Translations under genes and position numbers: made by a program
Notes under the pieces: model-generated
What the model saw: the letters and a program-made list of their open reading frames with translations, nothing else
Told to the model about the DNA's origin: nothing
The model's database searches: none
From: Escherichia coli
GTDB taxonomy: Bacteria; Pseudomonadota; Gammaproteobacteria; Enterobacterales; Enterobacteriaceae
DNA length: 64,000 nucleotides
Direction: 5' to 3' (one strand)
NCBI RefSeq assembly: GCF_011045215.1
Contig: NZ_CP049201.1
Shown here: positions 1 to 64,000 of the stretch, piece by piece
How the letters are laid out: the number at the start of each line of letters is the position of its first letter
Position numbering within the stretch: position 1 is the first letter of the stretch

Positions 1-10476: not shown

Positions 10477-11189
10477 CTCTTATAATTGGCATTATTCATT
10501 CAAGAACAATAGGATCTTCGCTTGTACAAGCGAAGCTATAATAAAAACAATCAATTAATTATTTTAAAAGTATTAAACAAGAACCTATTGACATTCATAA
10601 AATACAAGTTATTTATAATGTATGCCATAAATAAAAAGTTTTATGTCATATGTATCCTGCACTATGTGCAGTTAATGTACCACTTGTCCCATAGATGGGA
10701 ATATTGGAAAGGTTACTTTGTTTTGAAGTAGCCTTTCGTCCTTCAATATTAACGATTACTTATTGCTATTACCAAGTCCAGTCGAATCGAAGAACATCTT
10801 TTATCTGAAACGACTCCTAATACCCGGTTAAAGCCACAATAACTCTCGCATACGTAGACCAAAGAAAAATTATGATATTAAATATGTGATTTTTTTTAGT
10901 GTTAAGTTGAATAATTAAATACTGGAGAGTTTTCTGTGCACTACCAATTGCTGGTTCATCTGTTCTGCCGCTGATGTTTCTGACGAATCTCCCGGTGACA
11001 CAGAACTGTCCCTCTCTACCAGCCTTTATTCGACTCAATGTCCGGCTGCTGATACGCAGTTATCCCTTCGTATCAATGACTGACACTTAAACGTAATGCT
11101 TTGGTTGCTGGCGTATCTGACAGCTTCTTCGGCGTGAAGGTCGTTGTGTAAGTATACTTCTTGGTTTATTTAGGCTATATAAAACATGA

Positions 11190-12086
11190 CTATGACTTGC
11201 TGTTTTCAGTAAGAGTCTTATCATCCAAAGAATTTATTCTAGAAATTCTTTTTAACTCATTAAGATAATCAACCTCGTTTTCTAAGAACCAATGAAGAAC
11301 TTTAGAATTGCCAAGTAATTTATTAATATATGACTGGATTATAACGAATTTCAACATATCTGAACCATACTCGGTTTGAAGCTTTTTCGTTTCTTCCGAA
11401 GTTGTTGCCATTTCTTGTTCCAGACGAAGTATGGTTTTTTTTATATCCTTTTTATAGGGAGTGTTTTTCCCTTTATTTACTATCATCGATGCCGGTGTTG
11501 CATCCAAGATGCTCATTGCAAATTTTTTACTATAATTATCAAAATTAATCATTGTACCGACTGCTTCAATTTGGCGAATTGGCTTCATTTTCCTCAAAAC
11601 GTCAAATGTAGCCTTAGGTATAGGTTTATCAGAAAGTTTCGCAATTACACTTGGATCTATGCCGTTCATCACATTCGCTTTATCTTTTATGGCATCAACA
11701 GATATGCCCAAAGCAGCACTAAGTTTTTCAATTGATACTTTTGCCAGAGACTTAATTATCATTCTATGTTCTTCAACTACATTTATATGATTCACTTGTT
11801 TGTTAGGAGTGAAAGCATCATCTATGCTCGAAAGTATACATGGAGCTTTTTCTATACCTAAGTCTTTTAAAGCCTCAACCCTTAAATGGCCATCAAGTAT
11901 CTTAGTGACATCTTTATCTTTGTCATAGAATACTATTATTGGTTCAATAATACCTAAGCTTTCGATAGAGGTAACTATTTGATGATATTTATGGCTTCGC
12001 TTTACGTTTTCTAATAATTCCTTAGATGGAATTAACTTATTAGTTTCCAGGTAAATAAAATTATCGCCAAAACGTATCTGAATCAT
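11190..12086 (-). CDS. ParB/sulfiredoxin-fold N-terminal domain protein, 298 aa (third gene of recombinase operon)
   Basis: ParB-N-like motifs: SIESLGIIEPIIV...KILDGHLRVEALKDLG; 4-nt overlap with upstream gene. Confidence 0.6.
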   Translation of the reverse strand: MIQIRFGDNFIYLETNKLIPSKELLENVKRSHKYHQIVTSIESLGIIEPIIVFYDKDKDVTKILDGHLRVEALKDLGIEKAPCILSSIDDAFTPNKQVNHINVVEEHRMIIKSLAKVSIEKLSAALGISVDAIKDKANVMNGIDPSVIAKLSDKPIPKATFDVLRKMKPIRQIEAVGTMINFDNYSKKFAMSILDATPASMIVNKGKNTPYKKDIKKTILRLEQEMATTSEETKKLQTEYGSDMLKFVIIQSYINKLLGNSKVLHWFLENEVDYLNELKRISRINSLDDKTLTENSKS

Positions 12087-12979
12087 TTTAATACCTCTTT
12101 GTTTACTGGGGTTAATATCTGAGATGGTAGTTCTGAAAGATTCTCTTGTTCAAGTATATGTTGAAAGCTTTTATTCATCATTATGATGTTAAAAATCTCA
12201 TTTACTATTAGTAGGTTGGTTTTTATGAATTTTGAGTTGTTATAAACAGATTTATGTTCAGCGATACTATTTTCATAAAGCTCAATCAACTCCTCTGCAG
12301 TCATCCTTTTTGATGGTTTGTGATAATAAAATCCGGCTGCTTTTGCACCTTTATTCCCAACTGTTCTTTGATTTAGAATGTGTTTTATCTTTATAATGTC
12401 CCGACTTTTTATTAATTTTTTATCATATGCTTCGGTAAGAATATCTTGTGCTTCCTCAGTTTCACATCTTGCAAATTGCACTGCGAGATACAGAGGCAAA
12501 TTACCCCGTTCGACTGCTGAGAGAAGTTTATGCTCTCCCTTATCAAGTAGCATATTAATACTGCTCACCCAGTTCGATGAATATCCAGTAATCTCACTTA
12601 TTTCGGAGTCTGAAAGTCCTCTGATTTTCATGTCTTTAATCACCTGTAATAACTCATTAGAACGTGGTCTTCTCCTTGCAATGTTTTCAACTAAACTCAT
12701 AACGTAAGCATCTTCTTCTGATACATCTCTTATAATTGCTGGAATAATAGTTTCACCTAATGCAACGAGAGCCTCTATTCTCCCTTGACCACAAATTAAA
12801 GCATATTTGAAATCGCCTTCATCAATAGCTCTTACGCTTATAGGCTTGCTTAATCCTCTTTTTTTTATGCTTTCCTTTATTTCTTCATGCACTAACTTAT
12901 TTCTTGTTCGTGGGTTAAGAAATTTTATTTTTGCAATCTCAATTTGAATTATTGGGAATTCATTTTTTTCAGGCAGCAT
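12083..12979 (-). CDS. ParB-like N-terminal domain protein, 298 aa (second gene of recombinase operon)
   Basis: ParB-N-like layout: IEIAKIKFLNPRTRN...SIKKRGLSKPISVRAIDEG.FKYALICGQGRIEALVALGETIIPAIIRDVSEEDAYVMSLVENIARRR; 11-nt overlap with recombinase gene. Confidence 0.65.
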   Translation of the reverse strand: MLPEKNEFPIIQIEIAKIKFLNPRTRNKLVHEEIKESIKKRGLSKPISVRAIDEGDFKYALICGQGRIEALVALGETIIPAIIRDVSEEDAYVMSLVENIARRRPRSNELLQVIKDMKIRGLSDSEISEITGYSSNWVSSINMLLDKGEHKLLSAVERGNLPLYLAVQFARCETEEAQDILTEAYDKKLIKSRDIIKIKHILNQRTVGNKGAKAAGFYYHKPSKRMTAEELIELYENSIAEHKSVYNNSKFIKTNLLIVNEIFNIIMMNKSFQHILEQENLSELPSQILTPVNKEVLK

Positions 12980-14525
12980 ATAGTTCCCTCACTTTCATGC
13001 GAGTAATAATTTGTAGAAGTTTATCAAGATTATCAAATCTATAGAGATCTAATCGAATGTTGTTTGTTTCCGTCATGCACATTTTATTATATTCGTTTTC
13101 AATCTTTGGTATGATATAAAAATCAAGAGGTGAAATATTTTGTGAATTCATTCGTATAACAATTGTTATGTCTGCTTTCTGTGAGTTATCAAACCGGACT
13201 TTCCATCTAAGTTTACCTGATTTCATATGTATGCATTTAGTAACAAGGACGGAAATTAAAAACTCATCATTGATGTAAAGCATTGGGGCATATTTATACT
13301 CGTCTATATGACAGTTACTTTTTAAAATTTCACCCTTAAAATCCTCAATTATCTCTGAGTGAAATGATCTTAGTGCTTCATTTATTTTGAGATAGCTGTA
13401 ATCATGTTCTGGCTTATAACCAATCAAAGTATATGCTCTTAAAAGACCACCAAATCGGGTTCTATAAACAGAAGATGAAGGGCCTGTATCATCTTCATCA
13501 ATGATAAAGCCTGATAGTTTTCCATTAGATTCTAATTTTTGTTTTAGTTTTTCTAATAGATCTTCATTAGTCAAATGAATGGATCGGAGCTGAATTATTT
13601 CTTGAGCTTTATTGTATTTTTTCTTTGAAATAATAGGTTTATATGCCTTGTCACATCTAACCCATTCATGTTTGGGGTTTTTTACAAGCCTACTTTTTAA
13701 TTTAGATGAGGTTTTGTTATATATGTTGTTTCCAATATATTTTTCATTTGTCAAAATTTGATGTATTTTTGCACGAGTCCATAATGTTCCATTTTCTGCA
13801 GGTATGTTCTGTTCATTTAATCTCTCAGCAATAATGAATTCTGGGACGTTATTATCTATAAAGAGATCATATATTCTATTTACAATTTTTATTTCATTTT
13901 TTGGTCCCGGAATTAATATTACCCTATCTGTTTGAATACTCTTTCTTTTGCGGAAACTCAATATTTCTTTAGCTATGCCATTTTCGTCTACTAAAAGACG
14001 TCTCAGCCCATAACCAGCCATACCGCCTTGATGATAACCAAGCTTTATTAAATTTACTTGCCCTATAAATACCTTTTCAGATAAATTCCTGCTGTGATAT
14101 GCAGCACTAGATCTTTTTATATTCAGTATAACAGAGGACTCTAAAGGGAAATCTTTAGTGGGTATAGGTTCGGAACAATATATAAGATCTACACCATTTC
14201 TCTCAAATAGAAAGGAATAATATGCCGCTTCATCACTATTTTGAAAACGACCAAAACGGCTCACATCATAAAATAATACAGCCTGTATATCTATTTTCTT
14301 TTGTTCTACATCGCTAAGTAACTGCTGCAAAGAATGCCTGCCTACGATACTGACTCCGCTCTTACCTGCATCATCGTAGGTATAAGCGATTTCCATATTG
14401 TTCTTTTCAGCATAATCTTTGATATATTCGGACTGATTATGTAAAGAATATTGCTGATGGTCGGTAGACATCCTCAAGTACTGCGCGACCCTAACTCTAT
14501 GATTTTTGTCATTTTCGCTAGCCAT
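12969..14525 (-). CDS. Large serine recombinase (resolvase/invertase catalytic domain plus long C-terminal extension), 518 aa
   Basis: N-terminal serine-recombinase motifs (YLRMSTDHQ with candidate catalytic Ser, YDDAGKSG, VLFYDVSRFGR); size fits large serine recombinases, not small invertases. Confidence 0.75.
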   Translation of the reverse strand: MASENDKNHRVRVAQYLRMSTDHQQYSLHNQSEYIKDYAEKNNMEIAYTYDDAGKSGVSIVGRHSLQQLLSDVEQKKIDIQAVLFYDVSRFGRFQNSDEAAYYSFLFERNGVDLIYCSEPIPTKDFPLESSVILNIKRSSAAYHSRNLSEKVFIGQVNLIKLGYHQGGMAGYGLRRLLVDENGIAKEILSFRKRKSIQTDRVILIPGPKNEIKIVNRIYDLFIDNNVPEFIIAERLNEQNIPAENGTLWTRAKIHQILTNEKYIGNNIYNKTSSKLKSRLVKNPKHEWVRCDKAYKPIISKKKYNKAQEIIQLRSIHLTNEDLLEKLKQKLESNGKLSGFIIDEDDTGPSSSVYRTRFGGLLRAYTLIGYKPEHDYSYLKINEALRSFHSEIIEDFKGEILKSNCHIDEYKYAPMLYINDEFLISVLVTKCIHMKSGKLRWKVRFDNSQKADITIVIRMNSQNISPLDFYIIPKIENEYNKMCMTETNNIRLDLYRFDNLDKLLQIITRMKVRELYAA

Positions 14526-14696
14526 GCACGAAACCTCATGGGTGATTCAATACAATGTAGAGGATAAAATTGATCAAATTTTAACCGAATTCAACTGTTT
14601 TATCATTGATTAGAGCGAATTTGGTAGATCTTCGAGGTGTATGATAATCGAGAAGAGATGTGAATTATTTAGCTGATATGACCGACAGCTTTCGTT

Positions 14697-14744
14697 ATGT
14701 GGACTCAATGTCCCCATTTGTAAATGGCTATGCTTAGTCCACAT
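14697..14744. promoter_or_regulatory. Nested palindromic site upstream of the serine recombinase gene (candidate recombination site or operator)
   Basis: Perfect 9-bp inverted repeat atgtggact (14697-14705) / agtccacat (14736-14744) around inner palindrome ccatttgtaaatgg; 172 bp upstream of the recombinase start. Confidence 0.5.
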
Positions 14745-14807
14745 AGGTTAATGGTGTGATTATTAATTCTTTAACTAAATCAAGATAGTTAATCCATCAT
14801 GGGAGAG

Positions 14808-16037
14808 TTATGCGGCAATAACTTTGCATTTTTGAGACGAAACATAGTCACTCCACCATTGCATGAGAACCACCCGTTCAGTGAGATACTCTGCACGATT
14901 GTAGGCTGCAATTATTTCATCTTTCTTCGAGTGGGCAAGGGCGGCTTCTAAGACATCAGTCCTAAACTTGCCAGACTCCTCAGCAGCCGTTCTAGCAATG
15001 GATCGCATACCGTGAGCTACAAGCTCACCTCCGAAACCCATACGGATTATGGCCGCATTAGCTGTTTGTTCATGCATGTGATTGAGTGGAGCTTTGATAC
15101 TGGGGAACACCCACTCTCTATGCCCGCTGATGACTTTCATTAAATCCAAAACTCGCAAAGCTTCTTTGCTCAGTGGAACTTTGTGAGGCTTCTTCATTTT
15201 CATAAACTCCGCCGGGATGTTCCACATGCCAGTTTCAATATCAATATCTGACCATCTTGTGCGAACAGCTTCACCTGGGCGAACCCATGTGAGAAGTTGC
15301 CACTCAATCAGTAGCCTTGTTTCCAAACGGATAGAAGCATTGTTTAGAGCAACCAAGAAGCGAGGGAGTTCGGAAGGGGGTAATGCTGGCATATTCTGTT
15401 TTTTTGGCTTGCTGAACCGTTGCCCCAGGTTGTCTGCCGGGTTGAATTCTATGAGTTCTTCTGTTGCTGCATAGCGGAAAATTTCATTCAGGCGGGATAT
15501 GATGCGGCGAAGTGTTTCAAGGACACCTCGTTTTTCTATGGGTTCTAAATGCTGTTTAAGCATTTTAGGGCGAATCTCCTTAATTGGGGTATCACCCAAT
15601 GTGGAAAAGATATTTCTCTCTAGGCTTCGCCAGATGTCGTTAGCATGATCTTGGGAGATGCCTGACGTTTTGACTTTCTCATCAAGCCACTTCTTGGCTA
15701 CTGCTTGAAATGTATGTTCCGTGGCATCTTTCAGTGCATTGGCTTTTTGGTTGTTATGAACTTGGGGGTCTATACCATTTGTAAGCAACGACAAGTATTC
15801 ATCACGTAAAGCTCGTGCCTTCGCAAGTGTAAGGTGAGGATAGGTTCCTAAGCTCACCTTAGTTCGCTTTTTGGTCACAGGCACTGCATATCTGAAATAC
15901 CAATTTTTCTTCCCTCCCTTCGCCAGGGGAGCGATTCGCAACAGCAAACCATCGCCGTCAAAAAGGTTAACCTCTTTTTCGGCAGGTTTGGTGCTTTTGA
16001 TTTCAGTGTCAGTGAGCTTCTTAGCGATTTTGGCCAT
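14808..16037 (-). CDS. int: Site-specific tyrosine integrase (P4-type), next to ssrA
   Basis: ORF 14808..16118; likely start is Met at 16037 (MAKIAKKLTDTEIK...); C-terminal catalytic region with conserved R...H.xR...Y context (HGMRSIARTAAEE...ALAHSKKDEI..AYNRAEY); classic tmRNA-site location. Confidence 0.85.
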   Translation of the reverse strand: MAKIAKKLTDTEIKSTKPAEKEVNLFDGDGLLLRIAPLAKGGKKNWYFRYAVPVTKKRTKVSLGTYPHLTLAKARALRDEYLSLLTNGIDPQVHNNQKANALKDATEHTFQAVAKKWLDEKVKTSGISQDHANDIWRSLERNIFSTLGDTPIKEIRPKMLKQHLEPIEKRGVLETLRRIISRLNEIFRYAATEELIEFNPADNLGQRFSKPKKQNMPALPPSELPRFLVALNNASIRLETRLLIEWQLLTWVRPGEAVRTRWSDIDIETGMWNIPAEFMKMKKPHKVPLSKEALRVLDLMKVISGHREWVFPSIKAPLNHMHEQTANAAIIRMGFGGELVAHGMRSIARTAAEESGKFRTDVLEAALAHSKKDEIIAAYNRAEYLTERVVLMQWWSDYVSSQKCKVIAA

Positions 16038-16203
16038 GTTTGGGACCCTCGATTTTAGGACCCATCTTCGTGGGTCCCATTCAGGGTGCCATAACTCGTA
16101 GTTCTCAGCAATTCTCACTAGACTACAATAGACGTAAAAAAGCCCGCAGAGCTTGTGCTGTGCGGGCTTAGTAGACTTTACTGAACTTCAGTACATCAAT
16201 ATT

Positions 16204-16565
16204 TGGTGGAGCTGGCGGGAGTTGAACCCGCGTCCGAAATTCCTACATCCTCGGTACTACATGCTTAGTCAGTCTTTACATTCGCTTGCCAGCTGCGGAC
16301 GGACACGCCACTAACAAACTAGCCTGATTAAGTTTTAACGCTTCAACCCCAGGCAGGGCTTCCACGCGATCTCTTTTGGGTTTGACCTCTCTTGATCCCC
16401 GTCCTAAGAGCGGAGGCTAGGGAGAGAGGGCTCTAAGCAGGTTATTAAGCTGCTAAAGCGTAGTTTTCGTCGTTTGCGACTATTTTTTGCGGCTTTTTAC
16501 GAGGCCAACCGCCCCTCGGCATGCACCTTGGGTTTCGCAAATCCCGTCGAATCCAGAATCAGCCC
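16204..16565 (-). ncRNA. ssrA: tmRNA (SsrA), transfer-messenger RNA
   Basis: Reverse complement of 16565 downward begins GGGGCTGATTCTGGATTCGACGGG; 3' end ...GCTCCACCA is the reverse complement of 16204-16212; tag ORF ANDENYALAA region recognisable. Confidence 0.95.
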
Positions 16566-16780
16566 CAATGTGTAAAGGTAAGTATACCAGATTTATGAGC
16601 GCCATGACCAGCCTCAATGGCGTTATCGTTAAAGATTTAGCACCCATGTAGCCTGATTTTTATTCGATTAAGCAATGGGATGGCAACATTTGTGTCGGAT
16701 GTGATAGCCAATAAGATGTTCATTCGCGCCGCCGGAGAGGGAGGCGCGGTGAGGAACTGGTCAATAATTGGAGTGCAGGT

Positions 16781-17263
16781 TTAACGGTGGGCGTTTTTCA
16801 TGATACGTGCTTTATCCACCTGCCATTCGCGTTCTTTGATATCTGAACGTTTATCGTGCTGTTTCTTACCTTTGGCGACGCCGATTTTCACTTTGCACCA
16901 GGCATTTTTCCAGTACAGGGAGAGCGCCACTACGGTATAGCCTTCTCGATTGACGCGACCGTACAATGAGTCCAGTTCGCGCTGGTTGAGAAGTAACTTG
17001 CGGGTACGGGTAGGATCGCACACCACATGCGTGGAGGCCACGGCCATTGGCGTGATGTTAGCGCCAAACAGAAATGCCTCTCCGTCACGCAGAAGGACGT
17101 AGCTGTCGCTGATATTGGCTTTTCCTGCGCGCAGGGATTTAACTTCCCAGCCTTGCAGGGCAAGTCCCGCTTCGAACTCTTCTTCGATAAAGTATTCGTG
17201 ACGGGCGCGCTTGTTAAGCGCGATGGTCGCTGAACCAGGTTTATGTGCTTTTTTCTTCGTCAT
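16781..17263 (-). CDS. smpB: SsrA-binding protein SmpB
   Basis: 160-aa ORF matches E. coli SmpB ([48 protein letters not shown]...). Confidence 0.95.
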
Positions 17264-17394
17264 AAGCGTCGTGAATCATCGGTAATCTGAAATCGAAAAC
17301 ACCCCATATCAATCCTGCGGGGGACAAGGCTCTATCTTAGCATGAACCCGATGTTACCCAGCGCCGGGATAGCGTTTTTTTTACAGCAGGATAA

Positions 17395-17871
17395 ATGATA
17401 TTATTTGTTGGATTTTTGTTGATGGAAATTGTTATGCCTCAGATTAGCCGGACCGCACTGGTACCCTACAGCGCGGAGCAAATGTATCAGTTAGTGAATG
17501 ACGTTCAGTCTTATCCTCAGTTTTTGCCGGGTTGTACCGGAAGTCGGATTCTGGAGTCCACTCCTGGGCAGATGACTGCGGCGGTAGATGTCTCTAAGGC
17601 TGGGATCAGCAAAACGTTTACTACCCGCAACCAGTTGACCAGTAACCAAAGTATTCTTATGAATCTGGTGGATGGGCCGTTCAAGAAATTGATTGGTGGA
17701 TGGAAGTTTACGCCGCTGAGCCAGGAGGCGTGTCGTATCGAGTTTCATCTCGACTTTGAGTTTACCAATAAGTTGATTGAGCTCGCCTTTGGTCGCGTGT
17801 TTAAAGAGCTGGCGTCTAATATGGTCCAGGCTTTTACGGTTCGTGCGAAAGAGGTTTACAGTGCCAGGTAA
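17395..17871 (+). CDS. ratA: Ribosome association toxin RatA (SRPBCC family)
   Basis: 158-aa ORF matches E. coli RatA/YfjG; start may be internal ([16 protein letters not shown]...). Confidence 0.85.
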
Positions 17872-18151
17872 AATTGCCGTTGAGGTGGCTTATGCGCTAC
17901 CTGAGAAGCAGTACCTGCAGCGCGTGACGCTGCAGGAGGGCGCGACGGTTGAAGAAGCTATTCGCGCCAGTGGCTTGCTGGAATTGCGTACCGATATCGA
18001 TTTAACTAAAAACAAAGTCGGCATTTACAGCCGTCCGACAAAACTAAGCGATAGTGTGCATGATGGCGATCGGGTGGAGATTTATCGCCCTCTCATTGCC
18101 GATCCGAAAGAGCTTCGCAGGCAACGAGCAGAAAAATCAGCGAATAAATAA
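17861..18151 (+). CDS. ratB: RatB / UPF0125 (RnfH-like) protein
   Basis: C-terminal 96 aa of ORF 17777..18151 match YfjF; GTG start at 17861 preceded by GAGG. Confidence 0.8.
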
Positions 18152-18212
18152 CGGACAGAAAAAAGGTGCTCATTGAGCACCTTTTTTAACGTCTTTGAGA
18201 GCAACTTTATTA

Positions 18213-18554
18213 TTAGTTACCACTCAGCGCAGGTTTGTTATCAATATTGGTCAACACACCGCTACTGTTAAAGGTTAGCGTCAGCGTTTGCTGCGTTACA
18301 CCTTCATGACCTGGTTGCTGGCGGAAGACATAGAACCAGGTATTCGTACCAAATGGATCGGACATCAGCGGTGTACCCAATGCGTACGCAACTTGTTGTT
18401 GCGTCATGCCAACACGTATTTTGGATACGTCGTTAGCGGTCAGATAGTTCCCCTGGTTGATGTCAGGACGGTAAACCACTCGCTCCAGAGTGGAACAGCC
18501 TGCGGTCAACATCAATAGTACTGCTGCTGCAGCAGTCAGCGTTTTACAGCGCAT
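18213..18554 (-). CDS. bamE: Outer membrane protein assembly factor BamE (SmpA)
   Basis: 113-aa lipoprotein, signal peptide with lipobox LTAGC, matches BamE. Confidence 0.9.
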
Positions 18555-18702
18555 AGTGATTTGATTCCTTTTCGGGCCCGAGCAGTACGTGGCTCATCTG
18601 TAATATGCCGATGATAATAGACCTTTCATCACTTTAAAACCTTTTGCTTTCCGGTCTTACGGCGTTTTGCTGTTTACTCTGACCGTGAAGCAGGAAAAAA
18701 GT

Positions 18703-20364
18703 TTACGCCGCAAGCAGTTCTTTCGCATTCGCCAGTGTGTTACGTGTGACTTCACTGCCACCAAGCAGGCGCGCCAGTTCTTGTAACCGCGCTTTTTTAT
18801 CCAGAGATTGCATATGCGTTTCTGTCATCGCACCATCGGTTTCTTTGCTGACAAAATAGTGTTGATGACCACATCCCGCGACTTGTGGCAGGTGGGTAAC
18901 ACACATCACCTGAGTTGATTCGCCGAGTTGACGCAGCAGTTTGCCGACAACTGCCGCTGTTGGACCGCTAATCCCTACATCCACTTCATCAAAAATCAGT
19001 GCCGGGGTTTCCATTTTACGCGCCGTGATGACCTGGATTGCCAGTGCGATGCGGGACAATTCACCACCGGATGCGACTTTGGCAATAGGCTGCATTGGCT
19101 GACCTGGGTTGGTGGTTACCCGAAACTCAATACGATCGGCACCGTCAGCGCCCAGGTGATGCTCGTCAAATTTAACATCGATCGTAAACTGCCCATGCGG
19201 CATTGAGAGCGCATGCATACTGTCGGTGATCAGCTGTGCAAGTTCTTCTGCATATTGCTGGCGTTGTTGGTGTAATGCGCGCGCGGTTTCCAGTGCCTGC
19301 TGATGATGTTTCGTTACCGCCAGCGCGAGCGTTTCTTGTGAGTCGGCCTGATCGTCCAGTTGCTGCTGTTCTTCCAGTAGCGACTGGTAATACTGTGGTA
19401 ATGCCTCAGGGCTGACGTGATGTTTACGTGCCAGCGAAATCTGTTTTGAGATGCGTTGTTCAAGTTCAAACAGCCGGTTGGGATCGAGATCCAAACGATC
19501 GCAGTAGTGGCGCAGTTCGTCGCTGGCTTCAGCAATCTGGATGGTAGCTTCTTCCAGCATATCAAGTACGCCGGACAGTTTGCTGTCCATGTCAATCAAT
19601 TCGCTCACCAGTTGTTTAGCCGTGTAAAGCTGACTTTGCAGGTTTGCGTCTTCACCGTCGGCCATTAATGCCAATGCATTCTGGCTGGTGGTCAGCAATT
19701 GACCGCTGTTCGCCAGACGTTTGTACTCTTCGTCGATTTGCTCAAACTCTCCGGGCTGCGGATTAAATTCGTTAAGTTCTTTTAATTGGTATTGCAGCAG
19801 TTCCGCACGGGCGGCGCGTTCCTGACTTAACTGTTGATGATGCGCGAGGTCACGGCAGCTTTGATGCCACAACTGATAACGTGCGGTCATTTCCTGAAGT
19901 AGAGAGGTTTCATTGGCATAGCCATCAACCTGGAATTTTTGGTGCTCGGGTTTGGTGAGTAACTGATGAGCGTGCTGACCATGGATCTGAATCAGCAACT
20001 GACCCAGTTCGCGCAGTTGTGACAGAGGAACAGCTGTACCGTTGATGAAACCACGGGAGCGACCATCGCTGCTGATCACGCGACGAAGCAAACATTCATG
20101 CCCGTCTTCAAGCTGGTTTTCTTCCAGCCAGCGCAGAGCCGCTGGCGTATCTTTCAGAGAAAAACGGGCGCACAGGTCAGCGCGAGCAGCGCCGGTACGC
20201 ACCATGTCGGCTTCAGCGCGACCACCGAGACAAAGACCGAGGGCATCTATTGCAATAGATTTACCCGCGCCGGTCTCGCCAGTTATTACGGTCATGCCGC
20301 TATGAAAATCAATCTCAAGCTCACGAACGATAGCAAAGTTGCTGATGGTCAGTTGTGCCAACAT
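18703..20364 (-). CDS. recN: DNA repair protein RecN
   Basis: 553 aa, N-terminal Walker [12 protein letters not shown]-like; matches E. coli RecN. Confidence 0.95.
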
Positions 20365-20449
20365 AGTCGTTTTCCTGTATGAAAAACCATTACTGTTATT
20401 GCGTACAGTATAAACTGGTTTTATATACAGTAAAGAGGCTGGCGTAAAA

Positions 20450-21328
20450 TTAGAATAATTTTTTTGACCAGCCGAGCTTGGTGCTTAATGTGTTGAAATA
20501 ACTGTAATCTTTCGGATGAATCAGATTCAGATGGTAATCACAGCGACGAATCAGGACATCTTCACCTTCCTGAATCGGCAGTGCTATCTGGCTGTCGCAA
20601 CTGATTTCCAGGTCGTTACGGCGATGCGAAAAACGCAGACGGATCGTGCTGCTGCTGTTTATGACCAGTGGTCGTGCTGACAACGTATGCGGGAACATGG
20701 GCACCAGGGTAATCGCATCCAGAGAGGGGGTCAGAATAGGACCGCCCGCAGAGAGGGAATAGGCGGTGGAGCCTGTTGGCGTCGAAATAATTAGCCCATC
20801 AGATCGCTGAGAAAACGCAAAGATCTCGTCGATATACACTTCGAACTCTATCATATGCGCCACTTTGCCTGGATGAAGTACCACTTCATTTATCGCGGTG
20901 CTGATGCGCTTTTGGCAATCTTGCTGACAGACTTGCGCTTCCAGCAAAAAACGTTTCTCGCTGATGTAGTGACCTTCCAGCACATCGGCTAATTGTTGCT
21001 GGGCGTTATCGGGGTCAAGGTCAGTCAGGAAACCCAGGTTGCCACGGTTGATTCCAATAACTTTAATATCGTAACGGGCGAGCGTGCGCGCCGCGCCCAG
21101 CATATTACCGTCGCCACCAACGACTACCGCGAGATCAGCCAGTTGCCCAATCTCCGCGAGCGTGCCAGTTTTCACATTCTTCAGTTGCAGTTCGTGAGCG
21201 ATTTGTTGCTCAACGATGACCTCGTAACCTTTTGTGCACAGCCAGCGGTAGAGCATTTCATGTGTTGTCAGTGCAGTAGGGTGCCGTGGGTGTCCCACAA
21301 TGCCAATACACTTGAAATGATTATTCAT
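20450..21328 (-). CDS. nadK: NAD kinase
   Basis: 292 aa, GGDGN motif; matches E. coli NadK. Confidence 0.95.
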
Positions 21329-21366
21329 TTTTCCGAGGTCCTTGTTGCGAAGATTGATGACAATGT

Positions 21367-21395
21367 GAGTGCTTCCCTTGAAACCCTGAAACTGA
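21367..21395 (+). promoter_or_regulatory. Sigma-32 (heat-shock) promoter of grpE
   Basis: cttgaaa (21367-21373), 13-nt spacer, ccccataat (21387-21395) matches the sigma-32 consensus CTTGAAA-N13-15-CCCCATnT. Confidence 0.7.
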
Positions 21396-21417
21396 TCCCC
21401 ATAATAAGCGAAGTTAG

Positions 21418-22044
<627 letters not shown>

Positions 22045-22098
22045 TTTCTGTTTTCGTAATAATTCACGGCCCTGCATGCGAATGTCGGGCCGTTTTCG

Positions 22099-23361
22099 TT
22101 ACTCCGCCACACTCTCGCGCAGCGGTTTCACAGGAAAAACTTTTACCTGCTTAATCATATTGTCCTGTACGTCGAGAATATCGATATCGTACTCGCCAAT
22201 ACGCACGCGGGTGCCTGCGACAGGAATCTCTTCCAGTGCCTCAAGAATGACGCCATTAACCGTGCGGGCATCATCTTCCGGTAGATGCCAGTTAAAGGCT
22301 TTGTTGATTTCCCGCACGTTGGCAGTGCCATCAATAATCACCGAACCGTCGTTTTGCGGCGTGACCTCTTCGGCAAGTGTTGGCGACATCGACGTGGTGA
22401 AATCACCAACTATCTCTTCCAGAATATCTTCAACCGTCACCAGCCCCTGAATGTCTCCATACTCGTTGACGACCAGGCCGACTTTCTTTTTGTTGCGCTG
22501 AAACTTAACCAACTGCGTGCTGAGGGGCGTACCTTCCGGGACAAAATAGATCTCGTCCGCGGCGCGCAGCATGGTTTCTTTGGTGAACTCTTTTTTCTCC
22601 GACATCAACCGCCAGGCTTCACGTACTCGCAGCATACTGATGGCGTCGTCCAGCGAATCACGGTAGAGCACGATGCGCCCGTGAGGTGAGTGGGAGAGTT
22701 GGCGCAGAATCGATTTCCAGTCATCGTTGATATCAATACCGATAATTTCACTGCGCGGCACCATGATGTCATCAACGGTCATTTTTTCCAGATCGAGCAC
22801 CGACAGCAGCATATCCTGATTGCGACGGGAAATTTGTGAGCGCGATTCATGCACGATAGTGCGCAACTCTTCTTTGCTCAAAGAGCCGCTGACCACGATA
22901 TCGGTTTTGATGCCCATCATGCGCATTAACATGCGGGTGATAGCGTTCAGCAACCAGACCAGCGGCATCATCAAAATTTGCAGCGGTGCTAACAGAATAC
23001 TACTCGGATAAGCGACTTTTTCCGGGTATAGCGCAGCGATAGTTTTCGGCAACACTTCGGCAAAAACCAGCACCACAAAGGTCAGCACACCAGTCGCAAT
23101 TGCCACGCCCGCATCGCCGTACAAACGCATCCCAACAATAGTGCCGAGCGCGGAGGCAAGAATATTGACCAGGTTATTGCCGATTAACACCAGGCTTATC
23201 AGCCGGTCTGGCTTACGCAGCAATTTTTCGACGCGTTTGGCCGAGCGATTACCCTGTTTCGCCATATGTCGCAGACGATAGCGGTTGAGGGTCATCATTC
23301 CGGTTTCGGACCCGGAGAAATAGGCTGAAATGACCACCATGATGATCAGAATAATGATCAA
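22099..23361 (-). CDS. yfjD: CorC/HlyC-family membrane protein with CBS domains (YfjD-like)
   Basis: 420 aa, DUF21 membrane domain plus CBS pair and CorC C-terminal domain; position matches K-12 yfjD. Confidence 0.85.
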   Translation of the reverse strand: MIIILIIMVVISAYFSGSETGMMTLNRYRLRHMAKQGNRSAKRVEKLLRKPDRLISLVLIGNNLVNILASALGTIVGMRLYGDAGVAIATGVLTFVVLVFAEVLPKTIAALYPEKVAYPSSILLAPLQILMMPLVWLLNAITRMLMRMMGIKTDIVVSGSLSKEELRTIVHESRSQISRRNQDMLLSVLDLEKMTVDDIMVPRSEIIGIDINDDWKSILRQLSHSPHGRIVLYRDSLDDAISMLRVREAWRLMSEKKEFTKETMLRAADEIYFVPEGTPLSTQLVKFQRNKKKVGLVVNEYGDIQGLVTVEDILEEIVGDFTTSMSPTLAEEVTPQNDGSVIIDGTANVREINKAFNWHLPEDDARTVNGVILEALEEIPVAGTRVRIGEYDIDILDVQDNMIKQVKVFPVKPLRESVAE

Positions 23362-23405
23362 CGTAGTAGTAGAAATGTGTTCCAGGGGAAACTCCTTTTC
23401 TGGGT

Positions 23406-24272
23406 TTAGCTGATTAACTGCTGGACAATTCGGCTGCCGAAGTAGGCCAGTGTCAGAATGACTGCACCCGCAACGTTAAACCAGACGACGCGGCGTCCAC
23501 GCCATCCTTCATGATAATGTCCCCACAGCAGCACAATATAGACAAACCACGCCACGATAGAGAGCACAGCCTTGTCGATATTTTCCATGCTAAATAAGTT
23601 GTGCTTGTAGAACAGGCCAGTGCAAAGCGTGAGCGTTAGCAGCACTACGCCAATCTGCGTGATGTGGAACATTTTACGCTCGATACTCATCAATGGCGGC
23701 ATTTCCTGGTTAAACGCCAGCTTCTTGTTCTTCAGTTGGTAATCAATCCACGCCAGTTGCAGCGCGTACAGGGCGGCGATAATTAGCGTGGCATAGGAAA
23801 AGAGCGATAAGCCAATGTGCACCAGCATCCTAGGCGTAGCTTCCAGATGGGTGATGTATTCATTGGGCATGAAGGTTGCCAGCGCCAGGTTGATAAGCGC
23901 AAAGGCATAGACAATGGGTAGCAGCAACCAGCCACGATTGCGAGAAGCCACAATGGTCATTACCGTACAGATCATCAAACTGACCAATGAACCAACGTTC
24001 AGCAGGCTGAGGTTTTGTCCGCTATCACCGTCGGGCAGGATGCGGGCTTCCAGAGCGATTGCGTGGCAGACCAGCGCAATGACCGCAGAAATAATAGCCA
24101 TGCGCCGCCAGCCGCCGTTTTTTTGCAGCAGACCGGGAACAATCAGCGCAAGACTGACGGAGTAGGCGACAAGCGCGAGCAGAGCAAAAACGGGCATAGT
24201 AATGTCGACAGTTTGAGCAATAAGAAAGAGAAGCAGTATAGCGTCAGGTGAACGCTGCTCCAACCGTTGCAT
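23406..24272 (-). CDS. ypjD: Inner membrane protein YpjD (cytochrome c assembly-like family)
   Basis: Multi-pass membrane protein between yfjD and ffh as in K-12; start codon uncertain. Confidence 0.8.
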   Translation of the reverse strand: MQRLEQRSPDAILLLFLIAQTVDITMPVFALLALVAYSVSLALIVPGLLQKNGGWRRMAIISAVIALVCHAIALEARILPDGDSGQNLSLLNVGSLVSLMICTVMTIVASRNRGWLLLPIVYAFALINLALATFMPNEYITHLEATPRMLVHIGLSLFSYATLIIAALYALQLAWIDYQLKNKKLAFNQEMPPLMSIERKMFHITQIGVVLLTLTLCTGLFYKHNLFSMENIDKAVLSIVAWFVYIVLLWGHYHEGWRGRRVVWFNVAGAVILTLAYFGSRIVQQLIS

Positions 24273-24363
24273 AACAACAAAGACGCCTTCATGTTATACT
24301 GCGGCAAAATACTGATGATGTGTCGCGATTGCGGCCAACCGTTTCCACCCCAGGCGAGAGACA

Positions 24364-25725
24364 ATGTTTGATAATTTAACCGATCGTTTGTCGCGCACGC
24401 TGCGCAATATCAGTGGCCGTGGACGCCTCACTGAAGACAACGTAAAAGATACGCTGCGCGAAGTGCGCATGGCGCTGCTGGAGGCGGACGTCGCTCTGCC
24501 GGTAGTGCGTGAGTTTATCAATCGCGTAAAAGAGAAAGCGGTTGGTCATGAAGTTAATAAGAGCCTGACGCCGGGGCAGGAGTTCGTCAAAATCGTCCGT
24601 AACGAACTGGTTGCGGCGATGGGCGAAGAGAACCAGACCCTGAACCTGGCTGCGCAACCGCCTGCGGTCGTACTGATGGCGGGCCTGCAAGGTGCCGGTA
24701 AAACAACCAGCGTTGGTAAACTCGGTAAGTTCCTGCGCGAGAAGCACAAGAAGAAAGTGCTGGTGGTTTCTGCCGACGTTTATCGCCCGGCGGCAATCAA
24801 ACAGCTTGAGACGCTGGCAGAGCAGGTGGGCGTTGATTTCTTCCCTTCTGATGTTGGTCAGAAGCCGGTAGATATCGTTAACGCGGCGCTGAAAGAAGCC
24901 AAACTGAAATTCTACGACGTGCTGCTGGTGGATACCGCTGGTCGTCTGCACGTTGACGAAGCGATGATGGACGAGATCAAACAAGTCCATGCGTCGATTA
25001 ACCCGGTTGAAACCCTGTTTGTGGTTGACGCCATGACCGGTCAGGATGCGGCCAATACGGCAAAAGCATTCAATGAAGCGTTACCGCTTACCGGCGTAGT
25101 GTTGACCAAAGTGGACGGCGATGCCCGCGGCGGTGCGGCGCTCTCTATTCGTCACATCACTGGCAAACCGATCAAGTTCCTCGGTGTTGGCGAGAAAACT
25201 GAGGCGCTGGAGCCGTTCCATCCGGACCGCATCGCGTCGCGTATTCTCGGCATGGGCGACGTACTGTCGCTGATCGAAGATATCGAAAGCAAAGTTGACC
25301 GCGCGCAGGCAGAGAAATTAGCCAGCAAGCTGAAAAAAGGTGACGGCTTCGATCTCAACGACTTTCTTGAGCAGCTGCGCCAGATGAAAAATATGGGCGG
25401 CATGGCTAGCCTGATGGGCAAGCTGCCGGGCATGGGGCAGATCCCGGATAACGTCAAGTCACAGATGGACGATAAAGTGCTGGTGCGTATGGAAGCCATC
25501 ATCAACTCGATGACGATGAAAGAGCGCGCTAAGCCAGAAATCATCAAAGGTTCGCGTAAACGCCGTATTGCTGCCGGTTGCGGTATGCAGGTGCAGGACG
25601 TTAACCGTCTTCTGAAACAGTTCGACGACATGCAGCGCATGATGAAGAAAATGAAGAAGGGCGGAATGGCGAAGATGATGAGAAGCCTGAAGGGGATGAT
25701 GCCGCCGGGATTTCCTGGTCGCTAA
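24364..25725 (+). CDS. ffh: Signal recognition particle protein Ffh
   Basis: 453 aa, GTPase motifs (GLQGAGKTT, DTAGR), Met-rich C-terminal M domain. Confidence 0.95.
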   Translation: MFDNLTDRLSRTLRNISGRGRLTEDNVKDTLREVRMALLEADVALPVVREFINRVKEKAVGHEVNKSLTPGQEFVKIVRNELVAAMGEENQTLNLAAQPPAVVLMAGLQGAGKTTSVGKLGKFLREKHKKKVLVVSADVYRPAAIKQLETLAEQVGVDFFPSDVGQKPVDIVNAALKEAKLKFYDVLLVDTAGRLHVDEAMMDEIKQVHASINPVETLFVVDAMTGQDAANTAKAFNEALPLTGVVLTKVDGDARGGAALSIRHITGKPIKFLGVGEKTEALEPFHPDRIASRILGMGDVLSLIEDIESKVDRAQAEKLASKLKKGDGFDLNDFLEQLRQMKNMGGMASLMGKLPGMGQIPDNVKSQMDDKVLVRMEAIINSMTMKERAKPEIIKGSRKRRIAAGCGMQVQDVNRLLKQFDDMQRMMKKMKKGGMAKMMRSLKGMMPPGFPGR

Positions 25726-25783
25726 ATGACCTTATGCGACAGAGTTATTAACTGCTGATTGCATTTTCTCCAGAAATCAGTAA

Positions 25784-26110
<327 letters not shown>

Positions 26111-26128
26111 TCTGTCACGGTGGTCATG

Positions 26129-26677
26129 ATGAGCAAACAACTCACCGCGCAAGCACCTGTTGATCCCATCGTTTTGGGAAAAATGGGTTCGTCTTACGGT
26201 ATTCGTGGGTGGCTCAGAGTGTTTTCTTCCACCGAAGACGCCGAAAGCATTTTTGACTATCAGCCCTGGTTTATCCAGAAGGCGGGTCAGTGGCAGCAAG
26301 TCCAGCTGGAAAGCTGGAAGCACCACAATCAGGACATGATCATCAAGCTGAAAGGCGTTGACGATCGTGATGCGGCGAACCTGCTGACAAATTGTGAAAT
26401 TGTCGTGGATTCATCGCAGCTGCCTCAGCTTGAAGAGGGTGACTACTACTGGAAAGACCTGATGGGCTGCCAGGTAGTAACCACTGAAGGCTACGATCTC
26501 GGTAAAGTCGTCGATATGATGGAAACCGGATCCAATGACGTTCTCGTCATTAAGGCAAACCTGAAAGATGCGTTTGGTATCAAGGAACGTCTCGTACCGT
26601 TCCTCGATGGGCAGGTTATCAAGAAAGTCGATCTCACTACTCGTTCAATCGAAGTAGATTGGGATCCTGGTTTTTAA
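26129..26677 (+). CDS. rimM: Ribosome maturation factor RimM
   Basis: [34 protein letters not shown]... matches RimM. Confidence 0.9.
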
Positions 26678-26707
26678 ACCACCGGATAAACGGTAAAAGA
26701 CGGCGCT

Positions 26708-27475
26708 ATGTGGATTGGCATAATTAGCCTGTTTCCTGAAATGTTCCGCGCAATTACCGATTACGGGGTAACTGGCCGGGCAGTTAAAAATGGCCTGCTG
26801 AGCATCCAGAGCTGGAGTCCTCGCGATTTCACGCATGACCGGCACCGTACCGTGGACGATCGTCCTTACGGCGGCGGACCGGGGATGTTAATGATGGTGC
26901 AACCCTTGCGGGACGCCATTCATGCAGCAAAAGCCGCGGCGGGTGAAGGCGCAAAGGTGATTTATCTTTCACCACAGGGACGCAAGCTTGATCAAGCGGG
27001 CGTCAGCGAACTGGCAACGAATCAAAAATTGATTCTGGTGTGCGGTCGCTACGAAGGTATAGATGAGCGCGTGATCCAAACCGAAATTGACGAAGAATGG
27101 TCAATCGGCGATTACGTTCTCAGTGGTGGTGAGTTACCAGCAATGACGCTGATTGACTCCGTTTCCCGGTTTATTCCGGGAGTACTGGGACATGAAGCCT
27201 CGGCAACGGAAGATTCCTTTGCTGAAGGATTGCTGGATTGCCCGCACTATACGCGGCCTGAGGTGTTAGAAGGGATGGAAGTTCCGCCAGTGTTACTGTC
27301 GGGCAACCATGCCGAGATACGTCGCTGGCGTTTGAAACAGTCGCTGGGCCGTACCTGGCTTAGAAGACCTGAACTTCTGGAAAACCTGGCTCTGACTGAA
27401 GAGCAAGCAAGGTTGCTGGCGGAGTTCAAAACGGAACACGCACAACAGCAACATAAACATGATGGGATGGCGTAA
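26708..27475 (+). CDS. trmD: tRNA (guanine37-N1)-methyltransferase TrmD
   Basis: 255 aa, matches TrmD. Confidence 0.95.
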
Positions 27476-27513
27476 GCCCCCGAGATATCAGTTTACCCAG
27501 GATAAGAGATTAA

Positions 27514-27864
<351 letters not shown>

Positions 27865-27894
27865 GATTTCGCTTAAGCGACATCCTGTTAAGAA

Positions 27895-27923
27895 GGGCTG
27901 GCCAATTGGCTGGCCCTTTTTTT
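27895..27923 (+). terminator. Rho-independent terminator after rplS
   Basis: GC-rich near-palindrome gggctggccaattggctggccc followed by a T7 run. Confidence 0.7.
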
Positions 27924-27940
27924 ATCTGTTTGCTCGTGTT

Positions 27941-28423
27941 TTAAGGGGTAGTAATCACCACTGCGACGCGGCGGTTCTCGGCGCGGCCCTGGGCGGTCTT
28001 GTTACTGGCTATGGGATATTTTTTTCCTAAACCCTGTGTGGTGAGATTGCTGCGCGGAATTTGTCCACCCATAGCCCATGCATCGGCCACGACATTCGCC
28101 CGTTTCAATGATAAGCCTTCGTTGTAACTGTCTTCACCATAGTTATCGGTGTGTCCATCCATACGGGCATGTGTTAGCCCTGTCGAGGCCAATTTGGCTG
28201 CCATGGTTTGGATCTGTTGCTGGCTTTCCGGGAGCAATTTGTAGTCATTTTTTGCGAACAGAATGGCATCTGATAAGCCCAGCGACCAGTCGCCGGCGGA
28301 TTCAGTAAATCCATAAGATTGCATAGCGGCGACTTGCTCAGGAGTAAACTTTCCCTGAGGGGACTGGCAGCCAGTCAGTATTAGTGAGGTGAAAATCAGG
28401 GGTGCTACCAGGTGCTTTATCAT
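27941..28423 (-). CDS. yfiB: OmpA-family lipoprotein YfiB
   Basis: 160 aa, lipobox LTGC, OmpA-like C-terminal domain. Confidence 0.85.
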   Translation of the reverse strand: MIKHLVAPLIFTSLILTGCQSPQGKFTPEQVAAMQSYGFTESAGDWSLGLSDAILFAKNDYKLLPESQQQIQTMAAKLASTGLTHARMDGHTDNYGEDSYNEGLSLKRANVVADAWAMGGQIPRSNLTTQGLGKKYPIASNKTAQGRAENRRVAVVITTP

Positions 28424-28438
28424 ATCGATATATCCTTG

Positions 28439-29665
28439 TTATCTCACCAGCTTTTCGGCACGCTGGTGTTTGGCCTGATACATATTGTGATCGGCAAGCT
28501 CTTGTAATTTTTCCGCAGAGGCGTGCTCAATGGTCATCGCGTAACCAATGCTTAATGTCATGGTGGTCTGATGGCCATTATGAAGATCAAACGGGAGATT
28601 AAAGATTTGTGTCAGTGCTGAGCATATCTGCTGCACTTCAGATTCCGACTGTACACCATAGAGCACCATCGCGAATTCATCGCCGCCCAGGCGGTATGCT
28701 TTATGTCGCAGCCCGCCAAATTCAGCTAACCGTTTTGCGATTTCAATCAAGACTCTATCGCCCGTCGCATGACCCCAGGTATCATTGATATATTTGAAAT
28801 TATCGCCATCAAGAAATAGTAACGCCGACGTTTTTCGGGCATCGGAATTGTTCATCAACGTATTGATGCCGCTACGAAACGCTGCGCGGTTAGCCAGCCC
28901 GGTTAATGGGTCATGTAGCGCGGTACGCAGAAGCTGCGCATTTTTGGCCTGTAAACGAAGCTGCCACTCTTCCATTTCATCCAGCAGACTGTTGAAGTCG
29001 AGAGCGAAGCGGTGAAACTCAGCGATACGTTCTTCCGAAACTCGTCGGGAAAAATTGCGGTTGGAACGCACATCATGTACGACATCGGTGATATTTTTCA
29101 GTGCTTCCACCAGGCCATTGTGCAAATGGCGGGTGAGGGTAATTGCGATTCCTGATGCCAGCAGAATACAACCGGTCAGTACGGCGAGCGAAAACCAGAT
29201 AAAATGGCTGATTGAACTGTCGCGAGCGGTTAAGCGTACTTCGCCAATGGTTTCGCCATTGTGACGAATCGGCTGAATGATGGGCGCAGGGAAGAGCCAG
29301 TGGCTTATGAAATTGCTGAAAGTATCGCCTGGATCCTTACGGGTGTAATGCCAGGATGCCAGAATATTTTGCTGCTTATCACGTACTTCTGCAGTTGAAA
29401 ATTGCCCTTGCTGGCCCAGCGCTGCCAGTGTTTCAGTTGCTGCAGGGCCATCGGCAAAAACGACAGCTGCTTCCAGACTGTAAGTCATTGTTGCTGCTGT
29501 CAGTGCCAGGTTTTTTTGCGCGTACTGTTTCAGGGTCAGCACCGAGGTCACGGAAAGCAGCAACCAGATCAGCATCATAGTGATAAATATGCTGGTCATA
29601 CTGATGTTGCGTAATGCTCTTTTAAACGTGGGGCGCTTATTAAGAGAATTATCGTTATCCATCAT
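28439..29665 (-). CDS. dgcN: Diguanylate cyclase DgcN (YfiN), GGDEF domain
   Basis: 408 aa, membrane N-terminus, GGDEF-type motif RLGGDEF. Confidence 0.9.
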
Positions 29666-30173
29666 TTTTCTTCCGTGCGAGCATTAAGACATCCGGGTTG
29701 ACCTTTACACCGCTACGCGATAAGGCATCCAGGTTTACGGCAAATCTGACGTCATTATTGTGGATGATCAGACAAAAGGCGCTACCAATAATGCACTCGG
29801 TATTTTGTTCGGCAATTAATAATAACGCCTTTGACGGATATTGTTCGGTTAATTCCATCTGGAATGTCGGTGACTCGTTGCCAAAATAAAAACCATTGCA
29901 GCCTGAAATCATCGCCTCTTGTTGAGTGTGAATGATGACAGGCAGATAAGGCAAAGATGTCGCGGCATTCTCTTGTAGGGCGGTACTAAAACGTGAAGAT
30001 GAAAAGATACATAACTTTGGTGGCCCTGATAGCGCAGGCCAGCGGGTGTAACTGACAATACCGGAAACCATCATACGCACGTTTTTCGCAACGTCAGAAG
30101 GCTCCAGAGCGAGTATTGGTGCTCCCGTCAGCAGGAGAATCAGCAGTAAGAACAGTCGGTGAGAAAAACGCAT
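29655..30173 (-). CDS. yfiR: Periplasmic repressor of DgcN, YfiR
   Basis: 172 aa with signal peptide; overlaps dgcN start as in the yfiRNB operon. Confidence 0.85.
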
Positions 30174-30322
30174 TCAGGGATCCCCACCATCTTCGCTCGA
30201 AATGCATCGATATTTTTTCAGAATGCTCATTAAAATATCATTTTTTCATGCGACCGTCATCAATGTGAGAAATAAAACACAATGAGCCAAATCTTATGTT
30301 TAATTTATTTGTGGGGTTTTAA

Positions 30323-30706
30323 TTAATTTAATCGTATTGTGCTGGCATTTTCATCAGCCCCTTTTTGCCATACTTCATGCAGTTGGCTGGCATTTTCAAC
30401 ATTGTTGCAGCTGGCAGGAAAGCTTTTACCGGAAAGTCCCCGGGCATAAGTAAAATCGGTCTGGCAAGTTTTCTTTTGTCCTTCGGCATATCCTTTAAGG
30501 TATAGACCGCGATCCGCCTGTGAATCGCTAAATGCATCGTCATCTTTTATGGCGCTGCCCGATATCGCATCTTCCATACCGACATCATACCAGTCGGTGC
30601 TGGTCAAGGTTGGCGCGTGAGTATAAGGATCAATCTGACATCCGCTAACCAGTAAAGCCAACAAGGGGGCGATAAACTTTTTCATCATTTCTTTCTCCTT
30701 TTTCAA
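30323..30706 (-). CDS. yfiL: Lipoprotein YfiL
   Basis: 127 aa, signal peptide with lipobox LVSGC; position matches K-12 yfiL. Confidence 0.7.
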   Translation of the reverse strand: MKKEKEMMKKFIAPLLALLVSGCQIDPYTHAPTLTSTDWYDVGMEDAISGSAIKDDDAFSDSQADRGLYLKGYAEGQKKTCQTDFTYARGLSGKSFPASCNNVENASQLHEVWQKGADENASTIRLN

Positions 30707-30733
30707 AGCATAGCGGATTGTTTTTAAAGGAGG

Positions 30734-30802
30734 TGTAAATTTATTTGTACGAAATAAGCATCAAAAGCGCGAGTAAATTGTTTCTGTAAAGAAAAATGTA
30801 CG
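30734..30802 (+). promoter_or_regulatory. aroF control region with two TyrR-box-like operators
   Basis: tgtaaatttatttgtac (30734-30750) and tgtaaagaaaaatgtac (30785-30801) resemble the TyrR box TGTAAA-N6-TTTACA; aroF is TyrR-repressed. Confidence 0.6.
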
Positions 30803-30896
30803 AAATATGGATTGAAAACTTTACTTTATGTGTTATCGTTACGTCATCCTCGCTGAGGATCAACTATCGCAAACGAGCATAAACAGGATCGCCATC

Positions 30897-31967
30897 ATGC
30901 AAAAAGACGCGCTGAATAACGTACATATTACCGACGAACAGGTTTTAATGACTCCGGCACAACTGAAGGCCGCTTTTCCATTAAGCCTGCAACAAGAAGC
31001 CCAGATTGCTGACTCGCGTAAAACCATTTCAGATATTATCGCCGGGCGCGATCCTCGTCTGCTGGTAGTATGTGGTCCTTGTTCCATTCATGATCCGGAA
31101 ACTGCTCTGGAATATGCTCGTCGATTTAAAGCCCTTGCCGCAGAGGTCAGCGATAGCCTCTATCTGGTAATGCGCGTCTATTTTGAAAAACCCCGTACCA
31201 CTGTCGGCTGGAAAGGGTTAATTAACGATCCCCATATGGATGGCTCTTTTGATGTAGAAGCCGGGCTGCAGATCGCGCGTAAATTGCTGCTTGAGCTGGT
31301 GAATATGGGACTGCCACTGGCGACGGAAGCGTTAGATCCGAATAGCCCGCAATACCTGGGCGATCTGTTTAGCTGGTCAGCCATTGGTGCTCGTACAACG
31401 GAATCGCAAACTCACCGTGAAATGGCCTCCGGGCTTTCCATGCCGGTTGGTTTTAAAAACGGCACCGATGGCAGTCTGGCAACGGCAATTAACGCTATGC
31501 GCGCCGCCGCCCAGCCGCACCGTTTTGTTGGCATTAACCAGGCAGGGCAGGTTGCGTTGCTACAAACTCAGGGGAATCCGGACGGGCATGTCATCCTGCG
31601 CGGTGGTAAAGCGCCGAACTATAGCCCTGCGGATGTTGCGCAATGTGAAAAAGAGATGGAACAGGCGGGACTGCGCCCGTCTCTGATGGTAGATTGCAGC
31701 CACGGTAATTCCAATAAAGATTATCGCCGTCAGCCTGCGGTGGCAGAATCCGTGGTTGCTCAAATCAAAGATGGCAATCGCTCAATTATTGGTCTGATGA
31801 TCGAAAGTAATATCCACGAGGGCAATCAGTCTTCCGAGCAACCGCGCAGTGAAATGAAATACGGTGTATCCGTAACCGATGCCTGCATTAGCTGGGAAAT
31901 GACTGATGCCTTGCTGCGTGAGATCCATCATGATCTCAAAGGGCAACTGACGGCGCGCGTGGCTTAA
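30897..31967 (+). CDS. aroF: DAHP synthase, tyrosine-sensitive (AroF)
   Basis: [25 protein letters not shown]... 356 aa; start is the internal ATG of ORF 30828..31967. Confidence 0.95.
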
Positions 31968-31977
31968 GAGGTTTATT

Positions 31978-33099
31978 ATGGTTGCTGAATTGACCGCATT
32001 ACGCGATCAAATTGATGAAGTCGATAAAGAGCTGCTGAATTTATTAGCGAAGCGTCTGGAACTGGTTGCCGAAGTGGGCGAAGTAAAAAGCCGCTTTGGA
32101 CTGCCTATTTATGTTCCGGAGCGTGAGGCATCTATGTTGGCCTCGCGGCGTGCAGAGGCGGAAGCACTCGGCGTGCCGCCAGATCTGATTGAAGATGTTC
32201 TGCGTCGGGTAATGCGTGAGTCCTACTCCAGTGAAAACGACAAAGGGTTTAAAACGCTTTGTCCTTCACTACGTCCGGTAGTCATTGTTGGTGGCGGTGG
32301 GCAGATGGGGCGCTTGTTCGAGAAGATGCTGACGCTCTCTGGCTATCAGGTGCGGATCCTTGAACAACATGACTGGGATCGCGCGGCTGAGATTGTTGCC
32401 GATGCCGGTATGGTGATTGTCAGCGTGCCGATTCATGTTACAGAACAAGTTATCGGCAAATTACCGCGTTTACCGCAAGACTGTATTCTGGTCGATCTGG
32501 CATCAGTGAAAAATGGGCCATTACAGGCCATGCTGGCGGCGCACGATGGCCCGGTACTGGGGTTACACCCGATGTTCGGCCCGGATAGCGGTAGCCTGGC
32601 AAAGCAAGTTGTGGTCTGGTGTGATGGACGTAAGCCGGAAGCATACCAATGGTTTCTGGAGCAAATTCAGGTCTGGGGCGCTCGGTTGCATCGTATTAGC
32701 GCTGTCGAGCACGATCAGAATATGGCGTTTATTCAGGCTCTGCGCCACTTTGCTACTTTTGCTTACGGGCTGCACCTGGCAGAAGAAAATGTTCAGCTTG
32801 AGCAACTTCTGGCGCTCTCTTCGCCGATTTACCGCCTTGAGCTGGCGATGGTCGGGCGACTGTTTGCTCAGGATCCGCAGCTTTATGCCGACATTATTAT
32901 GTCGTCAGAGCGTAATCTGGCGTTAATCAAACGTTACTATAAGCGTTTCGGCGAGGCGATTGAGTTGCTGGAGCAGGGCGATAAGCAGGCGTTTATTGAC
33001 AGTTTCCGCAAGGTGGAGCACTGGTTCGGCGATTACGCACAGCGTTTTCAGAGTGAAAGCCGCGTGTTATTGCGTCAGGCGAATGACAATCGCCAGTAA
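31978..33099 (+). CDS. tyrA: Chorismate mutase / prephenate dehydrogenase (TyrA)
   Basis: 373 aa, matches TyrA. Confidence 0.95.
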
Positions 33100-33106
33100 T
33101 AATCCA

Positions 33107-33134
33107 GTGCCGGATGATTCACATCATCCGGCAC
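33107..33134. terminator. Bidirectional rho-independent terminator between convergent tyrA and pheA
   Basis: Palindrome gtgccggatgattcacatcatccggcac flanked by A/T runs. Confidence 0.7.
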
Positions 33135-33141
33135 CTTTTCA

Positions 33142-34302
33142 TCAGGTTGGATCAACAGGCACTACGTTCTCACTTGGGTAACAGCCCAATACCTTCATTG
33201 AACGGGTGATTTCCCCTAACTCTTTCAATGCTTTTTGCATTTCCGCTGATTCAAGATTGGCCTGAATATCCAGATAAAACATCTCTTCCCATGGATTACC
33301 GTGAATCGGGCGTGATTCCAGACGGGTCATAATCAGATTGTGGTTGCGCAGTACCAGCAACGCTTCAACCAGCGCACCGGCTTGTTGCCCGGTCGCCATT
33401 AACAACGTCGTTTTCGCCGGAACTTGATCAGACACGTTAATGGCTTTACGCGCCAACACCACAAATCGGGTGAAGTTTTGTCGCTGATTCGCTTCAATCC
33501 GCTCCAGTACCTGCAAACCGTACAAAGTGCCGCCAGCTTCGCTTCCCAACGCAGCAACATGCGGTGATTTTGCCTGTGCAACCTTTTCCATTGCCGCAGA
33601 CGTACTTTCGGTATATTCAATCTTCCAGTGCGGATAACGATTAAGGAATTTGCTGCATTGCTGGAATGGCTGCGGATGGCTGTAGACCGTATTGATGGTA
33701 GATAAATCTGTGGTGCCGGAAACCAGCAGGCAGTGGTCGATTGTAAGGGTCATTTCGCCCACAATCGACAAGCTGGTATGTTGCAGCAGATCGTAAACGT
33801 CGTTTATGGCACCGGAGCTGGTATTTTCAATCGGTACGACGGCATAGTCGGCCTGGCCGGTTTCCACCTGATTAAAAATATCGGCAAATTTGGCGCAGCC
33901 ACTTTCAATGAATTGCTCAAAGTGACGGGCAGCGTACTGACGAGCGGCAAGATGTGAATAGGAGCCTTTGGGGCCGAGAAAAGCGATGCGTGCTGAGTGC
34001 GGATTAATTTTATTGAGATGTTGTTGGAGCAAAGCCTGCTGAGTTAATACGGAATCTTCAATGATGAGCTGGAACAGGCGAGTAATGTAATGGGCGTCCA
34101 GATGGTGCGCTTTACCGAGCGTAATTAATCTTTCCAGTAAATCGCGTTCACGATCAATATCACGTACCGGGCGATGCGAGAGCAGTTTGGCTTTTCCCAC
34201 CTCGACGGCCAGTTCGCGCCGCTCTGCGAGTAATGCTAATAATTTTTCATCCAGCGCGCTGATTTTCTCTCGCAGCGCCAGTAACGGGTTTTCCGATGTC
34301 AT
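33142..34302 (-). CDS. pheA: Chorismate mutase / prephenate dehydratase (PheA)
   Basis: 386 aa, matches PheA. Confidence 0.95.
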
Positions 34303-34321
34303 AGTGTTGCCTTTTTGTTAT

Positions 34322-34350
34322 CAATAAAAAAGGCCCCCCGATTTGGGAGG
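34322..34350 (-). terminator. pheA attenuator terminator
   Basis: On minus strand a GC-rich hairpin (ggcctcccaaatcggggggcc) followed by a T run, between pheL and pheA. Confidence 0.8.
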
Positions 34351-34400
34351 CCTTATTGTTCGTCTTCGCATTCTGTTTCATACGACGAAACGCCTCCCAT

Positions 34401-34448
34401 TCAGGGGAAGGTAAAAAAGAATGCGAAGAAAAACGGTGTGTGTTTCAT
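34401..34448 (-). CDS. pheL: pheA leader peptide PheL (15 aa, Phe-rich)
   Basis: Minus-strand translation MKHTPFFFAFFFTFP-stop. Confidence 0.85.
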   Translation of the reverse strand: MKHTPFFFAFFFTFP

Positions 34449-34551
34449 GTTTGTTTCCTTAAGTGACTTTAGTACAGTACCCGTACTGTTTTCACGCTGT
34501 CAACAAAAAACGCGCCCGAAGGCGCGTTGGCGATACACTCAATATAAAGGA

Positions 34552-34947
<396 letters not shown>

Positions 34948-35169
34948 TCAAAATGTGTGATGGAAATCTCATAATTTTGTCACTTTTTGTCAACGAATCT
35001 TTTTTGTGAGAAATCGCAGGAAGAGGTGTTTTTTTACTTGAGGAATATCTCAAAGCGAGCCATATTTGATGAGATCGATAGTGACTAAATCGCTTCAGTT
35101 TCACATTCACAACTAACAGAATAAAAAAACGGCAGCTCAAGGGCTGCCGTTTTGTGTTTCAGGTTTCTG

Positions 35170-35907
35170 TTATGTATTGCTGCTGTTTGCGGCGATGATT
35201 TTCGCTACTTTTTCAGCTTGCGCATTCATCTGCATCTGACGGTATGCATTTTCCATCAGCGGCAGCGCATCACGCGTAGCCTGGGTATCCGGGTAGTCGC
35301 GCAACATGCCTTCTACGCGGTTAACGACGGCAACCCATGCGCCACGTTCTGTATAGTACTCGGCCACGGAGTATTCATATTTCGCCAGACGATCTTTCAG
35401 GAATACCAGACGTTTGGTGGCATCGGTGGTGTACTGACTGTTTGGATAGCCGCGCACCAGTTTGGAAAAGTCACTAAACGCAGCTCGTGCATGTTGAGGA
35501 TCGCGATCGCTACGGTCAACGCCAAAGAACCCTTGCAGCGCACTGTCATCCAGCGCCATATTGGTCAGGCCACGCATGTACATGACATAATCGATATTCG
35601 GATGGGTCGGGTTAAGGCGAATAAAACGATCGATGGCAGCCTGCGCTAACGGCAAATCGGCGTTTTTATAGTAGGCATAGATGAGATCCAGCTGCACCTG
35701 CTGCGAATACGGACCAAACGGATAGCGATTATCTAACGCTTCCAGTTGCGTTATTGCCTGTCTCCAGTTACCGTCCTGCAGCTTTTGTTGTGCAGTCGCG
35801 TAAATTTCATTTGGCGGATTATCAGGTACTTCTTCCTTTGACCCCGAGCAACCCGCCAAAAACAGGCTTAGTGTGGCGGCTGCCACCAGATATTTCATGC
35901 GCGTCAT
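35170..35907 (-). CDS. bamD: Outer membrane protein assembly factor BamD (YfiO)
   Basis: 245 aa lipoprotein (LAGCSG), TPR-like; matches BamD. Confidence 0.95.
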
Positions 35908-36041
35908 GACGTTTTGACTTTCCTCAAAATGTAATACGGGAGATTCTCTGTTCCTGCTCCCGGTTAAGACCAGCTACAATAGCACACTATATTAAACGGC
36001 AAAGCCGTAAAACCCCAACGATAAACGAAGAAGCAGTATAT

Positions 36042-37022
36042 ATGGCACAACGAGTACAGCTCACTGCAACGGTGTCCGAAAACCAACTCGGTCAACGCTT
36101 AGATCAGGCTTTGGCCGAAATGTTCCCGGATTATTCACGTTCGCGAATAAAAGAATGGATCCTCGACCAGCGCGTGCTGGTTAACGGCAAACTTTGTGAT
36201 AAGCCGAAAGAAAAAGTATTGGGTGGCGAGCAGGTTGCCATCAACGCAGAGATTGAAGAAGAAGCGCGTTTTGAACCGCAGGATATCCCGCTGGATATCG
36301 TCTATGAAGATGAAGACATCATCGTCATTAATAAACCGCGCGACCTGGTGGTTCATCCTGGCGCGGGTAACCCGGATGGCACGGTACTGAATGCGTTGCT
36401 TCATTATTATCCGCCTATTGCCGATGTACCGCGTGCGGGCATCGTCCATCGTCTGGATAAAGACACCACTGGCCTGATGGTTGTGGCAAAAACCGTTCCG
36501 GCTCAGACGCGTTTAGTCGAATCTTTGCAAAGGCGTGAAATTACTCGTGAGTACGAAGCGGTGGCGATTGGTCATATGACCGCTGGCGGTACGGTGGATG
36601 AGCCAATCAGTCGCCACCCGACCAAACGTACTCACATGGCGGTGCATCCGATGGGCAAACCAGCGGTGACTCACTATCGCATCATGGAACACTTCCGTGT
36701 GCACACGCGTCTGCGGTTGCGTCTGGAAACTGGACGTACGCACCAGATCCGCGTGCATATGGCCCATATCACTCATCCGCTGGTGGGCGATCCGGTTTAT
36801 GGTGGCCGTCCGCGTCCGCCAAAAGGTGCTTCGGAAGCGTTTATCTCCACGCTGCGTAAGTTTGACCGCCAGGCGCTTCATGCAACCATGCTGCGTCTTT
36901 ATCACCCGATCTCCGGCATCGAAATGGAATGGCATGCGCCTATTCCACAAGATATGGTGGAGCTGATTGAGGCGATGCGTGCCGATTTCGAAGAACATAA
37001 GGATGAAGTGGACTGGTTATGA
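36042..37022 (+). CDS. rluD: 23S rRNA pseudouridine synthase RluD
   Basis: 326 aa, S4 domain plus RluA-family catalytic motif (HRLDKDTTGLMVVAK). Confidence 0.95.
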   Translation: MAQRVQLTATVSENQLGQRLDQALAEMFPDYSRSRIKEWILDQRVLVNGKLCDKPKEKVLGGEQVAINAEIEEEARFEPQDIPLDIVYEDEDIIVINKPRDLVVHPGAGNPDGTVLNALLHYYPPIADVPRAGIVHRLDKDTTGLMVVAKTVPAQTRLVESLQRREITREYEAVAIGHMTAGGTVDEPISRHPTKRTHMAVHPMGKPAVTHYRIMEHFRVHTRLRLRLETGRTHQIRVHMAHITHPLVGDPVYGGRPRPPKGASEAFISTLRKFDRQALHATMLRLYHPISGIEMEWHAPIPQDMVELIEAMRADFEEHKDEVDWL

Positions 37023-37750
37023 GTAAGCTGATTGTCCCGCAGTGGCCGCTGCCAAAAGGTGTTGCGGCTTGTCGCTCTACTCGTATCGGCGGCGTGAGCT
37101 TGCCCCCGTATGACTCGCTCAACCTCGGTGCCCATTGTGGCGATAACCCGGATCACGTTGAGGAGAATCGCAAGCGACTTTTTGCTGCGGGCAATTTGCC
37201 TTCTAAACCGGTCTGGCTTGAGCAGGTACACGGCAAAGATGTGCTTAAGCTTACTGGCGAACCTTATGCCTCAAAACGAGCAGATGCCTCTTATAGCAAT
37301 ACGCCTGGCACGGTTTGCGCAGTTATGACTGCCGACTGCCTCCCTGTGCTGTTTTGCAATCGAGCGGGAACGGAAGTCGCCGCCGCTCATGCTGGCTGGC
37401 GTGGACTGTGCGCAGGCGTGCTGGAAGAGACAGTTTCCTGTTTTGCTGATAATCCGGAAAATATTCTCGTCTGGTTAGGGCCGGCAATTGGTCCACGCGC
37501 GTTCGAAGTGGGGGCGGAGGTTCGCGAGGCGTTTATGGCAGCAGACGCCAAAGCGAGTACAGCTTTCATTCAGCATGGTGATAAGTATCTGGCGGATATT
37601 TATCTGCTTGCCCGGCAGCGTCTGGCGAGCGTTGGTGTTGAACAAATTTTCGGCGGCGACCGTTGTACATATACGGAAAATGAGACTTTCTTCTCTTATC
37701 GTCGCGACAAGACCACCGGGCGTATGGCAAGTTTCATTTGGCTGATATAA
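37019..37750 (+). CDS. pgeF: Purine nucleoside phosphorylase / laccase-domain protein PgeF (YfiH)
   Basis: 243 aa, matches YfiH; 4-bp overlap with rluD. Confidence 0.9.
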   Translation: MSKLIVPQWPLPKGVAACRSTRIGGVSLPPYDSLNLGAHCGDNPDHVEENRKRLFAAGNLPSKPVWLEQVHGKDVLKLTGEPYASKRADASYSNTPGTVCAVMTADCLPVLFCNRAGTEVAAAHAGWRGLCAGVLEETVSCFADNPENILVWLGPAIGPRAFEVGAEVREAFMAADAKASTAFIQHGDKYLADIYLLARQRLASVGVEQIFGGDRCTYTENETFFSYRRDKTTGRMASFIWLI

Positions 37751-37812
37751 CCTAAAGAATCAAGACGATCCGGTACGCGTGATTTTCTTTTCACATTAAT
37801 CTGGTCAATAAC

Positions 37813-37841
37813 CTTGAATAATTGAGGGATGACCTCATTTA
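37813..37841 (+). promoter_or_regulatory. Sigma-32 (heat-shock) promoter of clpB
   Basis: cttgaa (37813-37818), 14-nt spacer, cctcattta (37833-37841) matches the sigma-32 consensus. Confidence 0.7.
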
Positions 37842-37879
37842 ATCTCCAGTAGCAACTTTGATCCGTTATGGGAGGAGTT

Positions 37880-40453
37880 ATGCGTCTGGATCGTCTTACT
37901 AATAAATTCCAGCTTGCTCTTGCCGATGCCCAATCACTTGCACTCGGGCACGACAACCAATTCATCGAACCACTTCATTTAATGAGCGCCCTGCTGAATC
38001 AGGAAGGGGGGTCGGTTAGTCCTTTGTTAACATCAGCTGGCATAAATGCTGGCCAGTTGCGCACAGATATCAATCAGGCATTAAATCGTTTACCGCAGGT
38101 TGAAGGTACTGGTGGTGATGTCCAGCCATCACAGGATCTGGTGCGCGTTCTTAATCTTTGCGACAAGCTGGCGCAAAAACGTGGTGATAACTTTATCTCG
38201 TCAGAACTGTTCGTTCTGGCGGCACTTGAGTCTCGCGGCACGCTGGCCGACATCCTGAAAGCAGCAGGGGCGACCACCGCCAACATTACTCAAGCGATTG
38301 AACAAATGCGTGGAGGTGAAAGCGTGAACGATCAAGGTGCTGAAGACCAACGTCAGGCTTTGAAAAAATATACCATCGACCTTACCGAACGAGCCGAACA
38401 GGGCAAACTCGATCCGGTGATTGGTCGTGATGAAGAAATTCGCCGTACCATTCAGGTGCTGCAACGTCGTACTAAAAATAACCCGGTACTGATTGGTGAA
38501 CCCGGCGTCGGTAAAACTGCCATCGTTGAAGGTCTGGCGCAGCGTATTATCAACGGCGAAGTGCCGGAAGGGTTGAAAGGCCGCCGGGTACTGGCGCTGG
38601 ATATGGGCGCGCTGGTGGCTGGGGCGAAATATCGCGGTGAGTTTGAAGAACGTTTAAAAGGCGTGCTTAACGATCTTGCCAAACAGGAAGGCAACGTCAT
38701 CCTGTTTATCGACGAATTACATACCATGGTCGGCGCGGGTAAAGCCGATGGCGCAATGGACGCCGGAAACATGCTGAAACCGGCGCTGGCGCGTGGTGAA
38801 TTGCACTGCGTAGGTGCCACGACGCTTGACGAATATCGCCAGTACATCGAAAAAGATGCTGCGCTGGAACGTCGTTTCCAGAAAGTGTTTGTTGCCGAGC
38901 CTTCTGTTGAAGATACCATTGCGATTCTGCGTGGCCTGAAAGAACGTTACGAATTGCACCACCATGTGCAAATTACTGACCCGGCAATTGTTGCAGCGGC
39001 GACGTTGTCTCATCGCTACATTGCTGACCGTCAGCTGCCGGATAAAGCCATCGACCTGATCGATGAAGCAGCATCCAGCATTCGTATGCAGATTGACTCA
39101 AAACCAGAAGAACTCGACCGACTCGATCGCCGTATCATCCAGCTCAAACTGGAACAACAGGCGTTAATGAAAGAGTCTGATGAAGCCAGTAAAAAACGTC
39201 TGGATATGCTCAACGAAGAACTGAGCGACAAAGAACGTCAGTACTCTGAGTTAGAAGAAGAGTGGAAAGCAGAGAAGGCATCGCTTTCTGGTACGCAGAC
39301 CATTAAAGCGGAACTGGAACAGGCGAAAATCGCTATTGAACAGGCTCGCCGTGTGGGTGACCTGGCGCGGATGTCTGAACTGCAATACGGCAAAATCCCG
39401 GAACTGGAAAAGCAACTGGAAGCCGCAACGCAGCTCGAAGGCAAAACTATGCGTCTGTTGCGTAATAAAGTGACCGACGCCGAAATTGCTGAAGTGCTGG
39501 CGCGTTGGACGGGGATTCCGGTTTCTCGCATGATGGAAAGCGAGCGCGAAAAACTGCTGCGTATGGAGCAAGAACTGCACCATCGCGTAATTGGTCAGAA
39601 CGAAGCGGTTGATGCGGTATCTAACGCTATTCGTCGTAGCCGTGCGGGGCTGGCGGATCCAAATCGCCCGATTGGTTCATTCCTGTTCCTCGGCCCAACT
39701 GGTGTGGGGAAAACAGAGCTTTGTAAGGCGCTGGCGAACTTTATGTTTGATAGCGACGAGGCGATGGTCCGTATCGATATGTCCGAGTTTATGGAGAAAC
39801 ACTCGGTGTCTCGTCTGGTTGGTGCGCCTCCGGGATATGTCGGTTATGAAGAAGGTGGCTACCTGACCGAAGCTGTGCGTCGTCGTCCGTATTCCGTCAT
39901 CCTGCTGGATGAAGTGGAAAAAGCGCATCCGGATGTCTTCAATATTCTGTTGCAGGTACTGGATGATGGGCGTCTGACTGACGGGCAGGGGAGAACGGTC
40001 GACTTCCGTAATACGGTTGTCATTATGACCTCTAACCTCGGTTCCGATCTGATTCAGGAACGCTTCGGTGAACTGGATTATGCGCACATGAAAGAGCTGG
40101 TGCTCGGTGTGGTTAGCCATAACTTCCGTCCGGAATTCATTAACCGTATCGATGAAGTGGTGGTCTTCCATCCGCTGGGTGAACAGCACATTGCGTCGAT
40201 TGCGCAGATTCAGTTGAAACGTCTGTATAAACGTCTGGAAGAACGTGGTTATGAAATCCACATTTCTGACGAGGCGCTGAAACTGCTGAGCGAGAACGGT
40301 TACGATCCGGTCTATGGTGCACGTCCTCTGAAACGTGCAATTCAGCAGCAGATCGAAAACCCGCTGGCACAGCAAATACTGTCTGGTGAATTGGTTCCGG
40401 GTAAAGTGATTCGCCTGGAAGTTAATGAAGACCGGATTGTCGCCGTCCAGTAA
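37880..40453 (+). CDS. clpB: Chaperone disaggregase ClpB
   Basis: 857 aa from [11 protein letters not shown]...; two AAA+ modules with Walker A ([16 protein letters not shown]). Confidence 0.95.
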
Positions 40454-40459
40454 ATGATA

Positions 40460-40486
40460 AAACGAGCCCTTCGGGGCTCGTTTTTG
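40460..40486 (+). terminator. Rho-independent terminator after clpB
   Basis: acgagcccttcggggctcgt hairpin followed by a T run. Confidence 0.85.
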
Positions 40487-40567
40487 TCTATAAGTTAGAC
40501 GGAAAAGACTATATTTAAGATGTTTTGCCTGAAAAGTGAGCGAACGATAAAGTTTTTATATTTTTCG

Positions 40568-40596
40568 CTTGTCAGGCCGGAATAACTCCCTATAAT
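40568..40596 (+). promoter_or_regulatory. rRNA operon promoter P1
   Basis: -35 cttgtc (40568-40573), -10 tataat (40591-40596), GC-rich discriminator gcgccacc; A/T-rich UP-element-like stretch just upstream. Confidence 0.8.
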
Positions 40597-40687
40597 GCGC
40601 CACCACTGACACGGAACAACGGCAAACACGCCGCCGGGTCAGCGGGGTTCTCCTGAGAATTCCGGCAGAGAAAGCAAAAATAAATGC

Positions 40688-40715
40688 TTGACTCTGTAGC
40701 GGGAAAGCGTATTAT
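40688..40715 (+). promoter_or_regulatory. rRNA operon promoter P2
   Basis: -35 ttgact (40688-40693), -10 tattat (40710-40715). Confidence 0.75.
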
Positions 40716-40752
40716 GCACACCCCGCGCCGCTGAGAAAAAGCGAAGCGGCAC

Positions 40753-40765
40753 TGCTCTTTAACAA
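40753..40765 (+). promoter_or_regulatory. rrn leader boxA antitermination element
   Basis: tgctctttaacaa in the 16S leader. Confidence 0.7.
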
Positions 40766-40896
40766 TTTATCAGACAATCTGTGTGGGCACTCGAAGATAC
40801 GGATTCTTAACGTCGCAAGACGAAAAATGAATACCAAGTCTCAAGAGTGAACACGTAATTCATTACGAAGTTTAATTCTTTGAGCATCAAACTTTT

Positions 40897-42438
<1,542 letters not shown>

Positions 42439-42523
42439 CCTTAAAGAAGCGTTCTTTGTAGTGCTCACACAGATTGTCTGATAGAAAGTGAAAAGCAAGG
42501 CGTCTTGCGAAGCAGACTGATAC

Positions 42524-42599
42524 GTCCCCTTCGTCTAGAGGCCCAGGACACCGCCCTTTCACGGCGGTAACAGGGGTTCGAATCCCCTAGGGGACGCCA
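42524..42599 (+). tRNA. gltW: tRNA-Glu (UUC) in the 16S-23S spacer
   Basis: GTCCCCTTCGTCTAGAGGCCCAGGACACCGCCCTTTCACGGCGGTAACAGGGGTTCGAATCCCCTAGGGGACGCCA. Confidence 0.97.
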
Positions 42600-42783
42600 C
42601 TTGCTGGTTTGTGAGTGAAAGTCACCTGCCTTAATATCTCAAAACTCATCTTCGGGTGATGTTTGAGATATTTGCTCTTTAAAAATCTGGATCAAGCTGA
42701 AAATTGAAACACTGAACAACGAAAGTTGTTCGTGAGTCTCTCAAATTTTCGCAACTCTGAAGTGAAACATCTTCGGGTTGTGA

Positions 42784-45686
<2,903 letters not shown>

Positions 45687-45779
45687 ACAACGCCGAAGCT
45701 GTTTTGGCGGATTGAGAGAAGATTTTCAGCCTGATACAGATTAAATCAGAACGCAGAAGCGGTCTGATAAAACAGAATT

Positions 45780-45899
45780 TGCCTGGCGGCCGTAGCGCGG
45801 TGGTCCCACCTGACCCCATGCCGAACTCAGAAGTGAAACGCCGTAGCGCCGATGGTAGTGTGGGGTCTCCCCATGCGAGAGTAGGGAACTGCCAGGCAT
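45780..45899 (+). rRNA. rrfG: 5S ribosomal RNA
   Basis: TGCCTGGCGGCCGTAGCGCGGTGGTCCCACC...GGGAACTGCCAGGCAT, 120 nt. Confidence 0.97.
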
Positions 45900-45911
45900 C
45901 AAATTAAGCGA

Positions 45912-45938
45912 AAGGCCATCCGTCAGGATGGCCTTTTT
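45912..45938 (+). terminator. rRNA operon terminator (T1-like)
   Basis: ggccatccgtcaggatggcc hairpin followed by a T5 run. Confidence 0.8.
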
Positions 45939-45958
45939 GCATTGGCGCAGAAAAAAAT

Positions 45959-45995
45959 GCCGGATGCGACGCTGGCGCGTCTTATCCAGCTTACG
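45959..45995. repeat. REP-like repetitive extragenic palindrome
   Basis: gccggatgcgacgctggcgcgtcttatccagcttacg resembles the REP consensus (GCCGGATGCG...CTTATCCGGCCTAC). Confidence 0.5.
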
Positions 45996-46248
45996 CAGGC
46001 ACGATAGGGGGCCGCTTATTCCTCCACATACGCCAGCGAATACGGCTTCCCCAACTTGCTCACTTCCATACGTGTCCTCCTTACCAGAAATTTATCCTTA
46101 AGCTCCTCAATAACCATTTTCCTGCTAACTAAATTCATGGTTAAGGTTGCATAATGATACGCAACAAATGTATAACATTTTCTTTACCAAAAGAAATAAA
46201 CAAAAGCGACCGACAAAAGCATCGGATTACGGCAGGAGACATAATGGC

Positions 46249-47547
46249 ATGGCTGAAAGTACTGTAACGGCAGACAGCAAACTGACAAGTAGTGATACAC
46301 GTCGCCGCATTTGGGCGATTGTGGGGGCCTCTTCAGGTAATCTGGTCGAGTGGTTCGATTTCTATGTCTACTCGTTCTGTTCACTCTACTTTGCCCACAT
46401 CTTCTTCCCTTCCGGGAACACGACGACTCAACTACTACAAACAGCAGGTGTTTTTGCTGCGGGATTCCTGATGCGCCCAATAGGCGGTTGGCTATTTGGC
46501 CGCATAGCCGATAAACATGGTCGCAAAAAATCGATGCTGCTATCGGTGTGTATGATGTGTTTCGGCTCACTGGTAATCGCCTGTTTGCCTGGTTATGAAA
46601 CAATCGGTACGTGGGCTCCGGCATTATTGCTTCTCGCGCGTTTATTTCAGGGATTATCCGTTGGCGGAGAATATGGCACCAGCGCCACCTATATGAGTGA
46701 AGTTGCCGTTGAAGGGCGCAAAGGTTTTTACGCATCATTTCAGTATGTGACGTTGATCGGCGGACAACTGCTAGCCCTACTGGTTGTCGTGGTTTTACAA
46801 CACACCATGGAAGACGCTGCACTCAGAGAGTGGGGATGGCGTATTCCTTTCGCGTTAGGAGCTGTGTTAGCTGTTGTGGCGTTGTGGTTACGTCGTCAGT
46901 TAGATGAAACTTCGCAACAAGAAACGCGCGCTTTAAAAGAAGCTGGATCTCTGAAAGGATTATGGCGCAATCGCCGTGCATTCATCATGGTTCTCGGTTT
47001 TACCGCTGCGGGCTCCCTTTGTTTCTATACCTTCACCACTTATATGCAGAAGTATCTGGTAAATACTGCGGGAATGCATGCCAACGTGGCGAGTGGCATT
47101 ATGACTGCCGCATTGTTTGTATTCATGCTTATTCAACCACTCATTGGCGCGCTGTCGGATAAGATTGGTCGCCGTACCTCAATGTTATGTTTCGGTTCGC
47201 TGGCAGCGATTTTTACCGTTCCTATTCTCTCAGCATTGCAAAACGTTTCCTCGCCTTATGCCGCTTTTGGTCTGGTGATGTGTGCCCTGCTGATAGTGAG
47301 TTTTTATACATCAATCAGTGGAATACTGAAGGCTGAGATGTTCCCGGCACAGGTTCGCGCATTAGGCGTTGGTCTGTCATATGCGGTCGCTAATGCTATA
47401 TTTGGTGGTTCGGCGGAGTACGTAGCGTTGTCGCTGAAATCAATAGGAATGGAAACAGCCTTCTTCTGGTATGTGACCTTGATGGCCGTGGTGGCGTTTC
47501 TGGTTTCTTTGATGCTACATCGCAAAGGGAAGGGGATGCGTCTTTAG
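46249..47547 (+). CDS. kgtP: Alpha-ketoglutarate permease KgtP (MFS)
   Basis: [39 protein letters not shown]... 432 aa; start is the internal ATG of ORF 46147..47547. Confidence 0.95.
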
Positions 47548-47888
47548 TGACGGGTCAGTTGCCAGACGGTATAGCCGGTGCTTGCACCGGCGACATCCCA
47601 GGCCAAATCCTTCCAGCTCCAGCCGCTCCCTTCGGGGCGGCTATCCCAAAGCTCTTTTGACGCCCCCAAACTGACAGAGAACATCAATCCAAACATGGCA
47701 CTGCGATCCCGGCTCATCCCCTGATGCTGTGAATATTCATTTCCGGCGGCGGAAAGCATCGCCGAGGCGATAAAGTGTTGAGCTTTATCCTGCCCGCTCC
47801 AGCTATCGTTAGCCATATGGCTGCATCCAGAAAGTAACAATAGCGAACAGACAAAAAGAATACGCAAAACGTGGCCTCCAAAAAACAA
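47544..47888 (-). CDS. yfiM: Lipoprotein YfiM
   Basis: Small lipoprotein (lipobox LSGC) between kgtP and pssA as in K-12; true start probably a few codons inside the ORF. Confidence 0.75.
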
Positions 47889-47912
47889 ACCCCGTACAGG
47901 ACGGGGTTGTGA

Positions 47913-49271
47913 TTACAGGATGCGGCTAATTAATCGGTCGATGCGGATACGGCGCAAACGGCGGATGAGTTTACGAACCTTCACCGGATAATCGGCAATA
48001 CTTTGCAGATCGCGATAGTGCTTAACGATGGTGGTATGCTCGCGGATCAGCTCCAGTTCTTTCTCTCGCTGCGGCGCAAGCTCCAGTTGTGGATCGTGGA
48101 TCAAAATGGCGTTTTCCAGATCCAGACGCCAGGCGCGCGGGTTCAGGTTATTACCGGTGATCAACATCCACTTATCATCAACCCACATCCCTTTTAGGTG
48201 ATAGGTGTTGTCGTCATCTTTCCATAACCGAACCACTAGCTGGTCAGTATTGACGTAATACTGCAAACGGCTCAGGAAACGACGCAGATTGATCTCATAG
48301 AGATAAGGCAATGCGCCAATTATCTTGAAAGGTTCATCTTCCGGAATGTAGAAGTCGTTCGCGGTTTTATCACCAACAATAATTTCGACCTTTTTCCCTT
48401 CGCGCAGCAACTGGATAATATTGCGCACAAGGATTGCTGGCAGGTTGAAGTATGGCGTACAGATGGTTAGTTTCTGCTCGGCACAAGGCATAAGATGGAA
48501 AATGGTCTTGTTCAACAGACTCGATTTCCCCAGCCCCACTAGCGGCGTTACGGAAAGCTGATCGTTGTCGGCATCGCCCTGGAAATGATAAGCGGCATCA
48601 CGCAGCTCCTGGCGGAACAGACGAATATCATTCTTGATTTCCGGGCTTTTTGGCCGATTAACATCATCCAGACGATTAACGCCGCGGCCATTCATAATAT
48701 TCTGTGTAACCCATTCAAACATAATGTCTGACATCTTACGGTTACGGATAAGATGATAACGGTCGTAGCGATATTTATCGTGCTGATGCAGGTAAACATC
48801 GTTCAGGCTGGCACCGCTATAAAGTACGCTATCGTCGATGATAAAGCCTTTAAAGTGCAGAACACCAAGGGCTTCACGGGTATTGATTGGAACGCCATAA
48901 ACCGGAACATCTACGCCCGGATTTTCCTGCGCCATGCGGCAGTACCAGTCAGCGTTAGTGTTAGATGCCGCAGCGCCAATGCGTCCACGTTGTGCACGAT
49001 GCCAGTCGACCAGCACCCGCACATCCAGTTCCGGACGCTGCCTTTTAGCTTCATACAACGCGTTCAGAATGCCTTTGCCACCGTCATCCTGTTCGAGATA
49101 CAGGGCGACAATGCAAATGCGCTGCTTCGCGCTGGCTATTTTTTCCAGCAGCGTCTCCCGGAAATCGGCGGGAGCGTAAAAGAAATCGACATCATCAACT
49201 GATTGAGAAATCTTGGGTAGTTGGGCAAGGTGTTGTTGATGTTTATTACGCTTAAATTTTGACAACATCAC
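47913..49271 (-). CDS. pssA: Phosphatidylserine synthase PssA
   Basis: 452 aa, matches PssA (two PLD-like HKD regions). Confidence 0.95.
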   Translation of the reverse strand: MMLSKFKRNKHQQHLAQLPKISQSVDDVDFFYAPADFRETLLEKIASAKQRICIVALYLEQDDGGKGILNALYEAKRQRPELDVRVLVDWHRAQRGRIGAAASNTNADWYCRMAQENPGVDVPVYGVPINTREALGVLHFKGFIIDDSVLYSGASLNDVYLHQHDKYRYDRYHLIRNRKMSDIMFEWVTQNIMNGRGVNRLDDVNRPKSPEIKNDIRLFRQELRDAAYHFQGDADNDQLSVTPLVGLGKSSLLNKTIFHLMPCAEQKLTICTPYFNLPAILVRNIIQLLREGKKVEIIVGDKTANDFYIPEDEPFKIIGALPYLYEINLRRFLSRLQYYVNTDQLVVRLWKDDDNTYHLKGMWVDDKWMLITGNNLNPRAWRLDLENAILIHDPQLELAPQREKELELIREHTTIVKHYRDLQSIADYPVKVRKLIRRLRRIRIDRLISRIL

Positions 49272-49381
49272 AGTGCATTTCTTCTCTGTTCATTGAAGGG
49301 TCCTCTGTGCAATGCAGACGACATAAGCGGGCAATAATAACACCAGTCCCGATTAAGTGGTCAACATTTCCAGTACCTTAC

Positions 49382-52042
49382 TCATGATTCCTCGCGTTGG
49401 GCAAGATTTAGCGTAAGCCCAACGATCCCCTCTTCGAGCTGGATATCAACGTTAAACCCGAGCTTGCGGGCCAGCGCCACCATGCCACGATTATTTGGCA
49501 TCGTAATACCATTCAGACGTTGTAGTCCGTGATCTCGCGTATAGGTAATCAACTTTTCCATTAAGCGTCGACCTAAGCCTAACCCTTTGAGATCCGAGCG
49601 AACCAGCACGGCAAATTCGGCATCGATGTTATCAGGGTCGGAGATCGCACGCGTGACGCCGAGGATCTCTTCCGTTTGATCAATGCGTCGTACCGCTACA
49701 AACGCCATTTCCCGATCGTAGTCGATCTGCGTCATGTTGGCTAAATCTTCATGGGTAAATTCGTTGATCTCGCTAAAGTAGCGGTAATAAAGATCTTCTT
49801 TGGTGACCCGCGAAATGAATTGCTGAAGTTGTGGCTCATCTTCTGGCAAAATCGGGCGGAACAAGCAGCGTTCACCGTTTTTCAATTCTACCCATTCTTC
49901 CAGCTGATGCGGATAAGGGCGCACTGCCAGCCGACTCTCGTTATCGCCTTCAAACGGCGCGATATCCAGCGTGACATCCAGCGCGGTAAATTCACTGCCA
50001 GAAGCCAGCAAAGGATGAATATCCAGACGCTGAATTTCCGGGCAATCGACAATCAAGTTGGAAACCTGCACCAGAAGCTGGCTCAAGCCTGCAACATCCA
50101 ATGGGCGTAGCGCACTGCGCGCACGAATCTTTTTACTTTTGATCCCTTGAATAACCAGATAGCGGGCCAGGTTCATGTTCAGCGGCGGCAGTGCGACGAC
50201 GGCTTGATCTTCAGGACGCCACTCCACACCGCCTTCACCCAGCATGATCAACGGCCCGAAAACCGGATCGTGCTCAACCACAACCCGCAACTCCTGAGCG
50301 CCAGCCCGGTTAGCCATACTTTGCACCAACAGGCCGTGGATCCGCGCCTGCGGCCATGCCATTTTTACGCGATCGAAAATAGCGTTTGCCGCTTGCTGGA
50401 CTTCATTGGCTGTACGCAGGTACAGCATGACGCCCTGAACTTCCGATTTATGTGGAATATCCGGCGAACGCAATTTCAGCGCCACCGGATAACCAATCTG
50501 TTCGGCAATATGCACCGCTTCGGTGCTATCACTGGCAATCCAGGTAGGGAGCGTGTTCATGCCATACGCTTGCAGGATGGGCTGAACTTCATGGGTATCG
50601 AGCGACGTAGCCCCTTCGGCAATCGCCTGTTGCAACAGAAGATGCGCTTTTGCGGTATTGGAAGTCAGATTGCTGGGCAACGCCGGCGTTTCGCGTAGTT
50701 GCTTCTGATTACGCCGGTACTCCACCATATGCATAAAAGCAGTGATGGTTCCTTCCGGGGTACGGTAGGTCGGCAGCCCGGCTTCGCTGAATAAACGTCG
50801 TGCCTCTTGCGAGGAGTGCTCGCCGCACCAGTTCGTCAGCAGAGAAACATACTTGCTGCGGGGATGATGCTTTACCGCTTCAATTAATGCTTGCGCACTT
50901 TCTGTTGCGGGAGCAGCGGCGCTGGGCGAATGAATAACCATCAGCGCATCAAAATCCTGGCTATGGAGCAGAATGTCCAGCGTTTTGACATAATGCTCGC
51001 TGCTGGCGTCATCGCGCAGATCGAGCGGGTTAGAGATTGCCACATGTCCTGGCAGTGCATCGCGCAGTTTCTGGCAGGTTTCTTCGCTTAGTGTTGCCAG
51101 CTTGCCATTGCGTGACCATAAGGCATCCAGCGCCAGCGCGGCAGGCGCAGCACCGTTGCTGATAATCATCAACCGGTCGCCACGCAGCGGGCGCATATGG
51201 CTAAGGGTTTCTACCGCCGAAAACAGTTCGTGGGTGTCCTGTACCCGCAACAAACCGGCACGCTGAATAGCCGCATCCCACGCCGGATCCATTCCTGCCG
51301 TGGTGTTCAACAGGCGTTGAGCCGCCGGGCTACGTCCGCTTTTAATCACCAGAATCGGTTTATTGCGCGAGGCACTACGGGCCGCCGAAACAAAGCGTCG
51401 CGCGTCGCTTAACTGTTCGAGATAGAGCAGGATGGCGCTGGTTTTACTGTCGCGCGCCAGATAGTCGAGCAATTCATCAACGTCGATATCCAGGCTGTCG
51501 CCGAGCGCAATAAAGTAGGAAAAGCCCATCTCACGCTGTTGCGCCCAGTCGAGGATGGTGTTGGAGACGGCAGCCGATTGCGAAATAAACGCCAGCTTGC
51601 CGCGTTTAATCGGCACAGGCGAAAAGCTGGCATTCAGACCTTGCCAGGGAGCCAGTAAACCCAGACTGTTTGGTCCAAGCAGGCGCATGTTATGGCGCAG
51701 GGCGCAGGCGCGGAGATCTTCGTGTTGCGATGCCGGGGCGGAAAGAATAATGCAGGTTTTACAGCCTTTCTCGCCGAGCTCTTCCAGAAGAGCAAGATTA
51801 CGGCTGGCATTGGTACATAAAACCGCAAGGTCGGGTGTAAAGGGCAAGCTGGCAATATCCGGCCAGGCCAACACACCCAACACCGCTTTCCAGGCTGGCG
51901 TCACCGGAAGTACCGGTCCGTTAAAGCCTCCCGCCAGCAGGTTACGCATCATCAGGTAACCTGCGCGATTGGGTTTCATCGACGCGCCAATTACCGCTAT
52001 CGATTTTGGTCGCAGTAGTGCTTCCAGTCCTCGCTGACTCAT
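49382..52042 (-). CDS. patZ: Protein lysine acetyltransferase PatZ/Pka (YfiQ)
   Basis: 886 aa, CoA-ligase-like N-terminal region plus C-terminal GNAT domain. Confidence 0.95.
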   Translation of the reverse strand: MSQRGLEALLRPKSIAVIGASMKPNRAGYLMMRNLLAGGFNGPVLPVTPAWKAVLGVLAWPDIASLPFTPDLAVLCTNASRNLALLEELGEKGCKTCIILSAPASQHEDLRACALRHNMRLLGPNSLGLLAPWQGLNASFSPVPIKRGKLAFISQSAAVSNTILDWAQQREMGFSYFIALGDSLDIDVDELLDYLARDSKTSAILLYLEQLSDARRFVSAARSASRNKPILVIKSGRSPAAQRLLNTTAGMDPAWDAAIQRAGLLRVQDTHELFSAVETLSHMRPLRGDRLMIISNGAAPAALALDALWSRNGKLATLSEETCQKLRDALPGHVAISNPLDLRDDASSEHYVKTLDILLHSQDFDALMVIHSPSAAAPATESAQALIEAVKHHPRSKYVSLLTNWCGEHSSQEARRLFSEAGLPTYRTPEGTITAFMHMVEYRRNQKQLRETPALPSNLTSNTAKAHLLLQQAIAEGATSLDTHEVQPILQAYGMNTLPTWIASDSTEAVHIAEQIGYPVALKLRSPDIPHKSEVQGVMLYLRTANEVQQAANAIFDRVKMAWPQARIHGLLVQSMANRAGAQELRVVVEHDPVFGPLIMLGEGGVEWRPEDQAVVALPPLNMNLARYLVIQGIKSKKIRARSALRPLDVAGLSQLLVQVSNLIVDCPEIQRLDIHPLLASGSEFTALDVTLDIAPFEGDNESRLAVRPYPHQLEEWVELKNGERCLFRPILPEDEPQLQQFISRVTKEDLYYRYFSEINEFTHEDLANMTQIDYDREMAFVAVRRIDQTEEILGVTRAISDPDNIDAEFAVLVRSDLKGLGLGRRLMEKLITYTRDHGLQRLNGITMPNNRGMVALARKLGFNVDIQLEEGIVGLTLNLAQREES

Positions 52043-52073
52043 ACCGGTCTCCCGCAGAAGTGACCGAATGATT

Positions 52074-52823
52074 TTAAACGCTTTCTAACTGTTCTGCTGT
52101 GATGCTACCCAGATGTTGCGTTTTTCCTGCCAGATAGCGTGTTTTAAAGCGGGTAAAATGCTCGCCTAACCCTGCTGCCGCCCCGGTATCGCCGGCCATA
52201 TCTAACAGTGCGATGGCTACCTCGGCAGTACAATATTGGCCTTCAGCCTGGGCTTCACGCAGGCGATAGGCAGAAAGCCGGGAAAGATCGACGGAAATGA
52301 CGGGAAGATTATCCAGATACGGACTTTTACGAAACATCTTGCGAGCTTCCGGCCAGGTACCATCGAGCATGATAAACAGCGGTGGCTTACCGGCAGGTGG
52401 TGTGAAGATCACTTCCCGTTGCTCATCAGCATACGAGGCGGGAAAGACCACCATTGGCTGATAATCCGGGTTTTGTACCAGATCCAGCAAATCCTGCGAG
52501 GGTTCGGTACGCGACCATTGAAACGCAACGGTATCAGGCAAAATATCAGCAATCAGACGCCCGGTATTACTGGGCTTCATTGGCTCGGTGTCGAACATCA
52601 GCAAACAGAAGCGACTTTTTGCTTGTGCTGGGGTAATTGTCGAACAGAGACATAATTTCTCTGGCAAAAGACAGCGTTGGCAGCGACGAACGCGATTACC
52701 GCGGGCAAGAAAAGGACGTGTTGCGCGCGCAATACGCTCGGCGCGTAACTGGAGAACAGCGTTTTCGGTCATAAGAGAGCGTCGAAAAAACGCCATTGTC
52801 GCAGAGGAGAAAACGGGGCACAA
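52074..52823 (-). CDS. yfiP: DTW-domain protein YfiP (tRNA aminocarboxypropyltransferase family)
   Basis: Cys-rich N-terminus (CxxC...CxC) and DTW motif (LFIMLDGTWPEARKMF); start codon uncertain. Confidence 0.8.
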   Translation of the reverse strand: MCPVFSSATMAFFRRSLMTENAVLQLRAERIARATRPFLARGNRVRRCQRCLLPEKLCLCSTITPAQAKSRFCLLMFDTEPMKPSNTGRLIADILPDTVAFQWSRTEPSQDLLDLVQNPDYQPMVVFPASYADEQREVIFTPPAGKPPLFIMLDGTWPEARKMFRKSPYLDNLPVISVDLSRLSAYRLREAQAEGQYCTAEVAIALLDMAGDTGAAAGLGEHFTRFKTRYLAGKTQHLGSITAEQLESV

Positions 52824-52840
52824 GATGCGCCCCGGTAAGA

Positions 52841-53260
52841 TTAAAGAGATTCGTTCAGCCAGCTATCGAACGGCGCTTTCGGTACTGCGCCATTAAGCAT
52901 GTCGACAACCTGACCGTTTTTGAAAATCATGATCGTCGGTATACTACGAATTCCAAAGCGACTGCTCAATTCACGTTCAGCTTCGGTATTCACTTTCACA
53001 AAGCGCACTTTACCGCTACGCTCTTGCGCGACATCTTCAAAAATTGGTGCGAAATTACGACAGGGGCCGCACCACGGTGCCCAGAAGTCGATCACCACTG
53101 GTAGATCATCTTTCAGCAATTTGTCGAGCGTTTCACCGGTCGCATTAATCACCTCTCCGTCAAACAAGTCGTGACCGCAGCGTCCGCATTTTGCCGCATC
53201 TTCGATCCGATCGTCGGGAATGCGATTGATGGCCTGACAATGGGTACAAACGGTATTCAT
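52841..53260 (-). CDS. trxC: Thioredoxin 2 (TrxC)
   Basis: 139 aa, N-terminal zinc-binding CxxC pairs plus WCGPC active site. Confidence 0.95.
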
Positions 53261-53466
53261 AACTAACCTCGGGATGAGTAAGGAGACTTATCGGCAACAA
53301 CGCCGGTATGTTTCTAATATGTTACATATTATCGGGGACATTGTTCCAGACAACAATCTGTTTTATTCAATAGGTATGATAGTCGCAGGCTTTGGTACGA
53401 AATCATGGCGAACCGCGCGGACTTCGGGTAATCTGCGCGCTTCGCGCAGCGCTGGTGGAGAAAAGC

Positions 53467-54504
53467 ATGAACGATGAAATGAAAGGTAAAAGCGGCAAGG
53501 TCAAAGTGATGTATGTCCGCAGTGATGATGATTCTGATAAACGTACCCACAACCCGCGTACCGGGAAAGGGGGCGGGCGTCCAGGAAAATCTCATGCTGA
53601 CGGTGGCCGTCGCCCCGCCCGCGATGACAAACAGAGTCAGCCCCGTGACCGCAAGTGGGAAGATTCGCCGTGGCGCACGGTTTCCCGCGCGCCGGGTGAT
53701 GAGACGCCGGAAAAGGCCGATCACGGTGGCATCAGTGGTAAAAGTTTTATTGATCCGGAAGTGTTGCGTCGTCAGCGTGCGGAAGAAACCCGCGTCTACG
53801 GCGAAAACGCCTGTCAGGCACTGTTCCAGAGCCGTCCGGAAGCGATTGTTCGCGCCTGGTTTATCCAGAGTGTAACGCCGCGTTTTAAAGAAGCCTTGCG
53901 CTGGATGGCAGCAAACCGCAAAGCGTACCATGTGGTAGATGAAGCGGAATTGACAAAAGCGTCAGGCACGGAACATCACGGTGGCGTTTGCTTCCTGATC
54001 AAAAAGCGTAATGGCACAACCGTGCAGCAGTGGGTAAGCCAGGCAGGCGCGCAGGATTGTGTTCTGGCACTGGAAAACGAATCTAACCCGCATAACCTGG
54101 GTGGCATGATGCGCAGCTGCGCGCACTTCGACGTGAAAGGCGTTGTGGTGCAGGATGCGGCACTGCTGGAGTCGGGTGCGGCTATCCGTACCGCAGAAGG
54201 CGGCGCAGAGCACGTTCAGCCGATTACTGGCGACAACATTGTTAACGTGCTGGATGATTTCCGTCAGGCGGGTTACACCGTAGTGACAACTTCCAGCGAG
54301 CAGGGGAAACCGCTGTTCAAAACCAGTCTGCCAGCGAAAATGGTACTGGTGCTGGGTCAGGAATATGAAGGGTTACCGGATGCCGCACGCGATCCGAACG
54401 ATCTGCGCGTGAAGATTGATGGTACTGGCAACGTTGCCGGGCTGAATATCTCTGTCGCAACCGGCGTTCTTCTTGGCGAATGGTGGCGTCAGAATAAAGC
54501 CTGA
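53467..54504 (+). CDS. yfiF: SpoU/TrmH-family RNA methyltransferase YfiF
   Basis: [22 protein letters not shown]... Arg/Lys-rich N-terminus plus SpoU methylase domain. Confidence 0.9.
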
Positions 54505-54551
54505 TAAATCAGCCGGGTGGCAACTCTGCCATCCGGCATTTTCCCGCAAAT

Positions 54552-55241
54552 TTACTCACTCTCTGCCGGTAATACTGGCATCCAGTCAATCGGCGTCTCG
54601 CCATGTTGTTCCAGCCACTGATTTGCCAGCACAAAATGGTTGCAGCCAAAGAATCCACGATGAGCCGAAAGCGGCGACGGATGCGGTGCTTTCAGTACAT
54701 GATGGCGTTGCTTATCTATAATCGCCCCTTTCTTTTGCGCATGCGATCCCCACAACAAAAACACCACGCCTTCGCGATGCTGGTTAATCAGGCTGATCAC
54801 TTTATCGGTGAAGGTTTCCCAGCCGAGGCTGGCGTGGGAATGCGCCTGACCTGCGCGTACCGTCAACACAGTATTGAGTAGCAGAACGCCCTGACGCGCC
54901 CAGCTTTCAAGATAACCATGATTAGGGCGGGTGAAGCCCGGAATAGTATTTTCCAGCTCTTTATACATATTCAGCAGTGACGGAGGAGTGGCGATTCCGG
55001 GGCGAACGGAAAATGCCAACCCATGCGCCTGTCCCGGTCCGTGATAAGGATCCTGGCCGAGAATCACCACTTTAACGTCACCCAACTCGGTAAAGCGGAA
55101 CGCGTTAAAGACATCTTTTTGTGGTGGATAGATAGTGACGCCGGACTGCCGCTCGCTGGCGACGGTCTGAAGGGTATTAAGAAAATAGGGTTGCTGCTTC
55201 TCTTCAGCCAGCACGTCATGCCAGGTTAATTCGTTAGCCAT
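54552..55241 (-). CDS. ung: Uracil-DNA glycosylase
   Basis: 229 aa, matches Ung ([13 protein letters not shown] motif). Confidence 0.95.
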
Positions 55242-55545
55242 CTCGCTCTCCTGCGAATCTTCAATCCGCCTAGCTTAACTGCTTCTTTCTACAGAACAAA
55301 ATCATGCTCATTTTTTAGACTTAAACGAGTGCAAAAAAATGTAAATTGGTAAAATTTCACACCCGCATAAGTTGATGTAAAACAATAAAATCCATTTGCG
55401 ACCACACTTGATGTGTGGTTTTTGTTGATTTAAATCAAAGATTCAAGGGTGTTTGAGGAGTATATATACACTCAAGCAACAATGGTTTTACCAATTGGCC
55501 GCGACAGGCTGAACAAATCAAATAATTTTGCCGGGGAGGCATCAC

Positions 55546-55929
55546 ATGATTACAGGTATCCAGATTACTAAAGCCGCTAACGACGATCTGCTGAACTCTT
55601 TCTGGCTGCTGGACAGCGAAAAAGGCGAAGCGCGTTGCATCGTTGCGAAAGCAGGTTATGCAGAAGACGAAGTGGTTGCAGTAAGCAAACTGGGTGACAT
55701 TGAGTACCGTGAAGTTCCAGTAGAAGTGAAACCAGAAGTTCGCGTTGAAGGTGGTCAGCACCTGAACGTTAACGTTCTGCGTCGTGAAACTCTGGAAGAT
55801 GCAGTTAAGCATCCGGAAAAATATCCGCAGCTGACCATCCGTGTATCCGGTTATGCAGTTCGCTTTAACTCTCTGACTCCGGAACAGCAGCGCGACGTTA
55901 TCGCTCGTACCTTTACTGAAAGCCTGTAA
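55546..55929 (+). CDS. grcA: Autonomous glycyl radical cofactor GrcA (YfiD)
   Basis: [23 protein letters not shown]... 127 aa with glycyl-radical motif RVSGYAV. Confidence 0.95.
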
Positions 55930-55951
55930 GGCTTAAGTAGCAAGTTACTAA

Positions 55952-55982
55952 GCGGAAGAGGGCGACCTCTTCCGCTTTTTTT
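55952..55982 (+). terminator. Rho-independent terminator after grcA
   Basis: gcggaagagggcgacctcttccgc hairpin followed by a T8 run. Confidence 0.75.
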
Positions 55983-55984
55983 CA

Positions 55985-56572
55985 TTAATAGAAAATGCGT
56001 ACCGCGCAATAGATCAGCAGCAGCGCCAGCACGATATTTAACTGGCGACCATACTGGCGAAACAATCGCTGAAACAGATGCCCCGCCAGCGCCCAGCACA
56101 CATTACCAAACGTCCCAATCATTGCCAGCAAAACGCTGACGCCAACTATCCAGCTTAACGCCTGTGTTTGCGGCAGAACAAATGTCGACAGTGCCGTAAC
56201 ACCGTACAAAATGATTTTGACGTTCACAAACTGCAAAGCAAAGCTGGCCCAAAAACTGATTGGTTTTGTCTGAAGCCCGTCTTCCTTTGTTGGACTGGTA
56301 GCGATTTTCCACGCCAGCCAGACAATATATGCCGCCCCCGCCCAACTCAACAGATGCACAGCTGCCGGGTCGATAACAGCCAGTGAAAACGAAATGCCCG
56401 CACACAGCAACATGACGATTAAAAATCCCAGACTCATCCCTGCCAGCACGCGGGTACTCTGACGAAATCCGTGCGTTGTGGCTGAGCTAAGGGCGAGAAT
56501 ATTGTTCGGTCCTGGCGTCATGGCGGTAATCAGGGTGTAAGTCCAAAAAGCACTTAAAAGGGTCGGTGTCAC
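55985..56572 (-). CDS. eamB: Cysteine/O-acetylserine exporter EamB (YfiK), LysE family
   Basis: 195-aa membrane protein, matches YfiK. Confidence 0.9.
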   Translation of the reverse strand: MTPTLLSAFWTYTLITAMTPGPNNILALSSATTHGFRQSTRVLAGMSLGFLIVMLLCAGISFSLAVIDPAAVHLLSWAGAAYIVWLAWKIATSPTKEDGLQTKPISFWASFALQFVNVKIILYGVTALSTFVLPQTQALSWIVGVSVLLAMIGTFGNVCWALAGHLFQRLFRQYGRQLNIVLALLLIYCAVRIFY

Positions 56573-56674
56573 TTGTTATCTCCTCTGTTTTGGTAGACAG
56601 TACCCGACATGAAACATTTAAAAAAATGAATGTTTTTACATTATGAATTCGATAATTTCGATAGGTTTGGATTT

Positions 56675-57556
56675 ATGGATCTGCGCCGTTTTATTACGCT
56701 AAAAACCGTGGTGGAAGAGGGTTCTTTTCTGCGTGCTTCGCAAAAATTGTGCTGCACACAATCGACGGTGACTTTTCATATTCAGCAGCTTGAGCAGGAG
56801 TTCTCGGTACAGTTGTTTGAGAAAATTGGTCGACGGATGTGCCTCACTCGCGAAGGAAAAAAGCTGCTGCCGCACATCTATGAACTTACCAGAGTGATGG
56901 ATACGCTTCGTGAGGCGGCAAAAAAAGAGTTGGATCCGGACGGGGAGCTGCGCGTTGTTTCGGGCGAAACGCTGCTCTCTTACCGTATGCCGCAGGTGTT
57001 ACAGCGTTTTCGACAACGGGCGCCAAAAGTGCGTTTATCACTGCAATCGCTCAACTGTTACGTGATCCGGGACGCATTGCTGAATGATGACGCCGATGTT
57101 GGCATTTTCTATCGCGTCGGAAATGATGACGCGCTCAACAGACGTGAGTTGGGTGAACAATCGCTGGTACTGGTGGCTTCTCCACATATTGAAAATGTCG
57201 ATTTTACGCAGCCTGGCAGGCATAACGCCTGCAGTTTTATCATCAATGAGCCGCAATGTGTCTTCCGTCAAATCTTTGAGAGCACGCTGCGCCAGCGGCG
57301 GATCACAGTGGAAAGCACCATTGAGCTGTTAAGCATTGAAAGTATTAAACGCTGTGTCGCGGCAAATATCGGTGTCAGCTACCTGCCGCGCTTTGCAGTG
57401 GAAAAAGAGCTTGAGAGCGGGGAACTGGTTGAACTGCCCTTTGGCGAACAGCCGCAGGCTATTACGGCAATGTGCGCACACCATGCTGGAAAAGCGGTTA
57501 GCCCGGCGATGCACACTTTTATTCAGTGTGTTGAAGAGTGTTTTGTGCCTGCATAA
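56675..57556 (+). CDS. yfiE: LysR-family transcriptional regulator YfiE
   Basis: MDLRRFITLKTVVEEGSFLRASQKL... HTH plus LysR substrate-binding domain; start is the internal ATG of ORF 56630..57556. Confidence 0.8.
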   Translation: MDLRRFITLKTVVEEGSFLRASQKLCCTQSTVTFHIQQLEQEFSVQLFEKIGRRMCLTREGKKLLPHIYELTRVMDTLREAAKKELDPDGELRVVSGETLLSYRMPQVLQRFRQRAPKVRLSLQSLNCYVIRDALLNDDADVGIFYRVGNDDALNRRELGEQSLVLVASPHIENVDFTQPGRHNACSFIINEPQCVFRQIFESTLRQRRITVESTIELLSIESIKRCVAANIGVSYLPRFAVEKELESGELVELPFGEQPQAITAMCAHHAGKAVSPAMHTFIQCVEECFVPA

Positions 57557-57588
57557 AAGCAATGCCGGGCTTAAACCCGGCATTATGA

Positions 57589-58923
57589 TTACTCTTCTGT
57601 CGTTTGCGGTGGCACGCCCGTTCCGCTTGGTTTACGGCGCTTACCAATATTTTTGGTATCGCGATGGCGTTTTTTCACCCGCGGCTTCTCTTTCTCTTTA
57701 GCTTTTTTCTTCTCGGCGCGTTTTGCCAGTACTTTCTTCGATGGCTTGCCGGTCTGCTTCTCGCTTGGTGCACGCGTTTTCGGGCGTAACTCATCAATTA
57801 CGCGAGCTTTAATTGGCTCTTCAATATAGCGACCAACTTTGCCCAGCAGCAGATGGTCATGGGCTTCTACCAGCGAAATTGCGGTGCCTTTACGACCGGC
57901 GCGCGCGGTACGTCCGATACGGTGCAAATAAGTATCGCCACTGCGCGGCATATCGAAGTTAAAGACGTGGCTGACGTCAGGAATGTCGATACCGCGCGCA
58001 GCAACATCGGTTGCAACCAGTACGTTTACGCGACCTTCGGTCAAACGTTTGATCGCTTCGTTACGCTTGCCCTGTACCATCTCACCTTCGAGATAGCAGT
58101 TGTTGATGCCCGCTTCGCGCAGCCAGTTTGCCAGCTCATGCACACGCTCACGCTTACGCACAAACACAATTGAGCGGGTCGCTTCCGGCTGTTTTAACAG
58201 ATGCACCAGCAATGCGGTTTTATGTTCCAGGTCATCGGCGCGGTAATACCACTGATGAATTTTTTTGCGCTCACGGGTGGACGGATTGGCAGAAACCTCC
58301 ACCGGATCTTCCAGCAGACGCTCGGCAAAGTCCTGAATCGCATCGCCTTCCAGAGTTGCCGAAAAGAGCAGGGTCTGTTTACGCCAGCGCGTTTCGCCAG
58401 CAATATGTTCGATATCCTGAGCGAAGCCCATATCCAGCATACGGTCTGCTTCGTCGAGGATCAGCGTTTCAACCGCGCGGCAATCGAAGTTCTCTTCTTT
58501 TATGTATTGCAGCAGACGTCCGGTCGTGGCGACCACGATGTCCTGATTTTCGCTGAACACTTCCGCGTGGTTCATATAGGCTACGCCGCCGGTGATGGTG
58601 GCGATATCCAGATGCGTATGTTTCGCCAGTTCGCGGGCATGATCGGCCACCTGCATCGCCAGCTCGCGAGTTGGGGTGAGGATCAAAATACGCGGCGGAC
58701 CGGATTTCTTACGCGGGAAATCGAGCAGGTGCTGCAACGCTGGCAGCAGATACGCCGCCGTTTTACCGGTGCCTGTCGGCGCAGAACCGAGTACATCACG
58801 GCCATCGAGCGCAGGCGGAATGGCGGCAGCCTGAATGGCGGTCGGGCGAGTGAAACCTTTATCCTGGAGGGCTTCCAGCAGGCTTTCGTCGAGTTCAAGT
58901 TCGGAAAAAGTCGTTACAGTCAT
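57589..58923 (-). CDS. srmB: ATP-dependent RNA helicase SrmB (DEAD-box)
   Basis: 444 aa, motifs AxxGTGKT, DEAD ([11 protein letters not shown]), [13 protein letters not shown]. Confidence 0.95.
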
Positions 58924-59054
58924 GTTCTACCTCTGTGTGGGGCGCTGATTATAGACGTTACGGCTGCAATCTTCATCTGTTTGTATGGATATCGCTTCTC
59001 GGGTATTGTTCTCACCCGGTGCTATCGCCGTTTTTCCTGCAAGGTTTTATTTTC

Positions 59055-61408
<2,354 letters not shown>

Positions 61409-61695
61409 TTAATTTACTAAACACGGTTTGGTCAGCATAGCATCATGTTGTGCGAATAAACACCTGCTATTTTAATATTTGTTACAGTGGCTAAACACGC
61501 TGACGCAGGGCGGCGAGAAAAAGAGAAGTTACTGGCTGGTGGAGGATTAGGTGGTGAAATAAAAAGGCCGTTGGGTTACTCTTCAGGCAGTTAAATGGGC
61601 ATTTCTACACAGATAATGCGATGTTCAGATTCTGTAGACTTATAATGATAGATAATGATCCGTCTACAGCATGACAAACAAAAACAGATGCGTTA

Positions 61696-61723
61696 CGGAA
61701 CTTTACAAAAACGAGACACTCTA
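61696..61723 (+). promoter_or_regulatory. Sigma-E dependent promoter (rpoE P2-like)
   Basis: ggaactt (61696-61702), 16-nt spacer, tctaa (61719-61723) fits the sigma-E consensus GGAACTT-N16-TCnAA. Confidence 0.7.
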
Positions 61724-61806
61724 ACCCTTTGCTTGCTCAAATTGCAGCTAATGGAGTGGCGTTTCGATAGCGCGTGGAAATTTGGTTTGGGGAGACTTTA
61801 CCTCGG

Positions 61807-62382
61807 ATGAGCGAGCAGTTAACGGACCAGGTCCTGGTTGAACGGGTCCAGAAGGGAGATCAGAAAGCCTTTAACTTACTGGTAGTGCGCTATCAGCATA
61901 AAGTGGCGAGTCTGGTTTCCCGCTATGTGCCGTCGGGTGATGTTCCCGATGTGGTACAAGAAGCTTTTATTAAAGCCTATCGTGCGCTGGATTCGTTCCG
62001 GGGAGATAGCGCTTTTTATACATGGCTGTATCGGATTGCTGTAAATACAGCGAAAAATTACCTGGTTGCTCAGGGGCGTCGTCCACCTTCCAGTGATGTG
62101 GATGCCATTGAAGCTGAAAACTTCGAAAGTGGCGGCGCGTTGAAAGAAATTTCGAACCCTGAGAACTTAATGTTGTCAGAAGAACTGAGACAGATAGTTT
62201 TCCGAACTATTGAGTCCCTCCCGGAAGATTTACGCATGGCAATAACCTTGCGGGAGCTGGATGGCCTGAGCTATGAAGAGATAGCCGCTATCATGGATTG
62301 TCCGGTAGGTACGGTGCGTTCACGTATCTTCCGAGCGAGGGAAGCTATTGATAACAAAGTTCAACCGCTTATCAGGCGTTGA
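61807..62382 (+). CDS. rpoE: RNA polymerase sigma-E factor RpoE
   Basis: MSEQLTDQVLVERVQKGDQKAFNLLVVRYQHKV... 191 aa. Confidence 0.95.
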   Translation: MSEQLTDQVLVERVQKGDQKAFNLLVVRYQHKVASLVSRYVPSGDVPDVVQEAFIKAYRALDSFRGDSAFYTWLYRIAVNTAKNYLVAQGRRPPSSDVDAIEAENFESGGALKEISNPENLMLSEELRQIVFRTIESLPEDLRMAITLRELDGLSYEEIAAIMDCPVGTVRSRIFRAREAIDNKVQPLIRR

Positions 62383-62414
62383 CGATAGCGGGATACTGGA
62401 TAAGGGTATTAGGC

Positions 62415-63065
62415 ATGCAGAAAGAACAACTTTCCGCTTTAATGGATGGCGAAACGCTGGATAGTGAGCTGCTTAACGAACTGGCTCATAACCCAGAAAT
62501 GCAGAAAACCTGGGAAAGCTATCACTTAATCCGTGACTCAATGCGGGGTGATACTCCCGAGGTGCTCCATTTCGATATCTCTTCACGCGTGATGGCCGCC
62601 ATTGAAGAAGAGCCAGTACGTCAACCGGCGACATTGATCCCGGAAGCCCAGCCTGCGCCGCATCAATGGCAGAAAATGCCATTCTGGCAGAAAGTACGTC
62701 CGTGGGCGGCACAGCTTACCCAAATGGGCGTAGCCGCATGCGTATCGCTTGCAGTTATCGTTGGCGTCCAGCACTATAATGGACAATCTGAAACGTCCCA
62801 GCAGCCCGAAACGCCGGTATTTAATACACTGCCGATGATGGGTAAAGCCAGCCCGGTTAGCCTGGGAGTACCTTCTGAAGCGACCGCAAATAATGGTCAA
62901 CAGCAGCAGGTACAGGAGCAGCGTCGTCGCATTAATGCAATGTTGCAGGATTACGAACTGCAACGCCGACTCCACTCTGAACAGCTTCAGTTTGAGCAGG
63001 CGCAAACCCAGCAAGCCGCTGTACAGGTGCCAGGAATTCAAACTTTAGGAACGCAATCGCAGTAA
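62415..63065 (+). CDS. rseA: Anti-sigma-E factor RseA
   Basis: MQKEQLSALMDGETLDSELLNELAHNPEMQKTWESYHLIRD... 216 aa. Confidence 0.95.
   Translation: MQKEQLSALMDGETLDSELLNELAHNPEMQKTWESYHLIRDSMRGDTPEVLHFDISSRVMAAIEEEPVRQPATLIPEAQPAPHQWQKMPFWQKVRPWAAQLTQMGVAACVSLAVIVGVQHYNGQSETSQQPETPVFNTLPMMGKASPVSLGVPSEATANNGQQQQVQEQRRRINAMLQDYELQRRLHSEQLQFEQAQTQQAAVQVPGIQTLGTQSQ

Positions 63066-64000: not shown

What the first reader, a model, noticed from the sequence alone, without database searches (positions are those of the whole stretch)
11190..14525. Uncharacterised three-gene operon: large serine recombinase plus two tandem ParB/sulfiredoxin-fold proteins, no ParA
Three minus-strand genes are translationally coupled (overlaps of 11 nt and 4 nt). 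The first encodes a 518-aa protein with serine-recombinase catalytic motifs (YLRMSTDHQ, YDDAGKSG, VLFYDVSRFGR) and a long C-terminal extension. The next two each encode a 298-aa protein with ParB-N/Srx-like motifs (CGQGRIEAL; LDGHLRVEAL, closer to the DGQHR-type nuclease variants than to the GERR of partition ParB). No Walker-type ParA ATPase and no obvious parS array accompany them. The module is strongly AT-rich and sits between a type I R-M operon and the island integrase, a typical defence-island context. I do not recognise this gene combination as any named defence, partition or integrative-element system. It could be a phage-defence or anti-defence module acting on DNA, or the integration/maintenance core of a small element nested in the island.
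Basis: partly seen in the sequence, partly recalled or inferred. Interest (0 to 1): 0.85.

Follow-up and report, generated by a model that had tools for sequence, protein, structure and literature searches.

The report
Serine recombinase–double ParB mobile-element core
The three genes are real and form the conserved, uncharacterised core of a widespread family of small integrating DNA elements that carry anti-phage defence genes; they are probably not a defence system themselves.

Summary
Three translationally coupled minus-strand genes (518, 298 and 298 aa) encode a catalytically intact serine recombinase and two very diverged ParB/RepB-like proteins. The window is an E. coli tmRNA (ssrA) island, and the trio lies between its P4-type tyrosine integrase and a type I R-M/Kiwa block.

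The trio is in 659 of 5426 complete E. coli genomes, under strong purifying selection (dN/dS 0.04-0.11). It is strictly conserved in order, size and coupling in at least 430 species-representative genomes. It has no PADLOC hit and I found no literature description.

It sits at the mobility-gene/cargo junction of unrelated mobile elements: tyrosine-integrase IMEs, a Tn7-like transposon and megaplasmids. In Alphaproteobacteria it forms minimal 5.2-5.5 kb elements next to tRNA-Ser with no other recombinase. In about half of 26 loci tested, the largest downstream gene is a known defence component.

Three new findings. The recombinase lacks the zinc-ribbon/coiled-coil of large serine integrases and instead has a PD-(D/E)XK-like C-terminal domain. 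In 58 of 80 non-E. coli loci the operon ends in an undescribed, covariation-supported structured RNA; this RNA is absent from the window. Short palindromes upstream of the recombinase are candidate operators.

Best reading: a recombination/maintenance core of a defence-carrying element. Its function is not demonstrated.

The parts
12969..14525 (-). Serine recombinase, 518 aa. It has a resolvase catalytic domain, a recombinase domain, a helical HNH-repeat-like segment and a PD-(D/E)XK-like beta domain. There is no zinc ribbon or coiled coil.
12083..12979 (-). ParB1, 298 aa: a ParB/RepB-like protein that retains much of the canonical ParB nucleotide-pocket signature (NPR.R, GQGR for GERR, ENIAR for ENLQR) plus an HTH region.
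   Evidence: ORF overlaps the recombinase gene by 11 nt. Pfam ParB_N 5.4e-13 and RepB 1.4e-7. TIGR00180 scores 60 bits, above its cutoff. Aligns to Spo0J 1vz0, Noc and KorB. The motifs are at least 90% conserved in 58 homologues. dN/dS is 0.08.
11190..12086 (-). ParB2, 298 aa: a very diverged paralogue with a weak ParB_N domain, a strong RepB C-terminal domain and its own invariant motif set (S-x-KY-x-Q, EP, DGHLRxE, C83, YNK, QEHRM).
   Evidence: ORF overlaps ParB1 by 4 nt. Pfam RepB 2.9e-24 and ParB_N 2.6e-5. 29-sequence alignment A1. Only 30% identity over 63 aa to ParB1. dN/dS is 0.04. 1384 homologues found.
14526..14610 (-). Probable promoter and leader of the operon. It includes a 17-nt GATC-centred palindrome, AAAATTTGATCAATTTT (14566-14582), that overlaps the predicted -10 box. 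This is a candidate operator or ParB loading site.
   Evidence: Promoter-like site ATGATA-17-TAAAAT at 14606-14578 (promoter-like sites are not enriched over shuffles). Sequence read. The same palindrome type lies 40-60 nt upstream of the recombinase start in enterobacterial loci L011, L012, L018 and L019. Function is inferred only.
14696..14745 (.). Nested imperfect palindrome (TATGTGGACT...AGTCCACATA) between the integrase stop and the recombinase promoter. It could be the integrase terminator or a recombinase site; this is unresolved.
   Evidence: the repeat finder I6 and sequence. It is not conserved upstream of the recombinase in other enterobacterial loci.
14808..16118 (-). Context: the P4-type tyrosine integrase of the ssrA island. 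In E. coli it is tightly co-inherited with the trio.
   Evidence: ORF. Annotated as an integrase in E24377A. About 647 genomes have this integrase at 90% identity or better, against 659 with the trio.
11006..11140 (.). Context: an IS3-family remnant that begins about 50 nt after the ParB2 stop. It marks where homology to the divergent E. coli copies ends, so the original downstream sequence of the operon is lost here.
   Evidence: The 94.6%-identity copies match only from query position 141-144, which is window 11140-11143. An IS3 pseudogene is annotated at the corresponding position in L004. Sequence.

Best explanation
The trio is the conserved recombination and maintenance core of a widespread family of small integrative elements that carry or anchor anti-phage defence cargo. 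The 518-aa protein is an active serine recombinase that performs the element's site-specific DNA transactions: integration and excision, and possibly cargo exchange at the slot just downstream of the operon. It has the catalytic and recombinase domains of large serine integrases. A helical segment plus an endonuclease-fold DNA-binding domain replaces the usual zinc-ribbon/coiled-coil module. The two ParB/RepB-like proteins are obligate partners. ParB1 may still bind a nucleotide, while ParB2 is degenerate for that site but has its own conserved motifs. They most likely act as a hetero-oligomeric DNA-binding complex at palindromic sites in the operon's control region, controlling expression and/or the direction of recombination, or holding the excised circle. 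In the E. coli window this core has become part of a tyrosine-integrase, relaxase-bearing mobilizable island at ssrA. It sits between the integrase and the defence cargo (type I R-M, Kiwa).

Shown: gene content, conservation, catalytic integrity, context, purifying selection and defence enrichment of the adjacent slot. Inferred: that the recombinase is the integrase, what the ParB pair does, and any role in cargo exchange.
For: Strict synteny, sizes and coupling of SR-ParB1-ParB2 in every one of 80 genome loci with enough sequence; at least 430 species-representative genomes carry a relative. Catalytic residues are invariant. dN/dS is 0.04-0.11 in E. coli.

The trio lies next to mobility genes in unrelated backbones: P4-type integrase islands in E. 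coli, Salmonella, Pluralibacter and Paraburkholderia; directly after tnsA-tnsB-tniB-tniQ in a Tn7-like element; megaplasmids including pAtC58. Only about 9 of 80 loci have a tyrosine integrase within 10 kb.

Some genomes carry several copies, many copies sit at contig ends, and homology between copies stops 150-220 bp after ParB2.

In the alpha clade, intact tRNA-Ser genes face the trio. The reverse-complemented tRNA-Ser 3' end (TGGCGGAG) is enriched upstream on the same strand: 31 occurrences against 7 for the reverse complement, and a shuffled-word mean of 3.5. L055 has a perfect 38-bp tRNA repeat showing tandem accretion. Housekeeping genes lie beyond the junction in five loci. The minimal elements in L055 and L058 contain only ParDE, an HTH protein, the trio and the RNA.

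12-14 of 26 loci have a known defence protein as the largest downstream ORF, as do the window and L090 with type I R-M. Precedent: the Dehalococcoides ssrA-island integration module combines a CcrB-like recombinase, a ParB-domain protein and a tRNA-like locus (PMC3146451).
Against: No att sites were defined at base-pair resolution, and no occupied/empty site pair was obtained. The left end of the alpha-clade element is uncertain by up to about 0.4 kb, because DNA just left of the motif is shared between loci with different neighbours. In the window a tyrosine integrase is the obvious agent of ssrA integration, and no internal ssrA repeat bounds the trio. So the recombinase's role in E. coli specifically is unknown. 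The recombinase lacks the domain that gives canonical serine integrases their site recognition and directionality. ParB function, nucleotide binding, heterodimer formation and the binding sites are all untested. The tRNA-Ser evidence comes from one large clade and may not transfer to Enterobacteria.
Confidence: 0.5

Rival explanations
1. Stability module. The recombinase resolves multimers, cointegrates or tandem arrays at a nearby site. The ParB pair acts as a ParA-independent or host-ParA-dependent partition or condensation system for the plasmid or excised circular form. This is analogous in logic to plasmid multimer-resolution plus partition loci and to TniR in Tn5053/Tn402.
For: ParB1 reaches the TIGR00180 partition-protein cutoff, and both proteins carry the RepB plasmid-partition domain. 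103 plasmid records, mostly large rhizobial replicons, carry relatives. The position directly after tniQ in a Tn7-like element is the one TniR occupies in Tn5053/Tn402 (the comparison is from my own knowledge). Toxin-antitoxin stability genes (ParDE, AbiE) are frequent neighbours.
Against: All 661 E. coli copies are chromosomal, and most other loci are on large chromosomal contigs. There is no ParA anywhere nearby. The enzyme is of the large integrase-like type, not a small resolvase. No res-like array of subsites was found. The minimal tRNA-Ser-associated elements have no other integrase.
Confidence: 0.2
2. The trio is itself an anti-phage or anti-plasmid defence (or anti-defence) system. A ParB-like clamp or nuclease pair recognises foreign DNA, and the recombinase or its endonuclease-fold domain inactivates it.
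For: The neighbourhood is strongly defence-rich: BREX, Azaca, Mokosh, DISARM, type I and III R-M, Kiwa and AbiE. ParB2 has an invariant DGHLR motif reminiscent of ParB-like nucleases (the resemblance is from my own knowledge). The recombinase's C-terminal domain has a PD-(D/E)XK-like fold. There is purifying selection even where the rest of the island is deleted, as in E. coli B.
Against: There is no PADLOC model hit beyond ParB_N-containing methyltransferases. The trio is invariant while its neighbours vary, which is the behaviour of a backbone gene set rather than cargo. Its position is fixed relative to mobility genes and element ends in several backbones. The serine-recombinase catalytic residues are conserved, which points to conservative site-specific recombination. 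No canonical D...ExK motif is evident among the invariant residues of the C-terminal domain.
Confidence: 0.12
3. Regulatory clamp. ParB1/ParB2 load at a site near the operon and slide or spread into the adjacent AT-rich cargo to activate or silence it, in the manner of KorB, BisD or VirB. The recombinase has a secondary role.
For: ParB1 keeps much of the nucleotide-pocket signature. There are palindromic candidate sites in the control region. In several loci, including the window and L090, the cargo lies downstream in the same orientation. There are precedents for ParB-like CTP clamps as long-range regulators, for example BisD of ICEclc (PMC12409273, listed).
Against: This does not explain the obligatory, translationally coupled, catalytically intact recombinase. 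In many loci a conserved terminator-like hairpin separates the operon from the cargo. Cargo orientation is not uniform.
Confidence: 0.1

Closest known systems
Large serine recombinases / serine integrases (SPbeta SprA, Bxb1, PhiC31, TP901-1, CcrB, TnpX)
   Different: Only about 319 residues align. The zinc-ribbon domain with its coiled coil is absent. It is replaced by an HNH-repeat-like helical segment and a PD-(D/E)XK-like beta domain. The enzyme is always co-encoded with two ParB-like proteins, and no small RDF-type gene is evident.
Dehalococcoides ssrA-genomic-island integration module (DsiB/DsiA) and SCC ccr gene complexes
   Same: A conserved 'integration module' at the end of defence- or accessory-gene-carrying islands. 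It combines a CcrB-like large serine recombinase with a ParB-domain protein and a conserved structured, tRNA-like RNA locus. It integrates at ssrA or another single-copy RNA gene and forms tandem arrays of islands (PMC3146451).
   Different: That module has a second small serine recombinase, a RecF-like protein, a Mom homologue and a single 210-aa ParB-domain protein. Here there are exactly two ParB/RepB proteins of about 300 aa and no second recombinase. The RNA is a different motif of about 200 nt. In the window a tyrosine integrase sits next to ssrA.
ParB-family CTP-dependent DNA clamps (Spo0J/ParB, Noc, KorB, BisD, VirB)
   Same: ParB1 has the ParB N-terminal domain and HTH region. It aligns to Spo0J, Noc and KorB structures and retains the NPR, GxxR and ENxxR positions.
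   Different: There is no ParA partner and no identified parS array. Box II reads GQGR rather than GERR. It is paired with a second, degenerate paralogue (GHLR, no ENxxR) and with a recombinase. CTP binding is untested.
Integrative mobilizable elements carrying defence systems at the E. coli tmRNA hotspot (hotspot #9 of Hochhauser et al. 2023)
   Same: The window's island is such an element: ssrA-adjacent P4-type integrase, defence cargo and a relaxase.
   Different: That work does not mention or analyse the recombinase-ParB-ParB trio. The trio also occurs far outside E. coli and outside this type of island.
RNA-associated recombinases (IS110/IS1111 bridge or seek RNAs; IS607 TnpA with TnpB omega RNA). 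Conceptual comparison only.
   Same: A conserved structured non-coding RNA is encoded at the end of a recombinase operon, next to the element boundary. The comparison itself is from my own knowledge.
   Different: Those systems use DEDD or RuvC enzymes. No serine recombinase is known to use an RNA. There is no evidence here for guide-like variable loops matching flanking DNA. The RNA is absent from the E. coli window.

Membership tests
Large serine recombinase (serine integrase) family | N-terminal resolvase-type catalytic domain with a Ser nucleophile and conserved Arg/Asp residues | tested here: met
   Pfam PF00239, E 1.4e-21. R18, S20, D87, R90 and R93 are invariant in 36 sequences.
Large serine recombinase (serine integrase) family | Recombinase domain (PF07508) following the long helix E | tested here: met
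   Pfam PF07508, E 1.2e-21. About 319 columns align structurally to SprA, Bxb1 and PhiC31.
Large serine recombinase (serine integrase) family | Zinc-ribbon domain with an embedded coiled coil, which provides att-site discrimination and directionality | tested here: not met
   No Zn_ribbon_recom hit. No conserved Cys4. The AF2 models show helices plus a beta domain that matches PD-(D/E)XK folds, and no long coiled coil.
Large serine recombinase (serine integrase) family | Catalyses attP x attB integration, with excision dependent on an RDF | not testable with these tools
   There is only indirect evidence: minimal tRNA-Ser-associated elements in which this is the only recombinase.
ParABS partition system | ParB N-terminal domain plus HTH DNA-binding domain | tested here: met
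   ParB1: PF02195 5.4e-13 and TIGR00180 above its cutoff. ParB2: weak PF02195 (2.6e-5) and strong RepB C-terminal domain.
ParABS partition system | Canonical CTP-binding boxes (GERRxR, ENLxR) | tested here: inconclusive
   ParB1 has GQGR and ENIAR, conserved at 90% or more. ParB2 has GHLR and no ENxxR. Binding was not assayed.
ParABS partition system | Adjacent Walker-type ParA ATPase | tested here: not met
   None is annotated in four E. coli contexts, pAtC58 or the Piscinibacter plasmid, nor in the Pfam-annotated contigs.
ParABS partition system | parS centromere site or sites | tested here: inconclusive
   There are only single short palindromes upstream of the recombinase: AAAATTGATCAATTTT in Enterobacteria and GTTTC-N-GAAAC types in the alpha clade. 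No array was found.
Known or candidate anti-phage defence systems (PADLOC-DB v2) | Match to a defence-system protein model | tested here: not met
   The recombinase has no hit. The ParBs hit only type II methyltransferase models through the shared ParB_N domain.
Small-resolvase multimer or cointegrate resolution systems (Tn3/gamma-delta, Sin, TniR) | A resolvase of about 180-210 aa with a C-terminal HTH, acting at a multi-subsite res | tested here: not met
   The protein is 518 aa with a recombinase domain and extra C-terminal domains. No res-like repeat array lies in the flanks.
Dehalococcoides ssrA-GI integration module | CcrB-like recombinase, a second small serine recombinase, and one ParBc protein, RecF-like protein, Mom and a tRNA-like locus | tested here: not met
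   There is no second recombinase, RecF-like gene or Mom gene in any locus, and there are two ParB/RepB proteins instead of one. The resemblance is in theme only.
Rfam RNA families (for the RNA motif in related loci) | Covariance-model match | tested here: not met
   No hit at gathering thresholds in six loci, and none at E up to 10 on the element itself.

The most novel reading that the evidence does not exclude
The recombinase, the two ParB-like proteins and the conserved structured RNA together form an RNA-assisted site-specific recombination machine. It maintains a dedicated 'docking slot' immediately after the RNA/terminator, where defence cassettes are captured and exchanged. This would be an integron-like platform for defence systems, built on a serine recombinase that recognises its sites through partner proteins and/or RNA rather than a zinc-ribbon domain.
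Probability: 0.12. Interest if true: 0.9.

Novelty: new variant of a known kind. Interest (0 to 1): 0.68.

Why it matters
About one in eight complete E. coli genomes, including the laboratory B lineage, and hundreds of other species carry this unnamed, strongly conserved trio. It sits at the edge of regions that hold BREX, DISARM, Mokosh, Azaca, R-M, Kiwa and other defence systems.

If it is the engine that moves or loads these regions, it explains part of how defence islands assemble and spread. It would also give a simple marker gene set for finding new defence systems in Proteobacteria.

The recombinase is a new architectural variant of the serine integrases used in genome engineering. It lacks the domain that normally sets site choice and direction and appears to depend on two ParB-like partners. 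Understanding it could reveal a new way of targeting serine recombination.

The associated RNA is a new, widespread structured RNA with no assigned function.

Tried and rejected
1. Megablast of the trio against the phage and plasmid collections found nothing. Protein-level search found one 7.5-kb faecal 'phage' contig and 103 plasmids, so the trio is not phage-borne.

2. I used Sinorhizobium meliloti megaplasmids as an occupied/empty-site test. The locus is a decayed relic with two frameshifted ParB2 fragments, an IS30 and no recombinase, so the breakpoints were uninformative.

3. RNAalifold alone recovered only part of the RNA structure. I replaced it with a manually defined structure tested by pair counts and controls.

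4. Rfam searches returned nothing for the RNA and nothing relevant in the window.

5. The covariance model found no counterpart of the RNA in the window, other Enterobacteria, pAtC58 or the Tn7-like locus. The RNA is therefore not part of the E. coli copy. An IS3 remnant 50 nt after ParB2 may have removed the original downstream sequence.

6. I searched the window for an internal ssrA 3'-end repeat that would bound the trio as a nested element. None exists.

7. The 50-nt nested palindrome upstream of the E. coli recombinase gene is not conserved in other enterobacterial loci, so I did not treat it as an att site.

8. I considered the RK2 parCBA multimer-resolution analogy and dropped it. That 'ParB' is a thermonuclease-type nuclease and the resolvase is a small one (my own knowledge).

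9. Profile searches of the recombinase C-terminus against PDB sequences and Pfam gave only noise or a weak HNH_repeat signal. Only fold comparison was informative.

10. Literature searches for a prior description of the trio were negative.


Full report
**1. The observation**

They overlap by 11 and 4 nt.

Pfam assigns Resolvase (residues 14-152) and Recombinase (210-312) to the first protein. The second has ParB_N plus RepB. The third has a strong RepB C-terminal domain plus a weak ParB_N. NCBIfam gives only sub-threshold similarity to CcrB, CcrC and IS607 for the recombinase. ParB1 reaches the generic parB_part domain cutoff. PADLOC has no model for any of the three, apart from methyltransferase models that share the ParB_N domain.

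GC is 0.30-0.35 across the module against about 0.50 in the core genome. The window is E. coli. A tmRNA gene lies at 16204-16566 with smpB beyond it, and a P4-type tyrosine integrase at 14808-16118 lies between ssrA and the trio. hsdM at 8047-9594 begins a type I R-M operon, followed by Kiwa, as shown by comparison with strain E24377A.

**2. Distribution in E. coli**

The 3.8-kb segment is present in 659 of 5426 complete E. coli genomes. It is always chromosomal, usually at 99% identity or better, with a 94.6% variant class. It is absent at the nucleotide level from the phage and plasmid collections.

In every context inspected it directly abuts a tyrosine integrase, intact or decayed. These were ssrA in E24377A, O157:H16 and the B lineage, and a tandem array at tRNA-Arg in strain E14. 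The DNA on the other side varies: type I R-M plus Kiwa, HxsABCD plus TIGR04141, or IS elements. Further along come ankyrin genes and a relaxase. E. coli B and NEBExpress retain only the integrase and the trio after an IS1-associated deletion.

The integrase type and the trio are co-inherited: about 647 genomes have the integrase at 90% identity or better, against 659 with the trio. Between the window and the 94.6% copy, dN/dS is 0.11, 0.08 and 0.04 for the three genes. All three are therefore under strong purifying selection. No ssrA-end repeat occurs inside the window apart from ssrA itself, so here the trio is an internal part of the tyrosine-integrase island.

**3. Distribution beyond E. 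coli**

ParB2 has 1384 detectable homologues. About 40% identity over the full length extends into Alpha- and Betaproteobacteria. The family has invariant motifs: S-x-KY-x-Q, EP, DGHLRxE, C83, YNK and QEHRM.

In all 80 loci retrieved that had enough sequence, the order recombinase-ParB1-ParB2, the sizes (about 520, 300 and 305 aa) and the abutting or overlapping frames are conserved. Pfam-annotated contigs from Rhodovulum, Paraburkholderia, Azospirillum, a metagenome and Salmonella show the same unit. Only about 9 of 80 loci have a tyrosine integrase within 10 kb.

The trio occurs on pAtC58 of Agrobacterium fabrum C58, between an AbiE toxin-antitoxin pair and a Fic gene. On a Piscinibacter plasmid it lies directly after tnsA-tnsB-tniB-tniQ of a Tn7-like transposon. 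It is thus a self-contained module found at the junction between mobility genes and cargo in unrelated kinds of mobile element. Several genomes have two copies, and many copies lie on short contigs or at contig ends.

**4. The proteins**

*ParB1.* It aligns to Spo0J, Noc and KorB structures. It conserves NPR.R, GL..P.TV, CGqGRlEA and MSLvENARR at 90% or more. This is most of the ParB nucleotide pocket, with GQGR in place of GERR.

*ParB2.* It is only 30% identical to ParB1, over 63 residues. It has GHLR and lacks ENxxR.

**5. The slot downstream is a defence hotspot**

Homology between related copies repeatedly ends 150-220 bp after the ParB2 stop. I tested the largest ORF within 9 kb downstream in 26 loci against PADLOC. 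Twelve to fourteen are clear defence components:

- Azaca ZacC (2 loci)
- BREX BrxC (2 loci)
- Mokosh MkoA
- DISARM DrmMI
- Type I and type III methyltransferases
- HKD-Snf2
- Druantia-like and Tiamat-like proteins
- An Hma/PglX-like methylase
- A retron-type PRTase

A distant metagenomic locus (L090) has a type I R-M operon downstream in the same orientation, as in the window. However, the trio is the constant and the defence genes are the variable.

**6. An undescribed structured RNA in most non-enterobacterial members**

In 53 loci by BLAST, and 58 by covariance model, the 190-245 nt that follow ParB2 on the same strand are conserved. I defined eight helices on a 37-sequence alignment. Of the cells, 90.0% are paired, against 34-41% for slid controls. 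Thirty-six pairs change on both sides, against 14-22. None of 500 shuffles reaches the observed values on any of the five measures. G-U pairs outnumber A-C mismatches 118 to 50, which favours RNA-level pairing on the trio strand. The last helix is a 13-bp terminator-like hairpin, and variable cargo begins right after it.

Rfam has no match, even at E up to 10. In metagenomes the invariant core occurs in more than 120 contigs. Of the 73 with room upstream, 61 have ParB2 immediately before the RNA and 12 are orphans. In L028 two copies (88% identical over 123 nt) bracket a Mokosh-like gene and a second large gene.

The motif is absent from the window, other Enterobacteria, pAtC58 and the Tn7-like locus. 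In the window an IS3 remnant starts about 50 nt after ParB2.

**7. Evidence that the unit is an integrative element**

Four alpha-clade loci have an intact tRNA-Ser, with four different anticodons, downstream of the trio with its 3' end facing the trio.

The reverse complement of the tRNA-Ser 3' end, TGGCGGAG(G), lies 0.3-3.3 kb upstream of the recombinase on the same strand in 30 of 64 loci. That is 31 occurrences, against 7 for the reverse-complement control and a mean of 3.5 for shuffled words. In some loci the similarity extends through the T arm (L057, L082). The L031/L032 homology begins exactly at this motif. Beyond it lie unrelated housekeeping genes in five loci.

In L055 a perfect 38-bp repeat of the tRNA-Ser 3' part lies about 160 nt after the RNA element. 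A tyrosine integrase gene immediately follows. A second island has therefore inserted in tandem into the tRNA that originally abutted the trio unit.

The resulting minimal units are 5.2 kb in L055 and 5.5 kb in L058. They contain ParE, ParD, a small HTH protein, the trio and the RNA, and no other recombinase. From this I infer that the serine recombinase is the integrase of these elements.

Two caveats apply. No att site was defined to the base. DNA immediately left of the motif is shared by loci with different neighbours, so the true end may lie up to about 0.4 kb further left.

**8. Candidate protein-binding sites**

Enterobacterial loci share a GATC-centred palindrome, AAAA(A/T)TGATCAATTTT, 40-60 nt upstream of the recombinase start. 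In the window it is at 14566-14582 and overlaps the predicted -10 box. Alpha-clade loci have GTTTC-N-GAAAC-type palindromes in the corresponding control region. These are plausible operators or loading sites for the ParB pair or the HTH protein, but nothing more can be said. Promoter-like sites are not enriched over shuffles in this AT-rich DNA.

**9. Interpretation**

The best-supported reading (confidence about 0.5) is that the trio is the recombination and maintenance core of a family of small integrative elements that carry or anchor defence cargo. The recombinase is the DNA-transaction enzyme. The ParB pair is its obligate DNA-binding partner, for regulation, directionality or handling of the excised circle. 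In E. coli this core is embedded in a tyrosine-integrase mobilizable island.

The rivals are a stability (resolution plus partition) module (0.2), a defence system in its own right (0.12) and a ParB-clamp regulator of cargo (0.1).

The closest described thing is the Dehalococcoides ssrA-island integration module. It also combines a CcrB-like recombinase, a ParB-domain protein and a tRNA-like locus (PMC3146451), but its gene set differs. I found no description of the trio itself. The E. coli defence-island survey lists the tmRNA hotspot and its IMEs without mentioning it.

**10. Verdict**

The finding is real and is more than an annotation gap. It is a very widespread, strongly constrained, unnamed three-gene module with a non-canonical serine recombinase. 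In most lineages, though not in this window, it also has a new structured RNA.

It is most likely mobile-element machinery rather than a defence system. I class it as a new variant of a known kind, serine-recombinase-based integration modules. There is a small chance that the RNA and ParB partners make it mechanistically new. Interest 0.68.

Noticed in passing
L022:10890-11095 (consensus); also 57 other genome loci and more than 120 metagenome contigs: An undescribed structured RNA motif of about 190-245 nt lies immediately after the ParB2 stop on the same strand. It has eight helices with strong covariation support and no Rfam match. It is absent from the window.
   Followed up: yes
L028:10889-11017 and L028:17650-17778: Two direct copies of the RNA motif (88% identical over 123 nt) bracket a Mokosh MkoA-like gene of 1652 aa and a 560-aa gene. 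This is a cassette-like arrangement. The contig ends 213 nt after the second copy.
   Followed up: partly
Metagenome loci L119, L122, L126, L143, L144, L151, L152, L154, L159, L160, L169 (and L121, where the ParB2 match lies about 280 nt upstream): Orphan copies of the RNA motif with no ParB2 gene immediately upstream (12 of the 73 contigs with room upstream). Their contexts are heterogeneous; an IS30 is nearby in one.
   Followed up: partly
L055:11253-11290 and L055:17410-17447: A perfect 38-bp direct repeat of the tRNA-Ser 3' part flanks a 6-kb island with its own tyrosine integrase. That island inserted in tandem next to the trio element, a clear example of accretion at one tRNA gene.
   Followed up: yes
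L098:2033-10876 (Piscinibacter plasmid NZ_CP136338.1): The trio lies directly after tnsA-tnsB-tniB-tniQ of a Tn7-like transposon, with VgrG/AHH toxin and PLD-like cargo beyond it. This is the position TniR occupies in Tn5053/Tn402.
   Followed up: no
L097:7552-10891 (pAtC58, NC_003064.2 40495-43834; ATU_RS24135-24145): The model strain Agrobacterium fabrum C58 carries the trio on pAt, between an AbiEii toxin-antitoxin pair and a Fic gene. This is a convenient genetic system for testing function.
   Followed up: no
L003 (E. coli NEBExpress, NZ_CP053599.1 1803691-1808538): The E. coli B lineage keeps only the ssrA integrase and the intact trio. The rest of the island was removed next to an IS1. 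This is a minimal natural context in a standard laboratory strain.
   Followed up: partly
window 9755-9961 and about 11006-11140: Two IS3-family transposase fragments. The second begins about 50 nt after the ParB2 stop and coincides with the end of homology to the divergent E. coli copies.
   Followed up: partly
window 9962-11000: About 1 kb of AT-rich DNA (GC about 0.35) between hsdM and the trio. It has no convincing ORF and no Rfam hit. Its origin is unknown; it is probably decayed mobile-element DNA.
   Followed up: no
window 16136-16213: A partial, far sub-threshold Rfam match to the Salmonella IsrM sRNA (46 bits against a gathering score of 376), abutting the 3' end of ssrA at the island junction.
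   Followed up: no
L219:12001-13864 (S. meliloti BL225C pSymA-type plasmid): Tandem duplicated, frameshifted ParB2 fragments next to an IS30, with no recombinase or ParB1. Strain 1021 keeps only part of one. These are decayed relics of the module on rhizobial megaplasmids.
   Followed up: yes
window about 1-9594 (by comparison with L001): The island cargo upstream of the trio consists of ankyrin-repeat genes, Kiwa (kwaA/kwaB) and a type I hsdR-hsdS-hsdM operon. The window's hsdS/hsdM region differs in length from E24377A by about 186 nt.
   Followed up: no

What the first reader, a model, noticed from the sequence alone, without database searches (positions are those of the whole stretch)
11190..12979. 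Two ParB-like genes of identical length in tandem: possible diverged duplication or heteromeric pair
Both ParB-like ORFs are exactly 298 codons, adjacent, overlapping by 4 nt (ATGA), and share the same N-terminal domain layout but differ substantially in sequence. This is unusual for partition systems, which have one ParB with a ParA. It suggests a heteromeric DNA-binding or DNA-cleaving complex, or a sensor/effector split.
Basis: seen in the sequence. Interest (0 to 1): 0.6.

Follow-up and report, generated by a model that had tools for sequence, protein, structure and literature searches.

The report
Serine recombinase with two ParB partners
The two ParB-like genes are real, ancient paralogues, and they always sit behind a large serine recombinase in a conserved, apparently uncharacterised three-gene operon that travels as a unit between genomic islands, next to anti-phage defence genes.

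Summary
Two 298-codon ParB-like ORFs lie at 12083-12979 and 11190-12086 on the minus strand and overlap by ATGA. A 518-aa large serine recombinase (LSR, 12969-14525) overlaps the first ParB by 11 nt.

The window is E. coli. The trio sits beside the P4-type integrase of the ssrA island, in front of a type I R-M system. It occurs in 660 of 5426 complete E. coli genomes, including BL21. The order LSR-ParB1-ParB2 is kept in about 80 loci from alpha-, beta- and gamma-proteobacteria, Geobacter and Acidobacteria.

The ParBs are full-length paralogues (hhalign E 6e-9). Both fold like ParB/Noc/KorB, keep an invariant GxxR motif and are under strong purifying selection. The equal length is a coincidence.

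The three genes co-evolve. A Mesorhizobium variant fuses the two ParB C-terminal regions into one protein, which supports a heteromer.

The trio moves as a roughly 3.5-kb cassette with unrelated flanks, and its neighbours are mostly defence systems. It matches no PADLOC model, and I found no paper describing it.

My best reading is that an NTP-gated ParB1/ParB2 DNA clamp controls a recombinase that lacks the usual zinc-ribbon domain. That mechanism is inferred, not shown. Being a defence system itself, or a stability module, remain live rivals.

The parts
12969..14525 (-). Large serine recombinase (LSR, 518 aa), first gene of the operon. Resolvase domain at residues 14-152, Recombinase domain at 210-312, then a conserved C-terminal region of about 200 aa with no zinc-ribbon signature. 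Catalytic Ser20 lies in YLRMSTDHQ.
12083..12979 (-). ParB1 (298 aa): ParB/Srx N-domain, HTH domain and a long C-terminal helix. Invariant residues are R24, R26, G64-x-G66-R67-x-E69 (in place of GERRxRA) and E98-N99-x-x-R102 (ENxxR box). Its start overlaps the LSR stop by 11 nt.
11190..12086 (-). ParB2 (298 aa): the more degenerate paralogue with a strong RepB-C match. Invariant residues are D65-G66-x-x-R69, N95, Q172 and E225. It has no ENxxR box. Its ATG overlaps the ParB1 TGA (ATGA).
14526..14807 (-). Upstream control region between the integrase stop and the LSR start. It holds a promoter-like site at 14578-14606, a GATC-centred near-palindrome AAAATTTGATCAATTTT at 14569-14585, and a 52-bp composite palindrome TATGTGGACT-N30-AGTCCACATA at 14696-14745. 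The function of each is unknown.
11140..11189 (-). Short conserved tail after the ParB2 stop. In other E. coli genomes similarity to this window ends at 11140, 11094, 10847, 10811, 10396 or 10151, which marks the start of the variable cargo.
14808..16118 (-). P4-type tyrosine integrase of the ssrA island. In E. coli this integrase allele is always linked to the trio. RefSeq annotates a shorter 1230-nt version of the gene.
16204..16566 (-). ssrA (tmRNA), the integration target of the island.
3601..9594 (-). First cargo after the trio: a type I R-M system with hsdM at 8047-9594, hsdS at 6899-8050 and hsdR split into 5701-6840 and 3601-5646. It is context, not part of the operon.

Best explanation
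The two ParB-like genes are the second and third genes of an obligate three-gene operon, LSR-ParB1-ParB2. The operon is a self-contained, horizontally exchanged module of integrative (often mobilizable) islands and megaplasmids. It sits at the head of their defence-cargo region.

Proposed mechanism. Each step below is inferred unless marked shown.
1. ParB1 and ParB2 are ancient paralogues (shown). They associate through their C-terminal helical regions into a hetero-oligomer. The support for this is a natural fusion protein and co-evolution of the two genes.
2. Both keep the GxxR nucleotide-binding motif and an HTH domain (shown). ParB1 also keeps the ENxxR and N-terminal Arg boxes. The pair therefore acts as an asymmetric NTP-gated (probably CTP-gated) DNA clamp of the KorB/BisD/Noc type, loaded on the element's own DNA.
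3. The clamp licenses or targets the co-translated serine recombinase. That recombinase has an intact catalytic domain but lacks the zinc-ribbon/coiled-coil domain that normally gives large serine recombinases their site recognition and directionality (absence shown at sequence level).
4. The recombination it controls moves or rearranges the cassette and the neighbouring cargo. It does not integrate the host island, which is done by a tyrosine integrase (shown for E. coli and Stenotrophomonas).
For: Operon structure.
- The gene overlaps are 11 nt and 4 nt.
- The same order holds in all of about 80 loci from distant phyla. A 4-nt or 1-nt overlap is the commonest junction.

The three genes evolve as one unit.
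- Their pairwise distances correlate (Spearman 0.83-0.92; 0 of 300 permutations reach the observed value).
- dN/dS is 0.12, 0.08 and 0.04 for LSR, ParB1 and ParB2.

The two ParBs are paralogues with a ParB/Noc/KorB fold.
- GxxR is invariant in 70 ParB1 and 55 ParB2 sequences.
- GxxR is the nucleotide-binding motif of the ICE-borne clamp BisD (PMC12409273).

Evidence for a heteromer.
- A family of about 280-aa rhizobial proteins follows the same kind of LSR with a 4-nt overlap.
- Its residues 28-102 match the ParB1 C-terminal domain (95% probability, E 2e-8). Its residues 118-269 match ParB2 positions 152-302 (99.8% probability, E 2e-29).

The recombinase is atypical.
- The catalytic serine motif is present. 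There is no Pfam hit beyond residue 312, and no conserved CxxC pairs.
- Matches to solved structures stop at the Recombinase domain.

The trio behaves as a cassette.
- Pairs of loci share only the trio, at 83-94% nucleotide identity, with unrelated DNA on both sides. This is seen in Stenotrophomonas, Pseudomonas and Morganella/Pluralibacter.
- One Pinisolibacter genome has three copies.

The trio is not the island integrase.
- The E. coli island has a P4-type integrase at ssrA.
- The S. maltophilia island has a DUF6538 tyrosine integrase at tRNA-Ser and a 17-nt tRNA repeat at the trio end.
Against: - No att-like site, terminal inverted repeat or conserved palindrome was found at the cassette ends across clades.
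- Breakpoints after ParB2 scatter from -50 to about +220 nt, which fits illegitimate or flank-driven exchange as well as site-specific recombination.
- In E. coli the trio never moves without its integrase.
- No clean empty site for the cassette alone was found. In one Stenotrophomonas island the trio is replaced by other genes rather than simply absent.
- Heteromer formation, NTP binding and any ParB-recombinase contact are untested. In ParB1 the GERR box has become GQGR, and ParB2 lacks the ENxxR box.
- The rhizobial fusion lacks both N-terminal and HTH domains, so a clamp cannot be essential in every lineage.
Confidence: 0.4

Rival explanations
1. The trio is itself an anti-phage or anti-plasmid defence system. 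The ParB pair senses or clamps invading DNA, and the serine recombinase breaks or scrambles it.
For: - The trio is embedded in defence islands. Of 30 large flanking ORFs tested, 16 hit PADLOC models: Azaca ZacB/ZacC, Zorya ZorA, MzaC, GajB-like, type I, II and IV restriction enzymes, SoFic and PDC-S06.
- Other annotated contexts carry type I R-M and Kiwa, AbiE, Dcm/Vsr/MvaI, and TerB with a BrxC-like ATPase.
- It behaves as a swappable cassette, as defence systems do. In one island it is replaced by other genes in the same slot.
- Recombinase and ParB genes are usually filtered out as mobilome, so such a system could have been overlooked (inference).
Against: - None of the three proteins matches any PADLOC model, including the candidate systems. 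The only hits are to the ParB domain of some methyltransferases.
- I know of no defence system that uses a serine recombinase as effector (own knowledge).
- In the cases resolved in detail the trio sits at an island edge or next to the integrase. That fits a backbone gene better than random cargo.
- Only 1 unverified hit was found in 50,697 phage records, which says nothing either way.
Confidence: 0.2
2. The trio is a stability module for the excised, replicating form of the island or for megaplasmids. The recombinase resolves multimers or cointegrates, and the ParB pair acts as a ParA-independent centromere-binding and segregation factor.
For: - The host elements carry relaxases (MobA/MobL) or an AEP primase-helicase, so circular replicating forms are expected.
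- The trio lies on 54-68 plasmids, mostly large rhizobial, Agrobacterium and Sphingobium replicons, including pAtC58.
- Both proteins match the RepB partition family domain.
- Pairing of a resolvase with a partition protein is common on plasmids (own knowledge).
Against: - No ParA-type ATPase appears in any of about 12 Pfam-annotated neighbourhoods.
- Scores against the curated RepB and ParB equivalog models fall far below their cut-offs.
- Recombinases with the 'Recombinase' domain are typically integrases or transposases, not resolvases (own knowledge).
- No repeated parS-like or res-like sites were found.
Confidence: 0.2
3. The ParB pair is a KorB/VirB/BisD-type transcriptional switch that activates or de-represses the adjacent AT-rich cargo. 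The recombinase has an unrelated job.
For: - ParB-like CTP clamps on mobile elements often act as regulators. Examples are VirB (PMC10770331), BisD on ICEclc (PMC12409273), HerB (PMC13370423) and KorB-KorA (PDB 8qa8/8qa9 among the best fold matches).
- The trio and its cargo are 32-35% GC in a roughly 50% GC genome, which is typical H-NS-silenced DNA (own knowledge).
- The variable cargo starts directly after ParB2.
Against: - This does not explain the invariant coupling and co-evolution with the recombinase.
- It does not explain the fusion variant, which lacks HTH and N-terminal domains yet keeps the recombinase link.
- Cargo orientation relative to the trio varies between loci.
Confidence: 0.1

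Closest known systems
KorB (with KorA) of plasmid RK2, and chromosomal ParB/Noc CTP-switch clamps
   Same: - ParB/Srx N-domain followed by an HTH domain. These are the best sequence and fold matches for both proteins.
- The GxxR motif is kept in both, and the ENxxR box is kept in ParB1.
- Like KorB, they are carried on a mobile element.
   Different: - There are two paralogous copies instead of one homodimer.
- GERRxRA is replaced by GQGRIEA in ParB1 and GHLRVEA in ParB2.
- No ParA/IncC partner is present and no parS or operator site was identified.
- The C-terminal region is a long helix of the RepB-C type.
- The genes are translationally coupled to a serine recombinase.
BisD/BisC of ICEclc (PMC12409273)
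   Same: - A ParB-like protein on an integrative element that binds NTP through GxxR.
- It works together with a second element-encoded protein.
- It acts on the element's own DNA rather than in partition.
   Different: - The partner BisC is not a ParB paralogue.
- BisD has an activator domain not seen here.
- No recombinase sits in the BisD operon.
- Homology to BisD was not tested here beyond the shared family.
RepB of rhizobial repABC replicons (Pfam PF07506, TIGR03454)
   Same: - Both proteins match the RepB Pfam model. For ParB2 the match is 3e-24 over residues 98-270.
- NCBI names them 'RepB C-terminal domain-containing'.
   Different: - Against the RepB equivalog model the score is 35 bits, with a cut-off of 201.
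- There is no repA or repC next to them.
- In E. coli the genes are found only on chromosomes.
Large serine recombinases with accessory proteins: phage integrases plus directionality factors, XisF with XisH/XisI, CcrA/CcrB, and TnpX of Tn4451
   Same: - Catalytic resolvase domain plus Recombinase domain. TP901-1 integrase, TnpX and SprA are the best solved relatives.
- The concept is shared: a large serine recombinase whose outcome depends on co-encoded small partners (own knowledge).
   Different: - No zinc-ribbon/coiled-coil region is detectable. Instead there is a conserved C-terminal region of about 200 aa specific to this subfamily.
- The partners are ParB-family proteins, which I did not find described for any serine recombinase.
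- No att sites were identified.
ResG of GIsul2/SGI1-type islands (PMC9376610)
   Same: - A serine recombinase of unknown role, carried next to the tyrosine integrase of a guaA- or tRNA-targeting island.
- It is dispensable for integration of GIsul2.
   Different: - No IncC or GIsul2-bearing plasmid appears among the plasmid hits to this recombinase at E<=1e-30, so it belongs to a different subfamily.
- No ParB partners are reported in the GIsul2 paper.

Membership tests
ParB/Noc/KorB CTP-switch DNA clamps (ParB-CTPase fold) | ParB/Srx N-terminal fold followed by an HTH DNA-binding domain | tested here: met
   Pfam ParB_N hits in both. PDB profile hits to Spo0J, Noc, ParB and KorB at 5e-20 for ParB1 and 7e-10 for ParB2. 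Foldseek top hits are CTP- or CDP-bound ParB, Noc and KorB over about 200 residues.
ParB/Noc/KorB CTP-switch DNA clamps (ParB-CTPase fold) | Nucleotide-binding boxes: N-terminal Arg box, GERRxRA (at minimum GxxR) and ENLQR | tested here: inconclusive
   ParB1 has NPRxR, G-Q-G-R-I-E-A and E-N-I-A-R-R, all invariant. ParB2 has D-G-H-L-R-V-E-A and N-K-R, with no Glu of box III. GxxR is kept in both, but two of the three arginines are lost. Nucleotide binding itself cannot be tested with these tools.
ParB/Noc/KorB CTP-switch DNA clamps (ParB-CTPase fold) | A specific loading site (parS, NBS or operator palindrome) | tested here: inconclusive
   Only local palindromes were found: E. coli 14696-14745 and 14569-14585, and TTGACAnnnTGTCAA in Pseudomonas. 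None is conserved across clades.
ParABS / repABC partition systems | An adjacent ParA/RepA Walker-type ATPase | tested here: not met
   No ParA-like Pfam family appears in any annotated neighbourhood. The gene upstream is always a serine recombinase.
ParABS / repABC partition systems | Score above the curated family cut-off (TIGR00180 parB_part, TIGR03454 RepB) | tested here: inconclusive
   ParB1 scores 60 bits against a cut-off of 58.45 for the generic ParB domain model, but 35 against 201 for RepB. ParB2 scores 34.7 against 58.45.
Large serine recombinases (phage-type integrases and transposases) | Catalytic serine motif in a resolvase domain, plus a Recombinase domain | tested here: met
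   YLRMSTDHQ with invariant S20. Pfam Resolvase 1e-21 and Recombinase 1e-21.
Large serine recombinases (phage-type integrases and transposases) | Zinc-ribbon domain with an embedded coiled coil | tested here: not met
   No Pfam hit after residue 312. No conserved CxxC pairs in 21 sequences. Profile matches to SprA and other integrases end at about position 321. The structure was not modelled.
Large serine recombinases (phage-type integrases and transposases) | Identifiable att sites flanking the mobilised DNA | tested here: inconclusive
   Cassette breakpoints were mapped in 8 pairs of loci, and no shared core or inverted half-sites were recognised.
Known or candidate anti-phage defence systems (PADLOC-DB v2) | A protein match to any model in the library | tested here: not met
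   There is no hit for the recombinase. The ParBs hit only the ParB-like N-domain of type II methyltransferase models, at 7e-3 and 2e-7.

The most novel reading that the evidence does not exclude
This is a new kind of site-specific recombination machine. A heteromeric, NTP-gated ParB-type DNA clamp (ParB1/ParB2) replaces the zinc-ribbon/coiled-coil domain of a large serine recombinase as its targeting and directionality device. It drives movement of a 3.5-kb cassette, or capture and exchange of defence cargo immediately downstream, much as an integron platform does for defence islands.
Probability: 0.2. Interest if true: 0.85.

Novelty: new variant of a known kind. Interest (0 to 1): 0.58.

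Why it matters
- ParB-type CTP switches are turning up as regulators on mobile elements, for example KorB, VirB, BisD and HerB. A conserved pair of paralogues tied to a recombinase would add a new job for this fold.
- Large serine recombinases are prized genome-engineering tools. A subfamily whose specificity or direction is set by separate clamp proteins would be of practical interest.
- The operon marks the entry to the defence-cargo region in many islands across Proteobacteria. It may therefore help explain how such hotspots turn over.
- It is present and intact in E. coli BL21 and E24377A, so every hypothesis here can be tested directly in a standard lab strain.

Tried and rejected
1. The recombinase as the island's integrase. 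This is rejected for the cases I could resolve.
   - The E. coli island has a P4-type tyrosine integrase at ssrA.
   - The S. maltophilia SJTL3 island has a DUF6538 tyrosine integrase at tRNA-Ser and a 17-nt tRNA repeat at the trio end.
   - The question stays open for Geobacter and P. fluorescens, where only one island end was seen.
2. Search for att or parS sites. Palindrome scans upstream of the recombinase in 20 loci found nothing conserved. So did the alignment of cassette ends in 8 pairs of loci.
3. The 52-bp palindrome in E. coli has no second copy in the window.
4. An empty site for the cassette. Only a replacement was found (L101 against L102), not a clean presence/absence difference.
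5. A known defence system. There is no PADLOC match.
6. Identity with ResG of GIsul2. No IncC or GIsul2 plasmid appears among the recombinase hits.
7. An RNA gene in the 1.2-kb non-coding stretch after ParB2. Rfam finds none.
8. An integrase remnant after ParB2 in the window. It is not significant here. It is present only in strain ET791.
9. The 13-kb 'Lactiplantibacillus plasmid' and the 7-kb 'Bacteriophage sp.' records that carry the trio. Both are unannotated high-GC contigs and told me nothing about context.
10. Literature. Seven searches found no paper describing a serine recombinase with ParB partners. The library excludes most subscription journals, so this is not proof of absence.
11. 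Tyrosine integrase or relaxase close to the trio in general. Single-sequence searches found integrases in only 12 of 77 loci and relaxases in 3 of 77. The position next to an island edge is therefore established only for the loci studied in detail.
Full report
**Observation.** The ORF list shows two minus-strand ORFs of 298 aa each, at 12083-12979 and 11190-12086. The junction sequence AAAATGATT puts the downstream ATG over the upstream TGA, a 4-nt overlap. Both proteins hit Pfam ParB_N and RepB. Direct BLASTP between them is weak (E 0.001, 30% identity over 63 residues). After I collected relatives of each, profile-profile comparison gave 95.9% probability, E 6.4e-9, over 247 columns spanning almost the whole length. 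AlphaFold models have mean pLDDT of 80 and 85. Both show the same three-part layout: a beta-alpha ParB/Srx domain, a helical HTH domain, and a 40-50-residue C-terminal helix. The equal length is not meaningful. In 62 other loci with all three genes complete, no ParB1/ParB2 pair has equal length.

A 518-aa ORF at 12969-14525 overlaps the first ParB gene by 11 nt. It is a large serine recombinase (LSR). It has a Resolvase domain at residues 14-152 and a Recombinase domain at 210-312, and the catalytic serine lies in YLRMSTDHQ. After residue 312 there is no Pfam hit. There are no conserved CxxC pairs. Profile matches to solved integrases (SprA, TP901-1, TnpX, phiC31) stop at about position 321. 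The last 200 residues are nevertheless strongly conserved within the subfamily. The thing to explain is therefore a three-gene operon, which I call LSR-ParB1-ParB2.

**Where it sits.** The window is E. coli. The operon lies in the island integrated at ssrA (tmRNA at 16204-16566). It comes directly after a P4-type tyrosine integrase (14808-16118) and before a type I R-M system. In strain E24377A the same island continues with Kiwa, ankyrin genes and a relaxase. The trio region is 32-35% GC against about 50% for the core genome. It occurs in 660 of 5426 complete E. coli genomes, always on the chromosome. BL21 carries it too. There the island is reduced to integrase, trio and an IS1. Across E. 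coli the integrase-plus-trio block is constant. Similarity ends between 50 nt and 1 kb after the ParB2 stop, where the variable cargo begins.

**Distribution.** ParB1 relatives at about 40% identity occur in Geobacter, Sphingomonas, Pseudomonas, Stenotrophomonas, rhizobia and Acidobacteria. In each of the 80 retained loci where the flanking DNA is present, the same gene order LSR-ParB1-ParB2 is found. The commonest junctions are 4-nt or 1-nt overlaps. A profile search with ParB2 found 543 cluster representatives at E<=1e-30. The trio is also on 54-68 plasmids, mostly large alpha- and beta-proteobacterial replicons, including pAtC58 of Agrobacterium fabrum C58. It is essentially absent from phage records.

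**Selection and co-evolution.** Against a 93-96% identical E. coli copy, dN/dS is 0.12 for LSR, 0.08 for ParB1 and 0.04 for ParB2. Neither ParB is a pseudogene. Pairwise protein distances of the three genes across 62 loci correlate strongly (Spearman 0.83-0.92; none of 300 permutations reached the observed value). They are inherited and diverge as one unit.

**The ParB proteins.** Both families match solved ParB/Spo0J, Noc and KorB chains by sequence and by fold. The matches cover the N-domain and the HTH domain.
- In 70 ParB1 sequences the invariant residues are R24, R26, G64, G66, R67, E69, E98, N99 and R102. The GERRxRA box is GQGRIEA, while the N-terminal Arg box and the ENxxR box are kept.
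- In 55 ParB2 sequences D65, G66, R69, N95, Q172 and E225 are invariant. The motif is DGHLRVEA, the His is not conserved, and the box-III Glu is missing.
- Both therefore keep GxxR, the nucleotide-binding motif shown to be essential in the ICE-borne clamp BisD (PMC12409273). ParB1 looks more like a competent CTP-binding protein than ParB2.
- Whether either binds a nucleotide is inference.
- No ParA-type ATPase appears in any annotated neighbourhood. Scores against the curated RepB model are far below its cut-off. This is not a partition system in the usual sense.

**Evidence that the two ParBs work together.** Apart from strict co-occurrence and co-evolution, a two-gene variant exists in Mesorhizobium and Bradyrhizobium. 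An LSR of the same subfamily is followed, again with a 4-nt overlap, by a single protein of about 280 aa. That protein forms a family of 36 clusters diverging to 40-60% identity. Its residues 28-102 match the ParB1 C-terminal domain (95.3% probability, E 2e-8). Its residues 118-269 match ParB2 positions 152-302 (99.8% probability, E 2e-29). A natural fusion of the two C-terminal regions is classic indirect evidence that the separate proteins interact through them. It also shows that the N-terminal and HTH domains can be lost while the link to the recombinase is kept. A Massilia plasmid instead carries three tandem LSR paralogues and no ParB.

**Is the recombinase the island's integrase?** Not where I could resolve both ends.
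- In S. maltophilia SJTL3 the island spans about 45 kb. It runs from tRNA-Ser(GCU) and an adjacent DUF6538-type tyrosine integrase to a 17-nt repeat of the tRNA 3' end. The trio lies at this far end, followed by a 107-aa gene and a MobA/MobL relaxase.
- A second S. maltophilia island, at tRNA-Ser(GGA), reads integrase, type IV restriction enzyme, NYN protein, trio, 105-aa gene, MobA, PDC-S06.
- In circular form the two share the order integrase, trio, small ORF, relaxase, cargo.
- A third island at the first site has the same backbone but carries other genes in place of the trio.
- In the P. fluorescens group the island is inserted one nucleotide after the gyrB stop codon, next to dnaA-dnaN-recF. 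The trio starts 430 nt from the junction, behind four GGRCAAAGTTAAYC repeats, and is followed by an AEP primase-helicase.
- In several alphaproteobacteria a tyrosine integrase and an AlpA homologue lie 1-6 kb upstream, and a divergent small gene (phrog_23106) precedes the recombinase.
- A broader single-sequence search found integrases near only 12 of 77 loci. The edge-of-island position should therefore not be generalised.

**Cassette behaviour.** In all-against-all DNA comparisons many pairs of loci share only the trio, with unrelated DNA on both sides.
- S. maltophilia: 94% identity over 3467 nt, from about 100 nt upstream of the recombinase to 2 nt past the ParB2 stop. The neighbouring relaxases are only 69% identical.
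- Pseudomonas: 83-88% over about 3500 nt in three pairs.
- Morganella against Pluralibacter: 85%.

The right-hand breakpoint is nearly always within -50 to +220 nt of the ParB2 stop. The left one ranges from about -70 nt to -5.8 kb relative to the recombinase start. One Pinisolibacter genome has three copies. I found no shared core, inverted half-sites or conserved palindrome at the ends. Whether the recombinase itself moves the cassette is therefore open. Exchange driven by the conserved genes acting as homology arms would give a similar picture.

**Neighbours.** Of 30 large ORFs flanking the trio in about 25 different loci, 16 match PADLOC models: Azaca, Zorya, Mza, Gabija-like helicase, type I, II and IV restriction enzymes, SoFic and PDC-S06. 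Other contexts carry AbiE, Dcm/Vsr/MvaI, TerB with a BrxC-like ATPase, GmrSD/HEPN, Kiwa and type I R-M. The three trio proteins themselves match no defence model.

**Interpretation.** The firm result is descriptive. This is a widespread, tightly coupled, strongly selected LSR-ParB1-ParB2 operon. It is carried by integrative (often mobilizable) islands and megaplasmids, at the head of their defence cargo, and it is exchanged as a unit.
- For mechanism I favour, at confidence 0.4, a heteromeric NTP-gated ParB1/ParB2 DNA clamp of the KorB/BisD kind. It would license or target a recombinase that lacks its usual zinc-ribbon/coiled-coil domain. The reaction would be a recombination other than island integration.
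- Three rivals remain serious: a defence system in its own right (0.2), a multimer-resolution plus ParA-less segregation module (0.2), and a cargo regulator or anti-silencer (0.1).
- Each is separable by simple experiments in BL21, listed under next steps.

**Novelty.** The parts belong to known families. NCBI annotates them generically as 'recombinase family protein' and 'ParB/RepB/Spo0J family partition protein'. Seven full-text searches found no description of a serine recombinase with ParB partners. The nearest published analogue is an unexplained serine recombinase (ResG) in GIsul2, which is dispensable for integration. I rate this a new variant of a known kind.

Noticed in passing
window 3601-5646 and 5701-6840 (-): The hsdR gene of the type I R-M system next to the trio is split into two ORFs here. 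E24377A has a single 3240-nt gene, so the restriction subunit is probably inactivated in this strain.
   Followed up: no
window 14696-14745: A 52-bp composite palindrome TATGTGGACT-N8-CCATTT-AC-AAATGG-N8-AGTCCACATA lies between the integrase stop and the recombinase. It is unique in the window. It looks like a recombinase or ParB binding site, but it is not conserved in other genera.
   Followed up: partly
window 14569-14585: A GATC-centred near-palindrome AAAATTTGATCAATTTT overlaps a promoter-like site about 45-60 nt upstream of the recombinase ATG. Similar AAAAATGA/TCATTTTT palindromes occur in Citrobacter (L011) and Erwinia (L010). It may be an operator or a Dam-sensitive promoter.
   Followed up: partly
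window 12969-12980 (recombinase C-terminus); alignment A3: Most recombinases of this subfamily end in -AA (ELYAA in E. coli), which resembles an ssrA-type degradation tag. This might make the recombinase unstable.
   Followed up: no
window 9962-11189: A 1.2-kb AT-rich stretch after ParB2 has no credible ORF and no Rfam hit. E. coli genomes break similarity to this window at nested points within it (10151, 10396, 10811, 10847, 11094, 11140). An IS3 transposase remnant lies at 9755-9961.
   Followed up: partly
L112-L119 (Pseudomonas fluorescens group), junction at locus position 9082/9083: The island carrying the trio is inserted one nucleotide after the gyrB stop codon, next to dnaA-dnaN-recF-gyrB. 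Four GGRCAAAGTTAAYC repeats and a TTGACAnnnTGTCAA palindrome lie between the junction and the recombinase.
   Followed up: partly
L120 6527-7375; L134-L137: A Mesorhizobium/Bradyrhizobium two-gene variant has the recombinase followed by one 280-aa protein. That protein fuses the ParB1 C-terminal domain to the ParB2 C-terminal region and has no ParB N-domain or HTH.
   Followed up: yes
L121 (Massilia litorea plasmid), 1839-8045: Three tandem paralogous large serine recombinases of the same subfamily, with no ParB genes.
   Followed up: no
L094 (E. coli ET791), 11712-16212: A 93% identical trio lies inside a tRNA-Arg island. It is flanked on both sides by 3' fragments of P4-type integrase genes, which suggests tandem accretion and decay of islands.
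   Followed up: partly
L096 6967-7374, L004 1340-1726, L057 7658-8290, L076 7957-8352: In alphaproteobacteria a divergently transcribed small gene (130-210 aa, all hitting phrog_23106, function unknown) precedes the recombinase. It may be a fourth component. It is absent in E. coli.
   Followed up: partly
window 16136-16213: A weak IsrM-like Rfam match lies just 3' of ssrA, far below the gathering score (46 bits against 376). It is probably the att region rather than an sRNA.
   Followed up: no

What the first reader, a model, noticed from the sequence alone, without database searches (positions are those of the whole stretch)
14697..14744. Nested perfect palindrome upstream of the serine recombinase gene: candidate crossover site or operator
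A 9-bp perfect inverted repeat (atgtggact ... agtccacat) flanks a 30-bp spacer that itself contains the palindrome ccatttgtaaatgg. The site lies 172 bp upstream of the recombinase start, in the 282-bp gap between recombinase and integrase genes. Serine recombinase sites are typically imperfect palindromes around a central dinucleotide, so this could be an attachment or inversion site, or an autoregulatory operator.
Basis: seen in the sequence. Interest (0 to 1): 0.55.

Follow-up and report, generated by a model that had tools for sequence, protein, structure and literature searches.

The report
Lopsided palindrome upstream of island recombinase
A real 50-bp near-palindrome sits between the integrase and serine-recombinase genes of a mobilizable E. 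coli defence island at the tmRNA gene; it looks like a protein-binding site, but only one half is conserved and nothing shows that DNA is cut and rejoined there.

Summary
At 14696-14745 lies a 50-bp quasi-palindrome: 10-bp perfect outer arms, 6-bp perfect inner arms, the same centre (GT, 14720-21), 18/24 positions complementary. It lies in the 282-bp gap between a P4-like tyrosine integrase and a large serine recombinase that heads a recombinase-ParB-ParB operon. The island is integrated at ssrA in E. coli and is present in 658 of 5426 complete genomes.

It is not a terminator: there is no T-run and no compensatory change in 16 pairs.

Tests for a crossover site were negative. There is no second copy or half-site in the window, in 181 kb of related islands, or at ~20-nt sensitivity in any of the 658 genomes. 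No genome or contig has a breakpoint inside the site.

The two halves evolve differently. The int-proximal half is nearly invariant. The rec-proximal half is the most polymorphic stretch of the gap and drifts at about the neutral rate. Distant relatives of the operon have no comparable site.

Best reading (0.35): a dyad-type protein-binding site for an island protein, probably the recombinase, used for regulation or synapsis, with only one half under constraint. Rivals are a decaying relic, a ParB loading site and an RNA hairpin. Interest is modest. The conserved, apparently undescribed recombinase-ParB-ParB trio next to variable defence cargo is the more interesting by-product.

The parts
14696..14745 (.). 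50-bp quasi-palindrome, the finding itself: two 24-nt arms, 18/24 complementary, around GT
14696..14705 (.). Left outer arm TATGTGGACT. Positions 14699 and 14703 are polymorphic. A at 14703, which makes the arm perfect, occurs in 10 of 27 distinct sequences; the exact window 60-mer is in 489/658 genomes
14706..14719 (.). Left spacer plus left inner arm (CAATGTCC CCATTT): the most polymorphic stretch of the intergenic gap (pi 0.13-0.22, about the 4-fold-site level)
14720..14721 (.). Central dinucleotide GT, invariant in 27 distinct sequences
14722..14745 (.). Right, int-proximal half AAATGGCTATGCTTAGTCCACATA, nearly invariant (pi 0.015-0.023), including its non-symmetric spacer
   Evidence: independent anchor
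12969..14525 (-). Large serine recombinase (518 aa): resolvase catalytic domain plus Recombinase domain. The C-terminal third is beta-rich. Pfam reports no third, zinc-ribbon-type domain, and the model shows no long paired helices (coiled coil)
12083..12979 (-). ParB-like protein 1 (ParB_N + RepB domains), second gene of the operon
11190..12086 (-). ParB-like protein 2 (ParB_N + RepB domains), third gene of the operon
14808..16118 (-). P4-like tyrosine integrase of the island (longest ORF 436 aa; RefSeq annotates a 409-aa product). Its stop codon lies 62 nt from the palindrome
16204..16566 (-). ssrA (tmRNA), the integration target of the island
14578..14606 (-). Only sigma-70-like match facing rec (ATGATA-17-TAAAAT). 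It is a weak consensus match and does not overlap the palindrome

Best explanation
The palindrome is a dyad-type protein-binding site in the control region between the integrase and the recombinase-ParB-ParB operon of a mobilizable island. The most likely ligand is a dimer of the island's own large serine recombinase.

On this reading each half-site offers an inner block (CCATTT) next to the central GT and an outer block (TATGTGGACT) 8 bp further out. That matches the bipartite way large serine recombinases read a half-site. Binding would serve regulation or synapsis rather than a routinely used crossover. Examples are autoregulation, or holding and resolving the excised circular island, either of which needs only one site per element.

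Shown: the sequence, its symmetry, its uniqueness, its constant presence in the island, and the absence of terminator features.

Inferred: that a protein binds it, which protein, and what follows from binding. In the present population only the int-proximal half is under purifying selection.
For: - The geometry is 50 bp, with a central dinucleotide invariant in 27 distinct sequences and two co-centred symmetric blocks per half.
- Such symmetry is rare by chance: 0.11 sites per 64 kb in simulations.
- The site lies directly upstream of a gene whose product has the resolvase and Recombinase domains. The AlphaFold model of that product best matches the SPbeta, Bxb1 and phiC31 integrases.
- The site is present in every island copy examined: 654/658 genomes carry at least 80% of the 60-mer, and so does the most divergent lineage (88% recombinase identity, L118/L133).
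- Dyad symmetry stays at 14-18/24 in all 13 site variants (counted by hand).
- In the left half the symmetric blocks vary somewhat less (pi 0.075-0.13) than the non-symmetric spacer (0.19).
- One copy per element is what a regulatory or resolution site needs.
Against: - The rec-proximal half is the most polymorphic 24-bp stretch of the gap. Its pi is 0.127-0.142, against 0.037 for the rest of the gap and 0.108-0.19 at 4-fold sites, so it shows no detectable constraint.
- The difference between symmetric and non-symmetric positions within that half rests on few sites and was not tested for significance.
- There is no partner site and no recombinant junction.
- The change in tree signal between the rec and int sides lies at about 14540-14650, not at the site centre.
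- Pfam reports no zinc-ribbon domain, and the model shows no obvious coiled coil. The attP/attB logic may therefore not apply.
- 80 distant recombinase-ParB-ParB loci have no comparable palindrome upstream; the best scores, 12-17/24, are about chance level.
- The only predicted promoter does not overlap the site.
Confidence: 0.35

Rival explanations
1. Relic or drifting quasi-palindrome. The dyad no longer works as a unit. It may be a fossil of an old recombinase or ParB site, or partly a product of local sequence exchange. On this reading only the int-proximal half, together with the rest of the constrained gap, carries some other signal.
For: - The left half evolves at the neutral rate and is the diversity maximum of the gap.
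- Every change in the paired positions is disruptive and none is compensated.
- The perfect arms belong to one haplotype. The three bases that separate it from the commonest other haplotype (14703, 14709, 14712) all fall inside a 12-mer, GACTCAATGTCC, that is identical to 11032-11043 in the same island. This could be a short conversion patch.
- There is no equivalent site in distant relatives.
Against: - 18/24 symmetry is rare by chance.
- Symmetry is kept at 14-18/24 in all lineages, including one with about 10% flank divergence whose site differs from the window's at a single base.
- The left outer arm is invariant at 8 of 10 positions.
- The central GT never varies.
Confidence: 0.27
2. Loading site or operator for the two ParB/RepB-like proteins of the operon, of the parS, KorB OB or BisD bisS kind. 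The inner CCATTT-GT-AAATGG dyad would be the core.
For: - Two ParB_N + RepB proteins are encoded just downstream.
- ParB-like regulators of integrative elements do load at near-palindromic sites: BisD on bisS in ICEclc (PMC12409273).
- Some distant trio loci carry palindrome arrays or operator-like palindromes near the operon. L021 has three copies of GAAGTATATATACTTC just after ParB2. Several beta-proteobacterial loci have CCATAYGAATTTTCRTATGG at about -600 to -660.
Against: - The inner left arm is polymorphic: 14719 is T/C in 8 of 27 sequences, and 14714, 14715 and 14718 also vary.
- The arms are only 6 bp.
- The 10-bp outer arms, 30 bp apart, are left unexplained.
- There is a single copy.
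- The island has a better-looking candidate, the perfect 20-bp palindrome CTTCGCTTGTACAAGCGAAG at 10516-10535.
Confidence: 0.17
3. Active crossover site (attachment, inversion or resolution) of the serine recombinase.
For: - The attP-like length and architecture.
- The invariant central dinucleotide.
- The position next to the recombinase gene.
- Resolution of island dimers would need one site per copy and would leave no trace in assembled genomes.
Against: - There is no partner site in the window, in related islands, or in 658 complete genomes.
- No attL/attR-type junction and no inverted arrangement were seen.
- One half-site is unconstrained.
- Mosaic boundaries are not centred on the site.
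- No canonical zinc-ribbon domain or coiled coil was detected in the recombinase.
Confidence: 0.12
4. RNA hairpin in the 3' untranslated region of int or the 5' leader of rec, acting as a terminator, stabiliser or processing site.
For: - The site starts 62 nt after the int stop.
- The minus-strand RNA folds to -20.7 kcal/mol, z = -2.5, with 1 of 200 shuffles folding as well.
Against: - The region has no terminator-like site and no T-run after the stem.
- 0 of 16 pairs show a compensatory change, and 8 pairs depart only by mismatches.
- 17 of 27 distinct sequences have a mismatch inside the outer stem.
- There is no Rfam match.
Confidence: 0.06

Closest known systems
Simple attachment sites of large serine recombinases (phiC31, Bxb1, A118/LI attP). 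Comparison from my own knowledge of the published sites and of the LI integrase-attP half-site structure, not from a tool
   Same: About 50 bp; imperfect dyad around a 2-bp crossover dinucleotide; outer perfect inverted repeats of 9-10 bp plus an inner symmetric block, separated by non-symmetric bases; located beside the recombinase gene.
   Different: No partner (attB-like) site and no attL/attR junction in about 700 copies; one half-site unconstrained; the recombinase here has no detectable zinc-ribbon or coiled-coil module; the island is integrated by a different enzyme, a tyrosine integrase at ssrA.
res sites and resolvase operators of Tn3/gamma-delta type, and plasmid multimer-resolution systems such as RK2 parCBA (from my own knowledge)
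   Same: A cis site in the intergenic region upstream of a serine recombinase gene; one copy per replicon; could serve both regulation and resolution; in RK2 the resolvase is encoded in a plasmid stability operon.
   Different: No three-subsite architecture sharing one motif; the recombinase is of the large type; the site does not overlap the predicted promoter.
ParB-family loading sites on mobile elements: parS, KorB OB, BisD bisS of ICEclc (PMC12409273)
   Same: A palindromic site on an integrative element that encodes ParB-like proteins, so loading followed by spreading or regulation is conceivable.
   Different: Known sites are contiguous 13-23-bp palindromes conserved in both arms. Here the contiguous core is only 6+2+6 bp, and its left arm varies.

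Membership tests
Large serine recombinase attachment site (attP/attB type) | 40-50-bp imperfect inverted repeat around a central crossover dinucleotide | tested here: met
   24-nt arms, 18/24 complementary, around GT; GT invariant
Large serine recombinase attachment site (attP/attB type) | A partner site exists, and recombinant (attL/attR) junctions or rearranged forms are found | tested here: not met
   No second copy or half-site; one place per genome in 658 genomes; all 35 contigs found through the right half keep the left half
Large serine recombinase attachment site (attP/attB type) | Both half-sites are recognised, and hence constrained | tested here: not met
   Left half pi 0.127-0.142, about the 4-fold-site level; right half 0.015-0.023
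Large serine recombinase attachment site (attP/attB type) | The cognate enzyme has a catalytic domain, a recombinase domain, and a zinc-ribbon domain with a coiled coil | tested here: inconclusive
   Resolvase and Recombinase domains found. The fold matches SPbeta, Bxb1 and phiC31 integrases over about 320-360 residues. The C-terminal 380-518 is beta-rich, with no zinc-ribbon Pfam hit and no long paired helices
Large serine recombinase attachment site (attP/attB type) | Binding and strand exchange by the recombinase | not testable with these tools
   Needs EMSA or footprinting and in vivo or in vitro recombination assays
res-type resolution site / resolvase operator | Several subsites that share the recombinase-binding motif and overlap the recombinase promoter | tested here: not met
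   Outside the site only one weak 7/9 match (14658), at chance level; the predicted promoter 14578-14606 is separate
ParB loading site (parS / bisS / OB) | A contiguous palindrome of about 13-23 bp conserved in both arms | tested here: not met
   The core is 6+2+6 bp; the left inner arm is polymorphic at 4 of 6 positions
ParB loading site (parS / bisS / OB) | A ParB-family protein is encoded nearby | tested here: met
   Two ParB_N + RepB proteins
Intrinsic (rho-independent) terminator | G+C-rich stem, short loop, T-run | tested here: not met
   0 terminator-like sites in 14300-15000; 30-nt interior; no T-run in the sequence
Conserved RNA or DNA hairpin | Pairing maintained by compensatory changes | tested here: not met
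   0 of 16 pairs changed on both sides; 8 pairs depart only by mismatches

The most novel reading that the evidence does not exclude
The recombinase-ParB-ParB trio may be an undescribed, self-contained module of proteobacterial islands and plasmids. It is conserved as a three-gene operon from alpha- to gamma-proteobacteria, has a sharp boundary after the second ParB gene, and repeatedly sits next to variable defence cargo. On this reading the palindrome is its cis-acting site in the E. coli lineage: a place where the recombinase and/or the ParB-like clamps assemble to control maintenance of the excised island or exchange of the neighbouring cargo. The drifting half would reflect changing specificity rather than decay.
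Probability: 0.12. Interest if true: 0.65.

Novelty: new member of a known kind. Interest (0 to 1): 0.3.

Why it matters
If the site is bound by the recombinase or by the ParB-like proteins, it would be the first cis element tied to a three-gene module. That module is in 12% of complete E. coli genomes, including BL21, and in many other proteobacteria and plasmids. It sits at the edge of exchangeable anti-phage cargo, and I found no paper describing it in six full-text searches. That would give an experimental handle on how such mobilizable defence islands are kept or rebuilt.

As it stands, the palindrome is an ordinary-looking candidate binding site with ambiguous comparative support. It should not be annotated as an att or inversion site.

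Tried and rejected
1. Terminator: rejected.
2. Known RNA family: only tmRNA-related hits and a far-sub-threshold IsrM match beside ssrA in 9500-16700.
3. Second copy or half-site: none in the window, in related islands or in 658 genomes. Degenerate partners below about 20 matching bases genome-wide could not be searched.
4. Same region on plasmids or phages: no match.
5. Truncated copies as evidence of site-specific breakage: the one I inspected (H60/L085) ends at about 14750 beside an IS3 copy, so it is not informative.
6. Conserved palindrome upstream of rec in 80 distant loci: none above chance.
7. Recurrent motifs upstream of rec in alpha- and beta-proteobacteria (AAGATGGGCAC, ATTGCAAAGATGGAC): they lie mostly inside small upstream genes and encode peptide repeats (PKMGT, IAKMD). 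Their likeness to the E. coli core CCATTTGTAAATGG is too short to trust.
8. Recombination boundary at the site centre: the discordance minimum is at about 14540-14650 instead.
9. res-like multi-subsite layout: not supported.
10. Anti-phage system membership of the trio: no significant PADLOC match beyond the ParB-like domain of methyltransferase models.
11. Literature: six full-text searches found no description of this island module or site.

Caveat: most population sequences were fetched with a 20-mer from the right half. That biases this half towards invariance. A subset free of that bias (11 distinct sequences) gave the same asymmetry.

Full report
**Context.** The window is E. coli chromosome. 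ARAGORN and Rfam place ssrA (tmRNA, tag ANDENYALAA) at 16204-16566 on the minus strand. Running away from its 3' end, all on the minus strand, are these genes:
- a P4-like tyrosine integrase, 14808-16118;
- a 518-aa serine recombinase, 12969-14525 (Resolvase + Recombinase domains);
- two 298-aa ParB_N + RepB proteins, 12083-12979 and 11190-12086;
- about 1.6 kb without ORFs;
- a type I restriction-modification system.

The 282-bp integrase-recombinase gap is found in 658 of 5426 complete E. coli genomes, always chromosomal. Annotated relatives show the same int-rec-parB-parB module followed by different cargo: type I R-M plus Kiwa, an Hxs cassette, NACHT plus RelA/SpoT. After the cargo comes an ankyrin/relaxase module. 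This is therefore a mobilizable defence island at the tmRNA hotspot, which is hotspot #9 of PMC10121019.

**The observation.** The outer arms are 10 bp rather than 9. The inner 'palindrome' is a 6-bp inverted repeat around GT. Both repeats share one centre, which gives a 50-bp quasi-palindrome at 14696-14745 with 18/24 complementary positions. Only one other site in the window reaches that score, and it has the stem and flanking A/T runs of a two-way terminator. Markov simulations give 0.11 such sites per 64 kb.

**Not a terminator or conserved hairpin.** No terminator-like site is predicted in 14300-15000, and the sequence has no T-run after the stem. The RNA fold is only moderately better than shuffles (z = -2.5). 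In 12 distinct site variants none of the 16 pairs shows a compensatory change, and eight pairs depart only by mismatches. There is no Rfam match at the site.

**No partner and no junction.**
- Neither the arm, nor the core, nor the bipartite half-site recurs in the window beyond chance.
- A 24-nt half-site scan of 181 kb (window plus four related islands) finds only the site itself, apart from one chance-level 7-mismatch match at 34779.
- A 60-mer search of 658 complete genomes finds exactly one place per genome. The sensitivity is about 20 matching bases.
- 654 of the 658 genomes carry at least 80% of the 60-mer.
- The one truncated copy I inspected ends beside an IS3 copy.
- All 35 metagenome and viral contigs fetched through the right half carry the left half next to it.
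- The region is absent from the plasmid and phage collections.

**Lopsided conservation.** I aligned 38 copies (27 distinct). Diversity by segment:

| Segment | pi |
|---|---|
| Left half, 14696-14719 | 0.127 (10 of 24 columns variable) |
| Rest of the gap on the rec side, 14526-14695 | 0.037 |
| Right half, 14722-14745 | 0.015 |
| 4-fold degenerate sites of rec | 0.108 |
| 4-fold degenerate sites of int | 0.19 |

The left half is thus the diversity maximum of the gap, and it evolves at about the neutral rate. Because most copies were fetched with a right-half 20-mer, I repeated the count on copies found by BLAST or by an independent anchor. The result was 0.142 for the left half against 0.023 for the right.

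Variation is concentrated at 14703 and at 14709-14719. The central GT never varies. Dyad symmetry ranges from 14 to 18 of 24 among variants (hand count). The perfect arms belong to one haplotype, which is nevertheless the commonest in genomes (489/658). That haplotype recurs in lineages whose flanks differ by 4-11%. The change in tree signal between the rec side and the int side lies at about 14540-14650, not at the site centre.

**The gene trio.** The recombinase has full-length homologues at 35-46% identity in very many proteobacteria. In 80 genome loci the recombinase is followed by the two ParB-like genes in nearly every locus whose contig extends far enough. The tyrosine integrase is not conserved there, and the flanks are unrelated. 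The trio also lies on 67 plasmids. One is Agrobacterium pAtC58, where it sits between an AbiE-type toxin and a Fic gene. Pairs of related loci lose homology sharply just after the second ParB gene.

None of these distant loci has a comparable 50-bp palindrome upstream of the recombinase gene. The AlphaFold model (pLDDT 82.7) matches the SPbeta, Bxb1 and phiC31 integrases over the catalytic and recombinase domains. It ends in a beta-rich domain with no zinc-ribbon hit and no obvious coiled coil.

**Interpretation.** The architecture and position argue for a dyad-type protein-binding site. The bipartite half-sites fit a large serine recombinase better than a ParB helix-turn-helix dimer. Against this, every test for actual recombination was negative, half of the site is unconstrained, and the site is specific to this lineage.

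I therefore rank the readings as follows:
1. A binding site used for regulation or synapsis: 0.35.
2. A relic or drifting quasi-palindrome whose right half has another role: 0.27.
3. A ParB loading site or operator: 0.17. There is a precedent in BisD/bisS, PMC12409273.
4. An active crossover site: 0.12.
5. An RNA hairpin: 0.06.

The remainder is left to unknown host factors.

**Verdict.** The feature is real and of a known kind, its function is unproven, and it should not be annotated as att or inversion site. BL21 carries an identical copy, so the decisive binding and deletion experiments are easy to do.

Noticed in passing
window 11190-14525 (-); loci L005-L084, L122, L136-L202: The serine recombinase plus two ParB/RepB-like genes form a conserved three-gene operon across alpha-, beta-, gamma- and delta-proteobacteria and on 67 plasmids, including pAtC58. 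Flanks are unrelated, homology ends sharply just after the second ParB gene, and the neighbours are often defence or toxin genes (Fic, AbiE, HsdR). There is no PADLOC match, and six literature searches found no description.
   Followed up: partly
window 10412-11190: About 0.78 kb downstream of the second ParB gene has no ORF of 50 aa or more, yet is 96-99% conserved in island variants with different cargo. Homology starts abruptly at about 10412 within nested inverted repeats (CTTTTCT/AGAAAAG; AGCAAGGG/CCCTTGCT). This is the junction between the conserved module and the cargo. No Rfam match.
   Followed up: partly
window 10516-10535: A perfect 20-bp palindrome, CTTCGCTTGTACAAGCGAAG, lies inside that conserved non-coding stretch and is invariant in four variants. 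It is a better-looking parS-type candidate for the ParB-like proteins than the finding itself.
   Followed up: no
window 11032-11043 and 14702-14713: A 12-mer, GACTCAATGTCC, is identical and in the same orientation at both places (about 0.03 such matches expected by my estimate). The downstream copy is invariant whatever the palindrome haplotype. The three bases that distinguish the window's left arm from the commonest other haplotype all lie within it. This may be a short conversion patch or a coincidence.
   Followed up: partly
window 14566-14581: A palindrome, AAAATTGATCAAATTT, with a GATC (Dam) centre overlaps the -10 element of the only sigma-70-like match facing rec. It is a more conventional operator position than the finding.
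   Followed up: no
L015, L016, L039, L055, L064, L065, L072, L079 (about 200-360 bp upstream of rec): Beta-proteobacterial trio loci have a small upstream gene with a Cys-rich N-terminus and NPDYWRxYR repeats. Its 3' end carries two direct repeats, ATTGCAAAGATGGACGTGT (peptide IAKMD), and a third degenerate copy lies beyond the stop codon, where homology between some loci begins. Alpha-proteobacterial loci have a divergent small gene, whose product looks like a DNA-binding regulator by eye (no family search was run), with AAGATGGGCAC repeats (peptide PKMGT).
   Followed up: partly
L021 about +3360 to +3520 from the rec start; L042, L145, L151, L162, L168 about -600 to -660: Three copies of the palindrome GAAGTATATATACTTC lie just after the second ParB gene in an Advenella locus, like a centromere array. 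A 20-bp palindrome, CCATAYGAATTTTCRTATGG, lies upstream of the four-gene operon in several beta-type loci. Palindromes are enriched in the -750 to -500 bin (24 in 143 loci).
   Followed up: no
window 3601-6840 (-) and 3178-3555 (+): The type I restriction subunit R is split into two ORFs (379 and 681 aa), whereas E24377A has one 1079-aa gene. This is probably a frameshift or pseudogene. An IS1 transposase fragment lies just beyond it.
   Followed up: no
L002 (E. coli FDN-11, NZ_CP158143.1): The palindrome-rec-parB-parB-cargo segment, with a truncated integrase, lies in an island at the yfdC tRNA-Arg locus instead of ssrA. This is evidence that the module moves or recombines between islands. 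The palindrome there is the most degraded variant (14/24).
   Followed up: partly
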